From: Thainema sp.
GTDB taxonomy: Bacteria > Cyanobacteriota > Cyanobacteriia > Phormidesmidales > Phormidesmidaceae
Assembly: GCA_052168235.1 (NCBI GenBank)
Contig: JBQLZK010000001.1
Coordinates: 1-64,000, forward strand
DNA length: 64,000 bases
Reading direction: 5' to 3'
Positions 1-64,000 of the stretch are shown one piece after another (position 1 is the stretch's first letter; each line of letters opens with the position of its first letter). The notes below the pieces were generated by a model, which was not told the origin of the DNA, ran no database searches, and saw only the letters and a program-made list of their open reading frames with translations. Made by a program: the position numbers and the translations under genes.

Positions 1-56
1 AACAAGGGATCTGCGATTCTCTGATAGGTTCGTACAAAACCCCTACAGGATTAGCG

Positions 57-200
57 TTAGGATGGCTGATTGATCGCAAACAGCGAGCGGTTTACATTTA
101 TCGGCCTAATCAAGCACCTGAACTGCTGAATAACCCCGATGAAGTCAGCGGCGACCCCGAATTACCGGGGTTTAGATTATCGATGGCAAAGATTTGGTAG
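57..200 (+). pseudogene. C-terminal fragment of a Uma2/DUF820 family endonuclease
   Basis: My translation LGWLIDRKQRAVYIYRPNQAPELLNNPDEVSGDPELPGFRLSMAKIW* matches the typical Uma2 C-terminus. The in-frame upstream residues (QGICDSLIGSYKTPTGLA) do not resemble the expected KMxEYxxNG segment, so it is probably truncated. The window edge limits certainty. Confidence 0.6.
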
Positions 201-360
201 CCATTAATAGAGAATTAAGAGGATTTGTTCGCGCAGCGTCTCTACAGCCAGTTACCCAGCAGCACAAACGGTGCCCAGAAAAACGGATGAACGTAGCATT
301 TAACTGGCTGGGCATCTGCACCAAGCACAGCAGCCAATCTCTGCAAGCTGATCTACAAAC

Positions 361-1416
361 TCAAGGGTGGATTGTGCCATCTGGCATGGTTGCCCCATGT
401 AGACAAGCGCCCTCCAAATTTGCGTCCCAGAGATTAGCCTGGGTCAAGTTGGCATAACTCAAGTTAGCGTAAGCTAAATTAGCTCCTTGCAAATTAGCGC
501 GGCTTAGATCGACTTTGATTAAATGCGCCTCTTGTAAATTGGCCTTACTCAAAATGCTCTCGCGCAAATCTCCATCACTCAGTATCGCCCCCTGCAAATC
601 GGCTCCGTAAAGATTGGCCGAGATCAGATTCGTGCCAATTAAGGTTGACTGCATTAGATTAGCCTGGCTCAGGTTGGCCGTACAGAGATTTGCCATGCTG
701 AGATTGGCCAGCGTCAGATTGGCACTGTGTAGCGTAGCCCCGACTAAGTTAGTTAAACAAAAAACAGCGGCGGTAAAATTGGCGGCGCGGGCATTGACAC
801 CCTGCAGATTCGCCTGACTAAACGTGGCTTCTCGTAAGTCCGCCTGGCTCAAATCCGCATACTTAAGCGTGGCACCTCGCAAGTTAGCCGTATAAAGCGT
901 CGCGCCCCGCAGATCAGCCTGGGTTAGATCAGCGCCTTCAAACTGGGCTAAGCAGCCGTCAATCTGGGATAGCTTAGCCTGGTTGAGATTGGTACGTTTG
1001 AGGCTGGCCTGCCGTAAATTGGCATGGGCTAAATCGGCCATGCTCAGTACAGCAACATTTAACGTGGCTTGCTCTAGATCGGCTTCGCGCAGGTCAGCTT
1101 CGCGCAGATCGGCTCCAGCCAGATTCGCCTGCTTGAGTTTAGCCTGACTCAGATCAGCAGTGTAGAGTAGCGATTCTCGCAGATTGGCATATTCCAAGTT
1201 CGCCCCTCGGAGATGCCCCATGCAGCAGTCGGTTTGGCTCAGATCAATCTGACGCAAATCGGCATGACTGAGCAACACTTCCCGTAAATCCAACAGGGAT
1301 GGAGATGATGACAGATTAGATGAAACATCAGGTGAACTACGGGCATATCTAGCCTGCCGCCATTGGTTCCAAACGGATACACCTTGATGAAGGCGAGCGA
1401 GATTTTCCTCCTGCAT
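361..1416 (-). CDS. Pentapeptide repeat protein
   Basis: Long run of A(D/N)Lxx repeats, with N-terminal LxxGVxxWNQWR and C-terminal GATMPDG. Start placed at MQEENL (1416) rather than the ORF-track start at 1458. Confidence 0.92.
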   Translation of the reverse strand: MQEENLARLHQGVSVWNQWRQARYARSSPDVSSNLSSSPSLLDLREVLLSHADLRQIDLSQTDCCMGHLRGANLEYANLRESLLYTADLSQAKLKQANLAGADLREADLREADLEQATLNVAVLSMADLAHANLRQASLKRTNLNQAKLSQIDGCLAQFEGADLTQADLRGATLYTANLRGATLKYADLSQADLREATFSQANLQGVNARAANFTAAVFCLTNLVGATLHSANLTLANLSMANLCTANLSQANLMQSTLIGTNLISANLYGADLQGAILSDGDLRESILSKANLQEAHLIKVDLSRANLQGANLAYANLSYANLTQANLWDANLEGACLHGATMPDGTIHP

Positions 1417-1608
1417 GTCAGACCTCTTCAGCAGCTGAGAGTGTGAGTTTAATAACAACGGAAAGTCCGTTTTGATTCAGACCGTATTCTTGATATGTCT
1501 ATCCTCTCTCCAGGAAGGTTCCCTCACCAAGAGATCCGGTACTAAATTGCTATAAAACTTGATGAGGCTAGGGATTGGTTTATAGAAGCTTTAACTAGAT
1601 GATGTAAG

Positions 1609-1627
1609 AACTGTAAAGGGTTGTAAA
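1609..1627 (-). promoter_or_regulatory. HLR1-like (RpaB/OmpR-type) direct repeat
   Basis: Minus strand reads TTTACAAC-CC-TTTACAGT, two mismatches from (G/T)TTACA(T/A)(T/A)-N2 x2. It lies in a divergent promoter region. Confidence 0.35.
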
Positions 1628-2039
1628 GAGATAAAAGAGATGACAAGCAGTAAATGAGTCATTATGTGGTCTGTGCAGAGTTGCAGAATAATGTAGCGTA
1701 ATTTACCGGATAGATGGCAATTTTACGGGCTTCTGATCAAGTTTCCGAAAAATTAGCGGTTGTGACTGAAGGTTTAAAGTAGACAATTTTGCTGACCGTG
1801 AGTCTTGATCAAGGTTTGTATGGCAAGAGCCTGTTGCGTACTCATGGAAATGATGATGCGGACAATGACGGTCAGATGATCATGTCAGCGTCAAATGACA
1901 TTGCAACATGACGTTAAATCTTGGCGATCGCTGTTGAGAAGCTGCTGTTCAGGTGCAACCTAAAGAATAAGCGCGACAGGATTGCTGTTTGATTGCTGCT
2001 ATACGACTGCTTTGTTAATTACTTCATTACCCTACTCCA

Positions 2040-3629
2040 ATGAATAAGAGGCTTGATCCCGCCCTGGTGCTATCGTTTGCGGTTACGGTTGGCTTGCTGG
2101 GAGGCGGTGTATGGCTGCTAGATAAAACTGCTCCTGGATTGATGAGTAACTTAACTGGCTCAACGCCAGTGCAATCGGTTTCGGACGGAACCGGGCTGAA
2201 TCCGCGATCGCAAACTCAGTTGCGAATTCTGGGTGATACATTCAGCGGCTACAGCACGTTTCGTAATGGCACATTTCAGGATGGTTTGCAGGAACTGGGG
2301 CTGTCGCTGGAATACGCTGACGAGTTCGATCAGGCCAAGCGAGCAGAACAGCTCAATAAGGGGCAAGCTGACCTGATCGTGACAACGCTGGATCAGTTTT
2401 TGCAGCAGCAGCCCAACGGCAAAATCGTCGGTTTAATTGACCGGACGGTGGGCGCAGATGCGGTGGTGCTCAATACCAAGCAGTTCCCTAATCTCAAGTC
2501 GCTGCTGGATTTGCAGCCGCTGATTGCCGCCTCTCGTCAACAGGGCAAAGCGCTCGGTATTGCTTTTGCTGGTGATACCCCCAGCGAGTATTTGGCGCTG
2601 GTATTGGACACCAAGTTTGATGCCTTTAACCTGTCGGATTTTGAGCAAACCCGCGTAGCCGATGCGTCGGAAGCGTGGGAACTGATGCAAGATCCGGATA
2701 GCAATGTTGCGATCGCAGTTTTATGGGAACCCTACGTCGCCCAGGCACGGCAGCAGGGTTACACTGTCGTTCTGTCTAGCGAGGACGCGCCCAACTCGAT
2801 TGTGGATGTGATTGTCGCGTCGGATCGGGTGCTGCAATCTCAGCCAGTTCAGGTGCAGACTTTTCTGGAAGCCTACTATCGCCGCATTGATACCAACGTG
2901 CGCGATGCCGCCCAACTCCAGCAGCAGATTGCTGAAGACGGTTCGTTATCTACCGCTGATGCCGCCGCGATTATTCAGGGCATTGACTTTTTCTCGGCTG
3001 CCGAGGCGCAAACCTGGCTGAGTGACGGCACGCTAAAGCGCCGAATTGAAGCGACGGCGGCTGTTCTGACGCTGTCGGGTCGATTGAACGGTGTGCCAGA
3101 GCAGCCGGAATCGCTCTATACGGGCGACCTGATTGCTAAAGCCGCGAGCAATACCCAAACACTGATTGATTTGGTGCGGGCCGACAATCCCGAACTGGCC
3201 GATCGCTTAGCGGGACAGGGGCAAACCGTTGGCGCAGCCGTGCCCCAGCTTACAGCCACGCAGGTTCAGGCCGCCCCGGATATCGGCAACCTGGACGTGC
3301 GCGGCAAGGTAGAGTTTGGTACTGGCGCAGCTCAACTCACGGCTACGGGCCAGCAAACTCTACAGCAGCTTGCCCAGGAGGTAAAAGAGTTTAACCCGCA
3401 AACGGTGGCGGTGCGGGTGATTGGGCATACCTCGCGTTCGGGTGGTGCGGCGTTTAACCAAAATCTCAGCCAGCAGCGGGCACAGGTGGTGGTCAACTAT
3501 CTGCGATCACAGGGTATTCAGCACAATATCATCGCGGAGGGCAAAGGCTGGACGGAGCCGCTGTCGGGGATTGATCCGGCAAATGCTCAAAATCAGCGCA
3601 CTGAAATTCGATTGGTGCGAGTGAATTAA
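2040..3629 (+). CDS. Membrane-anchored NMT1/THI5-like substrate-binding domain fused to an OmpA C-terminal domain
   Basis: N-terminal TM helix; PBP2-like segment (GDTFSGY, DRTVGADA, WEPY); C-terminal OmpA motifs VIGHT...NQNLSQQRAQVVVNYL...NQRTEI. Confidence 0.85.
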   Translation: MNKRLDPALVLSFAVTVGLLGGGVWLLDKTAPGLMSNLTGSTPVQSVSDGTGLNPRSQTQLRILGDTFSGYSTFRNGTFQDGLQELGLSLEYADEFDQAKRAEQLNKGQADLIVTTLDQFLQQQPNGKIVGLIDRTVGADAVVLNTKQFPNLKSLLDLQPLIAASRQQGKALGIAFAGDTPSEYLALVLDTKFDAFNLSDFEQTRVADASEAWELMQDPDSNVAIAVLWEPYVAQARQQGYTVVLSSEDAPNSIVDVIVASDRVLQSQPVQVQTFLEAYYRRIDTNVRDAAQLQQQIAEDGSLSTADAAAIIQGIDFFSAAEAQTWLSDGTLKRRIEATAAVLTLSGRLNGVPEQPESLYTGDLIAKAASNTQTLIDLVRADNPELADRLAGQGQTVGAAVPQLTATQVQAAPDIGNLDVRGKVEFGTGAAQLTATGQQTLQQLAQEVKEFNPQTVAVRVIGHTSRSGGAAFNQNLSQQRAQVVVNYLRSQGIQHNIIAEGKGWTEPLSGIDPANAQNQRTEIRLVRVN

Positions 3630-3650
3630 TATTCTCTCAGGTTCATTTAC

Positions 3651-3717
3651 GTAGGGGCGTTAGCGTAGCCATGCCCAACGGGCTATATGGCCATTCGCCC
3701 CTACCATTCGCCCCTAC
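3651..3717. repeat. GTAG...CTAC REP-like palindrome with an internal insertion and a 13-bp tandem duplication
   Basis: gtaggggcg...atggccattcgcccctac followed by a second cattcgcccctac. Related to the intact palindrome at 25134. Confidence 0.7.
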
Positions 3718-3743
3718 CGTATGCGTTTAACTAAACTAACTGC

Positions 3744-4388
3744 CTAAAGCAGGTGAATGTTAGAGAAGTTAAATTCAGTAGTGGTGATTTCGCCTTGGGC
3801 GGTGGCTCGAATCACCTGGCGAGTCATCAGGTAGTAGTCACCGAACGGCTCATAGGTGTCTTCAAATTCCATTTCGCGCATGACGGCTTGGGTTTCGGGA
3901 TTGCGGAAAATGGCGTCGTAGCGGCTGGAGACATAGCCACTGCCCGTGTCTAGGCTGGTTTTGTGATCAATGGTGAAAGCCATGCGACCCATGACGCGGC
4001 TGACTTGAGCAATTTCTTGGCCTTTCACTTTGTAGTTTGAGCCCATGGCGTCGCCCGTGACCAGGATCTCGACTGCGCCATTTGCGTCGGTTTCACCAAA
4101 GGCAAAGCTGTTTTTGCCGTGCGCCTTTTCAAACGTGTTGCGCTTGCGGTGCGTGACAATGTCCCGCATTTGCGTGTAGGCGGATTCTTGCACCTTTTCG
4201 TCTTCAAAACCGCTCACTTCAACGGTCATATCTTTGGCGATGCGAACCTGTCCGGTGTGAACTTCGTCGCCCTGCTTGATTTCGAGATCAGCTTCGTAGC
4301 CAGGAAAGTTGTCGTCCCAGGTGTAGCGGTTTTCGTAAGCGGCGCGAAACACGTCTTGAGCGCTGCGCTGCATCGTTTGTTCAGCCAT
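3744..4388 (-). CDS. DUF3386 domain protein
   Basis: AxDVFRAAYENRYTWDxNFPGY motif; GGAG RBS upstream of MAEQ. Confidence 0.85.
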   Translation of the reverse strand: MAEQTMQRSAQDVFRAAYENRYTWDDNFPGYEADLEIKQGDEVHTGQVRIAKDMTVEVSGFEDEKVQESAYTQMRDIVTHRKRNTFEKAHGKNSFAFGETDANGAVEILVTGDAMGSNYKVKGQEIAQVSRVMGRMAFTIDHKTSLDTGSGYVSSRYDAIFRNPETQAVMREMEFEDTYEPFGDYYLMTRQVIRATAQGEITTTEFNFSNIHLL

Positions 4389-4456
4389 GTAATAATCTCC
4401 CATTGTGCGTAATCGTCTGTTCCCTATCTTAAACTGGGATGCCAAAGTGCGCCGCC

Positions 4457-6169
4457 TTAGCTAGCTTGCACCAGTGCCGCAAAGTCATCCGATGAGAGGG
4501 GACGCCCGGTGTAATAGCCCTGGACGAGATCGCACTGTTGCGATCGCAAAAAGTCGAACTCAGCTTCGGTCTCAACCCCTTCAGCCACCACCTCTAAATA
4601 AAGCTGATGAGCCATGTGAATCACGGCGCGGGTAATCGCTTCATTTTTCGGATCATCCACCACATTTCGCACAAAGCAGTTATCTAGCTTCAGCGTGTCA
4701 ATGGGGAACAGCTTGAGATAGTTCAGTGACGAATATCCCGTGCCAAAATCATCAATCGCCACCTTAATCCCTAACTGTTTCAGCTCATGGAGGACAGTTG
4801 CGGTGATATCGGTATCTTGAACTAGCGTTGTTTCCGTCAGTTCGAGTTCTAGATGTTGTGGGTTGAGCCCAGAATGCTGGAGGGCATGGACGATCATGCC
4901 GACTAAATCCGGTTGGCTAAACTGATAGCCTGAAATATTGACCGACAGGTGGAGCGGCTGATCCGATAGTTCGGTTTGCCAGCGCTGGGCTTGGCGACAG
5001 GCTGTGTTTAACACCCATTCTCCAATTGGTACAATCAGCCCAGTTTCTTCCGCCAATGGAATAAAGGCTTGGGGTGAAATCGGCCCATGTTCGGGGTGAA
5101 ACCAGCGAATCAGTGCTTCTGCGCCCGCTAGCTTGCCCGTCATTGGATTAACCTGGGGCTGATAGTAAATTTCGAATTCATTCCGTCGGAGTGCATATTG
5201 CAAATAGGTTTCTAGCCGCAGTTGATCATCCGGCAGCAGTTCTAAATCAGATGTAAACAGCTTGTAGTGGTTTCCCTTCTGCTGTTTGGCGTGATACATG
5301 GCGGCATCAGCTTTGCGCAACAGCTCACTAATTTCGCGACCGTGGTCGGGATACAACACGCCCCCAATACTGGCGGTGACAAAAATCTCCTGACCAGCAA
5401 TGCGAAATGGATGGGCCAGCGTCAGCAGAATGGCCTGAATAATCAATTCCACATCGCGGCGCGAGCTAATTTCTGTGAGCACTACGGCAAACTGACTACC
5501 GGTTAATCGAGCTAGTGTATCGCTGAGGCCAATGCAGTCTACCAACCGCTGGGCTACGGCTCGCAGCAGTTCATCTCCGTAGGGATAGCCCATTAAGTTA
5601 TTAATTTGGTTAAGGCGGTTGACGCTGAGGTAGAGGACTGCTACGGGTTGCTCTTCCCGAATGATTTGATTGAGCGCTTGATAGAATCGCTCTCGAAACA
5701 GCAGGTGGTTGGGCAAATCTGTCAAACTATCGTAATGAACCAACCGATTCAGGCGTTCGGCAGCATGGCGCATGACAGCGGCATATCGTTCGTTAAGAGC
5801 GGCCCGCTGGGATAGTCTTGCCTGAATGGAACCGAGTAGTTGAGAAAGGGTAAATGGTTCAATCAAAACGTCATCAGCGCCTAGTTCCATGCCTTGTCGC
5901 ACACGAGTTTGATTGGGATCAGCCGCAATCAGAATTACCGGAATGAGGGCGGTATCAATATGGCTGCGAATTTGAACCAGCACTCGGTAGCCGTCAGTAT
6001 CGGGTAACGATAGATGACACACAATCAGATCAGGATGGGAAGATTGTGCGATTCTTACTCCTTCATGGCCATTTGGCGTAGAGAGAATATTAAAGTTAGC
6101 CGATTCGATAAAACTAATTGTGCGATCTTGCAGTCGATCTGTAGCTCCAATCATCAAAATGGTTTTCAT
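4457..6169 (-). CDS. REC-GGDEF-EAL protein, probable c-di-GMP phosphodiesterase
   Basis: Receiver-like N-terminus, YDSLTDLPN, degenerate LARLTGSQF, intact EALIRW and DDFGTGYSSL. Confidence 0.92.
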   Translation of the reverse strand: MKTILMIGATDRLQDRTISFIESANFNILSTPNGHEGVRIAQSSHPDLIVCHLSLPDTDGYRVLVQIRSHIDTALIPVILIAADPNQTRVRQGMELGADDVLIEPFTLSQLLGSIQARLSQRAALNERYAAVMRHAAERLNRLVHYDSLTDLPNHLLFRERFYQALNQIIREEQPVAVLYLSVNRLNQINNLMGYPYGDELLRAVAQRLVDCIGLSDTLARLTGSQFAVVLTEISSRRDVELIIQAILLTLAHPFRIAGQEIFVTASIGGVLYPDHGREISELLRKADAAMYHAKQQKGNHYKLFTSDLELLPDDQLRLETYLQYALRRNEFEIYYQPQVNPMTGKLAGAEALIRWFHPEHGPISPQAFIPLAEETGLIVPIGEWVLNTACRQAQRWQTELSDQPLHLSVNISGYQFSQPDLVGMIVHALQHSGLNPQHLELELTETTLVQDTDITATVLHELKQLGIKVAIDDFGTGYSSLNYLKLFPIDTLKLDNCFVRNVVDDPKNEAITRAVIHMAHQLYLEVVAEGVETEAEFDFLRSQQCDLVQGYYTGRPLSSDDFAALVQAS

Positions 6170-6922
6170 CTCCAGTTCCAGTCACTGCACCCTTGAGCGT
6201 TCAAAATGTCAGAAATATAAATCGTCGTCATAGCGATTTGGCCGTTATTGGGCATGGGGGCAGTGATCTGTGCTCTGTGTTTGTTGAGTCGTCTATGAAA
6301 ATGAGGGCAATGATCGAGTTCGCTGCACGTTGGTCAGCAACGCAGGTGCTAACGATTGCCAACGATCCAGATCCTGCCCAATGTTAGACATTAAACCGAT
6401 GAAATATAGACTTGGCGAGTGAACCGATATGCAAGGATTGCGATGAGCAACTGTGGTGGGCAATTGCGATCGCAACATCACCTCGTTTACGGTTCTGCCA
6501 ATCACTGCCAGACCCTGCACAAAATACCAGATCTGGCCGATATGAAATACTACATATGGCGTATGCGATCGGTATGGCCTATCTGCTACATACACTTCCC
6601 TGAAATATCGCAGCCAGCAAGGTTGCTCCTCGTAAATTCACGGAACTTTTAATAACTTCCTGCCTATTGACCAAAATCCGCTTCATAATCCGACCGTAAA
6701 ACGCTGCACGATGGCGTCAAATCAAGATAACGCTACTCCATAGCCGTAGTGAGATGGAATCCGTTCGAAAATCCATCATTCTCTTAAAAACAACTGGTGT
6801 TGCGTTAACGACTTCAATACCAACTTGAGATCGAGTGCAAGCATTGTACCGAAATGTGCTCCCTTTTTTAGCAAGGGCGTCATCCCACGGTTGCGTTAGG
6901 TATTACAGCTGAGGGCTGGTTT

Positions 6923-7015
6923 TATAGGGGTTCTAGATAAGAACGAGAGAGGAGAGTGCCTCATCCTGAGGCACTCTCCTCTCTCGTTCTCTCACTCTTA
7001 ACTGGAATCACTATA
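6923..7015. mobile_element. 93-bp MITE-like element (TATAG...CTATA ends, 24-bp internal hairpin)
   Basis: Terminal IR tataggggttctagataag / cttaactggaatcactata (15/19 match). Perfect internal IR at 6940-6963 / 6967-6990 with loop tcc. Confidence 0.6.
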
Positions 7016-7286
7016 GGTTTGAGGTATTGGGTGTCGGGGAGCCTCGTAGTAGCGCGGCCAGCTTAATTTGCTGGGTAAGGTGAGTAGTGCCCACTCTACA
7101 AAATCGCTGTTTTAAAGAATGGGACAACCCTGCATTTTAGGCGTGTCGCGCTAGTAGATTAAGTTGAGAGATGGAAACCACCAACTTTTCGTGACTATTC
7201 ATTGCAATCGTTGTAGGCTTCACAAGCTCAATCCGACCTCTAGCTAAGTATTGATTGCTGAGTCTTGATAGCCTCTGCTGAAGCCC

Positions 7287-8762
7287 TTACGCCTCAAGCC
7301 TGACAATCAAATTGGCTGCAATTTTGCCCGAGTTCATCACGCCTGGAATGCCTGCGCCGGGATGGGTGCCTGCACCCACTAGATATAGATTGGGAATGTC
7401 TTCGCTGCGGTTGTGGGGTCGGAACCAGGCGGATTGGAATAAGGTGGGCTCAATCGAAAAGGCGCTGCCCTTGTAGCTGTTCAATTCATCGCGAAAATGC
7501 AGCGGGTCGATATGGTGCTCCGTGACAATGTGCTGCGACAAATTGGGCAGGTAGCGGTCTTCCAAGTACTGGATAATGCGATCGCGATAGGGTTTTGCCT
7601 GCACTGTCCAGTCAATGTTGGCGTCTAAGTGGGGCACGGGTGATAACACATACCAAGAGTCGCAACCGGGTGGAGCCAACGAGGGATCGGTGGCGGTGGG
7701 TCGGTGCAGGTACAGCGAAAAATCATCGGCCAGAACTTTGCGATTGAAAATATCGTCCATTAGGTCCTGATAGCGTGGCCCCATGAGGATTTCGTGGTGA
7801 GCTATCTCGTCATAGCGGCGGTTGGTGCCAAAGTAGAGGACGAAGAGGGACATGGAGTAGCGTTTAGTAGTGAGGGTGCGATCGCAGTTTTTGCGGCGAT
7901 CGGCAGCGGGCACTAGCTGCATGTAGGTATACGCGACATCGGCATTGCTGATGACGACATCGGCGGGAATTGTTTCGTCGGTGGTGAGTCGTAAACCTAT
8001 TGCGCGGTTTGTTGTCTTATTGATCAGAATTTCTGCCACGGATGTATTGAGTCGCAGCGTGCCGCCCAGATCGTGAAACAGCTTGACCAGACCGTTGACC
8101 AGTGCACCCGTGCCACCCATTGCAAACCAGATACCAAATGCCTGCTCCAGCTTGTGGATCATGGCGTAGATGGTTGTACTTTGGAAGGGATTGCCGCCAA
8201 TCAGCAAGGGGTGGAAGCTAAACACCTGCCGCAAACGCTCGTCTTTCAGGTACTGATTCACGAGACCCGCAACGGAATGCCAGGTTTGTAGCTGTGCCAT
8301 ATCGGGAGCCACTTTCAACATGTCAGCGAACTGCAAAAAGGGCTGCTCCATCAGCGGCAGTCCCTTTTGAAAGATGCGCTCGGCCATCTGATAAAAGCGC
8401 TCATATCCCGCTACGTCACTGGGATTAAACTGGCGGATTTGCTCAACCAGCGCTTTGGCATCGTCGCTGTAGCGGAACACCGAGCCGTCTTCAAACCGCA
8501 CGTTATAAAACGGGTCAAGCCGCACCAACTGCACATAATCCTCGGTGCGCTTGCCGCTCAGCTCAAACAGTTCATGAATGAGCTGCGGCACGGTAATAAT
8601 CGTCGGCCCACCGTCAAACGTAAAGCCGTCTTGCTCATAGACATAGGCTCGACCACCGGGCTTGTCTCGTTTTTCGACGATTGTGACCTGATGCCCCTGC
8701 GCCTGAAGTCGAATCGCGGCGGAAAGTCCACCAAAACCACTGCCGATGACTGCAATTTGCAT
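7287..8762 (-). CDS. crtI: Bacterial-type phytoene desaturase (CrtI family)
   Basis: GxGxxG Rossmann motif, EKRDKPGGRAYVYEQDGFTFDGGPT, FSFHPLLIGGNPF, GGTGALV, DFSLYLH, NLYLVGAGTHPGAGIPGV. Colinear with Pantoea-type CrtI as I recall it. Confidence 0.85.
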   Translation of the reverse strand: MQIAVIGSGFGGLSAAIRLQAQGHQVTIVEKRDKPGGRAYVYEQDGFTFDGGPTIITVPQLIHELFELSGKRTEDYVQLVRLDPFYNVRFEDGSVFRYSDDAKALVEQIRQFNPSDVAGYERFYQMAERIFQKGLPLMEQPFLQFADMLKVAPDMAQLQTWHSVAGLVNQYLKDERLRQVFSFHPLLIGGNPFQSTTIYAMIHKLEQAFGIWFAMGGTGALVNGLVKLFHDLGGTLRLNTSVAEILINKTTNRAIGLRLTTDETIPADVVISNADVAYTYMQLVPAADRRKNCDRTLTTKRYSMSLFVLYFGTNRRYDEIAHHEILMGPRYQDLMDDIFNRKVLADDFSLYLHRPTATDPSLAPPGCDSWYVLSPVPHLDANIDWTVQAKPYRDRIIQYLEDRYLPNLSQHIVTEHHIDPLHFRDELNSYKGSAFSIEPTLFQSAWFRPHNRSEDIPNLYLVGAGTHPGAGIPGVMNSGKIAANLIVRLEA

Positions 8763-9095
8763 GGTTGCCTAGAATCCAACTGAACTGAACAGATAGCCAC
8801 CATTAAAGCGATCGTGGCTGAGATAGATTTAGAGAGGACATGGGTTGAACCAAAAAGCTGCGAAAAATTGGCATAACAGCCCCGTTACACACCGACCATT
8901 TAAAGCTGGTGGGTTGAGAGTGTGAGGTTATTGGCGGCGGGTGAACAGGAGCGCTATGCTGCTCAGGTTGTCTGTGGGGACAAACCTGAGAGCTTACCCA
9001 TCAGTATTGAGAGTCCAAGTCAATGCAAATGCAATGAGAGCAGCTTACTCTCCAAGAACTTTAGCTCAACGCATATTGACTACTTTTGAAGCACT

Positions 9096-9251
9096 TTACT
9101 GCTTTTGGCGTTCTTGCAACGCTTTATCAATTAATTTTGCCACCAGCCATGAGACAGACCGTTCATCTGTCTGTGCCCATTCCTCCAGTTCTTTTTTGCG
9201 CTCAGCAGGAATGTAAGCAACCACTCGATCTAAATCTGTTTTACCGCCCAT
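9096..9251 (-). CDS. Ribbon-helix-helix (CopG-like) DNA-binding protein, 51 aa, absent from the ORF track
   Basis: My translation MGGKTDLDRVVAYIPAERKKELEEWAQTDERSVSWLVAKLIDKALQERQKQ* shows the beta strand (RVVAYI), helix, and RSVS-helix RHH pattern. Confidence 0.8.
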   Translation of the reverse strand: MGGKTDLDRVVAYIPAERKKELEEWAQTDERSVSWLVAKLIDKALQERQKQ

Positions 9252-9369
9252 TTTAAGTTTTACTTTCGCGTTTTCTTATATCTAAGATACCAACAATAGC
9301 CTAGCCTGTGTTGTGCTGTGCCTTGCTGTGCTAGCATAGCATAGCGTGAAATAATCAAGGCTTTTATCC

Positions 9370-10194
9370 ATGAACCGCCCAAATGTGCTTTCAATCGCTG
9401 AAAATCTTGTGCAATCGCCAACGAGTCCAGGGCTTGTCTTGCTTTCGGCTAGAGAATTAGACAAGATGCGACGTGTCGGACGACTGGCTGCGAATCTACT
9501 CAATCATCTTGAATCAATGGTGCAGCCTGGAGTGAGTACGCAAGCTTTAAATGATGAGGCGACACGTTGGATGCAAGCTCATGGTGCAGTTAGCGCTACA
9601 CTCGGTTACGCACCTCTTGGTTATCCCCCATTCACAGGTTCAATTTGCACCAGCATTAATGAAGTGGTTTGTCACGGCATTCCGAACCCAAAGCAAATCC
9701 TTAAAGACGGGGATATTATCAATATCGATGTGACGCCAATTTTAGATGGGTATCATGGCGACACGTCTAAAACATTCCTAGTTGGAAATGTATCAGCAGC
9801 AGCCCGAAAACTGGTTGAAGTCACTCACCAAGCAATGATGCAGGGAATTGCTGAAATTAAACCCGGTGCCAGAATTGGTGATATTGGTGCTGCAATTCAG
9901 GAATATGCTGAGGCAAATGGGTTTTCGGTTGTTCGAGAAATGGTGGGGCATGGGGTTGGCCGGCAGTTCCATACAGAGCCTCAGATTCCTCACTATGGCA
10001 AACGGGGTAGCGGGCTAAAGCTGCGTCCGGGCATGGTTTTCACGGTTGAACCGATGCTAAACGAAGGAGCGCGTACTCTCAAGTTTTTAGCGGATGGTTG
10101 GACTGTGATTACAAAAGACAAGAAGCTCTCAGCTCAGTTTGAGCACACCGTTGCTGTGACTGAGGAGGGAGTAGAAATTCTAACTCTTCCCTAA
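9370..10194 (+). CDS. map: Methionine aminopeptidase type I
   Basis: SINEVVCHGIP, DIINID, GYHGDTS, GHGVG, FTVEPM, SAQFEHT motifs. Confidence 0.96.
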   Translation: MNRPNVLSIAENLVQSPTSPGLVLLSARELDKMRRVGRLAANLLNHLESMVQPGVSTQALNDEATRWMQAHGAVSATLGYAPLGYPPFTGSICTSINEVVCHGIPNPKQILKDGDIINIDVTPILDGYHGDTSKTFLVGNVSAAARKLVEVTHQAMMQGIAEIKPGARIGDIGAAIQEYAEANGFSVVREMVGHGVGRQFHTEPQIPHYGKRGSGLKLRPGMVFTVEPMLNEGARTLKFLADGWTVITKDKKLSAQFEHTVAVTEEGVEILTLP

Positions 10195-10270
10195 ATTTTC
10201 ACGAATAATTTCCAAGACACAATGCCTTTAATTTATTTCTTGGTTGAGAGGCCCATGTGAATATATCCTT

Positions 10271-10321
10271 CAGTGCGATCCCTCAGTGCGATCCCTCAGT
10301 GCGATCCCTCGGTGCGATCGC
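10271..10321 (+). repeat. 13-bp tandem repeat (cagtgcgatccct x3) ending in a canonical HIP1
   Basis: Read directly: cagtgcgatccct x3, then cggtgcgatcgc. Confidence 0.9.
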
Positions 10322-10331
10322 ACTATTTAAA

Positions 10332-10583
10332 TCAACATTCGGCTAATTTTTCCTGAATCCAGGCTCGAATTAGATCAGCCTCATCCATTCCTTTTTGTGC
10401 CGCCAGCCGCTGTATCTGCTGGGCTTCTTCAATATCGAGCGACAGCATCATGATCGTGTCGCGCTCAAAAATGGTGTCTACAACAGGCTTCATTTCGGTT
10501 ATGAAGTCCACTAGGTCATGGTCTTCCCAAAATTCGGCTAGCCGATCGATCAGTTCGGACGGCGGTAGATCAAAATTGCTCAT
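10332..10583 (-). CDS. CopG/BrnA-type antitoxin
   Basis: LAEFWEDHDLVDF and LIRAWIQEKL pattern; ATGA overlap with the upstream toxin gene. Confidence 0.75.
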   Translation of the reverse strand: MSNFDLPPSELIDRLAEFWEDHDLVDFITEMKPVVDTIFERDTIMMLSLDIEEAQQIQRLAAQKGMDEADLIRAWIQEKLAEC

Positions 10584-10864
10584 GACTGCTTCCACTGCTG
10601 ATAGTATCGCCGCTCTTTTGAGGTCATCCGCCGCGCCATGATCGGATAGCCATCGCCATTAGCTAGCTGCAGGACGACGCAGAACAAATATCGTCCGGTA
10701 CGGGTTTGCCCCAGCGTATAAAAAATCGGATTATTGGTTTCGGTTCTGGCCTGCAAGGTCAAAGACTGCCCGAAGCAAACATCCTCTATCTCGTCGGTTC
10801 GCACACGATGATGGTTAATGCGATCGCAACAGTCTTTTGACCAAATCAGCTTGCGGATTTTCAT
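10580..10864 (-). CDS. BrnT-family (DUF497) ribonuclease toxin
   Basis: LIW...HxV..DEIEDV...LGQTRTGRYLFCV...ARRMTSKERRYY. Confidence 0.8.
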   Translation of the reverse strand: MKIRKLIWSKDCCDRINHHRVRTDEIEDVCFGQSLTLQARTETNNPIFYTLGQTRTGRYLFCVVLQLANGDGYPIMARRMTSKERRYYQQWKQS

Positions 10865-11511
10865 ATTTCATTACGATAGGCGATTACCGCATAAAACGGA
10901 TCACCGACAGGAACACCGACGAGCTGCAGGATAGCAGGTAAATCAGAGGTTTTAGCGATCACTTCCGGTGGGCCAAATCCAGGAACAGATTGGAAGTAGC
11001 GTTTGACCAGTTCAATGTGATCGCGATCGGAACTATCGCGCCACGCCTGAATCGCTTTCTGGTAGAACATGCGGTTAGAGAAGCTGACGATGGCGACGCC
11101 GCCCGGTTTCAGAACGCGGGCAATTTCGGCGAATACGGCCTCCGGCTGCTGGAGATACTGCACCGACACCGCAATTAGCACTGCATCAAATGAAGCATCC
11201 GGCAGCGGTAACTGCTGATTTTGGTTTAGGTTCTGAACAAAGAAGTGGTCAAGCTGGGGATTCCGCGCTAGTTCTTGGGGATTGAGGCCATGTCCTTCCA
11301 CATGCTCATACTCAACATCCTCTGGCAAGTGGGACACCCAACTGCTCATTAAGTCCAGCACACGGCTATGAGCCAAAATGCGATCGCGATATAAATCTGT
11401 GAGCTGTTGAATAAAACCTTCATCTACATGGGTGACAAAGCGGGGCGCTTCGTAAAACAGCGCATCATCGGTTTCATCTAGCTTTTGGCGTTGCTCAGAC
11501 GGAAGCAGCAT
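10861..11511 (-). CDS. Class I SAM-dependent methyltransferase
   Basis: FYEAPRFVTHVD, VLDLMSSWVSHLP, SFDAV, RVLKPGG, FSNRMF. Confidence 0.9.
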   Translation of the reverse strand: MLLPSEQRQKLDETDDALFYEAPRFVTHVDEGFIQQLTDLYRDRILAHSRVLDLMSSWVSHLPEDVEYEHVEGHGLNPQELARNPQLDHFFVQNLNQNQQLPLPDASFDAVLIAVSVQYLQQPEAVFAEIARVLKPGGVAIVSFSNRMFYQKAIQAWRDSSDRDHIELVKRYFQSVPGFGPPEVIAKTSDLPAILQLVGVPVGDPFYAVIAYRNEI

Positions 11512-11581
11512 GGTTCACTCGGCAGTACAATTCTTCCCACCCATTTTAAAGTGTGTTGCAGATTGTAAAACCTACTTGTCT

Positions 11582-14059
11582 TTACTCGTCCTCTAACTGC
11601 CTCAGTGTCGTAAATCCGAACTTTGCCAAAAATTCCTGTCCTTCCGTAGTCTTCAGCAGCTCGGCAAACTTAGCTCCGGCTTCAGGCCGACTGTTATCCC
11701 GCTGATAGATCACCGTCACTGGATAGGCCAATGGATATGTTCCTTGACGAATCAGCTCCGCATTTGGCTGATAGCTGCCCTTGCGATCGCACAAATCCAA
11801 ATTGGGCGTAATTGGCTCTCCGGCAAACTCTAAAAGCTGCGCCTCTGCCCGTCGCGGCCAGTCCAGCGCCAGCGGGTACACCGAACATTGGCCAAATACT
11901 AAACTCAGCGGCGCGAAGCCGACTGCCCCTGTCTGCCGGATTTCAAAATCGCGCAGAATCGAGCGCAGCATCGGGATGGTTTTTAGTGACTGGATCTCCC
12001 CATCGCCTAGGTTGCGGAAGGTGTCAATATTGCGATCGCTGCGTAACACCAACTGCTCAAACATCGCGGCTGAGGCTGAATCGAACGGGCGATAAAGCGA
12101 AACAGGCAAATCTGCGCGGCTAAACTCGTCCCAGTTTCTTACCTGATCTGTATAAAGCTGCTGGAGCTGCTGAAGCGTAATTTCACCATTTAAAGCTTTG
12201 GGTAAACTTTGCGATCGCTTGGGATAGTTAAACGCCACCAGCATCGCCAACCCATCGTGGGCAAACACTTCTGCGGCTGTATCGGGTGGCAAATCGGCCA
12301 GTCGAGGCAAGATGGCAAAATCGACTGCACCGGATATCACTTGATCAACTGCTGCCGTGACCGATGCCGATGATCGATAAGTCAGTTGAAAATCCGGCTG
12401 ATCAAACTGTAGCTGCTGCATCAGTGTAGGATTTTCAGGCAGCGTTGGTTCAGCCGCTTCGTCTGCCGATTCCGCATTCGGCGCATCCGCAGATGCGATA
12501 AAACTGGATTCACCCAGCGGTGCTAGCCCAGTCGAATCGCTCCCCGATCCAGTTAGCGCTGCCGCATCTGCTGCCGCTTTCTCCAGGTTGAGCCGCACCA
12601 GTTGATTCCAAGGGTCATCGTCAACGCTGGTGTAGCGGAATTCACCCTTTGGCACTGCACCCACTTCTTCAAAACAGCAAATCGGCGGCGCTTCATCTGC
12701 AATGGTGACCGCTCGGGGCCGGATGAGCAGCCAGATCAACCCAGCCAGCAGCGCTAAAACCAGTAAGCTAATTCCGGCAATGACCCCACGTCGTAACCAA
12801 GTCCGTGACTTGGGCACTAACCGCTCTGCCGGAGCAGCAAACTCGTTCTCCATCATTGCAGGCGGAATTCGCAGCAGTGCAGCCCGCGCCACTTCGGCAT
12901 TTTCAAACGGCACTTCTATGCCGAGTAACCGCAAGATGAACTGCTTCAGCGCAGGCGGCGTCAATTCCGGCCAGTGAACATCCAGACGAGGGCTGAGCGG
13001 CTGATACTGCTCGTTCACCGTTGTTCCCGTCAGCGTATAGAACGCCACCTGGCCCAGATGAATCAGGTCGTCCTGAACTGTCGTCTGCGTGTGCGTGGTG
13101 TGCGTCGGGTTAAATAAAAACTCCCACAGCGCCACATCGGTTAAATAAACAAATGGATGCTCTCCCTGTTCCACCCAGAGCAGACTGTCCAGCCGGATGT
13201 TGCCATGTACCATACCTGTCTGCACCTGCCCCAGCGGCAGGGCAAACTTTTGCTGGTGTAAAAAGGCGAGGCTTTGCAGCGTTTGATTGAGCAACTGATA
13301 CACCGAGACGGGACTAAAGGCTCCCTGCAAAAGCTGCTGATTCAGGGTGGGATGCTGATCGGTGGCGCTAGTGATTAAATAGCAGCGTTCCTGTTCCGGA
13401 TCTGCGATCGCTTCTATCGGTGCAATTACGCGTGAATCCTGAAAACGGCCATCCGCTAGGGTTAGGCCTGCCAAGCTAATGAATAACTGCTGACGCTGGT
13501 GCTGGTGCTGGCTGTTGAAATACTTGGTGGGCAGCAGATATTCCTTAATGGTGACGGGAACTTCTGCACCCTCCTGCATAGCGGCGTAAAGCCGTCCCCA
13601 GCCGCGCCGCCCCAGGCAGGCTCCAACTCGATACACCCCGCGCCGTCCCACAATCTTGCGCTCAGGGAGTAATGTGCCTGGAAATCCACAGAGAGAACAG
13701 GCCGGAATATTCAGGATATTCGTTGTCGATTCTGGACGATCCCATTGCTGATCCGATAGAGTTGTGCCGTAGAGAGGACGAGCGCAGTTGAGCGGATCAC
13801 GCTGGTCGCAGCGGTATTGGTGATAGTAGGACGGTGGCGGCTGAATACCGTGGGTAGCAATAATGGTTGGCTGGCCCAGGGGTTGTACCTGAATCTCCTC
13901 ATCCGCATCGGCAGGAATCACCTCTGGCCGAATCTCCTGCAAAACTGATTTGAACCACTGACGGTTAAGCAAACGCTGATATTTCACCATCCGTACTGGT
14001 ACCGGATAGCGCAATAAATACCGTTTGAGGATGTAGCGCGGAATTGATCGCAGAACCAC
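11582..14059 (-). CDS. Cys-rich prefix + degenerate Ser/Thr kinase + TM helix + PstS-like (PBP) domain
   Basis: CxxCGFP, GRRGWGRLY, VTIKEY, HGNIRLDSLL, TM segment GVIAGISLLVLALLAGLIWLLI, then AHDGLAMLV...YPLAYP PBP motifs. True start uncertain. Confidence 0.8.
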   Translation of the reverse strand: MVLRSIPRYILKRYLLRYPVPVRMVKYQRLLNRQWFKSVLQEIRPEVIPADADEEIQVQPLGQPTIIATHGIQPPPSYYHQYRCDQRDPLNCARPLYGTTLSDQQWDRPESTTNILNIPACSLCGFPGTLLPERKIVGRRGVYRVGACLGRRGWGRLYAAMQEGAEVPVTIKEYLLPTKYFNSQHQHQRQQLFISLAGLTLADGRFQDSRVIAPIEAIADPEQERCYLITSATDQHPTLNQQLLQGAFSPVSVYQLLNQTLQSLAFLHQQKFALPLGQVQTGMVHGNIRLDSLLWVEQGEHPFVYLTDVALWEFLFNPTHTTHTQTTVQDDLIHLGQVAFYTLTGTTVNEQYQPLSPRLDVHWPELTPPALKQFILRLLGIEVPFENAEVARAALLRIPPAMMENEFAAPAERLVPKSRTWLRRGVIAGISLLVLALLAGLIWLLIRPRAVTIADEAPPICCFEEVGAVPKGEFRYTSVDDDPWNQLVRLNLEKAAADAAALTGSGSDSTGLAPLGESSFIASADAPNAESADEAAEPTLPENPTLMQQLQFDQPDFQLTYRSSASVTAAVDQVISGAVDFAILPRLADLPPDTAAEVFAHDGLAMLVAFNYPKRSQSLPKALNGEITLQQLQQLYTDQVRNWDEFSRADLPVSLYRPFDSASAAMFEQLVLRSDRNIDTFRNLGDGEIQSLKTIPMLRSILRDFEIRQTGAVGFAPLSLVFGQCSVYPLALDWPRRAEAQLLEFAGEPITPNLDLCDRKGSYQPNAELIRQGTYPLAYPVTVIYQRDNSRPEAGAKFAELLKTTEGQEFLAKFGFTTLRQLEDE

Positions 14060-14390
14060 TATATCTGACCTCTATGCTGTCTGGAAAACCAAGCAAGACC
14101 GACGATGCTTCCATCCTAAAATTCAGTCATTTCTTTGAGTAAAAAACTTAAGAAAGTGTCTAAATAAAAATCTAAAAACAATCTAATAAATGCTCAATAT
14201 TAGACCAATGGCTAATTGCGATCGCACATCCTATTCCTTGATCAATTCATATTGCGCAGAATCTCTGAAGCTCATATAGGGCAAAGCTTTTATCCCTGCC
14301 ACAATTTTGTAGATAAATATTGCAAGAGTTGTATTTTTCTGTGAATTGAGGCCAAGCTTTTAGTTGAAAACAGTAGGCTGAATCTAGTTC

Positions 14391-14496
14391 AAAATAGCCG
14401 CATGTAAATAAATGCATAATCTAAAAAACCGGGGGAGCGCCCCGGCGGGGCGCTCCCCCGGTTTTTTAGATACGTTTATTTATGCCAACCTACTAA
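14391..14496. mobile_element. ~106-bp element with imperfect terminal IR and a 25-bp perfect hairpin
   Basis: Ends aaaatagccgcatgtaaataaatg / cgtttatttatgccaacctactaa pair at TAG and TAAATAAA. Perfect IR at 14419-14443 / 14447-14471. Confidence 0.55.
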
Positions 14497-14524
14497 TCTC
14501 TATTGACCTACGTGAGGTTTATAC

Positions 14525-14734
14525 ATGGCAAGGGATCAAGTTGTTCGCTTATTTCGGGATGTTCAAATCGATCCAGCGCTCAAAAAGCAGCTCAATGCAT
14601 CGGCTACGGTTGATGATTTTGTGGCGATGGCAAAAGGTTTTGGCTATCACTTTACCGTTGAGGAATGGCGCGAATCAATTCGGTTTTCCGTCGAAGAACC
14701 TGAGTGCAAAATGTCGGAAATTCCAGGAATTTAA
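14525..14734 (+). CDS. Nif11-like leader peptide family protein
   Basis: VVRLFRDVQIDPALKKQL...FVAMAKGFGYHFTVEE pattern; GAGG RBS. Confidence 0.8.
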   Translation: MARDQVVRLFRDVQIDPALKKQLNASATVDDFVAMAKGFGYHFTVEEWRESIRFSVEEPECKMSEIPGI

Positions 14735-14751
14735 CATCAAATTTTTCCAAA

Positions 14752-14790
14752 CCCCCATAGCCTATGTGCGGCGCGCCCAGGCTATGGGGG
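14752..14790. terminator. Hairpin between convergent genes
   Basis: cccccatagcct / aggctatggggg. Confidence 0.55.
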
Positions 14791-14793
14791 GTT

Positions 14794-15498
14794 CTAATTC
14801 TCTAGCGGTGCAACCGATCCGGCCACGCAGTCATCCAACCAAAGTCGAATTGCCTGCGCGATCGCACCATTGGTGGCATTTTCGGGTGCGGTGGGGGGTT
14901 GACCATTAGGATAGCCGCCCCAGCTTGAAAAGAGCTGCGACAAATACCAGCGTTCGTCCGTGCGCGCCAAGAACAGCCAGTGAAACTCTTGAATCTCCTC
15001 GGTTTCGCCTGCTCGCAGGTACTGCCGCTCCAGCGTCGTGAAAAAGACCTGCTCTGGCGCTCCCGCTTCTGGTTCGGCATCGTCGGGCGACTTGATGGGT
15101 TGATAAATTCCTGGCCCCAGCGTCAGCGGATCAAACTCTGGAATGCCTGCAATGATCACGATTCCGGGCTGTCGAACATCCAGATAGGTCGGCTGCTCAG
15201 GGTCAAGTCGAATATCTTCAAGTAAATCACCCGGACTGCGACCATAAGCCCGCAGCAGCACGCGGTTCGTATAGGCAGGCAAATCCCGCAGCAGCATCTG
15301 CGTCAGCGGCTCAACCTCTTCTGGACAAGCTTGATTCGGCCAAATATAGTCTTCCTCGGCCTGAGCAGGAACTGCGATCGCAGTTCCCATCAGTACAGAC
15401 ACAGCAGTTGCGATCGCAACCCTGCCAGCACCACCTAACCGCATCAAACTTGGGCATTGACCCGAATTGGGCTGCAGGGTGGGATAAATCCAGCGCAT
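14794..15498 (-). CDS. Conserved cyanobacterial exported hypothetical protein
   Basis: Signal-like segment ending AVPAQA; MLLRDLPAYTNRV, QVFFTTLERQY, AIAQAIRLWLDDC. Confidence 0.75.
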   Translation of the reverse strand: MRWIYPTLQPNSGQCPSLMRLGGAGRVAIATAVSVLMGTAIAVPAQAEEDYIWPNQACPEEVEPLTQMLLRDLPAYTNRVLLRAYGRSPGDLLEDIRLDPEQPTYLDVRQPGIVIIAGIPEFDPLTLGPGIYQPIKSPDDAEPEAGAPEQVFFTTLERQYLRAGETEEIQEFHWLFLARTDERWYLSQLFSSWGGYPNGQPPTAPENATNGAIAQAIRLWLDDCVAGSVAPLEN

Positions 15499-15508
15499 AG
15501 GACAAGCG

Positions 15509-16828
15509 TTAAAGCTCAGTTTGCTGATCGACCTTCGATTGAGTTCTCAACCGGACTGAATCGGCATGGGACGTCAAGCCTTCAGCCTCGGCCAGTACTT
15601 CAACCGAGCGAGCAACCGACTGGAGTGCTTCTGGCGAATACTGAATTAAGCTGGAGTGCTTCATAAACGTTTCAACACCCAAAGCTGATGCATACCTCGC
15701 CGCACCGGAGGTCGGCAGCGTGTGGTTGGGGCCAGCTAGATAGTCCCCGATGGCTTCCGGTGTGGAGTGACCCAGGAAGATCGCTCCGGCATGGCGAATT
15801 GACTCAACCAAATCCCACGGCTCAGCCACTTCCAGTTCTAAGTGCTCAGGGGCAAACTCATTAGATAACCCTGCCGCTGCTTCTAGCGAATCCACCACAA
15901 TCGCTAGACCATAATGTGCGATCGCTTTTTCGGTCAGGATGCGCCGGGGATGATTGACCAACTGCTGCTCAACCTCAGCTACGACCTGGAGCGCTAAAGT
16001 TTGATCGGTCGTGATCAGAATTGCCGCCGCTAAGGGATCATGTTCGGCCTGGGCCAGCATGTCTGCGGCTACATGTATGGGATTCGCTGTTGAATCGGCA
16101 ATAATCAAGACTTCAGACGGCCCTGCTAGCGAATCAATCCCAACAACGCCATATACCAGCTTCTTGGCCAGCGTCACGTAGATATTTCCTGGCCCGGTGA
16201 TTACGTTGACGTTGGGGATCGTTTCCGTCCCGTAGGCCAGTGCGCCAATTGCCTGTGCGCCACCGACCCGATAGATTTCGCTGATTCCCGCTTCTTGGGC
16301 TGCAACCAGTACCGCTGGATTAACCGCTTTGCCTTCACCTGGCGGTGTCATCATCACGATTTGCGGTACGCCTGCCACCTTAGCGGGCACCGCATTCATC
16401 AAAACCGTACTGGGATAGGCCGCTCGTCCACCGGGAACATAGATACCAGCCCGATCAACCGGAGTGTAGCGCTTGCCCAGCACTACGTTTTGGTCATGGA
16501 ACTGCACCCAGCTTTTGGGCGCACGCTGGCGGTGAAATTCTTCAATGTTGTGGCGAGCCAGCCGAATCGCATCCAGCAGTTCTTTGGAAACTTGCTGATA
16601 GGCCGCCTCTAGCTCAGAACCGCTGACGCGTAGTTCATCAGCCGTGAGCGTTTGCCGATCAAATTCCGCCGTATAGTGTAGAACCGCTTTGTCGCCTTGC
16701 CGCTGGACGGCCTGAAGCACTTCTCGAACGGTGGACTCTTTGTGGAAGACTTGGTCTGTATGAGTGCGATCGCAGATTCGTCGCAACTCAGTTTGTGCCT
16801 CAGTGTGCTGGTTGATAATTCGCAGCAT
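15509..16828 (-). CDS. hisD: Histidinol dehydrogenase
   Basis: YVPGGRAAYPSTVLM, GPGNIYV, AGPSE, AQAEHD, APEHL, GDYLAGPNHTLPT. Confidence 0.98.
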   Translation of the reverse strand: MLRIINQHTEAQTELRRICDRTHTDQVFHKESTVREVLQAVQRQGDKAVLHYTAEFDRQTLTADELRVSGSELEAAYQQVSKELLDAIRLARHNIEEFHRQRAPKSWVQFHDQNVVLGKRYTPVDRAGIYVPGGRAAYPSTVLMNAVPAKVAGVPQIVMMTPPGEGKAVNPAVLVAAQEAGISEIYRVGGAQAIGALAYGTETIPNVNVITGPGNIYVTLAKKLVYGVVGIDSLAGPSEVLIIADSTANPIHVAADMLAQAEHDPLAAAILITTDQTLALQVVAEVEQQLVNHPRRILTEKAIAHYGLAIVVDSLEAAAGLSNEFAPEHLELEVAEPWDLVESIRHAGAIFLGHSTPEAIGDYLAGPNHTLPTSGAARYASALGVETFMKHSSLIQYSPEALQSVARSVEVLAEAEGLTSHADSVRLRTQSKVDQQTEL

Positions 16829-17156
16829 TGCAGCCTTGGGTCTCAGAACGATGCTAACTCAGTGGATTCGCTTGAAAACAAGCTCAAGACTATATTAGCG
16901 GTTTCGCTGCTAAGCTGCCGCCATCCATCTACGGAAATTGCATCTGCGTTTCATCACTTACGCCAATATTTGCTGGCAGTACTCTGACAAACCCGCTAGC
17001 AACACGCTGGCAATATTTACGGCAATTGGCTCAGTTGTGAAGTCATGCTGCGATTTCGGATAGGGCCAAAAGCCATCTTCTAGACTGGAGCTAAGAGACT
17101 TTTACGATTCACGTACTGTTCACGCATCGCTCACGCACTTAAAACTTGAACGCTTC

Positions 17157-18191
17157 ATGAAAGTTCTGTTCCACGTTATCCGTCAGACGCAGTCTTCAGC
17201 TCCACGCCGCCAAACCTACGAGCTGGAGACCGATCCCAGCGTTACCATCTTGGACTGCCTGAATCAGATTAAATGGCAGCAGGACGGTAGCCTCGCCTTT
17301 CGCAAAAACTGTCGCAACACCATTTGTGGCAGCTGCGGTATGAAAATCAACGGTCGCTCGACCCTAGCCTGTAAGCAAAACGTCGGCCAGGAAATTGAGC
17401 GATTTCACCTTCAGCAGGAAGCATTTAGCGGATCTCCAACGAAAGACCAACCACCGGAAATCACGATTGCACCGATGGGCAATATGCCCGTGATTAAAGA
17501 TCTGATCGTGGACATGGCTCATTTTTGGGACAACCTGAAAGCGATTGATCCCTACGTCAGCACCAAATCGCGCCGCGTCCCAGAACGCGAGTTTCTGCAA
17601 ACCCCAGCCGAACGCGAAAAGCTGGAACAATCCGGCAACTGCATTCTCTGCGGAGCCTGTTACTCCGAATGCAACGCCGAGGAAGTTAACCCCGGCTTTG
17701 TTGGCCCCCATGCTCTGGCCAAAGCCTACCGGATGGTGGCCGATTCACGGGATGACCGCACCGAAGAGCGGGTTGAATTGTATAACGAAGGGACAAAAGG
17801 CGTTTGGGGCTGTACTCGCTGCCAGTTCTGCAATAGCGTTTGCCCGATGGACGTTGAGCCAATGGACAAAATCGGCAAAATCAAAGGCGAAATCCTCGAC
17901 CGCAAAGACGACCAAGACAGCCGCTCCGTCCGTCATCGCAAGGTGCTGATCGATCTCGTCAAACAAGGCGGCTGGATTGACGAGCGCCGCTTCGGTCTGC
18001 GTGTCGTCGGCAACTCCTTCCGCGATTTATCCGGTCTAGTCAGCTTAGGGCCACTGGGTTTACGAATGCTGGCACGGGGCAAATTCCCCCTCACCTTTGA
18101 GCCATCGGAAGGAACTGAAGAAGTGCGATCGCTAATTGAAGCTGTCCAAGCCACCGAGGCCCAATCAAGTGGTCATCACGATAACCGTTAG
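17157..18191 (+). CDS. sdhB: Succinate dehydrogenase/fumarate reductase Fe-S subunit
   Basis: CRNTICGSC...C, CILCGACYSEC, CTRCQFCNSVCP. Confidence 0.95.
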   Translation: MKVLFHVIRQTQSSAPRRQTYELETDPSVTILDCLNQIKWQQDGSLAFRKNCRNTICGSCGMKINGRSTLACKQNVGQEIERFHLQQEAFSGSPTKDQPPEITIAPMGNMPVIKDLIVDMAHFWDNLKAIDPYVSTKSRRVPEREFLQTPAEREKLEQSGNCILCGACYSECNAEEVNPGFVGPHALAKAYRMVADSRDDRTEERVELYNEGTKGVWGCTRCQFCNSVCPMDVEPMDKIGKIKGEILDRKDDQDSRSVRHRKVLIDLVKQGGWIDERRFGLRVVGNSFRDLSGLVSLGPLGLRMLARGKFPLTFEPSEGTEEVRSLIEAVQATEAQSSGHHDNR

Positions 18192-18205
18192 TAGCGTCTA
18201 AATAT

Positions 18206-18295
18206 TAGACTTTATCGGAAATTGTTTTGTAGCGCGGCGAAGCCGCGCTACAAAACAATTTCCAACCCCAAAAACTTTATTTCCAATAAAGTCTA
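18206..18295. mobile_element. 90-bp MITE-like element, copy 1
   Basis: TIR tagactttatcggaaat / atttccaataaagtcta (16/17). Internal hairpin ggaaattgttttgtagcgcggc-gaa-gccgcgctacaaaacaatttcc. A second copy lies at 61523. Confidence 0.8.
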
Positions 18296-18306
18296 TTGAT
18301 CAAGTT

Positions 18307-18945
18307 TCAGGCAAGAAATTTACGATAGTAGGGGTGCTGAGCGATAGCAAGCAATTCGCGATCACCCTTACTGTCACCATACGCATGGATCACATACTGC
18401 TGAGTTGGCCCCAACAGCGCTTCTAGACGAGCGACTTTCTCAGACCCATAGCAGTTTTTGCCCAACATACGGCCAGTGAGATAGCCATTACGGCTTTCTA
18501 ACCGAGTTCCGATGACTTGATCAATTCCAAGTTGCTGTGCAAGAGGTTGCAAGTAAGCTTCCAGAGATGCGCTAACGATGAGAGTCTGATGTCCCTGTTG
18601 TTGATGCCAGATTAAGCGTTGCACGGCTTCGGTTCGTAAAAGGTTGGGCAAAACCTGTTCTGCGAACTGTTGGCCTAAATACTCAAGCTGAGCCGTCGAA
18701 ATACCAGCTAGAAAGTAAGTTAGTAGTCTTTCCTTTGCCCGCCAGTTTGGAATCAGCTTGAGGGCATAGCCTGCTAGCATTGGGCTCAAAACCAACAATC
18801 CCCAGGTAAATCGCCAACGACCTGTCAACATCTGCAAGAATGGCAGCAGCGAGTCTCGATGAGTTAACGTGCCGTCAAAATCAAAGACTGCAATCACGGG
18901 CGAGTCAATGGAAGAAGGAATAGAAGGGGGAATTGATTGCGTCAT
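18307..18945 (-). CDS. HAD-IB family phosphatase
   Basis: FDFDGTL, VSAS, CYGSEK, AYGDSKGD. Confidence 0.92.
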   Translation of the reverse strand: MTQSIPPSIPSSIDSPVIAVFDFDGTLTHRDSLLPFLQMLTGRWRFTWGLLVLSPMLAGYALKLIPNWRAKERLLTYFLAGISTAQLEYLGQQFAEQVLPNLLRTEAVQRLIWHQQQGHQTLIVSASLEAYLQPLAQQLGIDQVIGTRLESRNGYLTGRMLGKNCYGSEKVARLEALLGPTQQYVIHAYGDSKGDRELLAIAQHPYYRKFLA

Positions 18946-19043
18946 ACGTTTAAAGAAGATTTAGAAAAAATTGATGTAGAGAGAAAAGGAGAATTAATAT
19001 AGGTTTTCATTTTTGCCAGGGCGGCTTAACGGGTTAGTGGATC

Positions 19044-20426
19044 CTAATCAAACCTAAAATTAGGAGCTCGGTTTTGTAGCCGATAAAGACTCAATAAAAT
19101 GAGCAGCGACCCAAAGAACAAATATGATTGCAATAAGTTAAGCAGAGGCAGCTGAGCAAAATGCTTTGCTACATATAAGTAATTACTCGTCAGTAGATAG
19201 CTAAGTCCCAAAATTGGTAGTGTCCAATTTGCCCAAATCCGATATTGGAAGATTTGAGGCAATACAAAGGCATAAATGGGTAGCAAAATACCGTAATGAT
19301 GTTCCCATGCAATAGGAGACGCCATAGTGGTCGTCAATGCAATAGTGGCAAAGTCAAATGTGCTGCCACGTAATTGCTTACTTTGAGGTGGGCGCAGCGC
19401 CAAAATCAGCAGTAATAGCGAGCTTGCTAATGTGCCCAAATAAACCCAGATATTAAATGGGGCAAAGGCATCAGATGTCCACTTTAAGTTACTGCCGTTA
19501 AAGAGTAATCGATTTAGCAATCCATTAACTGATTGATTGGGATAATAGGCTTCTCCATGTTTGGAAATGTAGGACAGGACTTTGAGATAGTCCAGGTTAT
19601 TTTCGATCCCAAACAATGCGATCGCAATTAATCCTCCCGCTGCAGCCGTCACCATAAATGCGATCGCAAACCGCCACTGCTTTCGCAACAAGCTCCAAAG
19701 CAGAATGACGGCATATTGAGGTTTAATAAGGCAAATCAACCCACCTAAGACTCCAGAAATTTGCTTTTTCTCTTTCATCCAGCACCAGAGCATCACAGCA
19801 AACAATGCATTAATCCAAGCTTGAATTTGACCTAAGCTATAGGCTCGTATTGCTGGATAAAATGAAAGTCCCAGTAAAATCAGCAGCACAGTTTGCAAAA
19901 TGCGTTCGTTGCGTGGCGGAGAAATAACTTTTGTCCATACCAGCGAGGTATTAAAGATTTGGATAGAGACAAATATCAACCCGATAAAAAAGATCCAAGA
20001 GATAATTGCCAGTATTTGATACAGCAACTGAGGATTATCTGGATGAAATGGCGATAAGATGGCCTGCAAACCATAAAACAGCAGTAAAGATGTTAATGGA
20101 TACTGAAATTTCGTGTGTTGCTCGAAAAATACTTCCGCATACAGTGGCATATGCGGAGATGCTTTCAGTTGTTCAAAAGCACTCCACATCGGCTCCCATG
20201 AATCTAAGTCTTGACGCATAGTTAGAAACCGAAACAAGTGTGAGAATGGAATCTCACGTGTGCGGACTGGTAGATCAAAAATTAAAGCATCGCTAATGGC
20301 AACAATTGTCGAGAACAATGACATTAGCGTACATGCAATCAATAAAATTAGTAATCCTTGGGTCAAAGGCGTCAATTGCTGCCAATAACGGATGACTGTA
20401 TGTAGCTTGGGTCGTAAATAAGCCAT
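19044..20426 (-). CDS. GT87/DUF2029-like GT-C fold membrane glycosyltransferase
   Basis: Polytopic; FQYPLTS, LGQIQ, IKPQ, NQS, SPIAWEHH motifs. Confidence 0.8.
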   Translation of the reverse strand: MAYLRPKLHTVIRYWQQLTPLTQGLLILLIACTLMSLFSTIVAISDALIFDLPVRTREIPFSHLFRFLTMRQDLDSWEPMWSAFEQLKASPHMPLYAEVFFEQHTKFQYPLTSLLLFYGLQAILSPFHPDNPQLLYQILAIISWIFFIGLIFVSIQIFNTSLVWTKVISPPRNERILQTVLLILLGLSFYPAIRAYSLGQIQAWINALFAVMLWCWMKEKKQISGVLGGLICLIKPQYAVILLWSLLRKQWRFAIAFMVTAAAGGLIAIALFGIENNLDYLKVLSYISKHGEAYYPNQSVNGLLNRLLFNGSNLKWTSDAFAPFNIWVYLGTLASSLLLLILALRPPQSKQLRGSTFDFATIALTTTMASPIAWEHHYGILLPIYAFVLPQIFQYRIWANWTLPILGLSYLLTSNYLYVAKHFAQLPLLNLLQSYLFFGSLLILLSLYRLQNRAPNFRFD

Positions 20427-20481
20427 CGCCAAATCTCCGAGTGCAATGGGTCACTTTTTAGAAGCACCAACATGAGTGGTT

Positions 20482-20582
20482 ATATCCAGTCTGGTTGAAA
20501 ACCCACAATTTATTTTTGCGAAACGTTTGCTCCGCAAACGTTTCGCAAAAATAAATTGTGTTCTTATATACAGACTGGATAT
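20482..20582. mobile_element. 101-bp MITE-like element (12-bp TIR, 27-bp perfect hairpin)
   Basis: atatccagtctg / cagactggatat ends. Perfect IR at 20504-20530 / 20534-20560, loop tcc (gc-gga-gc on the minus strand). Confidence 0.7.
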
Positions 20583-20602
20583 TATAAATAGATTCCACAA
20601 GT

Positions 20603-21883
20603 CTAAAGAAGACTTTGCTCAGACGGATACGAATGATAAAACGCTCTAGCTTGCTCAAACTGCGTGATGTTGTTGAATCCTGTACAGATCAAAAGGGTGA
20701 CTAAAAGCGCGATAAAGATAGAACGCTTGGTATTCAAAGCCCCTAACGCCAAAATTCCGATAAAAAAGGGCAAAAAATGGAGCGAATAGAGAAATGTCTC
20801 TCGTCCGGTATAAATCAGATGCAATCCCAATTGTCCTAGTAGAGAAAGGCCCAGCATTAATCGCAGACGCAAATGCGTTTTCATCGTGAAAAGTTGCCAT
20901 AGTCCCAGCGCTAGTAACCCTAGCCATAGACCAACTGCGATCGCACCAACGATACTGCCAGTCCCTGGTGTAGAAAACTGAACCGACATAATAGGAAATC
21001 CTTTACTCGGATGGGCAATCACTTGCACTGCTGGCATCACCACCGTATGACACAGAAAAGATTGGATGATATTCCACCAATTGCCCACTTCAGACGAAGC
21101 TACATATTTCAGCTCGTTACGATGAATCCAGGGCAACGAGCTATCAAAGAGGACTCTCTGCATCCCCACAAGAATCATGACAATCAGTAGGGCTACACCA
21201 TTGATGCGCAGTGCTCGCTGCCAAGGATACACTAATCCAGTTGCAATCCAAGCCACCAACCAATTTGTAATAGTAATGCTCAAGTTGATTGCGCTAATAA
21301 AAACACCAAAACTCCAAGGAAGGCAGCAAAATTCCGTCAGCGCTACCCAAGCTAAAGCCCAGATATAGCCCAAAGAACCCATGGGATAAGATTCCAAAAT
21401 GGGGAACCAAAACAGCCCAGCGGCGCTGATACCACCCAGGAAACTAAGTAGAATGGCATCTACTGTGCGACAGCCCATCAGTCTCAAAAAAGCAAACAGA
21501 CTAGAGAGCCATAGTCCAGCGACCGTAGACATCATCAGTCGCACAGCTATGAGAACGTCAATCTGAAAAAAATGGAGAAAGTAAACTGGTAAGCAAAATG
21601 CAAATGATATTAATGGATGTTTGTAGGCACGGGAGTGGAGTACATCCTCGTGGGGATTAGCCAACGTCAGGTAGTAAGCCGCTACATCTGAGTCAAACCA
21701 CGTATCCCCGTAAGCATCCAGTTCTAACACTTCTGAACCAATGAAATAGGCGGCCCAGTAGGTTCCTATTCCACTGAGTAGCATTAGTCCTAAGCCAACA
21801 AGTAAATCGGAGCGATAGCGCAAAACTATCTGGCACAAATCGGGCCAATTAGAACTCGCTGATTTTGATAAAAGAGGTATCAT
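20603..21883 (-). CDS. Polytopic membrane protein, probable second GT-C-type transferase
   Basis: About 11 hydrophobic segments; acidic loop WFDSD after TM1; KHPL; ESY; ETFLYS. Function inferred from gene context. Confidence 0.6.
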   Translation of the reverse strand: MIPLLSKSASSNWPDLCQIVLRYRSDLLVGLGLMLLSGIGTYWAAYFIGSEVLELDAYGDTWFDSDVAAYYLTLANPHEDVLHSRAYKHPLISFAFCLPVYFLHFFQIDVLIAVRLMMSTVAGLWLSSLFAFLRLMGCRTVDAILLSFLGGISAAGLFWFPILESYPMGSLGYIWALAWVALTEFCCLPWSFGVFISAINLSITITNWLVAWIATGLVYPWQRALRINGVALLIVMILVGMQRVLFDSSLPWIHRNELKYVASSEVGNWWNIIQSFLCHTVVMPAVQVIAHPSKGFPIMSVQFSTPGTGSIVGAIAVGLWLGLLALGLWQLFTMKTHLRLRLMLGLSLLGQLGLHLIYTGRETFLYSLHFLPFFIGILALGALNTKRSIFIALLVTLLICTGFNNITQFEQARAFYHSYPSEQSLL

Positions 21884-21900
21884 AGCTGCTAGTCTTAATG

Positions 21901-22236
21901 CTATAAAGTGCGACCAAAGGCAACGGCACAAATGCCGCTAATGATAAGGCCAACCCCCATCCAGTTCACAGACGATATTTTTTCGCTGAGCAAGAAAGCA
22001 CCTGCGACAGTGGTAGCGACTACAGTCAGGCCAATCACGATCGGATAAGCAACGGAAAGGTTAAATTTGCTCAAAATCGAAATATAGATGAGCGTACTCA
22101 GGCCATAGGCAGCAACTCCACCCATCAGATACAGATTGAGTAGACTTTCACCCGCTCCCGATTTAAACAAGATTTGAGCAATTGTGTTTAGACCCACTGC
22201 CACTAAAATCAGTCCAGCAAAAAATAGATTTGTCAT
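21901..22236 (-). CDS. SMR/DMT-family small membrane protein (ArnE/F-like flippase candidate)
   Basis: 111 aa with 4 TM helices; AQILFK, LSVAYP, LSEKIS. Confidence 0.8.
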   Translation of the reverse strand: MTNLFFAGLILVAVGLNTIAQILFKSGAGESLLNLYLMGGVAAYGLSTLIYISILSKFNLSVAYPIVIGLTVVATTVAGAFLLSEKISSVNWMGVGLIISGICAVAFGRTL

Positions 22237-22245
22237 AACTTTTTC

Positions 22246-23202
22246 CTACTGAATTACTCCATGCTTATTGAGCCATAGAATGGTGAACGCGGTCGCGGCC
22301 CAAGCAGCAACGGTCAGTAGAAGAGGGCGATCGGATAGCAATACTTCTTCAGGACGTTCAGTGTGTTCTTGCCGAGCAATTTCTATCGTGTCGCTGTGCC
22401 CATACTCCTTCGGATCGCTGAGCAACTGATAACGAAATACGCCGTAAAGTACAAATGGAAATGTGAGCATCATCCAGGGTGTTGAAGCTCCTCCTGCTTG
22501 AAACCCCGCACTCCACAGGGCATAGCTCATCAGCGTTCCTGTCGTCACAATATTTTCCATTCGCGAAAGCAAAGCAAGGGAATAGCGCTTGAGTACGGAA
22601 CGCGTACTGCCACCCTGTCTCAGCTCTGCCTTACGCTTTTCAATGGCCAGAAACAGTGCCAGCATTGCCGTGCATACCAGAAACCAGACCGACAAATCGA
22701 TGTGGGTGGCAGTAGCTCCAGCACAGGCGCGCAGTACAAAGCCACTTGCGATCGCAATAATGTCTAGCAGCGGAGTTCGTTTCAGTTTGAGATTGTAAGC
22801 GAGCTGTAATAATGCGTAGCTAATCAGAATTAAGCCCAATCCAAGCGAATGGTGCAAACCCAGAGCGATCGAGCTGCTCATGAGGCCAAGAGCCATAATG
22901 AATGCAACTGGCACGGAAACTAAACCAGCAGCGATTGGGCGTTTACACTTAATCGGATGATGTCGATCAGACTTCACATCCGCAATATCATTGAGCAAAT
23001 AAAAGCTACTCGAAATAAAACAAAATAGAAGAAACGCGAATAGGCTATTTAAAACAATTTCTATGTCAAGAGTAAAATTGAACAAAGGTGCAGCAAAAAC
23101 AATTAAATTCTTGCTCCACTGATGTGGGCGACAAGCAAAAAGATAAGGAAATAGACCCTTGGTTGATAATCGCCTAAAAGGCTGAACATACCTAGAAGTC
23201 AT
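22246..23202 (-). CDS. Decaprenyl-phosphate phosphoribosyltransferase (UbiA family)
   Basis: RPHQWSKNLIVF, YLLNDIADVKSDRHHPIKCKRPIAAG, GFVLR, KRKAEL, PFVLYGVFRY. Confidence 0.9.
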   Translation of the reverse strand: MTSRYVQPFRRLSTKGLFPYLFACRPHQWSKNLIVFAAPLFNFTLDIEIVLNSLFAFLLFCFISSSFYLLNDIADVKSDRHHPIKCKRPIAAGLVSVPVAFIMALGLMSSSIALGLHHSLGLGLILISYALLQLAYNLKLKRTPLLDIIAIASGFVLRACAGATATHIDLSVWFLVCTAMLALFLAIEKRKAELRQGGSTRSVLKRYSLALLSRMENIVTTGTLMSYALWSAGFQAGGASTPWMMLTFPFVLYGVFRYQLLSDPKEYGHSDTIEIARQEHTERPEEVLLSDRPLLLTVAAWAATAFTILWLNKHGVIQ

Positions 23203-23791
23203 AGTTCATCATTCATTGAAGCGAAACGACACCGCATTGCTGTACCCAAGTAATGAGATAGACAGAACCTTACCAAACGAGGCTTGCTCTGAGAATGAAT
23301 TTTCAGCATTCGGGTGCTGGTAAAGCAGCATGAGCGATCCGTGTTGATTAAGCTAGTTAGTTGTACAGCTTTGCGTTGAAATTTATTTTCCGCAAAGAAA
23401 TTAGGATATATACGGTTGGCACTTCCAACTTTATGGAACCTTTATCTATTTCATCTTTGAATGGCTATATGTAGAATTACTGAAGTCTTTGACAGTCAAT
23501 GCTTTTTCGGTGGTGCTTTTATGGAGTTTGACGCCTCTGGCTTTACGGAAATTTAATCTATTAATCTTTAAATAGTTATCCACGGATTTAGCTGTGACCA
23601 CTGTCTTTATGGCAAATCCGTAGAATGCTTAGATTTTGTTCTTTCCCTTGCCAATCCAGACTTGGAAAAGCAACTTTGTCGTGATGTGGCAGTAAACACG
23701 CTTCGAGTTTTAATGCAAGCCCTAAGACGGCTGACAGAGGTAAAGCGAGTTCCACTATCATGGCTAAGGCGATGTAATTTAACCGAGCACC

Positions 23792-23998
23792 ATGACGTCT
23801 GAATCTCCTTCGACCAAAACCCAGATCACTACACCTGTTGATGCACAACAACCCACGACCAAACTCGAACCGGGCTTTGGTTGGACCGCTTACGCCGAGC
23901 TAATCAACGGTCGCTTTGCCATGTTGGGCTTTGTGGGACTGTTGATCTTGGAATTCTTTACCCGTCAGGACTTTTTTACCTGGGTGGGTTTGCGCTAG
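23792..23998 (+). CDS. hli: High light-inducible protein (HLIP/SCP)
   Basis: GWTAYAELINGRFAMLGF chlorophyll-binding motif. Confidence 0.93.
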   Translation: MTSESPSTKTQITTPVDAQQPTTKLEPGFGWTAYAELINGRFAMLGFVGLLILEFFTRQDFFTWVGLR

Positions 23999-24027
23999 TG
24001 CTATTTCTTGCTAACTAACCACATTGA

Positions 24028-25122
24028 ATGAGCATGTCTACTGTTATTGCTCCAGTTACTACTCAATCAAATACAAAAACGCGCTCTCAACTGGCGCTCA
24101 CTCTCGGTGATCCGGCTGGAATTGGCCCAGAGATTGTGCTGAAGGCATTGGCTGATCCGACGATTCAGCAGGATTGCGAGATTACCGTTATCGGCAGCGC
24201 TCAGTTACTTCAGCAACAGTATGAGCATTTGCGGTCAATAGGCGGTCTGGATCTGGCCGATCCCGCCACGCTCAAAATCCTGGACGTGCCGCTGTCTGAT
24301 GCAGAAACGGCAGGTCTGGAGTTGGGGACAGGTAACGCCGCTAGTGGAGCCGCTAGCTTTCACTATTTAGAAACCGCTGTAGATCGAACGCTGGCCGGAG
24401 AGTTTGCCGGAGTTGTGACTGCACCGATCGCGAAATCGGCTTGGAAAGCTGCGGGACATCTCTATCCAGGTCAGACTGAGCTGCTGGCTGAACGAGCAGA
24501 TGTGACAGATTTCGGCATGTTCTTTGTGGCCCGTTCTCCCCATAGCGGCTGGAGCTTGAAAACGCTGCTGGCGACGACGCATATTCCCCTGCGAGAGGTG
24601 CCGGATGCGCTGACGCCGGAACTGATGAGCCAAAAGCTGGACTTACTGATTCGGACGCTTCGACAAGATTTTGGGTTGGCTGAACCTCAGATTGCGATCG
24701 CAGGTTTGAATCCCCACAGTGGCGAACAGGGGCAGCTCGGTCGGGAAGAGGTGGACTGGCTGACACCCTGGCTACAGGAGCAGCAGCAGCGCCATCCACA
24801 GGTGAGGCTGACGGGGTTGGTGCCGCCGGATACGCTGTGGGTGCGGGCGGGACAGGCTTGGCACGGGACGCTACCGCCGACTCAGACGATGCCGGATGCC
24901 TATCTGGCGCTGTATCACGACCAGGGCTTAATTCCGGTCAAGCTGCTGGCGTTTGATCAGGCGGTGAATACGACGATTGGCCTGCCGTTTATTCGGACTT
25001 CGCCGGATCACGGGACAGCGTTTGATATTGCGGGGCGCGGCATCGCGGATGCGACCAGCTTGAAAGCGGCGATCACCTTAGCTGCGGAGTTAGCCCAGAC
25101 TCGTCAGCAAACTTCAGTCTAA
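24028..25122 (+). CDS. pdxA: 4-hydroxythreonine-4-phosphate dehydrogenase
   Basis: [41 protein letters not shown]. Confidence 0.97.
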
Positions 25123-25133
25123 TGCCATATCTG

Positions 25134-25161
25134 GTAGGGGCAAATGGCCATTTGCCCCTAC
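25134..25161. repeat. 28-bp perfect REP-like palindrome
   Basis: gtaggggcaaatgg|ccatttgcccctac, just after the pdxA stop. Confidence 0.8.
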
Positions 25162-25257
25162 GTACCGTCATCTCCCTATTTCGGGGTTTGGTAGAGGTTA
25201 TACGTTCTCGATACAATCGGGAACGGGACAGTTGTAAACAGGGATTGCAAAACCAGC

Positions 25258-26037
25258 ATGTTGCCACGGGAAGATCTGCTCAAGGGAGTAGAAGATCGAG
25301 AGAGTTTAAGCCGCGTGATTGATCAAGCCGAACAGGCGATTCGCACGTGGGAAGTCGTGGTGACGGATTTTTTATCGCCACCGCAGCAGTTTGAGGCTGA
25401 ACAGGCTTTTTCGCGCCTAACGGAAGTTCAGCTTGTGTTTTGGGGTGGCTATCCCCAGGCGGAGCGAAAGCGACTTGCGATCGCACGTTCCGAACTACCG
25501 CTAGATACCGATCAGGTAGACGTTACCACCATTAGCATTGACGGCAATTTCTTGTTTGACCCAGCGACTCACCGTGATTTTCTGGGCGCAACCTTGGGGA
25601 CGGGAATTGTGCGGGAAAAAGTCGGCGACATTCTCGTTCTGGGCGACCGAGGGGCGCAGGCCATTGTGGTGCCGGAACTCGTTGAATACCTACAGATGAA
25701 CCTGACGCAGGTGCGGTCGGTACCTGTGAAAGTGCGGCCCATTCCGATGGATGAGCTGAAAGTGCAGGAGCCGCGTAAAAAGGAGATGACGACGGTGGAA
25801 GCGTCAATGCGACTAGATGCGATCGCATCTGCCGGATTTGGCATGTCGCGCAGCAAAATGGCCGATCTCATTTCGGCGGGTGATGTGCGGGTGAACTGGA
25901 AGGAAATTACCCAGTCGAGTCATCAGGTACAGTCGGGCGATTTGGTCGCAATCCGGGGCCGAGGTCGGCTGGAAATTGGCGATGTAGCCGTGACAAAGAA
26001 GGAACGATTCCGCGTTAACTTGACTCGTTACATGTGA
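25258..26037 (+). CDS. Photosystem II S4 domain protein (YlmH/Sll1252 family)
   Basis: TDFLSPP, GGYPQAER, HRDFLG, ASMRLDAIASAGFGMSR S4 domain. Confidence 0.92.
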   Translation: MLPREDLLKGVEDRESLSRVIDQAEQAIRTWEVVVTDFLSPPQQFEAEQAFSRLTEVQLVFWGGYPQAERKRLAIARSELPLDTDQVDVTTISIDGNFLFDPATHRDFLGATLGTGIVREKVGDILVLGDRGAQAIVVPELVEYLQMNLTQVRSVPVKVRPIPMDELKVQEPRKKEMTTVEASMRLDAIASAGFGMSRSKMADLISAGDVRVNWKEITQSSHQVQSGDLVAIRGRGRLEIGDVAVTKKERFRVNLTRYM

Positions 26038-26085
26038 TATCCGTTCAAGCCTCACTTTATTCAACGTTTCAGCGTTTTTAGACTA

Positions 26086-26853
26086 ATGGCAGGACATAGT
26101 AAATGGGCCAATATCAAGCGTCAAAAGGCCCGTGTTGATGCAGTTAAGGGTAAAGTATTCGCCAAGATTTCCCGCGAAATTATCGTGGCAGCTCGCAGTG
26201 GGTTGCCCGATCCAGAGGCCAATTTTCAACTCCGCACCGCGATTGATAAAGCCAAGGCGGCAGGAGTGCCGAATGACAATATTGAACGTGCGATCGCAAA
26301 AGGTTCGGGGCAGCTTGGGGCTGGCGATGAGCTGGAAAGTATTCGCTATGAAGGATACGGTGCAGGCGGCGTAGCGGTGCTAATTGAAGCACTAACTGAC
26401 AACCGCAACCGCACGGCGGCTGACTTGCGAGCCGCGTTTAGTAAAAACGGCGGCAATCTGGGCGAAACGGGCTGCGTGAGCTGGATGTTCGAGCAGAAAG
26501 GTGTGGTGAGCATCACTGGCCCGATTCAAGATGAAGATGCCCTGCTAGAAGCCTCGCTAGAAGGAGGCGCAGAAACCTATGATCTGACCGAGGTAGATGA
26601 AACGGACGGGGCAGAAGTCTATTGTCAGCCGAGCGACTTGGAAACGTTGAGTAAGGCACTGAAAGCCAGTGGCTATCTGGTTAGTCAAGTTGAACTGCGC
26701 TGGATTCCGAGTAATTCTGTCGAAGTAACCGACACCGAGCAGGCGCGATCGCTAATCAAGATGATGGAGGCGCTAGAAGACTTAGACGATGTGCAGTCGG
26801 TGACGGCTAACTTTGAAATGTCAGATGATCTAATGGTTGCCAGCCTAGTTTGA
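26086..26853 (+). CDS. yebC: YebC/PmpR family protein
   Basis: MAGHSKWANIKRQK, YEGYG, TDNRNRT, LEDLDDVQ. Confidence 0.96.
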   Translation: MAGHSKWANIKRQKARVDAVKGKVFAKISREIIVAARSGLPDPEANFQLRTAIDKAKAAGVPNDNIERAIAKGSGQLGAGDELESIRYEGYGAGGVAVLIEALTDNRNRTAADLRAAFSKNGGNLGETGCVSWMFEQKGVVSITGPIQDEDALLEASLEGGAETYDLTEVDETDGAEVYCQPSDLETLSKALKASGYLVSQVELRWIPSNSVEVTDTEQARSLIKMMEALEDLDDVQSVTANFEMSDDLMVASLV

Positions 26854-27170
26854 GGGTTGTCGTCTCAGTAGTTGGGACAACCGCTGAAGGATCTGCTGTT
26901 TGCGGGATTCAGGAATCTTAGAAATCCCACCACGATGCAGCAGTTGTTCAGCAATTTTGGGTTCCAGAGCCATGATACAACTCCTGATTAATTGCGAAGA
27001 TATCTTGACTTTAGTGATTAAAAGTAAAAAAAACGTAAAGTTGGCTCAAATTGTCATGAATTGGGTGAATCAACGTAACCACTAATAAAAGCTCTACTCC
27101 TGGATCGCTTTTAGATCGCTGAAGTAGAGCTTTCTTAATTTTCTATCTAGATTCACGGCAACATCCTAGA

Positions 27171-27977
27171 TTAGCCGAATCGACCGGATACATAGTCTCT
27201 TGTGCGCTCTTCCTTGGGATTGCTGAAAATTGTTTCCGTATTATCATATTCCACAAGGTAGCCAACTTTACCACCTTTCTCTGTGGCCTCAGCATTGAAA
27301 AAGGCTGTCCTGTCTGAGACGCGCGAGGCTTGCTGCATATTGTGGGTGACAATGACGATCGTATAATTTTGCTTCAGATCCTGCATCAATTCCTCAATTT
27401 TGAGCGTCGAGATTGGATCTAATGCTGAACAAGGCTCATCCATCAGAATCACTTCCGGCTCAATTGCGATCGCACGTGCAATACACAAACGCTGTTGCTG
27501 ACCACCAGACAAGCCTAAGCCACTATCACCCAGCTTATCCTTCACCTCATCCCACAGGGCAGCACCCCGCAGCGACCGCTCAACCAGCTCATCCATATCG
27601 CCCCGATAGCCGTTGATCCGTGCTCCAAAAGCAATATTTTCATAGATAGACTTTGGAAATGGATTTGGCTTCTGAAACACCATTCCAATCCGCCGCCGAA
27701 TGTCGACTGGATCAAACTGCTTACTGTAAAGATCACGATCGTGAAACGTAATACGTCCTTCTACTCTTGCACTGGCGACCAAATCATTCATTCGGTTAAA
27801 ACAACGCAAGATGGTGCTTTTACCACAACCAGACGGACCAATAAAAGCCGTAATTTGGTTTTTATTAATATCAAGAAAAACGCTACGAACAGCTAGACTT
27901 GCGCCATAGTAAACCGAAACGTTTTCGGCTTTTAGCACTACCGTATCTGTAGCAACGGCATCAAGTTGTGAAGTCAT
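27171..27977 (-). CDS. pstB: Phosphate ABC transporter ATPase
   Basis: [43 protein letters not shown]. Confidence 0.98.
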
Positions 27978-28008
27978 AAATTACTTCCTCTTTAGTGGAT
28001 CAACAGGA

Positions 28009-28038
28009 GGACAACGGATGGACGGACAACGGATGGAC
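28009..28038 (+). repeat. 15-bp tandem duplication
   Basis: ggacaacggatggac x2, between pstA and pstB. Confidence 0.8.
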
Positions 28039-28116
28039 AGTCAATCTGCCTCATTCAATAAGCAGTTGAAGATATGTCATATTGTTCGCGTTCCGGTTTG
28101 TAAACAAACGAGAATC

Positions 28117-29067
28117 TCACGAACGATTTGTTTGAAACTTATTACGCAAATAAATCGCAGTTGCATTCATGATTAACAACACAACCATCAGCACAATGAT
28201 GGCGGCGGCTGAATTCACCTGAAATTCTTCCTGTGGGCGAGATGCCCAGTTGAAGATTTGGAGCGGTAACACCGTGTAGTTGTCCCGTAAACTTTGCGGT
28301 AGAAACGGTACATAAACCGCTGCACCAACTGCAATTAGGGGTGCTGCTTCACCAATGGCCCGCGATAGCGCCAAAATCGTTCCTGTCATAATGCCAGGAA
28401 ACGCCTGTGGCAAAATATGATTCCATACAACCTGCCAGCGAGTTGCGCCTAGAGCAAAGCCAGCCTGACGCAAACTGTCTGGAACAGCCTTTAGTGCTTC
28501 ACGAGTTGCCACAATAATGATGGGTAAAATCAGCAGTGCCATAGTTAATCCACCTGACAACACGCTGTTACCACCTGTCAATGGCCGTAAAACATCCACA
28601 AAAACAAACAGGCCAAGCAGTCCATAAATAATTGATGGAACTGCTGCTAGATTACTAATGTTGATTTCAATCAGCCGGGAATACCAGGAATCCGGCGCAA
28701 ACTCTTCGAGGAAAATCCCCGATGCAACTCCAACTGGGAAAGATACTAGAGCTGTAATCAATAGCAGCCAAATTGTGCCAACTAAAGCAGACTTGATTCC
28801 AGCCTGCTCTGCTCTCCGCGAGGAAAAAGACCAGATGAATTCCCGTTCTCGAATAAATGGGATGCCACCGTCGTTACCCAGTAAGCGTGGCGCACCATCA
28901 AAAATAACATCAACTAACAGCACCACCAAAAGGAGTACTGCGAAGAATATAGCTAGCCACGTCAATGCTGCAAAAATCGAATCAAATCGATAGCGCCGTG
29001 ACAGCGCGGGATTGAAGTTACCCGCCTTAGAATCTGCCAACTTTGAATCAGAATCCCAGGTGGTCAT
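28117..29067 (-). CDS. pstA: Phosphate ABC transporter permease
   Basis: NLAAVPSIIYGLLG, ALGATRWQ, SRAIGEAAPL; TAATG overlap with pstC. Confidence 0.96.
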   Translation of the reverse strand: MTTWDSDSKLADSKAGNFNPALSRRYRFDSIFAALTWLAIFFAVLLLVVLLVDVIFDGAPRLLGNDGGIPFIREREFIWSFSSRRAEQAGIKSALVGTIWLLLITALVSFPVGVASGIFLEEFAPDSWYSRLIEINISNLAAVPSIIYGLLGLFVFVDVLRPLTGGNSVLSGGLTMALLILPIIIVATREALKAVPDSLRQAGFALGATRWQVVWNHILPQAFPGIMTGTILALSRAIGEAAPLIAVGAAVYVPFLPQSLRDNYTVLPLQIFNWASRPQEEFQVNSAAAIIVLMVVLLIMNATAIYLRNKFQTNRS

Positions 29068-29999
29068 TATTCGTATTTCTCCTGGAAGCGACGAACAAAC
29101 CAAAAACTGAAAGTATTCAGCATTAGCGTGATGACAAACAGAGTTGTACCCACAGCAAATAGAGTGATGTAAGCAATACTGCCAACTGGAGCATCACCTA
29201 GACTTACCTGCACAATAAATGCAGTCATGGTCATCACAGCGACCCGTGGATCGAGGGTGAGTAGCGGGCGCGCACCTGCTGCTAGCGTCACAATCATCGT
29301 TTCACCGATCGCGCGTGAAACGGCCAAAATAACAGAGGCCACAATGCCAGATAGCGCGGCAGGCAGTACAACGTTGATAATTACCTCACGCTTTGTTGCA
29401 CCCAGCGCATAAGCACCCTGGCGCATGCTTTGTGGAACTGAATAGATGGCATCCTCACTCAGAGATGCAACCAGCGGCATGATGGCAATACCCAGCACTA
29501 ACCCAGCGCTCAGAGAATTAAATGTTTCCAGACCGGGCACAATTGGCCTCAGTAACGGGGTTACAAACGTCAGCGCAAAGTAACCATATACAACTGACGG
29601 CACGCCCGCTAACACCTCTAATGTTGGCTTTAACCACTTACGAATCTTGGCTGGTGCATATTCACTCAGACAAATTGCTGCCAAAAGCCCGAAAGGTAAG
29701 GCCACCAACATTGCGATCACAGTTGTCATCAAAGTAGCGCTGATTAACACTAAGATGCCAAAGTGTTTATCTGCAAAGAGAGGTGTCCACTGTGTAGCTG
29801 TCAAAAATTCAAAAATAGATACCTGCTTAAAGAACTCAAGCGTTTCAAAAGCAAGTGTCAGAATAATTCCGACTGTGGTGACAACTGATACAAATGCCGC
29901 CAAACCAAACAGGTATTTGATAATATTCTCAGTTAATTTGCTGGCCTGACGATTGGGTTTCCATAAGGTGGACTGATCAAAGGAAGGGTTACTTGTCAT
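29067..29999 (-). CDS. pstC: Phosphate ABC transporter permease
   Basis: LAGVPSVVYG, ALGATKRE, SRAIGETM. Confidence 0.96.
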   Translation of the reverse strand: MTSNPSFDQSTLWKPNRQASKLTENIIKYLFGLAAFVSVVTTVGIILTLAFETLEFFKQVSIFEFLTATQWTPLFADKHFGILVLISATLMTTVIAMLVALPFGLLAAICLSEYAPAKIRKWLKPTLEVLAGVPSVVYGYFALTFVTPLLRPIVPGLETFNSLSAGLVLGIAIMPLVASLSEDAIYSVPQSMRQGAYALGATKREVIINVVLPAALSGIVASVILAVSRAIGETMIVTLAAGARPLLTLDPRVAVMTMTAFIVQVSLGDAPVGSIAYITLFAVGTTLFVITLMLNTFSFWFVRRFQEKYE

Positions 30000-30385
30000 G
30001 ATCTGACGGATAAAACGACCCGAGCATATATACCATTTCTAATTGTTGGTGATGGACAGGGTTAGTTGTGCGATATACAGTCAGCACAATCCAACCTGCC
30101 TCTAAATTTTCGAAACCTGTATGGGCTTGGTATAAGCCGCTGATTTGGCAACCACTAATCTCAGGATAGATTGACACACCTAAAAGGTTGCTATAGATAC
30201 TCCTACCTAAAAAATGAACCGAAGTAAAGAATATTGCAGGGCATTTATGCTCTACGCAAACTCAACTGAGTTCACTGGGAAATAAGCTATGCCCTGCAAA
30301 TCAACCAATCACTGAGTCTTGAAAGACCGACAAAGATTTTGTAATCAAAGCCTCAGGTCTTCATCCAATGAATCTAACGAGCCCA

Positions 30386-31465
30386 TTACAGCACTTCACT
30401 GAGCTTGACACCTACCGTTGAGCCACCTGGGAAGGCGCTGCCAGTCTTGCGATCTTCTAGACGAGTTTGAGCCTTGCTGTAAATATCATCGGGCATTGCA
30501 ACATAGCCTGTTTCTGATACGTAATCAGAGTTTGCCGGATCCATATAGAAGCTGATAAACTCCTGTACCTCAGGCCGCTCTAATGCTGCAGTGCTGACAT
30601 AGATGAAAATTGGGCGAGCTAGAGGCTGGTACGTACCATCATTAACAGCGTCAGCACTGGGTGCAACACATCCTTCACCATTACTGGGATCTTCGTCATC
30701 AATGGCGACTGCTTTCAATGCGTCTTGGTTTTCTTCGTAGTAGGCATAGCCGAAGTAACCCAATGCCCCCGTATCGCCTTCGACTCCTTGAACTAGGACG
30801 TTATCATCCTCACTGGCAGTATAGTCACTGCGGCTTGCGCCTTCTTCGCCATTAACAGCATCAGTGAAGTAGTCAAAGGTTCCTGAGTCTGTACCGGGGC
30901 CGTATAGAGGCATGGGTTGATCTGGAAAATCGGGGCGGACTTGATTCCAGTTACTAAGGGTTGAGTCAGGAGCCCAAATTGCTTGTAGCTCAGCAACGGT
31001 TAAACATTCAGCCCAATCATTTTCGGGATTCACGACAACAGATAGTGCATCGTATGCAACAGGTAGCTCTACAAATTCTACTCCTGCGTCTGCACAAGCC
31101 TGAATTTCTTCTTCTGAAATTGGGCGAGATGCGTTAGAAATATCTGTTTCGCCAGCACAAAACTTTTCGAATCCGCCACCTGTACCTGAAACTCCTACGG
31201 TAGTCCGAACGTCAGGATATAGGGCGCGAAATTCCTCGGCCATTGCTTCACTGATTGGAAATACTGTGCTAGAGCCGTCAACTGCAATACTACCGCTTAG
31301 GTCAGAACCACCACCAGAGTTGCTTGCTGTTTCTGTGGAAGCCCCAGTGTCTCCACTGCCATCGGTTGTGGCTGTGTCTTGGCCGCCACAGGCCCCGATT
31401 ACGAATGCTAATGCAAGAGAGGAGGCCAATAGGCCAAAACGCTTAGAAGAAAATTTGGACAGCAT
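30386..31465 (-). CDS. pstS: Phosphate-binding lipoprotein
   Basis: Lipobox [30 protein letters not shown]. Confidence 0.96.
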
Positions 31466-31522
31466 ACTACTTTTCCGTCTTGGGGTGTACTGATTTTACG
31501 TGCGTGTAAGCAAACAGGAAGG

Positions 31523-31555
31523 ATTATATCGTTGTGACGTAAAGAGAAGGTTAAG
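31523..31555 (-). promoter_or_regulatory. SphR/PhoB Pho box plus -10 element of the pstSCAB promoter
   Basis: Minus strand reads CTTAACCT-tct-CTTTACGT, then 8 nt, then TATAAT. Matches the cyanobacterial PyTTAAPyPyT repeat with a 3-bp spacer. Confidence 0.8.
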
Positions 31556-31930
31556 CATCTTGTATCGCAGATTACAGAAGCTTGAGTCAATCTGTAGATT
31601 GACCTCGCTAGTATCGGATGAACCCTTTCACCATCAAGCAAAGGCAGGATCGCAGGATCGTATACAAGACTGCACAAATAACCGCATTGCTTCGACTAAC
31701 GGCTATGGTTGCCTTGCTGTTTCTATTGATATAAATTCTGGGCTTTGTGACTGAGAATGACGCGACGCTAAACAGTTTCAGCTATTCTGGGTTGAATGGG
31801 TGCCTAGATTCTCAACAGGAGGATATCTTCTCTCAGACTAGCTCGATCAGCTTCTATGTTCTGGCACATAGCCCAGCGTAAGCTGCCTCACTCCTCATTT
31901 GTATGTGAACAAATCGTGAGCAATTTCGAT

Positions 31931-32965
31931 ATGCCATCCGCTGTTCAACAATTCAAGCGCCTAATTTCTGCAACTAAGCCATACCTCCGGTGGGTTATTG
32001 CAGGTTTTACGATTTTCTTTGTTCTGTCTACGCTGCATCAAAACTGGCAAGAGGTGACCACGCTTGAAATTAGCCAGGCCGGATGGTTGGCTTTATTTGT
32101 AGCCTTTGGGGTCATTCTGTTTGCATTGATTTGGTCAGGCTGGGTGTGGAGTTGGATCTTCCTTGATTTTAATCAATTGGTGGGGGGAACGTGGAGCGTT
32201 CCTGTCTATGTCAAAACAAATTTAGCGAAGTATATTCCGGGCAACGTTTGGCATTTTTATGGTCGAATTACGGCGGCAAAGGCTGTGGGGATTCCGCTTG
32301 GGACATCAATGTTGAGTGTTCTCTTTGAACCAATGTTGATGGCTGCGGCTGCGCTATTGGTTGCCTCTAGTATTCACGCAAGCAAGATTGGCCTGTGGTA
32401 TCTGGTCTCGATTGGCATCTTAGTCGGGCTGCATCCTAAAATTGTTAATCATGTTCTTTTTTATCTAAAGCGGGTAAAAGAGCGGAAGTCGCCGATTCAG
32501 GGTGATTTCGACAACTTTATCCGACTTCACCGTTATCCTTGGCGTCCACTGTTGGGAGAAGTGGGCTTTATCGTGCTGCGGGGAGTAGGATTTTGTTTGA
32601 TCTTTATTTCGCTGTATTCGGTTGAATGGGATCAGTTTCCTGTCTTGCTGGCTAGTTTTAGTTTGGCTTGGCTAGTCGGATTTATTGTGCCAGGTGCGCC
32701 GGGTGGAATTGGTGTATTTGAGGCCATATCGATTTGGTTGCTGAGGCCGATATTTCCCATTGGTACAATCTTAGGCGCGATCGCACTTCATCGATTTATC
32801 AGCGTCATGGCCGAGATTTGTGGTGCGGGTATAGTTTTCCTTGATGAATACTGGAATGACCGTACAACACAAATCTCATCTCAGATTCCAATTAACCCGA
32901 TCAAGCGGCCTGATCTTTCCGCTGAATCACCTGACTCGGATAATCCCAATCGACCACTTCCCTGA
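31931..32965 (+). CDS. Lysylphosphatidylglycerol synthase TM-domain (flippase-like, UPF0104) protein
   Basis: TNLAKYIPGNVWHFYGR and VPGAPGGIGVFE motifs; polytopic. Confidence 0.85.
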   Translation: MPSAVQQFKRLISATKPYLRWVIAGFTIFFVLSTLHQNWQEVTTLEISQAGWLALFVAFGVILFALIWSGWVWSWIFLDFNQLVGGTWSVPVYVKTNLAKYIPGNVWHFYGRITAAKAVGIPLGTSMLSVLFEPMLMAAAALLVASSIHASKIGLWYLVSIGILVGLHPKIVNHVLFYLKRVKERKSPIQGDFDNFIRLHRYPWRPLLGEVGFIVLRGVGFCLIFISLYSVEWDQFPVLLASFSLAWLVGFIVPGAPGGIGVFEAISIWLLRPIFPIGTILGAIALHRFISVMAEICGAGIVFLDEYWNDRTTQISSQIPINPIKRPDLSAESPDSDNPNRPLP

Positions 32966-33267
32966 GGCGAACTTTGTTCTGCCGTCATTCTGCTTTGTCC
33001 TTTGTAAGAAGGAGTTTGGGACGATCAGAGTTGATTACGTTTTGTCGAACTGATGCGATCGCATCCTTCTCACATCAGTACTCTCGCAGCAATCTTCTAC
33101 GTAGTTGTTCCCGATCGGTCTACTAGTTATAGCTTAAGCATATAAAAACAATGTAATTTGGCAATGGGTGGACTTAAAGGAACTGTAATTTTACAGAGAT
33201 TCTCCTTTGCAGGTCTGAAAGTTACATGCATATATAGGAGAAGTCTACCTACACAAGTTGTAATAGC

Positions 33268-34251
33268 ATGCTGGCTCCTAATCTTATGCGGCCCGATATC
33301 TCGATTGTCGTTCCGATTTATAACGAAGTTGAAAGTATTCCACATCTTGTTGATGCGATCGCATCCAGTGTACGAAACCAGAATATTAGTTACGAAATTG
33401 TCTGTGTAGATGACGGTTCATCTGATGGTTCAACGGAAGTGTTGCGCTCGATGGCACGGGAGCGGGATGACCTCCGAGCCATCCTGTTGCGGCGTAATTA
33501 CGGTCAAACGCCTGCAATGGCGGCTGGATTTCAATACGCTCAGGGCAACATCATTGTCACAATGGACGGTGATTTGCAGAACGACCCAACCGACATTCCC
33601 CGCCTACTAGACAAGATTTATGAAGGTTACGATTTAGTTAGCGGCTGGCGCAAAGAGCGTCAGGACGATGCGTTGACGCGTCTGTTGCCTTCTAAAATTG
33701 CCAACTGGATTATTGGTCGCGTTACCGGCGTCAAGCTGCATGACTATGGCTGTTCTCTGAAAGCCTATCGTGCCGAACTCGTTGCAGACATGAATCTCTA
33801 TGGAGAGCTACACCGCTTTTTGCCAGCGCTAGCCTTCATTGAAGGAGCAAGAATTACGGAAATGCCCGTGCGCCACCATGCCCGTCGATTTGGCAGCAGC
33901 AAATATGGCCTCGGTCGCACGTTCCGCGTGGTCATGGACTTGCTGACCATCTTCTTCATGAAGAAGTTTTTAACCCGTCCCATGCACGTCTTTGGTATTG
34001 CAGGTTTAGGATCGCTGGTGGTGGGTACGCTAATTGGTATTTATCTCACTATCCTCAAATTGGGCTTTGGCCAGTCGATTGGCGATCGCCCCTTACTGAT
34101 CTTGGCCGTTTTGATGGTTGTAGCTGGTATCCAAATTTTCTGTTTTGGCTTACTGGCAGAATTGCTTATGCGGACCTATCACGAGTCCCAGAATCGCCCG
34201 ATTTATCGCGTGCGTGAGGTGATTGAAGGTGTCCGGACATCTGTTAAGTAG
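33268..34251 (+). CDS. GT2 polyprenyl-phosphate glycosyltransferase (GtrB/ArnC-like)
   Basis: VVPIYNE, VDDGS, RNYGQ, MDGDLQNDP, two C-terminal TM helices. Confidence 0.93.
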   Translation: MLAPNLMRPDISIVVPIYNEVESIPHLVDAIASSVRNQNISYEIVCVDDGSSDGSTEVLRSMARERDDLRAILLRRNYGQTPAMAAGFQYAQGNIIVTMDGDLQNDPTDIPRLLDKIYEGYDLVSGWRKERQDDALTRLLPSKIANWIIGRVTGVKLHDYGCSLKAYRAELVADMNLYGELHRFLPALAFIEGARITEMPVRHHARRFGSSKYGLGRTFRVVMDLLTIFFMKKFLTRPMHVFGIAGLGSLVVGTLIGIYLTILKLGFGQSIGDRPLLILAVLMVVAGIQIFCFGLLAELLMRTYHESQNRPIYRVREVIEGVRTSVK

Positions 34252-34519
34252 CAGCTTGGTGGGCACATCTTGAGCAGCTACAGCATCCTATTGCAACAAC
34301 CAACCTGACAGACACTAGATTTTTGCAGCTAACTGCTAATCTACCTGGGGAGCCTGGCGAGGACGTTGAACTCGCAGGCTCTTTTACTGCATTAATGGCG
34401 AATTGATAGCGATGTTCAAGGTTCTAACCGTATCGTAAGGAGCGAATTGAATCTGGGAAGACTAAGAGAACTTACTGAGAAACCTGCTTCTCTGTGTTCC
34501 CATACGTTACGTCTTCATC

Positions 34520-35929
34520 ATGAATATGAATCGCCGTCAATTTATTGCTTTGGCTGTATTGTCTGCGCTCCTGACAAATTGCCGCAATTCCTCTAGGCAA
34601 CTTGAGCAAAATACCAGTCCGGATCATTCAGCTAATCCAGGCACGACTCATTCAGAGGCTACAGGTTTTGATTGGCGACGCTTTGAGGGTGCAGAGATTA
34701 CGCTATTTCTTGATGATCATCCTTGGACAGATGGAGTCCGTCCCTATCTCAAGGATTTTGAGGCGTTAACTGGCATTAAACCCAACCTGCAAGTTGTGCC
34801 AGAACCAGCTTATTTCGAAGAAATGGAGACAGCAATTCGGGGAAATCCATCGCTTGCAGATGTCTATTTTCTGCCCGTTGATTCTACGGCGTTCCGGCAG
34901 TGGAAGAATGATGTGGTGCGTCCACTCACGCCGTTTATCAGTGATGCGAGCCTAACAGCCTCGGATTATGATCTACTGGATTTTCCGGAAGGATTCCGCA
35001 TTGCAGGCATGTACCCGCCAGCTAGCCCAGACGCCCAACTGTATGGGATTCCAGCTACGTTTGAAGCGTATATTCTTTTCTATAACAAGGATCTCGTTGC
35101 TCAGTATCTTGATGGTAAGGTGCCTCAAACGATGCCAGAGCTGGTTACTGCCGCGCAGCAGATCAACCGGGCTGGCAACGGGCAGGTATTTGGTGCGGTG
35201 ATGCGGGGCATCCGGTCGGATGCCATTATTGATACGGTCACTGGCTTGGTGTTGAACAGTTGGGGGCAAGACCCGACACCTCTGCCCTATAACGTTTGGT
35301 TTAACAATGACTGGTCCAAGCCTCGGCTGAATGAGCAGCGGATTACAGAGGGGCTGACGTATTATGCTCAACTAATGCAGGCTGGGCCACCGAATATTCA
35401 ATCGATTGACTGGCCAGACGCCAATCAGCTTTTCCAAGATGGCAAAGTGGCTTTTTTTATTGATGCTAGTTTGTTTGGCCCCAGCTATGAGAACTCAGAG
35501 TCATCGAAAGTTGCAGGGAAAGTTGGCTATTCAACGCTACCAGCAACCGATCGGGGGTCGCTGACTGGTCACTGGCTGTGGGGTTTGGGTATTCCAAGCG
35601 GGGCGGCTCAACCTGAGGCGGCTTGGTACTTTATCCAATGGGCCACCAGTCAAGCGATGGAACCCAAAATTGGGATGAAAACGGGTGGTGCGCCTCGTCT
35701 TTCAACTTGGCTGAATAATGTGGACTACGCCAATGCGATGAATCCAGAATATGCGCTGGCCGTACAAACGGCGATGCAAACGTCCCGACCAACAGTAGTG
35801 TTTCGAGATAACTGGAGTGAAATGGCCTTTGCGATCGCAGATGCCATTCAGTCCATCTATGCGGGTGAAGCGCCTGCAACCGTTACCCAAACCCTCCAGC
35901 AGCAAATTGCCCTACTTGCCCAAGGATAA
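34520..35929 (+). CDS. Sugar ABC-type solute-binding lipoprotein (Tat signal)
   Basis: NRRQFI Tat motif, lipobox LTNC, LYGIP...LFYNKDL, AAWYFIQWATS. Confidence 0.88.
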   Translation: MNMNRRQFIALAVLSALLTNCRNSSRQLEQNTSPDHSANPGTTHSEATGFDWRRFEGAEITLFLDDHPWTDGVRPYLKDFEALTGIKPNLQVVPEPAYFEEMETAIRGNPSLADVYFLPVDSTAFRQWKNDVVRPLTPFISDASLTASDYDLLDFPEGFRIAGMYPPASPDAQLYGIPATFEAYILFYNKDLVAQYLDGKVPQTMPELVTAAQQINRAGNGQVFGAVMRGIRSDAIIDTVTGLVLNSWGQDPTPLPYNVWFNNDWSKPRLNEQRITEGLTYYAQLMQAGPPNIQSIDWPDANQLFQDGKVAFFIDASLFGPSYENSESSKVAGKVGYSTLPATDRGSLTGHWLWGLGIPSGAAQPEAAWYFIQWATSQAMEPKIGMKTGGAPRLSTWLNNVDYANAMNPEYALAVQTAMQTSRPTVVFRDNWSEMAFAIADAIQSIYAGEAPATVTQTLQQQIALLAQG

Positions 35930-38016
35930 TGAAAGCCCTCTTCTATCAATTGCGAGCCTTGACTTCGATTCGGACTCAAATGCTGTTGGGGTTTGGGGCG
36001 ATTCTGCTGTTTAACGGCATTAGCACTGCCATTGGCTACCTGAGCCTCCAGCGTTTGAAAACCAGTGCCCAAACCAATCTGGAATACGCCGCCCAGATCC
36101 GAGAACTCAGCCTGGAAATTCGTAATGAATTTCTGATTGCCCGCCAGTATGAAGAATCGTTTTTGAACCGCTGGCGCACGGCAGAATTTCAAGAGCAAGC
36201 CAGCAGCTTTGTAGACACCAATCAGCAATATTTGAGTCAGTCTAGAGACAAGATCGATCAGTTAGAAGCAATTTCCCACGACACCGAGGCGTTTGCCGCT
36301 GAAATTGATCAGTTACGGTCACTCCTCAACAACTACGAATCTGCTTTTCAGGCCACTTTGGCGCGGATTAAAACCGACCATACCAATCTTGGATTTGAAC
36401 AGAGTCTAGACGATAGGGCGCAAGCCATCCAGCGCCAAATCCAGAGCCAAAATAATCCGCAACTGCAAAGTTTGTTCTGGCAAATTGTGGCTAGCGAACA
36501 AGCTTACTTCAATACGGGCGATCAGCAGCATGTGGATAATGTGCGGCTAGTGGGTAATCGGCTCAAACGGTTGGCGACTACGACGGGTGATCCGGCCACA
36601 GGCCAACTGGTTGAAAGTATCAATCGCTATCTTGCCGATTTTGATCAGATTGTGACGCTGGATCAGCGAGTGCAGGTCAATACGCTGCTGTCGCAAAGTG
36701 TGACCCAGGAAATTGACCAGCTAACCCAGCAGATTAGCGATCAAAGTCAGCTCGGTGTTGAACAGGCCCGCAACCAGCTCCAGCAAATTGCCATTCAAAG
36801 CCGCATTGCGCTGCTGACGACCGCAGTGTTAGCCTTTACAGTGGCCGGACTAGCGAGCTTGCTGCTGACGCGGCGGATTCTGCGTCCGCTGAACCAACTT
36901 GCGATCGCAGCTCAGCAGATGGGCGAGGGCAAACTGCACACTCGGGTTGACATGGCCGGAGATGATGAATTTGCCGTGGTGGCGCAAATCTTTAACCAGA
37001 TGGCGGCTCAGCTCCAGAGTACGCTGGAAGATTTGGAGCAGCGCGTTCGCGATCGCACCCTCCAGCTATCGCAGACCAATCATGCTCTGAAAGAGAAAAC
37101 TGAGTATTTAGAAAAGACACTGCATGAACTGCAGCAGATTCAACTGCAGCTAATTCAAAGCGAAAAAATGTCGAGTTTGGGACAGTTAGTCGCCGGGGTG
37201 GCCCACGAAATCAATAACCCGGTCAACTTTATCCACGGCAATCTAGCGTATTTGGATGAATATGCCAATAATCTGGCCTTTGTCTTGAATCGCTATCAGG
37301 AGCGGTTTCCAGATCCAGGCGAAGATATTGCCCAACTCTTAGATGAATATGACGTAGAGTTCATTCAGCAGGATTTGAATAAACTGTTAACATCCATGCA
37401 GGTTGGCACCGATCGGATCAAAGAAATTGTCTTGTCTCTGCGCAATTTTTCTCGCTTGGATGAATCTGAATCCAAATCTGTTGATCTACATCAGGGCTTA
37501 GATAGCACACTCCTCATTCTGCAAAACCGCCTAAAGGGCAACTCTCATCGTCCCCAAATTGAGGTGATCAAAGAATACGGTAATCTGCCAGCAATTAGCT
37601 GCTATCCTGGTCCGCTGAATCAGGTGTTTATGAATCTCCTCGCCAACGCGATCGATGCGCTAGACGAAAAATTTGCCGAGACGCAGGCTCCAGATCCCAG
37701 TTCAGAACCACCGACTATTCGCATTTATACATCCGTTATCCATGAGCATCAGGGCAATCAGCCGTCGCAGCCTTTTGTGCTGATTCAAATGGCCGACAAT
37801 GCAGGTGGCATGCCGCCCCACGTTCAGGCTCACCTGTTCGATCCGTTCTTCACCACTAAACCCGTGGGACAGGGCACAGGTTTGGGATTATCAATTAGCT
37901 ATCAAATCATTACCGAGCAGCATCATGGTCAGCTCCGCTGTCAGTCAACCGTTGGTGAAGGTACACAGTTTAGTATCTTGCTACCCTTTGAGGACAGTGG
38001 GTCTGACGTTGGCTAA
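35929..38016 (+). CDS. Membrane sensor histidine kinase (periplasmic helical domain, HAMP, HisKA, HATPase)
   Basis: Two TM helices, HAMP, AGVAHEINNP, NQVFMNLLANAIDA, FFTTKPVGQGTGLGL. Confidence 0.93.
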   Translation: MKALFYQLRALTSIRTQMLLGFGAILLFNGISTAIGYLSLQRLKTSAQTNLEYAAQIRELSLEIRNEFLIARQYEESFLNRWRTAEFQEQASSFVDTNQQYLSQSRDKIDQLEAISHDTEAFAAEIDQLRSLLNNYESAFQATLARIKTDHTNLGFEQSLDDRAQAIQRQIQSQNNPQLQSLFWQIVASEQAYFNTGDQQHVDNVRLVGNRLKRLATTTGDPATGQLVESINRYLADFDQIVTLDQRVQVNTLLSQSVTQEIDQLTQQISDQSQLGVEQARNQLQQIAIQSRIALLTTAVLAFTVAGLASLLLTRRILRPLNQLAIAAQQMGEGKLHTRVDMAGDDEFAVVAQIFNQMAAQLQSTLEDLEQRVRDRTLQLSQTNHALKEKTEYLEKTLHELQQIQLQLIQSEKMSSLGQLVAGVAHEINNPVNFIHGNLAYLDEYANNLAFVLNRYQERFPDPGEDIAQLLDEYDVEFIQQDLNKLLTSMQVGTDRIKEIVLSLRNFSRLDESESKSVDLHQGLDSTLLILQNRLKGNSHRPQIEVIKEYGNLPAISCYPGPLNQVFMNLLANAIDALDEKFAETQAPDPSSEPPTIRIYTSVIHEHQGNQPSQPFVLIQMADNAGGMPPHVQAHLFDPFFTTKPVGQGTGLGLSISYQIITEQHHGQLRCQSTVGEGTQFSILLPFEDSGSDVG

Positions 38017-40215
38017 CAACGCTTCAGCTTCGGCAACGTTGAGGGGACGAGCAAATAGATAACCCTGGCCAAATTCGCAGCCCAACTGCTGGAGTTGCTG
38101 AAGCTGTTCATCAAGCTCGATTCCTTCTGCGGTCACGTCCATCCCTAGCGTATGCGCAAGGGCCGTAATCGCTCGCACAATCTCAAAGCTGTCGGGATCA
38201 ACGTGCATCCGACTGACAAAGGAACGGTCGATTTTGAGGTTATTAATTGGAAATCGACTTAGGTAGCCAAGAGACGAATAGCCAGTGCCAAAGTCGTCAA
38301 TACTGATTTGAATATGTCGCTGGCGAATTTGCTGCAGCGTTGCGATAGTCGCTTCTGTATGCTGCATGAGCGTACTTTCGGTAATCTCCAGCCGCAGCGT
38401 TTCTCCCGATAGACCAACATCTTGCAAAATTGCATCCAGTGTTTTGACCAGTGTGGGTTCGCATACTTGCTGACTGGCAACATTGATGTTGAGTTTGAGC
38501 TGATGATAGCCGTTAAACTGCTGTTGCCACTGATGAATCTGACGGCAAGCCTGCTGCAAAATCCAATTTCCTAATGGGATAATCAAACCTGTTTCTTCGG
38601 CAATGGTAATAAATTCGTCCGGTCGGATCATGCCTTCTAGCGGATGCTGCCAGCGCACCAGCGCCTCGAATCCCAAGATAGACTGGTCGTTGAGCGAGAT
38701 AATCGGTTGGTAGTGGAGCTGAAATTCCTGGCGTTCTAGGCCAAGCCGCAGATCATTTTCAAGCTGTAGCCGCCGCATGGTTTGGGCATACATCTCTTGG
38801 TTAAACAGCTCGTAGCCGGACAGGTGAGTTTCTTTGGCTCGATACATGGCAATATCTGCATCGCGCAGTAAATCGGAGGCAGAGGGGTATCGATCTGTCG
38901 CCATTACAATGCCAATACTAGAGCGGATAAAAACGGTATTGCCATTAATCTCGATGGGTTGACTCAATTCGGCCCGAATCCGCTCAACCCAGTGAATTGC
39001 GTCAGAGGTACTGCGAATTTCGTCTAATAAAATGGTGAATTCGTCCCCTCCCAAGCGAGCCACAGTATCGGCTGGTCGAATGCACTGCAGCAGCCGATTC
39101 GCTACTTCGATTAACAGACAGTCTCCGGCTCTGTGCCCCAAGCTGTCATTTACAACTTTGAACCGATCCAAATCAATGAACAGGATGGCGAAGGTGTAAT
39201 CTGGATGGCTCTTTTTGCGGCGGAGGGCCCGTTCAATGCGCTCGATAAAAAGCGTGCGATTGGGGAGTTGGGTCAACGCATCGTGGAGTGCATCGTGGAT
39301 GAGCTGCTGTTCGACTCGTTTGCGATCGCTAATATCAGAAATAATCCCCTCGATTCGAATGGGCGTTTCGCTATCGGCGATCACCAGTCGGCTCCGATTT
39401 CTGACCCAGCGAATTCCGCCATCGGAGCCGAGAATGCGATGTTCAATATCAAGATTGCCTCGCACGGTGAGGGCTTTGATAGATTCCTGCACCTCGGCTC
39501 GGTCATCCGGATGGATCACCTCGAACCAGAGAGCGGGATTCGTCAGGAAGTCTTTGACTGGACGTTGATAGACCGTGGCGGCAGCGGGATTGAGATAGAG
39601 TACGTGAAACGGCTCAAAGGAGGCCGACCAGATTACGTCCTGAAGCGTGTTTAAGATTCCCTCGAGTCGTTCTTCGCTGGCCTTGAGCTGCTGATTGACC
39701 GCTTGAAGCTGCTGCGTGCGCTGCTGCACACGTTGCTCTAGTTCGTTGTTTAGCTGATCGAGTTTGGTTTGAGCCAGTTTTAGCTCAAGTTGGTTTTTGA
39801 TGCGAGCCAGGACTTCCTCCACTTGAAACGGTTTAGTGATGTAGTCTGCGCCACCGACCGAAAACGCTTTGACTTTGTCAAATGCAGCATCTGACGCACT
39901 AATGAAGATCACAGGAACGGCTTGAGTTCTGGGATCAGCCTTCAACCGCTGACAAATGGTATAGCCGTCCATATCCGGCATCCGGATATCCAGCAGAATC
40001 AAATCGGGCATTTCTGCTGCCATTGCCTGGAAGGCGATTGGCCCACTTTTAGCGCAGCGCACGTCATATTGGTGTCCGGCAAGCGCCGCCGATAAGGCCC
40101 GCAAATTGTCAGGAGAATCGTCAATGACCAGGATCTTCTGTCCGCTGGGTGCTGGGGCTAGATCGCTGTTTCCGTTTAGGTTGTGATGAGCGGTATCAGG
40201 AATGAAGTGATGCAT
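37981..40215 (-). CDS. REC-PAS-GGDEF-EAL protein
   Basis: LILLDIRMP, PAS (HPDDR), ARLGGDEF, FEALVRW, DDFGTGYSSL. Start placed at MHHFIPD. Confidence 0.93.
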   Translation of the reverse strand: MHHFIPDTAHHNLNGNSDLAPAPSGQKILVIDDSPDNLRALSAALAGHQYDVRCAKSGPIAFQAMAAEMPDLILLDIRMPDMDGYTICQRLKADPRTQAVPVIFISASDAAFDKVKAFSVGGADYITKPFQVEEVLARIKNQLELKLAQTKLDQLNNELEQRVQQRTQQLQAVNQQLKASEERLEGILNTLQDVIWSASFEPFHVLYLNPAAATVYQRPVKDFLTNPALWFEVIHPDDRAEVQESIKALTVRGNLDIEHRILGSDGGIRWVRNRSRLVIADSETPIRIEGIISDISDRKRVEQQLIHDALHDALTQLPNRTLFIERIERALRRKKSHPDYTFAILFIDLDRFKVVNDSLGHRAGDCLLIEVANRLLQCIRPADTVARLGGDEFTILLDEIRSTSDAIHWVERIRAELSQPIEINGNTVFIRSSIGIVMATDRYPSASDLLRDADIAMYRAKETHLSGYELFNQEMYAQTMRRLQLENDLRLGLERQEFQLHYQPIISLNDQSILGFEALVRWQHPLEGMIRPDEFITIAEETGLIIPLGNWILQQACRQIHQWQQQFNGYHQLKLNINVASQQVCEPTLVKTLDAILQDVGLSGETLRLEITESTLMQHTEATIATLQQIRQRHIQISIDDFGTGYSSLGYLSRFPINNLKIDRSFVSRMHVDPDSFEIVRAITALAHTLGMDVTAEGIELDEQLQQLQQLGCEFGQGYLFARPLNVAEAEALLANVRPTVLKG

Positions 40216-40342
40216 AAACCCTAATCGTGTAAGCAAAAAGTATGCCGAATTTGCTGGTGCAAGTTGTGCTGGGGAGGCGCTGAAGCTTGAGTTAGCTGGA
40301 TGATTTGTGATGATTTGTGCCCGGTTGGACGCATAGACTGGA

Positions 40343-42994
<2,652 letters not shown>

Positions 42995-43597
42995 GGTTTG
43001 ACTGTAGCCAAGAGAATTCAAGTGGCTTAGGCTTAAAATACCCTTCAGCCAAAGCAAAACGATTAAAACTGTGTAAATTTCTCTCCGCTCTTGGCGCTTA
43101 ATTGGCTGCGATATTGTGAAGATGTGTGGGGACAGGACGACAAGCGCGATCGCACCTGGAACGATCGAGACAGGACAGGGTGTATCGGGTGCCAAGATTA
43201 AAATCGGCATAGAGCAAAACAGCTCGTTTTAGGACTTCATCGCTGTCTGCATGTGGCAGTTATAAGAGTGACCCCTCTACCTGTAAATGAGGGAACTTCA
43301 GTGGTTTTGAGTGTCGTCAAACTATCTACAGGGCACGTGACGACTGCATCTACTTTTGCTCAAATCCATCGCATCTCAATGAATGATTCATATCAAGTCG
43401 AGTGAAAAACCGTCATTCGTTTTTGTGAGAAGTTGACCGATTAATTATTCACAAAAACGAGTCAAGTTCGGCACCTGTACTGGATATCAATCTCAATTTT
43501 GGTTCATCAAATAAAATCCGAGCGCCAGATATTGATTCAGCTAAACGGTTGCGATCGCATCGTTTGGGGTCAAGCTAGCACGCTTGATTCGGGCTGA

Positions 43598-43639
43598 TCT
43601 GGACTAAATCCGGACTAAATCTGGACTGATCTAGATTCA
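43598..43639 (+). repeat. 10-11 bp degenerate tandem repeat upstream of the hetF-like gene
   Basis: tctggactaaa tccggactaaa tctggactga tctagattca. Confidence 0.65.
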
Positions 43640-43754
43640 CCGAGAAACGCATTCGGTATTCATACAAAGTCCGAGTAAAACCGTGCTTTATTTTCATAGA
43701 AATAAAGCGTTTTTTACACACGGACTTGATACAAGCCGTCAGGAGATCCGCATT

Positions 43755-46448
43755 GTGACCCAGGAGTTTCATCTATCCATTACCCCCGTTGGCCAAGATA
43801 CCTACTTGATTCGTACAGAGCGTATGGCGACGGGAGTGCGTATTGCTGAAGAACAAGTGACTTGGCCGATTGAGCGCTGGTTACAGCAAACTCGTCAAGG
43901 ATTGGACGATCCGATTTTGTCCATTCTTCAGCAGCCCTTTGCCCGTCCAGATGCAGATTTATCCGGTGACGCGGATGCGCCGCAGAGTCTGCTGGTTCTG
44001 GGGCAGGAACTCTATACGGCTCTTTTTCAAGGGTCGGTGCGCGATAGCTGGATGGCGGCCCAAAGTATTGCGCAGCATCGGCGTGAAGGGTTGCGGCTGC
44101 GGGTCGGCTTGCCGGAGGCACGGCTGCATCAGTTGCCCTGGGAAGTGCTGCACGATGGCGATCGTCCGCTGGCAACGGGAACGGATATTGTCTTTTCGCG
44201 CTATCAGGTAGAACGGAGCAGCCCAACCTTTAGCCCCCATCCCTGGCAAAAGCGCTCGGAGCAGCCGCTGCGTATCCTGATGGTGACTGCCGCACCGACC
44301 GATCAAGAACGGCTCCTACTGCGGCAGGAATTTCAGCAGCTTTCGCAAGAACTGGTGCGATCGCAGTCGCCCCTCTTGATTGCGGATGCGCCAACCGTAG
44401 AAATCAAGCTGCTGGAACAGCCAGGACGAGCGGAGTTGACTCAAGCTTTGGAGCAGGGTAACTATCAGGTTTTTCACTATGCTGGCCACAGCGATCCGGG
44501 GCCTTTGGGTGGCAGTCTGTATTTGGTCAATTCCAAAACCGGGCTGACCGAAATTCTCAATGGTGAAGATTTAGCAGGATTGCTCGTCAACAACGGCATT
44601 CGCATGGCGGTGCTCAATTCCTGTCGCGGCAACTATGACGCTGATCCAGGGTTGGCTGCGGAAAATGGCCAGCGGAATTTAGCGCAGGCTCTGCTGCGGC
44701 GTGGTGTTCCTGGTGTACTGGCGATGGCTGAGCGGATTCCCGACGAGGTGGCTATCACGCTGTCGCGCCTGTTCTACCGCAATTTAAAGCAGGGCTATCC
44801 GGTGGATTTGAGCCTTAGTCGAGCACGGCAGGGTTTGATCTCGGCCTATGGTTCTCAGCAGCTCTACTGGGCGCTGCCCGTTCTATATCTTCATCACCAG
44901 TTTGATGGCTATGTGGCTGCCGCAACCACTGACGCTGGCCTACCGCTGATGGCGGGCTACGACAGCCTGGATTTGGATGCGACGGCAAATTGGCATGATC
45001 CAGAGTTTGCCGATGCGATCGCAGAAGCAGGCATCCAAGTGGGTATTAACGATGAGCTATCGCAACTGGAATCTGCCCCATTTGCGTCCGAGTGGGATGA
45101 TGAGTCGCTGCGGCCTTGGCTGGATGCTCAGCCCACTCAGTCAGAGGCTGGTTCAGAAGCTGCACCTGCCGAGTGGCCTGCGACCCAGTCCGGTTTGCCC
45201 TCTGGGTCAGATGTCAGCGCATTGGCCGATGAGCTAGATCAGGACACTAGCCGCTATGCCGATGATGCCGCCACGGTTGCCAACCTGATTGAACAACTCT
45301 CACATACAGAATCCAGCGCGGCTCCTACGACTGAGCCGTCCGTTCGTGCGTCTCAAGACGAGATCTTGCTGCCGGACGCATCTTCCCAGCGGGTTTCGAC
45401 CCTTTATCGAGATTGGACACAGCCACCAGCCGTAGATCAACCTGGCGCAAACCCAGAATTACCTTATCCATCAGAATTACCTTATCCAAATGAAGCGGGT
45501 TCGGCTGCAGCTTATCCATCTGCATCACCATCCTCAGGTGAATCGAATCAGCCTCAAAATCCTAGAAATCGCGATCGCAAGTTGCTCTGGGCCGGAATTG
45601 GCGCAGGCGTGGTCAGTATTTTGGCGGCGGCATTACTCAGCACGGCAGTGCTGCATCTCGCCAGCCAGAATGGGCGATCGCCGGGAATTTTAGACGATAT
45701 TGAGCAGGTACCCGATCCCATTCAGTCCATGTCCTCCGATCAGTTAGCAGAACAGACGACAGGCGATTTGACGACGATTGCGCTCGTGCGGCTCCAAAAC
45801 GGTAATGTAGACTCCGCTGCCGATGCGGTTGAAGTGCTGCTCGATCGCGGCGCACTGCCCCAAGCCGAAACCGTTTTGGCTGAAGTTCCCTCGTCTCTGC
45901 TGAATGATCCAACGATCAACTTCCTCAAGGGACGTTTGGCCTGGCAGTTTATAGAGGTTGGTAATGCAGATTACAGCGCTAGCGATGCCCGTCGCTACTG
46001 GGAAGCTGCGGTGGCGGATGAGTCGGAAAACCCGCTCTATCAGATTGCGCTCGGTTTTGCCTATTACGCAGAAGACCGCTTTGAGGTTGCTGCCCAGACT
46101 TGGCTCAATGCTCTGTCGATGATTGAAGAACAACAAACTGCCGCGCTCAAACAGCAAATCCCTAATTATGCGCCCGATTCGGAGGAATACGCTTTGGTTG
46201 AGCCTTCGCTGACTGATGATGATCACGCCTTAACTGCCTATGCTGGACTGGCGCTGGCCTCTGCACAACTGGCTCAAAGCCAGCCCGATCCCATTCAAAC
46301 CACCATGCTCAGTAAAGCACACAAGCTTTATCGCACGGTGATTAGCAATGATGCAGAGCAGTTCCAAACCCTCAAGCTGGCGCAAAACTGGCTCTGGAGC
46401 GAATCCGCGATCGCAGACTGGCAAACCCTGCCCAATTTGTTTAACTAG
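43755..46448 (+). CDS. hetF: HetF-like CHAT-domain protease with TM helix and TPR-like C-terminus
   Basis: GTG start after AGGAG gives MTQEFHLSITPVGQDTYLIRTE (HetF-type N-terminus); LPWE, FHYAGHS, VLNSC catalytic dyad, YWALPVLY. Confidence 0.8.
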   Translation: MTQEFHLSITPVGQDTYLIRTERMATGVRIAEEQVTWPIERWLQQTRQGLDDPILSILQQPFARPDADLSGDADAPQSLLVLGQELYTALFQGSVRDSWMAAQSIAQHRREGLRLRVGLPEARLHQLPWEVLHDGDRPLATGTDIVFSRYQVERSSPTFSPHPWQKRSEQPLRILMVTAAPTDQERLLLRQEFQQLSQELVRSQSPLLIADAPTVEIKLLEQPGRAELTQALEQGNYQVFHYAGHSDPGPLGGSLYLVNSKTGLTEILNGEDLAGLLVNNGIRMAVLNSCRGNYDADPGLAAENGQRNLAQALLRRGVPGVLAMAERIPDEVAITLSRLFYRNLKQGYPVDLSLSRARQGLISAYGSQQLYWALPVLYLHHQFDGYVAAATTDAGLPLMAGYDSLDLDATANWHDPEFADAIAEAGIQVGINDELSQLESAPFASEWDDESLRPWLDAQPTQSEAGSEAAPAEWPATQSGLPSGSDVSALADELDQDTSRYADDAATVANLIEQLSHTESSAAPTTEPSVRASQDEILLPDASSQRVSTLYRDWTQPPAVDQPGANPELPYPSELPYPNEAGSAAAYPSASPSSGESNQPQNPRNRDRKLLWAGIGAGVVSILAAALLSTAVLHLASQNGRSPGILDDIEQVPDPIQSMSSDQLAEQTTGDLTTIALVRLQNGNVDSAADAVEVLLDRGALPQAETVLAEVPSSLLNDPTINFLKGRLAWQFIEVGNADYSASDARRYWEAAVADESENPLYQIALGFAYYAEDRFEVAAQTWLNALSMIEEQQTAALKQQIPNYAPDSEEYALVEPSLTDDDHALTAYAGLALASAQLAQSQPDPIQTTMLSKAHKLYRTVISNDAEQFQTLKLAQNWLWSESAIADWQTLPNLFN

Positions 46449-46470
46449 GGACAAGATGGGAAGCTCTGAA

Positions 46471-46526
46471 CATGTTGAAACGTTTGAGCGTTCGAACGTT
46501 CGAACGCTCCAACATTTCAACGTTGG
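46471..46526. repeat. Array of seven 8-bp AACGTTnn-like units forming a palindrome
   Basis: catgttga aacgtttg agcgttcg aacgttcg aacgctcc aacatttc aacgttgg. Confidence 0.8.
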
Positions 46527-46595
46527 ATCGTATCAAGATCTCCATCCCAAATAGTGAGGGTAGGCGATGGCTGTGATCGAGATGGCGATGATCGA

Positions 46596-47276
46596 TTAGC
46601 GGCGAAACTGATAGGCCGTGTCCTCCGCGCCCCAGACTTGATTTCCGTCGGCGTCAAATCCCCGATCCCAGGTATTCATTCCCTGAGCATGTAGCAGTAC
46701 CTGATTGGTAATGCGTACCGCGCCCCGGAAATCAGCCGGACAGCCGCCAATTGGCGTTTTACCGAGGTAGCCGCTCGGCACGGGGCGTAAAAACACGTCA
46801 CACACCGACTCGCCTAAGTCCGCTGCTGGCACCATCCGATTTGCTTCAGGTCGGTCACATAGACCAATCCAAGCTGCCGGATGAGACGGCTTGTAGCTGT
46901 GCGATCGCACACTCTGGCTCAGTTCGTGGGGCACAATCTGTAAAAACCGTTGCCGATAGGGCTGCTCAAGCTGGGCCATCAGCGCCTGTTCCTGGTAAAG
47001 GTACGTTCCTTGACCATCACGACTGCCTGTTTCACTCGCCTCAACTTGAATCACGCAGGTTGTCATCTGCACCGCCGCTGTTTCCTCACTGGCTGCTGCC
47101 TGTGCCGATGTATCCATCTGTCCGACCAGATACGACACAATTTCGTCTGCCTGTGACTCTAGATCCGGATTGGCCTGAACGGGCCAGCTGAACAGAATCG
47201 GCAGAAGTGCGATCGCAACTCCACTTATCTTGCTCAAACCACAACTATTCCTAGACCGTCTTATCTTTAACCCCAT
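46596..47276 (-). CDS. cpcT: CpcT/CpeT family chromophore lyase-like protein
   Basis: LYQEQA...PYRQRFL, TWDRGFDADGNQVWG. Confidence 0.8.
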   Translation of the reverse strand: MGLKIRRSRNSCGLSKISGVAIALLPILFSWPVQANPDLESQADEIVSYLVGQMDTSAQAAASEETAAVQMTTCVIQVEASETGSRDGQGTYLYQEQALMAQLEQPYRQRFLQIVPHELSQSVRSHSYKPSHPAAWIGLCDRPEANRMVPAADLGESVCDVFLRPVPSGYLGKTPIGGCPADFRGAVRITNQVLLHAQGMNTWDRGFDADGNQVWGAEDTAYQFRR

Positions 47277-47513
47277 TTCAACCCCGCTTCGTCATGCTTG
47301 GTTCTCCTATCTTGCCAAAACTTTCTTACCAAAACTTGCTCGCCAAAACTTTAGAGGTAGCCGTTGCCATTGGATCTGAGGCATTAGTCAGTTTTTCGAT
47401 AAGCAGCAACCTCAGGTCATTCGCACCTACACTAGGAAGAAGCGAGTGTTGCTGCATTGCAGGCATACGCACACCGCAAGTCCGGCTTGAGCAGGGCAGC
47501 AGTAGGAGGAGGA

Positions 47514-48437
47514 ATGAAGGCTCAAATGCACCAGGAGCAGACGGTCAATATTGCATTAATCGGGGATATTCATGACCAGTGGAGTGCCGCTGACAACGAG
47601 GCGTTGACTCAGCTTGGGTTTGATTTAGCGCTGTTTGTGGGGGATTTTGGCAATGAATCGGTAGACGTTGTGCGGCAGATTGCTGAACTTGAAATTCCAA
47701 AGGCTGCAATTATGGGCAACCACGATGCGTGGTACAGTGCTTCCGACTGGGGACGGAGCAAATGCCCCTACGATCGCAGATTGGAAGACCGCGTCCAAGC
47801 TCAGTTGGATTTACTGGGAGAAGCCCACGTTGGCTACAGCAAGCTGGATTTAGCCGATCTCAAGCTTTCAATTGTGGGCGGACGCCCGTTTAGCTGGGGT
47901 GGCAGCGCCTGGAAAAACGGACAGTTTTACCAAGAGCGCTACGGAATTTCAGGGTTCGAGGAATCCATCGAGCAAATTATGAACTCCATGCAGCAAGCGG
48001 CATACGAAACGGTTTTGATGATTGGTCACTGTGGGCCAACGGGACTCGGTGATACGGCAGAAGCGCCCTGTGGTAAAGATTGGAACCCGATCGGAGGAGA
48101 CTACGGCGATCCGGATTTGGCAGTTGCGATCGCACAGGCCAGAGAACTCGGCAAAGTCATTCCTCTTGTCACCTTTGGTCACATGCACCATCGCTTGCGG
48201 CATCGTAAAGATCGACTGCGCCAAATGGTATCAGTCGATAAAGCCCATACGGTTTATGTGAACTGCGCCAGCGTGCCGCGCGTGATTGAAACGGAGCAGG
48301 GCGTACTGCGAAACTTTTCCCAGGTGACGCTGCGGGCACAGCAGGTTACAAAGGCCGCATTGATTTGGGTGAATTCTGAGTATCAAGTCGCTTCAGAAGA
48401 AATTTTGTACGAAGCTGAAACTGCGATCGCGCATTAA
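47514..48437 (+). CDS. DevT-like (TIGR04168-type) metallophosphoesterase
   Basis: GDIHD, VGDFGNE, GNHD, GHCGP, FGHMH; strong AGGAGG RBS. Confidence 0.85.
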   Translation: MKAQMHQEQTVNIALIGDIHDQWSAADNEALTQLGFDLALFVGDFGNESVDVVRQIAELEIPKAAIMGNHDAWYSASDWGRSKCPYDRRLEDRVQAQLDLLGEAHVGYSKLDLADLKLSIVGGRPFSWGGSAWKNGQFYQERYGISGFEESIEQIMNSMQQAAYETVLMIGHCGPTGLGDTAEAPCGKDWNPIGGDYGDPDLAVAIAQARELGKVIPLVTFGHMHHRLRHRKDRLRQMVSVDKAHTVYVNCASVPRVIETEQGVLRNFSQVTLRAQQVTKAALIWVNSEYQVASEEILYEAETAIAH

Positions 48438-48484
48438 CGATATCGCGCATTGATAATACCGAATCCAATTAGAAAGAACCCGCA

Positions 48485-48531
48485 TTATTTTGTGTAAAAG
48501 TTAGGCACAGCCTGACTTTTACACAAAATAA
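48485..48531. terminator. 22-bp hairpin between convergent genes
   Basis: ttattttgtgtaaaagttaggc-aca-gcctgacttttacacaaaataa. Confidence 0.65.
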
Positions 48532-48553
48532 ACACTCTAGGCACGTAAAATCG

Positions 48554-49024
48554 CTAGTCCATACTCTGATTCAGATGATCGAGAGAACTCGAAACAGCCG
48601 ATTGAGACATCGAGCTTAGCGTCGGAAATACATACAGCACATCACCGTGATCGTTCGGCTCAAAATTGGCGTAAAACTCACGGGCGCGGGCATTCAGAAA
48701 CTCTCTCGCTTCTGGCCCAGTCAGGTTGGTATGCACCGCAAAATCAAACACCGTAATGCGACCCTGGTTTGCCTGGAGCAACTGGTAAAACGTTTGCTGA
48801 AGAAACGTCTGCTTAGCCTTGATGGTTCGCTGTCGTCGTCGCCAAAATCGCCATCCAATTAGCCCCAGCGTAATGGCCAGGAAAATCGGCCAGTAGCTTT
48901 TAATCAGCAGCACCAGCAGCACCAGCACAACGCCGATGCCAATTCCAGCAGCACAGCCCATTTCTAAGCCCATACGTTCCTGTGACAGTTTTCCATACAG
49001 TAGTTTCGGCGGACGATGGCTCAC
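48554..49024 (-). CDS. Hypothetical membrane protein
   Basis: Two N-terminal TM helices; FYQLL..NQGRIT..FA..NL..AREFL..A.FE...G.V.Y.F cyanobacterial pattern. Confidence 0.75.
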   Translation of the reverse strand: MSHRPPKLLYGKLSQERMGLEMGCAAGIGIGVVLVLLVLLIKSYWPIFLAITLGLIGWRFWRRRQRTIKAKQTFLQQTFYQLLQANQGRITVFDFAVHTNLTGPEAREFLNARAREFYANFEPNDHGDVLYVFPTLSSMSQSAVSSSLDHLNQSMD

Positions 49025-49295
49025 ATTAAAATGGTGTTCAAAGCTTAAATATTTTCAACTTTATAGTAATACCTAAGCCTAGTTGCAAATACGGACGTAT
49101 TACGAATAATCCGTATTTTCCCGGTCTTCGACACCTGCTGTTGAAATCTTGTATTGTGGAAAACCAGCACCTGACGCGAGCTAATTAACTGACTGTTGCA
49201 TCGTCCGTCGCTTCGCCCTTTTTCTAATATGAACCAAATTAACGAAATCGTAGGGTGCCTCATGCCAGTTTTATAACAGACGAACCGAGCCGTGG

Positions 49296-51359
49296 ATGCG
49301 TAGTATGAACGATTCCAATCTGCGATCGCTAACCAGCGCCATTCAGGATATTGCATCCCCGTTTCGGACGTACTTAGTGGATCTGCACGAGAAGTACCAG
49401 TCTTTCACCGAGGGTAAGCCTGCCAATCCGTTAGCCGGAATTGAACCACCCGCAGCCGACTTTTTTGGCGTGTGTATTGCCACGGTCGATGGTCAGGTGT
49501 ATGAGGTAGGCCACTGCCACCAGCCCTTTGCAATTCAAGCCCTGTCTCGTGCCCTGCTCTATGGCCTAGCACTGGAAGATCACGGACGAGAGCAGGTAAG
49601 TCACTACGTTGGCATCGAACCCTATCGCGAACTAGAAACGCTGATTGGGTTGAACAGCAATAAACATCGTCCCCATAACCCGCTGACGGACACTGGGGCA
49701 ATCGTGATTGCGGGATTGATCAAAGGTGACAGCTTGGTCAGTCGGTTTAAGCGGGTGATGGCGATGCTGAGCCGCTACGCCGGACGGGATATTTTGACCA
49801 GTCTGCCAGTTTTTCTCTCGCAAAAAGAGCAGGGTGAGCGGGAACAAGCGATCGCACATTTGATGGTGAAAATGGGGCTGGTGCAGCGCCCGATAACCGA
49901 TGTGCTCGACCTCTATTTTCAGTGCAGTTCGGTCATGGTTAACAGTCGCGACTTGGCGGTGATTGCGGCAACTCTGGCCAATGGCGGGTTGAATCCAGTT
50001 ACGGGAGAACGGGCCATTCAGGAACAGTACATTCAGGACGTAATTAGCGTTATCTTGACCTGCGGCATGCATGACTCGTCTGGGGAATGGACATATCAGG
50101 TTGGCATTCCCGCCCAGGCTGAACCGAATGGCGGCGTGATGGGAATCGTGCCCCAAAAGCAGGGAATTGGCATCTTTTCGCCTCGGCTGGATGACCACGG
50201 CAATAGCATTCGCGGCATGAAAGTCTGCCAGGATTTGGCCACCGATCACCATCTGCATGTGTTCAATATTTATGAAAAGAACCAGCAGATGGCGAAATAT
50301 ATCGAGCAGGTTGAAAAAATTACCGCTGCTGCGATCGCAGTTAAACAGGGCACGTTTGCGGCCAACAGTCTCGATAGCCTTGTCCAGCGTGCTGATGAGT
50401 TAGGCGAACTGGCGCGGGTGTTCACCAACATGGTGGAAACGATTCAGGCTCGCGAACAAGAGCTGAGTGCCGCCAATCGGCAGTTAGAGGCGCTTGTCAA
50501 TGCCTACGGGCGGTTTGTGCCCCATGAGTACCTAAAATTTCTGCATAAGGATAGCATCGTTGATGTCGATCTAGGCGACTACGTTAGTACCGAAATGGCG
50601 GTCATGTTCTCAGACATTCGCTCATTTACGGCACTGTCGGAATACATGACGCCGCAGGAAAGCTTTGACTTTATCAATGCCTATCTGGGGCACGTCGGCC
50701 CAGAAATTCACAGATATCACGGCATCACGATTAAGTATCTGGGAGATGGACTAATGGCCGTTTTCCCCAGTGGAGTGGATGATGCGATCGCAGCCGGACT
50801 GGCTAAGCTCAAGCGCTTGCAGGACTATAATCGGCAGCGCCAAGCGGCTGGTGAACCGTCCATCAACATCGGCATCGGCGTCCACGTTGGCCACATGATG
50901 ATTGGCATTATTGGCGAATCCAATCGGATGCAGGGCGATGCCTTTTCTGGCACGATTACGCTGACTGCGCGACTGGAAGGATTAACCAAATATTACGGGG
51001 TGCATCTTTTGGTCTCAGAAGACGCACTTAATCAGCTGCAGCGCCCAACCTACCAGTTTCGCTTTCTCGATCGCGCCATTGTCAAAGGCCGGACTGAACC
51101 CATCGGCGTTTATGAAGTGCTCAATGCTGAACCAGCGCCAATTCAGCAACTGAAGCAAGAAACAGCCACGCTATTTGATGAAGGGATTCAGCACTATTGC
51201 CAAGGCGACTTTGTCAAGGCCACTGCCTGTTTTAAGCAGGTTGTCACAATTAATCCGTTTGACCAAACCGCTCGGCTCTATCTCCATCGCATTCAGCAGT
51301 TGCAGGCAGAGGGTATTCCGAACAACTGGGCGGGTATTTGGACGTTTACCCAAAAATAA
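49296..51359 (+). CDS. Degenerate glutaminase domain + HAMP + class III adenylate/guanylate cyclase fusion
   Basis: Glutaminase fold motifs (ATLANGGLNP, TCGMxDxSG, SPRLDDHGNSIRG); HAMP (RADELGELARVFTNM); cyclase (FSDIRSFT, KYLGDG, GIGVHVG, ARLEGLTK, VKGR). Confidence 0.88.
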   Translation: MRSMNDSNLRSLTSAIQDIASPFRTYLVDLHEKYQSFTEGKPANPLAGIEPPAADFFGVCIATVDGQVYEVGHCHQPFAIQALSRALLYGLALEDHGREQVSHYVGIEPYRELETLIGLNSNKHRPHNPLTDTGAIVIAGLIKGDSLVSRFKRVMAMLSRYAGRDILTSLPVFLSQKEQGEREQAIAHLMVKMGLVQRPITDVLDLYFQCSSVMVNSRDLAVIAATLANGGLNPVTGERAIQEQYIQDVISVILTCGMHDSSGEWTYQVGIPAQAEPNGGVMGIVPQKQGIGIFSPRLDDHGNSIRGMKVCQDLATDHHLHVFNIYEKNQQMAKYIEQVEKITAAAIAVKQGTFAANSLDSLVQRADELGELARVFTNMVETIQAREQELSAANRQLEALVNAYGRFVPHEYLKFLHKDSIVDVDLGDYVSTEMAVMFSDIRSFTALSEYMTPQESFDFINAYLGHVGPEIHRYHGITIKYLGDGLMAVFPSGVDDAIAAGLAKLKRLQDYNRQRQAAGEPSINIGIGVHVGHMMIGIIGESNRMQGDAFSGTITLTARLEGLTKYYGVHLLVSEDALNQLQRPTYQFRFLDRAIVKGRTEPIGVYEVLNAEPAPIQQLKQETATLFDEGIQHYCQGDFVKATACFKQVVTINPFDQTARLYLHRIQQLQAEGIPNNWAGIWTFTQK

Positions 51360-51450
51360 GTCTGCTAAAAAACCGAACTGTTCTTGTGAACGTCCGGCAT
51401 GATTCGGACAGCCACAAGAACGATTCGGTTCTTTCTCTTCAGATTTGGCA

Positions 51451-51699
51451 CTACTGGGCAACAGCCGGTGGAGCTAAGGGAATAGACGGTTCAACCGAAA
51501 TCGAATTAGATAGGGATAATTTAGCTTGAGCGGCATTCGCTGAAATCGTCTCGGACTCAATCAGAATAGATGAGAATTCTTGGCGACATGAGGTGCAAAA
51601 CAGAACAATACTGCCCTTATTGACGTGTCGTAGCAGTGGGTGATCACAAACCGGACAAAAAGCTTGCTGATTGAGTTTGGAGTTCATTAAATTGCTCAT
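51451..51699 (-). CDS. Small zinc-ribbon-like protein
   Basis: CPVC-x3-LLRH...FCTSCRQE. Confidence 0.65.
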   Translation of the reverse strand: MSNLMNSKLNQQAFCPVCDHPLLRHVNKGSIVLFCTSCRQEFSSILIESETISANAAQAKLSLSNSISVEPSIPLAPPAVAQ

Positions 51700-52944
51700 A
51701 ATAGTAAAGAATTCAAAGTAGATGATTTAAGACCGCCAAGCCTTATCAGTCCTCAATCACAAAGATTTAATTATCAGTTCATCACGTTTGACGTTAAGGT
51801 TGGGCAACAGCACGTTTTATATTCGGTATTACGCTTGGTATGTGTACTGGATACCCTGTAATAAACATACCGCCGTGTCAACTGCTCCAGTTCTACAAAT
51901 ACATTGCACATCGGCTAACCACCGCTATCAGAATCTATAAAACGGTAAAACTGACTCGACATAATGTATCCAAGTGAGCAAACAATGACTTTCTTAACAG
52001 AAATAATGATGAAATGATGACTAAGTTGCGCTAGTTCAAAATGAATAGGGTTGAGGACAAGGGCTCAATACTGAATGAAGTTGAATACAGGTTTAATACA
52101 AACAACTGCAAACAGTGGGTGCAAATAATTACAGGATATTAATCGAGTTTTGTTTTTGATTTTTGTTACAGTTTTATTGCAAGTTTGTTACAGCTAAACG
52201 TTGATTGATGGGAGAAGTAGCCTGCGATCGCACATAGCTACATGTAATCAAGAGCAGATAGTTGTGGATAAGGTCTGAATCCAGCGTGAATGAGTTTTGA
52301 TTATCCCTGCGTAAGCGCCTCTAATACCGTAGGAAAAACATTTGTTTGTTATCAGGATAAAAACCGAACGCATAAAGGACGGATATTACACATTGGTCAG
52401 TGACTATTTAGGAATAAGATGAAATCATCTTATTTGCTTCAGTCTTTATCATTTCCTATTTTTGATAGTTCTGAGTCTATCTAGGGAACGATATAAGTAA
52501 GATTTAAGCCAAAGTCTTGAGCAAACTTAATCAGGATGAGGTAGCCTTGTCAGGGTGAGTTTGTTTTAGACCCATCGCAATCCACCGCAGCGATGCTAGT
52601 GCTGTCAGGCATAGCTTGCTACAGAACGACAAGCTGTTTGGCCGCTGCTAACCCCCAAATGTCCAAAATTACATCTTGTCCCCCAGCCTGAAAAGTCGTG
52701 TTGCCGCCACAGTGCCGTAGCAATATGACAGCTTTGGGTTCTAGATCGATTGGGTGCAAGATCAGGCAACCCGAAACGGTGAACGTTTGACTTTTAAGTG
52801 ATAACAGTCGGTTGTTTTGGCGTCTTCACGGTAGGAAATCGCGCGCTCAGTTTCATTTGCTTTCGTGAAACGATTTGGTTTGGGGTTAATATTCATCTTC
52901 TGTCATATGTTGATGCATTAATTTACTTTTTTCTGGAGGTTTCC

Positions 52945-53097
52945 ATGGTACAATCGCCCAACTCTCGCTCAACCCGTTCGCAATCACGTGCTGGTCAAGG
53001 TATTCATCCTCTAGATGATTCCTTTGACTTCAGCCAATGGGCTCAGCTTGTGCGTCAGCAGATGATAGCTTCTATCCAAAAGCGGAATGGACAGTAG
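52945..53097 (+). CDS. Small protein (50 aa)
   Basis: GGAGGT RBS 4 nt before ATG; amphipathic C-terminal helix FDFSQWAQLVRQQMIASIQKR. Confidence 0.6.
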   Translation: MVQSPNSRSTRSQSRAGQGIHPLDDSFDFSQWAQLVRQQMIASIQKRNGQ

Positions 53098-53118
53098 ACC
53101 CTACTAACAATTAGTAGG

Positions 53119-53183
53119 ATTAAAGCCCAGCAGGGGTGATTTTGCGCAATGCGGCTGCAAAATCACCCCTGCTGGGCTTTAAT
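53119..53183. repeat. 27-bp perfect inverted repeat
   Basis: attaaagcccagcaggggtgattttgc / gcaaaatcacccctgctgggctttaat with an 11-nt loop. Confidence 0.85.
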
Positions 53184-53216
53184 GCAAAGTGCAAAGATTA
53201 GCGGTACTGTTCAACG

Positions 53217-53681
53217 ATGAATCAACCCTGGCAAGATCCGTTTATTATTCACCACACGCAGCGATTGCTCTACAGTTTTCAGCACTGGACAGGTCGGCCA
53301 CTGTTGGACGTTCAGGGTTCACCGCTTGAACTAGCTGAGCAGGTCTTTCACGCTCATCTGGCAGTTTTGTCTCACGGGACAGAAGCAGATCCGATTTTTA
53401 ACTATGGCAACCAGTTGGCGCTGCAAATTTGGGAGTTGACTTGGGCTGAATTTATCCAGATGCCATCCCGTAAAACTGCTGAAGTTGTTAATCAGGAAAC
53501 GCGATCGCAACTTCTCTCGACTGCCCAAAAGCAAGGTTATACCCCCTACTCGGGTGTTCGCATCTCCAGCACGGGCCGCCGCTTTCATATTGATGATGGC
53601 ATTCTCTGGAACGTGATTGACCCACAGGGCAATCTGCATGGCCAGGCGGCGATTTTCTCGCGTTACGAATATTTGCCGTAG
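53217..53681 (+). CDS. MEKHLA domain (PAS-like) protein
   Basis: SFQHWTG, SHGTEADPIFNYGN, MPSRKTAE, YSGVRISSTGRRF, GQAA. Confidence 0.92.
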   Translation: MNQPWQDPFIIHHTQRLLYSFQHWTGRPLLDVQGSPLELAEQVFHAHLAVLSHGTEADPIFNYGNQLALQIWELTWAEFIQMPSRKTAEVVNQETRSQLLSTAQKQGYTPYSGVRISSTGRRFHIDDGILWNVIDPQGNLHGQAAIFSRYEYLP

Positions 53682-53944
53682 TAGTCTGTCAAAGTAGAAA
53701 TTCTTCTACCCCTCAAAACACACTGGACAAAGCAGTAGGAAGCGTTGCTTAATCTGGGCAAAAAGTGAACAGAAAAGTCTGAAGTGCGATCGCATCTGAA
53801 TCAAATTTGAATCGCATCTGATTTGCTGGACGATTTTGACTGGACGATTACGAACAAATTCCGGGCGAATTTAGCGTCTCCCCCAAACAGATGCCACAAT
53901 GACTTCTGTCCAGCGTTTTCTCTTACTCACGCTTCTGAGGTCAT

Positions 53945-56047
53945 ATGCCCGGCCCGGCCATTCACCAAAACGGTATTTTTGCCAGTCACGTCTTTACCCG
54001 TCCATCAGCAAATCAAACCCTCACCTGTCCCATTTTGATTGTCGGTGGCTCAACCGCAGCCTATTCAGCCGCACTGACCGGCTTGAAATATAGCCAACTA
54101 GAGATTTATCTGGTACAGCCCCGACATATTGTAGGTGGCCAATTCACGACTCAAGGTTTACCGGCTTCGGACGATGGCAGCTTGATTCAGCAGGCGGCAA
54201 CTGGCGAAACAGTGGTGGGAGAGCGCTTTGCCCTTTCCCAGTCGCAGCGACAGTTTCGGCAGCGCCAACGCCAGCTCCAACCGCTACAGGGCGAGGTTGT
54301 TAGCAATCCAGGTGGCGGCTGGGTGAGTCCACTCTGTACAACGCCAATCGTGGCGGCTACGGCCCTGAATGATGCGATCGCACCGTTTTTGAATCAAAAT
54401 CGGCTTAAGTTAGTGCCGCATGCTGTGCCAATTCAGGTGTTGAAGACCAATTCTGCTGTGCGAGATCGCATGACAGGCGTTGTCTTCCGCGATACTCAGC
54501 GCAACTATACCTTTACAATTAGCGCGACTGTAATTATTGAAGCCACAGACTTAGGCGATTTGTTGGAACTGGGCAATATTCCGTCCCACGTTGGACAAGA
54601 ATCGCGTCAGCAAACCAATGAGCAGATTCTGCCAATGGTGCCGCATCCAGAATGTCAGCAGTCTTTCACCTACGGTGTTGCAGTCGAACGAGTGGCCGGA
54701 CGCAGTCAGGTCATGCCTGCTCCCAACACCGACTATGGCCGTGATCCATTTACGACAACCTATTACAAAAAATCAGGTGGAGAATGGAAGCTGCTCGATT
54801 TCTATCATGACTTTGGCCCCTTTCGCTATCGGCGTATGCTGCGACAGCAACCAGCCGAGAAAAAGATTAGTGACGGAGATATTACGGTACTCAACTGGGG
54901 GGTCACTCATGATCCAGCAGGCAACTTGTACTGCGGCAATGACTATCGACCCGGTTATTTAGTTGGTGTTGATGCAGCCACTCGCCAGCGCTATTTGCGA
55001 GAAGGCTACAGTCGCGCCCGCGCCTATGTCCGCTATTTGCAAACGAACGGTTTGGCCGAACTGCAGCCCCGTGGCGACGTAATGTGGTCATCTGATGGAG
55101 TTGCCCTCGACCCGTATATTCGGGAAGCTCGCCGAGGACAGGCGCTGACCACGATTCGGCACGAAGATGTGGCAGAGGCATTTTTCCCAAATGCGGCCCG
55201 AGGCACCTGTTTTGATGACAGCGTTGGGATTGGTGACTATCACTACATTGATTTACACGGCAATGACGCGAGAGGGCATGTTGCGCCATTGGGTGCATTT
55301 TTATTGGCTAAGCCTTTTTCGCTGCCGTTAGGAGCTTTGGTTCCACGACAAACGGATGGCTTGATTCTGTCGTCTAAAAGTATTGGCACGACACATTTGA
55401 CCAATGCCGTTTATCGGCTGCATCCAATTGAATGGGCCATTGGCGAGGCCAGCGGGTTTCTGGCCGTGTTCACCATTTGGACAGGACTGCAGCCGCGTGA
55501 AATTGCTCAATCGAGGGCAATGGTGCGGAAGCTCCAGGGATTTTTGACCCGCAATGGCATACCGATTTTTTGGTTTGATGATGTGGCCCATGATGATCCA
55601 GATTTTGAGCCGATTCAGGTGCTGGCTACGGCGGAAATTGTGCGGAGTGAGCTGAATGGTGCGCTGCATTTTCGGCCAGAGGCCAGCGTCAATCGGGCTG
55701 TGGTTTGTGCAGCACTGGTGAATTTGTTAGATTTAGCCATCACCGTGCCGCAGCAGCCTACTTTTGTAGATGTGCCTAGAACACACTGGGCCTACGGGGT
55801 AATTGAAACACTGGCCGATAAAAACATTGTCAGCGGGGTTGATCCGGGACTGTTTGCGCCTGATCGACCCATGATTCGAGAGCATCTCTCGTTTCTCATC
55901 GCTCGCGTATTGGAGCGCACGAATTTGGTCGTGGCCTACGATGTGTTTCAGCGCACAGGGACGCCCAAAGATAGAGCCGTGCTGAAGCGGCGAGATCTAT
56001 CGCGGATTTTCTATGAGCTGCTGAAAGCGAAACTAGACATTACCTGA
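53945..56047 (+). CDS. FAD-dependent oxidoreductase with C-terminal SLH domain
   Basis: ILIVGGSTAA, IEATDLGD, PYIREARR, YRLHPIEWAIG, FVDVPRTHWA (SLH). Confidence 0.85.
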   Translation: MPGPAIHQNGIFASHVFTRPSANQTLTCPILIVGGSTAAYSAALTGLKYSQLEIYLVQPRHIVGGQFTTQGLPASDDGSLIQQAATGETVVGERFALSQSQRQFRQRQRQLQPLQGEVVSNPGGGWVSPLCTTPIVAATALNDAIAPFLNQNRLKLVPHAVPIQVLKTNSAVRDRMTGVVFRDTQRNYTFTISATVIIEATDLGDLLELGNIPSHVGQESRQQTNEQILPMVPHPECQQSFTYGVAVERVAGRSQVMPAPNTDYGRDPFTTTYYKKSGGEWKLLDFYHDFGPFRYRRMLRQQPAEKKISDGDITVLNWGVTHDPAGNLYCGNDYRPGYLVGVDAATRQRYLREGYSRARAYVRYLQTNGLAELQPRGDVMWSSDGVALDPYIREARRGQALTTIRHEDVAEAFFPNAARGTCFDDSVGIGDYHYIDLHGNDARGHVAPLGAFLLAKPFSLPLGALVPRQTDGLILSSKSIGTTHLTNAVYRLHPIEWAIGEASGFLAVFTIWTGLQPREIAQSRAMVRKLQGFLTRNGIPIFWFDDVAHDDPDFEPIQVLATAEIVRSELNGALHFRPEASVNRAVVCAALVNLLDLAITVPQQPTFVDVPRTHWAYGVIETLADKNIVSGVDPGLFAPDRPMIREHLSFLIARVLERTNLVVAYDVFQRTGTPKDRAVLKRRDLSRIFYELLKAKLDIT

Positions 56048-56241
56048 ATACCACTACCGTCCGTTTATCCAGCGGGCAAGGAAGTGACGCTTCAGAGTTG
56101 GGCTACCTAGATAGCTGGCAAACTGTTTTAAGGTGTTAGGGCTAACGGTTGCTGGAATTTCGCAGCTCAATACATCCGTGTAGATCTGCGATCGCAATGA
56201 CTGGCAACTCTCGCGACATCTATTCACAGAAGTAAAAATCC

Positions 56242-57681
56242 ATGTCTGCACCCCCTGTGTCTGCTGCAACAATTCCGGTTTCTCTGAATCTCACAACCAA
56301 GTTAGGCTACGGTGTGGGAGAGCTGAGCAAGGAAATCCCCAACAGCATCCTGGTCTTTTTCCTGCTGTTCTTTTTTACCGATGTGGTTGGCTTATCGCCA
56401 GGGTTAGCAGGCACGGTGCTGCTGGTTGGCAAAGTGTGGGACGCCATCAACGATCCGCTGATTGGTTGGCTTAGCGATCGCACTCGCTCCAAGTGGGGCC
56501 GCCGCTATCCCTGGATGATTTGGGGGGCAGTGCCCCTCGGCATTAGCTTTGGTATGCTGTGGCTGATGCCGCCACTCGCGACCCAGTGGCAGTTATTTCT
56601 GTACTACAGTGGCGTGCTGATTCTGTTTTATGCGGCGCTCACTGCCGTGGCGATTCCGCACTCCACGCTGGCGGCTGAGCTGACCCAAACCTACGATGAG
56701 CGGACACAACTGGTTAGCTTCAAATCCGCTTTTAGCATTGGTAGCAGCATCTTAGGACTGGTGATCGCCCAAATTATTTTCGCGACAGTTGCGGATGTCG
56801 GACAGCGCTATCTCTGGCTAGGAGTGATTTCGGGATTCATCGTGGTGATTTCCGTTTTTGGCTGCGTCTGGGCAACTCGCGATCGCTATTGGCAACTCCA
56901 GTCTACTCGCCCTGCTGTAGAAGCCACGTCTCATCTCCCTATCGGACAGCAGCTACGCATTGTATTTAGCTCACGCCCGTTTCTTTACGTGATGGGCGTC
57001 TACCTCTGCTCGTGGGTGGCGCTTCAGGCAACGGCAGCCATCTTGCAATATTTCGTGATCAACTGGATGGGCCTGCCCGCTCAGCATTTCACCCAAATGG
57101 TTTTGGCGGTGCAGGGAACAGCCTTGATGATGATATTTTTCTGGAGCCCAATCGGGCAGCGCATCGGCAAACGAGCCACCTACTGCTGGGGCATTCCGCT
57201 AACGGTAGCGGCTCAACTGGGTCTCTTTCTGCTGCAACCGGGACAAGTTGGCTGGATGTATGTCCTGGGCGTCCTCGCTGGATTTGGTCTATCAACTGCG
57301 TATTTGGTACCCTGGGCGATGCTGCCGGATGTGATTGATCTAGACGAATTGAACACGGGGCAGCGGCGAGAGGGCATCTTTTGTGGATTAATGGTGCAGT
57401 TACAGAAATTTGGCACAGCAATCTCGATTTTTCTAGTCGGCAAAACCCTAGAGTGGTCAGGCTATGTGACGCAAAAGAGTAGTGATGCGCTGGTCTTAAA
57501 TCAGCCCGATAGTGCGCTGGCTGCGATTCGCTGGCTGTTAGGCCCATTGCCTGCCGCTGTATTATTAACGGGCGTTGGCATTGCTGCACTCTATCCCATC
57601 ACTCGCGAAGTCCATCACGATATCCTCTTACAGCTACAGACCCGTCGCGAGCAGCAACATCAAGCATCTGCATCCGAATGA
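56242..57681 (+). CDS. GPH-family (MelB-like) MFS transporter
   Basis: WDAINDPLIGWLSDRTRSKWGRR, ELTQTYDERT, GQRREG. Confidence 0.92.
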   Translation: MSAPPVSAATIPVSLNLTTKLGYGVGELSKEIPNSILVFFLLFFFTDVVGLSPGLAGTVLLVGKVWDAINDPLIGWLSDRTRSKWGRRYPWMIWGAVPLGISFGMLWLMPPLATQWQLFLYYSGVLILFYAALTAVAIPHSTLAAELTQTYDERTQLVSFKSAFSIGSSILGLVIAQIIFATVADVGQRYLWLGVISGFIVVISVFGCVWATRDRYWQLQSTRPAVEATSHLPIGQQLRIVFSSRPFLYVMGVYLCSWVALQATAAILQYFVINWMGLPAQHFTQMVLAVQGTALMMIFFWSPIGQRIGKRATYCWGIPLTVAAQLGLFLLQPGQVGWMYVLGVLAGFGLSTAYLVPWAMLPDVIDLDELNTGQRREGIFCGLMVQLQKFGTAISIFLVGKTLEWSGYVTQKSSDALVLNQPDSALAAIRWLLGPLPAAVLLTGVGIAALYPITREVHHDILLQLQTRREQQHQASASE

Positions 57682-57688
57682 CATCAGC

Positions 57689-58084
57689 ATGACCACGCCA
57701 CTTTCGCTAACCGTCTTACCTGAGCAACTCGCTATTTGCCAGCTAGCGCCAACGGCGACCATTCCTAGCTGGGCGCGATCGCAGTTTTGCTCAATTACCT
57801 ATACCGCAACCGAACTCTCGGTTGTCTGTTCGGCAGCTCAAGTTCCAGCCAATCTGACCGACATGAAAGTAGAATCCGGCTGGCGTGCACTGCAGGTAAT
57901 AGGAACATTGGACTTTGGCTTAACAGGTATCTTAGCTGAGATCGCAACTCCCCTGGCCGCAGCAGAAATCAGTATTTTTGCCATTTCCACCTATGACACC
58001 GACTATGTACTGGTGAAACAGGAAACCTGCGATCGCGCTATTGAAGTATTAACTCAGCAGGGACATCAGATCTTATGGCCGTGA
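57689..58084 (+). CDS. ACT-domain (ACT_7/CASTOR-like) protein
   Basis: SITYTATELSVVC, GWRAL, LDFGLTGILA, ISTYDTDYVLV. Confidence 0.88.
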   Translation: MTTPLSLTVLPEQLAICQLAPTATIPSWARSQFCSITYTATELSVVCSAAQVPANLTDMKVESGWRALQVIGTLDFGLTGILAEIATPLAAAEISIFAISTYDTDYVLVKQETCDRAIEVLTQQGHQILWP

Positions 58085-58104
58085 CCATTTCTCAAGTGTT
58101 CAAC

Positions 58105-58203
58105 CTAGTGGTTTGTCAACGCTGTTTTGGTGGGTTTTGATGGTTAATATATCGTGTAAAGCGCGACATATTAACCATCAAAACTAATTTGACACAGCAC
58201 TAG
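58105..58203. mobile_element. 99-bp MITE-like element (CTAG ends)
   Basis: TIR ctagtggtttgtcaa / ttgacacagcactag (13/15); internal hairpin at 58134-58184. Confidence 0.65.
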
Positions 58204-58249
58204 AGGCTTATGGCTGTAAAACGTGAGAAGGAGTGAGAGTATGGGCGCT

Positions 58250-59122
58250 CTAGCTCCGCAACTCAATTTCCGATACTAGACCGTAAACAACGTCTGGTGA
58301 CTGTACGGGAGATTCGGGCGGTATTACCGAGGGCCAAATCGTTTGCAGTTCATCCAGATTTTGCATAATCACAGCATGATCTTCTGGGCGAGTTTGGCTC
58401 ATCTCGTCCGCAATGGTTTGATAAAGCTGATCAGCGTACTGAACAAATCCGCGAGAATCTTGATATTCAATTGCTTCCACAATTTGGTTATCTACAATGG
58501 CCGCTTCATATTCCTCGGCAGCCGTACGCAGCGTGTTGACAATCACATCCATGACAAATTCGGGTGACTGTCGCTGTTCCTCTGGAATAGCTGCGATCGC
58601 ACGATCGATACTGGCCATTGAGGCTTGAAATTCTTCTTTCATCTGCGGGTCAGTGGGAGCTGACTTAGCCAAATCATGTAGCTCAGTCAAATCGCTCTTG
58701 AACTGCGGCACATTGCGCTCCGTCAGTTGACCTTCGATGCCGCCATACAGCTCCTCAACCGGGTGTCCAATGTGGGGTTCTGCTTCTGCGTAGCTACCTT
58801 CGTTAATCAGTTCCTCTGCAACGGACAGATGACCTTTCATCAGAGCTAGCGAAGTCATGTAGTCAACGTCTGGATTACCGGAGGCGCTGCCTTCGCCGCC
58901 TTCGCCACCTTCACCACCTTCACCGCCTTCGCCGCCTTCAGAGGCGTGACCTTCACCCCCCTCATGGCCCTCGCCACCTGCTGAGGCAACATCGGTTGTC
59001 TGAGCTGAATCAGATGTCTCTCCAGCTTCGCCTCCTTCCGTTGAAGCACTACCACACGCACTGACTGTTGCCGCTAAACCAAGGGCAAGAAAGAGTTCAA
59101 CTGCTTTTAACTGTTTGGCCAT
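58250..59122 (-). CDS. Acidic lipoprotein with GGE/His repeats, putative metal-binding
   Basis: Lipobox VSAC; GGEGHEGGEGH...(GGE)n; HIGHPVEELY; EYQDSRGF. Confidence 0.75.
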   Translation of the reverse strand: MAKQLKAVELFLALGLAATVSACGSASTEGGEAGETSDSAQTTDVASAGGEGHEGGEGHASEGGEGGEGGEGGEGGEGSASGNPDVDYMTSLALMKGHLSVAEELINEGSYAEAEPHIGHPVEELYGGIEGQLTERNVPQFKSDLTELHDLAKSAPTDPQMKEEFQASMASIDRAIAAIPEEQRQSPEFVMDVIVNTLRTAAEEYEAAIVDNQIVEAIEYQDSRGFVQYADQLYQTIADEMSQTRPEDHAVIMQNLDELQTIWPSVIPPESPVQSPDVVYGLVSEIELRS

Positions 59123-59128
59123 GACACT

Positions 59129-59143
59129 TGAGAATCACTTTCA
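59129..59143. promoter_or_regulatory. Fur-box-like 7-1-7 palindrome
   Basis: TGAGAAT-C-ACTTTCA, 6 nt upstream of the lipoprotein start codon. Confidence 0.45.
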
Positions 59144-59209
59144 TTTAATGAGCTTGGTGACGAGCTTATGATTATTAGAAATAACTGTCAATAGATAACG
59201 CGAAAAAGT

Positions 59210-60229
59210 TTAGCTCGGTATGACATCAAAAAATCCCATACAGCCATGTTCTGCGATTTCATCCTGATGGGGATGGAACATGTATTTGCCAGGATATTTA
59301 TAGGAAAATTCGAGGATGTGGCGCTCAGCAGTGCCCATTGTGATCACGTCGGAGTCCATAGTAGGACTGAGAACGCGACCTGTGGGATAGATCTGGAACA
59401 TATTGGCGTGAATGTGAAAGGTGACGGCTGCATCAAACTCAATCATATTCAGCAGATACAGCCGAATTCTCTGATGCTGATAAATCGGAATTGCATGGTC
59501 GCGATAGTAGTTAGGAATACCGTTGAACGCGTACAGTTCATTGTGACCATCATTATTGATATCGAAACCGCCCATCACCAGCACCATCTCATCGGCAGGT
59601 GGGCGCTCCTGGGGCGGATCGACAATAAACAGGCCATACAGCCCCTTGCTGATGTGCCGCGTAACGGGGGCAATGTGACAATGATAGGGATGTACCCCGA
59701 ATGGCTCCGCATCAAACTCGTAGACTTTGGTATTGCCATGCCGCACCGGATCAACCCCGTCCATTTCGACGGGATGAGTGCCGTGAAAATGCATGCTATG
59801 CGAGTGGCCATCTTCATTGTGAAAGATAATGCGCACTCGTTCTCCCGCTTTCGCTCGCAGGGTTGGCCCTGGTACCCGACCATTGAGATTCCAGCTCACA
59901 AACGGGATGACGCTGTTAAGCTGAAGTTTTGAACTATTGGCCGTAACCTCAAACTCCCGCACGGTGCGACCTTGTTCATGCCGGATTGTGCCATGATCAA
60001 ACTCTCGCAGCACTGCCATTGGGTCAAAAGGGTTGTCAGCAGGAGCCGTGTAGTTCTCGGGTAAAGGGGGAATCCGTACGGGCTGAGTTGAATTGCCAGA
60101 GAGCCACTTGGATCGTACAGCCACAGAAGAAGCTGCCACCAACCCAATGCTCGCCGCGCCATAGCCCAAAAGTCGGCGGCGAGACCAGAGCAGTTTGCCT
60201 GATTTGGATTTGGGTAGTCGCTCAGTCAT
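59210..60229 (-). CDS. Two-domain multicopper oxidase (Tat signal)
   Basis: SRRRLL, HSMHFH, YHCH...H, FHIH, FHPH. Confidence 0.92.
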   Translation of the reverse strand: MTERLPKSKSGKLLWSRRRLLGYGAASIGLVAASSVAVRSKWLSGNSTQPVRIPPLPENYTAPADNPFDPMAVLREFDHGTIRHEQGRTVREFEVTANSSKLQLNSVIPFVSWNLNGRVPGPTLRAKAGERVRIIFHNEDGHSHSMHFHGTHPVEMDGVDPVRHGNTKVYEFDAEPFGVHPYHCHIAPVTRHISKGLYGLFIVDPPQERPPADEMVLVMGGFDINNDGHNELYAFNGIPNYYRDHAIPIYQHQRIRLYLLNMIEFDAAVTFHIHANMFQIYPTGRVLSPTMDSDVITMGTAERHILEFSYKYPGKYMFHPHQDEIAEHGCMGFFDVIPS

Positions 60230-60249
60230 AAAAGGAAGTGGCTTAGCTG

Positions 60250-60266
60250 TTGCAATTTATTCTTAA
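60250..60266. promoter_or_regulatory. Fur-box-like AT-rich palindrome
   Basis: TTGCAATTTATTCTTAA, 20 nt upstream of the oxidase start codon. Confidence 0.35.
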
Positions 60267-60393
60267 CTGATGCAGGCCACTACGCATCCTAGCATCACTT
60301 TTGCTGAAAAAGATGACTCATAAACTTATTCTGTTGGTTTAACACTGGTTTAATACAGGAGCCACATTGATTAGAAGGTTGAGAAGCCTTGAA

Positions 60394-60425
60394 AACGTTT
60401 AAACGTTCCAACGTTTAGACGTTGG
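60394..60425. repeat. Four 8-bp AACGTTnn units
   Basis: aacgttta aacgttcc aacgttta gacgttgg. Confidence 0.8.
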
Positions 60426-60592
60426 ATTTCTGTCAGTGGCTCAAGCAAAATGGGATGGCTTGGTGACGGTACAGATCGAAAAGTCTGGTTAAAACTGTGC
60501 GGATCAGCAGGGAAATGATTTGTAGTGAGCAGAAGATAGTCTATTTATTGGCGCTAGCTGCGTTAGATTTTATACCTGTTGAGGATTGAACG

Positions 60593-61519
60593 ATGAAACG
60601 TCTCCGCTGTTGTCCTGCATCGCTATTGACTGGTTCGTTGCTCTTGAAAAGCTTCATGCTGGGACTGGGGGTAGTGACAGTTGCGATCGCATCTCCAGTT
60701 TTAACCAATACCGCATTAGCGGATACAGAGATCGAGCTCGGTCATGAGTCTGAACCCTTCACTAATCGAGAGCTATCGGCTGGGCCAGTTTCCGTTTCAG
60801 TCAGCTATACACCTTTTGATGTAGATGCAGAAGACGCTTGGGATCAGGAGAATCTGACCTATCAGTTGTTTTACGAGGGCGAACCGCAGCTAACCAATTC
60901 TGAAATGGCGTTTGGCTATGGTCGGGTTTGGCTGGAGGATTTAAACAGCGATGGTACGGCGGAAGTGTTAGTGAGTACCTACAGTGGTGGTGCCCATTGC
61001 TGCACCAACTATTCAATTTATTCCTGGCAGGACGGTGAGTTTGTCACGGCGGAAACGGGATACTTGGATGGTGGTGGCGGGTCATTTGAAGACCTGGATG
61101 GTGACGGTTTAACCGAGTTTGTCACTGTGGACAATTCCTTCCTCTATCGGTTTAGTTCCTATGCCGGCTCATTTCCACCTTCGCTGATCTATACCTTTAA
61201 AGACGGTCAACTGGAAGAGACCACTGGCCAGTACGAGGAAGAGTTGCGATCGCATGCTTGGCAAATGTATCAAGCTGTTGAAGAAAATCCCGAATTTCCC
61301 AATGGGATTCTGGCGGGTTACGTAGCACAAAAGATTTTGCTGGGCGAATACCAAGAGGGCTGGGATTACATGCTGGCGCACTATAATCCTGATGATGATT
61401 GGGGTCTGACGATCAACATGGGCGGCGAAGAAGTGGGTCGCTACTACAGTTTTCCCTTAGCACTGAAGGCATTTTTGGTAGAGCAGGGCTACCTAAACGA
61501 AATGGGAGAACCCATTTAG
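60593..61519 (+). CDS. Secreted acidic protein with DxDxDG motifs
   Basis: Signal peptide ending ALA; DLNSDG, YSGGAHCC, DLDGDG. Confidence 0.8.
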   Translation: MKRLRCCPASLLTGSLLLKSFMLGLGVVTVAIASPVLTNTALADTEIELGHESEPFTNRELSAGPVSVSVSYTPFDVDAEDAWDQENLTYQLFYEGEPQLTNSEMAFGYGRVWLEDLNSDGTAEVLVSTYSGGAHCCTNYSIYSWQDGEFVTAETGYLDGGGGSFEDLDGDGLTEFVTVDNSFLYRFSSYAGSFPPSLIYTFKDGQLEETTGQYEEELRSHAWQMYQAVEENPEFPNGILAGYVAQKILLGEYQEGWDYMLAHYNPDDDWGLTINMGGEEVGRYYSFPLALKAFLVEQGYLNEMGEPI

Positions 61520-61522
61520 TAT

Positions 61523-61612
61523 TAGACTTTATCGGAAATTGTTTTGTAGGGCGGCGGAGCCACCCTACAAAACAATTTCCAACCCCGAAAACTTTATTTC
61601 CAATACAATCTA
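61523..61612. mobile_element. 90-bp MITE-like element, copy 2
   Basis: Colinear and gap-free with 18206-18295, with a few substitutions. Confidence 0.8.
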
Positions 61613-61828
61613 ATATTCAGTTTTACGGATTAGCGCTACGGATGAGGTCAGTGCTGAGTACTAATTTGTATCCGCGATCTGGATAATCAGCTACAGATCT
61701 GAGCTTAGAGCATGTTTGCTGTTGCATCGCGGCGGCAACATGCTGTGTTAAAACTTAGTTTTCAAATCTAGAAGTCAGTCGCGAAATCTCGTACTACAGT
61801 AGACAGTGTTGCGAACTCATCTTGCTCT

Positions 61829-62527
61829 ATGGCTCAACCCAAAGCCGTTATTTTGCTATCCGGCGGATTAGACTCGGCCACTGCGGCGGCCCAAGCGATC
61901 GCAGATGGTTATGAACCGATTGCCCTATCGTTACGTTATGGTCAGCGTCACGACCGAGAACTTCAGGCAGCCCAGCAAATCGCCCAGCACTTGGGCATTG
62001 CGGAACATCAAATTATTGATGTAAACCTAGCTCAGTGGGGCGGTTCCTCATTGACCGATCGTAATCAAGCCTTACCTCAAGAGGGGGTGAAGCCCAACGA
62101 AATTCCCTCGACTTACGTACCTGGGCGCAACACAGTTTTTATTGCGATCGCACTTTCTTTGGCAGAAGCTAGGGAAGCCGACGCTATTTATCTCGGCATT
62201 AATGCTGTGGATTACTCCGGCTATCCAGACTGTCGGCCTGATTACCTCAGCGCCTTTCAGCGATTGGCCGAGCTATCGTCAAAAGCAGGTTTAGAAGGGC
62301 ATGCCCCACAACTGATTGCGCCACTGGTGAGGGACAGCAAAGTCGATATTGTAAAACGAGCCGTGCAGCTCGGTGTGCCCGTGCCCGCAACCTGGTCGTG
62401 CTATCAAGGTGGAGAGGAACCCTGTGGGCGCTGCGACTCTTGCCGGATTCGCGATCGCGCTTTAATTGAAGCTGGCTATGAGCAGTGGGCCACACCCGCT
62501 GGGCGAGCGCTATACGCAACGGCCTAA
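61829..62527 (+). CDS. queC: 7-cyano-7-deazaguanine synthase
   Basis: [30 protein letters not shown]...CGRCDSC. Confidence 0.98.
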
Positions 62528-62570
62528 GTCAACCATCTGACTACAGAAGTCACATTGCGCTAATAGAGAA

Positions 62571-62601
62571 AATAGGGAGCAGGCAAGGCCTGCTCCCTAT
62601 T
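62571..62601. terminator. Hairpin between convergent genes
   Basis: aatagggagcaggc-aag-gcctgctccctatt. Confidence 0.65.
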
Positions 62602-62632
62602 GCTTTAGCTGGAGTAATTCATCTAAGAATGT

Positions 62633-62965
62633 TTAGTTCGTAATGTTGCTTAAACCTTCTCTGACTTTCTCTTCAACCGTTGTCTCCTGCTGTGAGTTTT
62701 CAGGACGATTCATTCGGTTGGCATCAGCACTACCCTGTACCTCGTTAACACCTCTGCGTGCTTCGGTTTGCACTTTGTTGCGACCACGGGGTTCCTCTTG
62801 CAGAACCTGCTCAGACTTATTACGCACTTTGGGCAGCGAATCTGATCCCTCATGAGAGCTAGCAGCGGCTGGCAGCACATGAGAAAGCGTGAGCAAAACA
62901 CCAAAACAAACAGCGATTAAAACACGTGCGATCGCACGAAAAGACGACTTAAGTTGAATAGTCAT
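62633..62965 (-). CDS. Small exported hydrophilic stress-type protein
   Basis: Signal peptide ending PAAA; GVNEVQGSADANRMNRPEN. Confidence 0.7.
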   Translation of the reverse strand: MTIQLKSSFRAIARVLIAVCFGVLLTLSHVLPAAASSHEGSDSLPKVRNKSEQVLQEEPRGRNKVQTEARRGVNEVQGSADANRMNRPENSQQETTVEEKVREGLSNITN

Positions 62966-63019
62966 TCATGACCTCCAATAAATATTTAAATGTAAAACAA
63001 ATGATGATCTAACTACTAA

Positions 63020-63439
63020 TTAGTCAAAGAAATCTTTGACTTGAGATTTTGCTCGCTCAGCAGCTCGCTCGGTGCGATCCATGCTACGTTCAGCTTTGCC
63101 CTGTGTCCGATTAACGGCTCGTTCTGCTTTCCGCTCTGCTCTGTTTAGGTCGCGACGAATTTTTCCTTGTGGATCTTGGACAGCCTTTTCAAGTTGCCGC
63201 CGGGCCTCAGGGCTGGTTTTATCTTCGAACTCATCTTTAGCTCGCTCTCTGACAACATCAGAAGCGGCTGCAATTTGATAGGAGGGAGACTGATTAGAAA
63301 GTGCGATCGCAGGTTGGCTAAATGCGAATAAAAAGCTACTTCCACTTACAAAAACAGCCAGCATTACACCAAAACCAACCGCCGCTTTCAGCATTGATTT
63401 CAGCAATAAATGCCCTTTACTAATTAGAAAATTAGTCAT
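63020..63439 (-). CDS. Exported LEA/CsbD-like helical protein
   Basis: Signal peptide ending PAIA; 11-mer periodic QGKAERxxxRT repeats; ends KDFFD. Confidence 0.65.
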   Translation of the reverse strand: MTNFLISKGHLLLKSMLKAAVGFGVMLAVFVSGSSFLFAFSQPAIALSNQSPSYQIAAASDVVRERAKDEFEDKTSPEARRQLEKAVQDPQGKIRRDLNRAERKAERAVNRTQGKAERSMDRTERAAERAKSQVKDFFD

Positions 63440-63729
63440 AATTTAATTCCTTCTAAGTAATGGCATCACTATTAGTATCGTGAACGGGATCAAACTCACA
63501 TCCATCTGAAGTTGATTATTTTTTTGTCAATACGATCTTTACTCTCTCTATCGATAGAGGTGTGCCCAAGATCGGGTGCGATCGCAGTTATGCATTGCAG
63601 AGGTGTATTGCAGGGGCAAAGGCTTGCGCAGATGGAATATCAAATTTCGTCAAGCGTTAGTCTACTCTCCGGAGTCGGGCACATTAGGATTGTTGGTTAC
63701 TAATAATCTTCCACCGCTGGTTTTGCCCT

Positions 63730-64000
63730 ATGTCTCTATCGGTTAGCGTGCGCGATATTCAAACCCTTGTGCAGGCGTTTCATCCCATTGTGGTGATTGA
63801 AACGGTTGAAGAAGAACGAGTGCTGGAACTCTTGCAAACGGCTACCAAAGACATGTCAATGCCGCTGTTTCAGTGGAGTATTGCCAACGGTCTGTCGAAA
63901 ACTCAAGATAGCTTCAATGCTCCCTGGAACAATCAATATGCTCCGCCCGGTTCCCTCAAGTCGGCCTCGCTCGAAAATACGACTGAACCGATTGACGTGC
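63730..64000 (+). CDS. N-terminus of a Ycf46-like AAA ATPase (runs off the window; absent from the ORF track)
   Basis: My translation MSLSVSVRDIQTLVQAFHPIVVIETVEEERVLELL...LFQWSIANGL is open to the window end. Confidence 0.75.
   Translation, partial: MSLSVSVRDIQTLVQAFHPIVVIETVEEERVLELLQTATKDMSMPLFQWSIANGLSKTQDSFNAPWNNQYAPPGSLKSASLENTTEPIDV

Follow-up and report, generated by a model that had tools for sequence, protein, structure and literature searches.

A dismantled glutaminase-fold domain in the input position of a cyanobacterial HAMP-class III cyclase fusion

The stretch of Thainema sp. DNA analysed here (64,000 nucleotides, hereafter the window) encodes a protein in which a glutaminase-fold domain with a rewritten active site is joined through a HAMP linker to a class III cyclase and a TPR-like tail. 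The domain, referred to below as the dead domain, probably provides some kind of regulatory input to the cAMP output. The arrangement, a pseudo-enzyme as input to an otherwise familiar type of signaling protein, is apparently undescribed: literature searches across full texts of articles, mostly non-subscription and excluding supplements, returned no description of a glutaminase-derived input domain, in agreement with the preliminary description of this DNA, which knew of no characterised protein with such an architecture. One-component cyclases themselves are common.

Results

The fusion is real and rare

A single open frame joins the glutaminase, HAMP and class III cyclase domains, as the preliminary description had claimed, and Pfam scanning recovered all three (Table 1). 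The true start is probably Met4 (49305), giving a protein of 684 aa, because homologues align from this residue and cluster members have that length. No transmembrane segment was found in the protein, again as initially described; the highest 19-residue hydropathy is 1.39 and lies within the cyclase. The proposed domain-architecture search was run at the protein level and retrieved eight further full-length fusions, 52 to 96% identical to this copy, and all relatives with names are cyanobacterial. An independent contig, ~91% identical, covers the entire ORF and both domain junctions unbroken, with a compensating indel pair as the only one inside; a break at a junction, which the preliminary description had listed against its own reading, is thus not seen there. 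Collectively, the glutaminase-HAMP-cyclase fusion is confirmed as a real gene. Searching the atlas with the full-length protein gave nothing beyond generic cyclase clusters. Contigs from RNA-library runs cover the ORF in three of four runs, which does not imply transcription because such contigs can originate from DNA.

The module occurs in 2 of the 173 genomes of the host's own family and in 4 of the 401 genomes sampled across the class (only four candidates scored per genome), which limits its reach, and was not found among 400 other genomes of the phylum.

Table 1. Features of the fusion gene, with window positions
Feature	Positions	Strand	Basis
Whole ORF, 687 aa from the first ATG	49296..51359	+	Open for 687 codons
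Catalytically dead glutaminase-fold domain, residues 4-324	49305..50267	+	Pfam PF04960 Glutaminase, residues 48-323, E 7e-88; model
Q-A-L-S-R: Ala82 for nucleophile Ser (S286), Arg85 for general-base Lys (K289)	49536..49550	+	
Asp132 at the N335 position; in the family Asp 5/30, Thr 17, Asn 6	49689..49691	+	
Gln176 (E381 position; Gln 5/30) and Glu183 (N388 position; Glu/Asp 27/30)	49821..49844	+	
Tyr207 (Y414), the sole substrate-contacting residue retained family-wide (29/30)	49914..49916	+	
His259 for the third triad residue, Tyr466	50070..50072	+	
Q-A-E-P for K-S-G-V; Gln274 (K481 position) in 27/30	50115..50126	+	
Connector helix into HAMP, residues 325-388	50268..50459	+	Pfam HAMP, residues 339-384, 25.0 bits (exactly the cut-off)
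Coiled coil and cyclase transducer element YGRFVP (residues 404-409)	50460..50591	+	
Class III cyclase; Asp440, Asp484, Lys480, Asp548 and Arg559 kept	50592..51101	+	Pfam Guanylate_cyc, residues 433-602, E 9e-19, 68.3 bits (cut-off 21.9)
Thr555 for transition-state Asn	50958..50960	+	Alignment of cyclase homologues
Three-helix TPR-like tail ending in conserved W-x-G-x-W-x-F-x-Q-K	51135..51356	+	

The glutaminase fold is kept and its active site dismantled

Structure prediction, which had been proposed at the outset, was run on residues 1-405 with 117 sequences and yielded an intact glutaminase fold (pLDDT 93) that matches solved glutaminases with Z scores of 41 to 43 and an rmsd of ~2 Å over ~300 residues. 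We mapped the motif positions by alignment to human GLS (S286/K289, N335, E381/N388, Y466, and K481-V484). In the human enzyme, S286, K289, and Y466 are described as the catalytic triad needed for activity, Y249, Q285, N335, E381, N388, Y414, and V484 as contacts of the substrate, and Ala mutants of Y249, S286, K289, and Y466 as suffering a large loss of activity (PMC4929687; PMC13218152). The motifs QALSR, NPLTDTGA, SQKEQGERE, CGMHD, and PAQAEP are all present as quoted in the preliminary description, and its view that the fold motifs are kept while the active site is rewritten is borne out by alignment and model alike. Specifically, the Ser-x-x-Lys dyad and Tyr466 of active glutaminases are absent, with A82, R85, and H259 in their place, and only Q81 and Y207 remain of the substrate-binding set, i.e., 2 of 10 pocket residues. 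The score against the NCBIfam glutaminase A model TIGR03814 (242.9 bits) falls below the cut-off of 255.4, which P0044, another altered protein, passes despite its Lys>Arg change. Judged from the predicted structure and the aligned residues, the dead domain has kept the glutaminase fold and lost its chemistry. In databases they carry the names "glutaminase" or "glutaminase/class 3 adenylate cyclase" for this protein family; the label "glutaminase" is a misannotation.

Loss is family-wide, under purifying selection

Searches with the fusion junction and with a shorter relative uncovered tail-form proteins, in which a coiled-coil tail takes the place of the cyclase. The resulting set of altered glutaminase-HAMP proteins comprises 30 distinct sequences, 9 with a cyclase output and 21 with the tail (P0044, P0049, P0069, P0123, a subset of P0297-P0363, L024:6682-7998, and L028:6047-7363). 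Leptolyngbya boryana has a gene of the tail form. The short tail carries the motif L-x-I-E-I-D ... V-A-E-I-V, belongs to no Pfam family, and follows many other inputs. As a comparison set we used 42 active paralogues (matches of 335 to 346 aa), every one of which is canonical at all 13 positions read. The K289 position is Arg in 30/30 glutaminase-HAMP proteins and Lys in 42/42 active paralogues. Decay is therefore not confined to this copy among homologues that retain SxxK, the outcome that the preliminary description had named as fatal to its reading, since none of the 30 keeps the Lys. Ser is retained at the Ser286 position in 14/30 and Tyr at the Tyr466 position in 15/30. Pocket positions are kept in 1 of 10 cases versus 116 of 222 for the other conserved positions (Fisher p 0.01; 30 sequences), and the same test on 15 sequences gave 1/10 versus 104/186 (p 0.006); residue loss, as far as the alignments go, is concentrated at the active site.

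Conservation of the pocket residues themselves, for which a check had been suggested, proved divided: four cleft positions hold fixed residues, some new and some retained, in 27 to 30 of the 30 proteins, whereas seven of the ten substrate-contacting positions vary freely. The lid loop keeps 1 of 13 conserved positions and the activation loop 6 of 15 (30 sequences); such eroded loops, together with the freely varying contacts, do not resemble a pocket that serves a single ligand across the family. The N>D and E>Q swaps, taken initially as hints of a ligand other than glutamine, occur in only 5/30 each and are no family trait, and for this reason, and given the seven free contacts, they do not imply one shared new ligand. 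On the 30-sequence counts, N>D, E>Q, and N>E together were likewise rejected as a ligand signature common to the family. The Asp/Gln pair at the N335 and E381 positions is common to this copy and the early-branching P0044, P0049, and P0303, and may be ancestral.

The dN/dS analysis called for in the preliminary description was done by the Nei-Gojobori method. Between this genome (G000) and G001, the two closest, the dead domain has a dN/dS of 0.038, compared with 0.029 in the cyclase and 0.024 in the active paralogue. Three further pairs gave 0.040 to 0.048 for the dead domain, rough values given a dS near 2.3, and one recently split tail-form pair gave 0.36 at low divergence. The dead glutaminase domain is under purifying selection. 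As a separate observation, dS between the G000 copy and G001 is uneven along the gene (dead domain 0.32, cyclase 0.57, tail 1.6; compare 0.79 for the parent glutaminase and 1.16 for MinD), and the gene downstream of the fusion also differs between this genome and G001; recombination near the 3′ end of the fusion gene is possible.

The dead domain sits in the input position of a HAMP cassette

In the predicted structure, one unbroken helix (325-351) runs from the dead domain into HAMP, followed by helices 356-363 and 368-404, so that two HAMP helices with a connector lie between input and output, albeit with a Pfam score just at the cut-off. The transducer element that follows reads YGRFVP, against a published FGRY motif (PMC5995499). 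HAMP-to-transducer spacing is 37 residues in this copy and 30 in the other fusions, and one or the other of these values, a heptad apart, was found in 45/45 of those proteins from the protein-level search that bear both motifs. Work on engineered cyclases describes linker register as relevant for coupling (PMC5995499).

The output half resembles that of cyanobacterial receiver-HAMP-adenylyl cyclase-TPR proteins (P0066 type), to which residues 333-687 align at 61% identity with one gap, which indicates that the dead domain replaces the receiver. The two kinds of protein differ in that the input here is enzyme-derived and in that this copy carries Thr instead of the transition-state Asn. In its tail form, the HAMP cassette also follows receiver, ECF S-component, dCache, Tll0287, and cNMP domains. 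At the level of aligned domain orders, the dead domain is shown to occupy the input slot of this cassette.

The metal, base-specifying, and Arg residues and the transducer motif are shared with other one-component class III cyclases that have a transducer element. The metal-binding Asp pair (D440, D484) and the adenine-specifying K480 and D548 are present and, along with R559, point to ATP as the substrate, the Lys/Asp rule for adenine specificity in class III cyclases being documented (PMC4215837). From what is known of the family, the protein would be a soluble dimer using ATP, as specified by Lys480/Asp548. The first reading took the cyclase to be intact, but one transition-state residue is missing from this copy. 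Of the transition-state Asn-Arg pair, which is usual but not universal, R559 is kept and Asn is replaced by Thr555, a change confined among the nine fusions to this copy and its sister. Across 74 homologues the position holds Asn in 62, including the other seven fusions, and Thr in 12, on several branches. Thr-type cyanobacterial cyclases (P0038, P0039, P0041-P0043, P0047, P0058, P0068, P0070, and P0077) often have Gly or Ser three residues before. Asn and Arg are reportedly both essential in a mammalian cyclase, and Thr555 may lower activity. By analogy, the cyclase is nonetheless likely, but not certain, to be active, because Ma1120, which has Ala here, is described as an active enzyme (PMC4215837).

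The TPR-like tail stood in part. Three helices are predicted at residues 614-672 (from a first structure model on 9 sequences, with a pLDDT of 44, used for the tail only) and homologues give sub-threshold TPR matches, but this protein has no Pfam TPR match at E 0.001.

The dead domain derives from a cyanobacterial glutaminase

In quick trees of glutaminase domains (51 and 40 rows), the altered domains form one clade (support 99 to 100) beside or within the cyanobacterial glutaminase group, and the dead domain is 50% identical to the intact glutaminase of the same genome. A cyanobacterial glutaminase is thereby shown, on phylogenetic grounds, as the source of the dead domain. Tail forms whose sites are the most intact branch earliest, which suggests that fusion to HAMP preceded full loss of the active site. 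Two of them, P0044 and P0049, retain Ser286, Tyr249, Tyr414, Tyr466, and Lys481, and the family thus preserves a graded series, from a near-intact site to a fully dismantled one, that makes the transition from enzyme to sensor testable.

The glutaminase-domain tree requires a minimum of two output changes, but a single cyclase clade is not rejected on it (p 0.12). In trees of the cyclase, this copy separates from the other seven fusions, and a 7-residue insert also distinguishes them. With the cyclase groups named after the first tree had been viewed, AU tests rejected a one-origin constraint when P0098 was included (p 3e-5; 30 of 74 rows) and did not reject it when P0098 was removed (p 0.27 and 0.14). 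Two independent cyclase fusions are suggested by these trees.

Comparison with known glutaminases and sensors

Serine-dependent glutaminases (human GLS/GLS2, Bacillus YbgJ, E. coli YbaS, and Micrococcus Mglu; PF04960) have the same fold, but in this protein the Ser-Lys-Tyr triad is replaced and the domain is fused to HAMP. The fold is also that of the beta-lactamase/penicillin-binding superfamily, to which the sensor domains of BlaR1 and MecR1 belong (Z 14.1 and 14.5), so this superfamily fold can serve as a sensor. In BlaR1 and MecR1, the sensor domain is the extracellular part of a membrane protein, retains the SxxK serine, and signals once acylated; an acylated sensor domain is named in the title of entry 2iwc. 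In contrast, the protein described here is soluble, with no hydrophobic segment that could anchor it in a membrane, has Ala82 for the acylatable serine, and outputs via HAMP to a cyclase.

Loss of the catalytic Lys is not exclusive to this clade: it is absent in 47 of 303 other glutaminase domains, a count that includes the clade member P0123 and one unaligned row. The degenerate domains of tandem double glutaminases also lose it, but mostly by Lys>Asn, and none was seen attached to this HAMP cassette; our literature search found no study of them. These tandem proteins (P0010-P0090; 640 to 700 aa) have one altered half and come in two types, one with E381>K/R in the first half and a second half devoid of the lid Tyr, the other with K289>N and Y466>N/H in the second half. 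Stand-alone glutaminase-fold proteins with dismantled sites and no second Pfam domain were also observed (P0165, P0169, and P0173; 343 to 362 aa).

A candidate sensor of cAMP signaling and its alternatives

The dead domain likely serves as a sensor rather than as an enzyme, because its catalytic residues are lost and yet it is strongly selected and joined by HAMP to a cAMP-making domain. The reading that we favor, with a probability of roughly 0.4, is that the input is a small molecule. It would bind the remodelled cleft, where Arg85, Glu183, Tyr207, and Gln274 would line the putative ligand site, and the signal would pass through the HAMP coiled coil and tune cAMP synthesis. We chose this reading because four cleft residues are fixed across the 30 sequences and the slot usually holds sensing domains. 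Glutamine bound in the usual pose is unlikely in this copy, given that both carboxylate-binding Asn positions are acidic here. Against a ligand in the cleft stand the freely varying contacts and the eroded loops, and Arg85 and Glu183 could simply pair as ions inside the site and plug it. The claim that the enzyme domain was repurposed as a ligand-binding or interaction module is supported in part, by the dismantled site, purifying selection, and location in the input slot, and not by the N>D/E>Q swaps. Metabolite sensing, if true, would make this a further family of sensor domains and would connect nitrogen metabolism directly to cAMP in cyanobacteria. A fuller version seems improbable to us: a new class of cytoplasmic metabolite receptor, made from a duplicated cyanobacterial glutaminase by stepwise loss of catalysis, whose site, its charge inverted by acidic residues at the former contacts of the substrate carboxylate, reports a nitrogen-rich amine to cAMP or to the coiled-coil tail, and to which a cyclase was joined twice independently.

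Input from a protein partner is nearly as likely as metabolite sensing, although doubtful in itself. Here, a pseudo-enzyme with a plugged cleft that binds nothing would dock on the active glutaminase paralogue, or on another partner such as the MinD-like ATPase of the parent gene cluster, and would relay the state of that partner to the cyclase. Glutaminases are described as conserved dimers of dimers or tetramers (PMC8130709), and segment 243-270 of the dead domain, with the equivalent of H461, a monomer-monomer contact in the human enzyme (PMC13218152), keeps 17 of 23 conserved positions. However, this segment is partly buried core, and the helix of the human GLS dimer-dimer contacts keeps only 5 of 12 positions. 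A second, ordinary-type glutaminase was matched in 8/8 genomes checked (one match being a contig-end fragment, and active-site residues having been read for part of them) against a background of 52 of 172 host-family genomes with a strong glutaminase match, but such co-occurrence is expected after duplication and the kin are not independent. Moreover, the fusion gene is not adjacent to the active glutaminase gene, and the best paralogue in genome G732 shares only 65% identity with the parent type.

That the dead domain is a structural scaffold, which merely dimerises and clamps the HAMP-cyclase at fixed activity with no input at all, is unlikely. Preservation of the core, the N-terminal helix, and the C-terminal strands while pocket and loops erode would fit this role. 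The four cleft positions fixed in 27 to 30 of the 30 proteins speak against it, as do the sensing nature of the other occupants of the slot and the retention of the domain in the 21 tail forms, whose tail is not an enzyme and would gain little from a 320-residue spacer.

We give still less credit to a cyclase made weak or silent in this lineage by Thr555, with signaling through pairing with another cyclase or a partner. The Asn>Thr change in this copy and its sister, at a position where the other seven fusions keep Asn, favors such a loss, but both metal Asp, Lys480, Asp548, and Arg559 are all kept, Thr recurs on several branches (12/74 homologues), the cyclase dN/dS is as low as 0.029, and in Ma1120 an Ala here does not prevent activity (PMC4215837).

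It is very improbable that the domain is still an enzyme, slow or with altered amidase activity; the near-intact residues of P0044 and P0049 would allow it there, but this protein has neither the Ser nucleophile nor any other triad residue, and Ser is kept in only 14/30. An assembly chimera or a decaying gene, which the rarity of the fusion in the host's own family might evoke, is refuted by nine distinct full-length fusions, the independent contig spanning both junctions, and dN/dS near 0.04.

Genomic context

No conserved gene neighborhood pointing to a ligand was found around the fusion, and a conserved operon was rejected, the neighbors differing among G001, L025, L026, L027, and L029. Upstream of the fusion there is no exact GTA-N8-TAC, which we take as the NtcA-type consensus; its eight matches in the window all lie elsewhere. 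Promoter and terminator scans at the fusion gave no more than chance. A gene presumably encoding a glutamine synthetase-like protein precedes the P0003 fusion on the same strand (L029:4138-8083), an arrangement not seen at other fusion loci.

The parent-type intact glutaminase adjoins a MinD/ParA-like ATPase gene in 19 of 25 loci. In this genome (G000:C20:79533-83747; L032), the intact glutaminase lies at C20:81800-82831 and the MinD-like ATPase at C20:82989-83747, followed by a dCache-HAMP-PAS protein ending in the same coiled-coil tail as the tail forms, and the embedding of an active glutaminase in a signaling cluster is itself unexplained. At L021:10024-14028 (G012), a 711-aa glutaminase with what we take to be EF-hand- and ankyrin-like segments lies next to the MinD-glutaminase cluster, which a presumed ammonium-transporter-like gene also adjoins. 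As for the tail forms, one lies 8 kb from a MinD-like gene (L108) and another is head to head with a gene cluster (L098:9199-19278; G732) whose members we presume to be an anion transporter, a cNMP-domain protein, a MinD-like ATPase, an anti-sigma kinase, STAS proteins, and a HAMP-phosphatase. Elsewhere in the window, positions 53217-53681 (+) encode a stand-alone MEKHLA domain protein, and an ORF at 58250-60229 (-) with E-G-G-E repeats, presumably lipoprotein-like, lies downstream of what we take to be a multicopper-oxidase-like gene.
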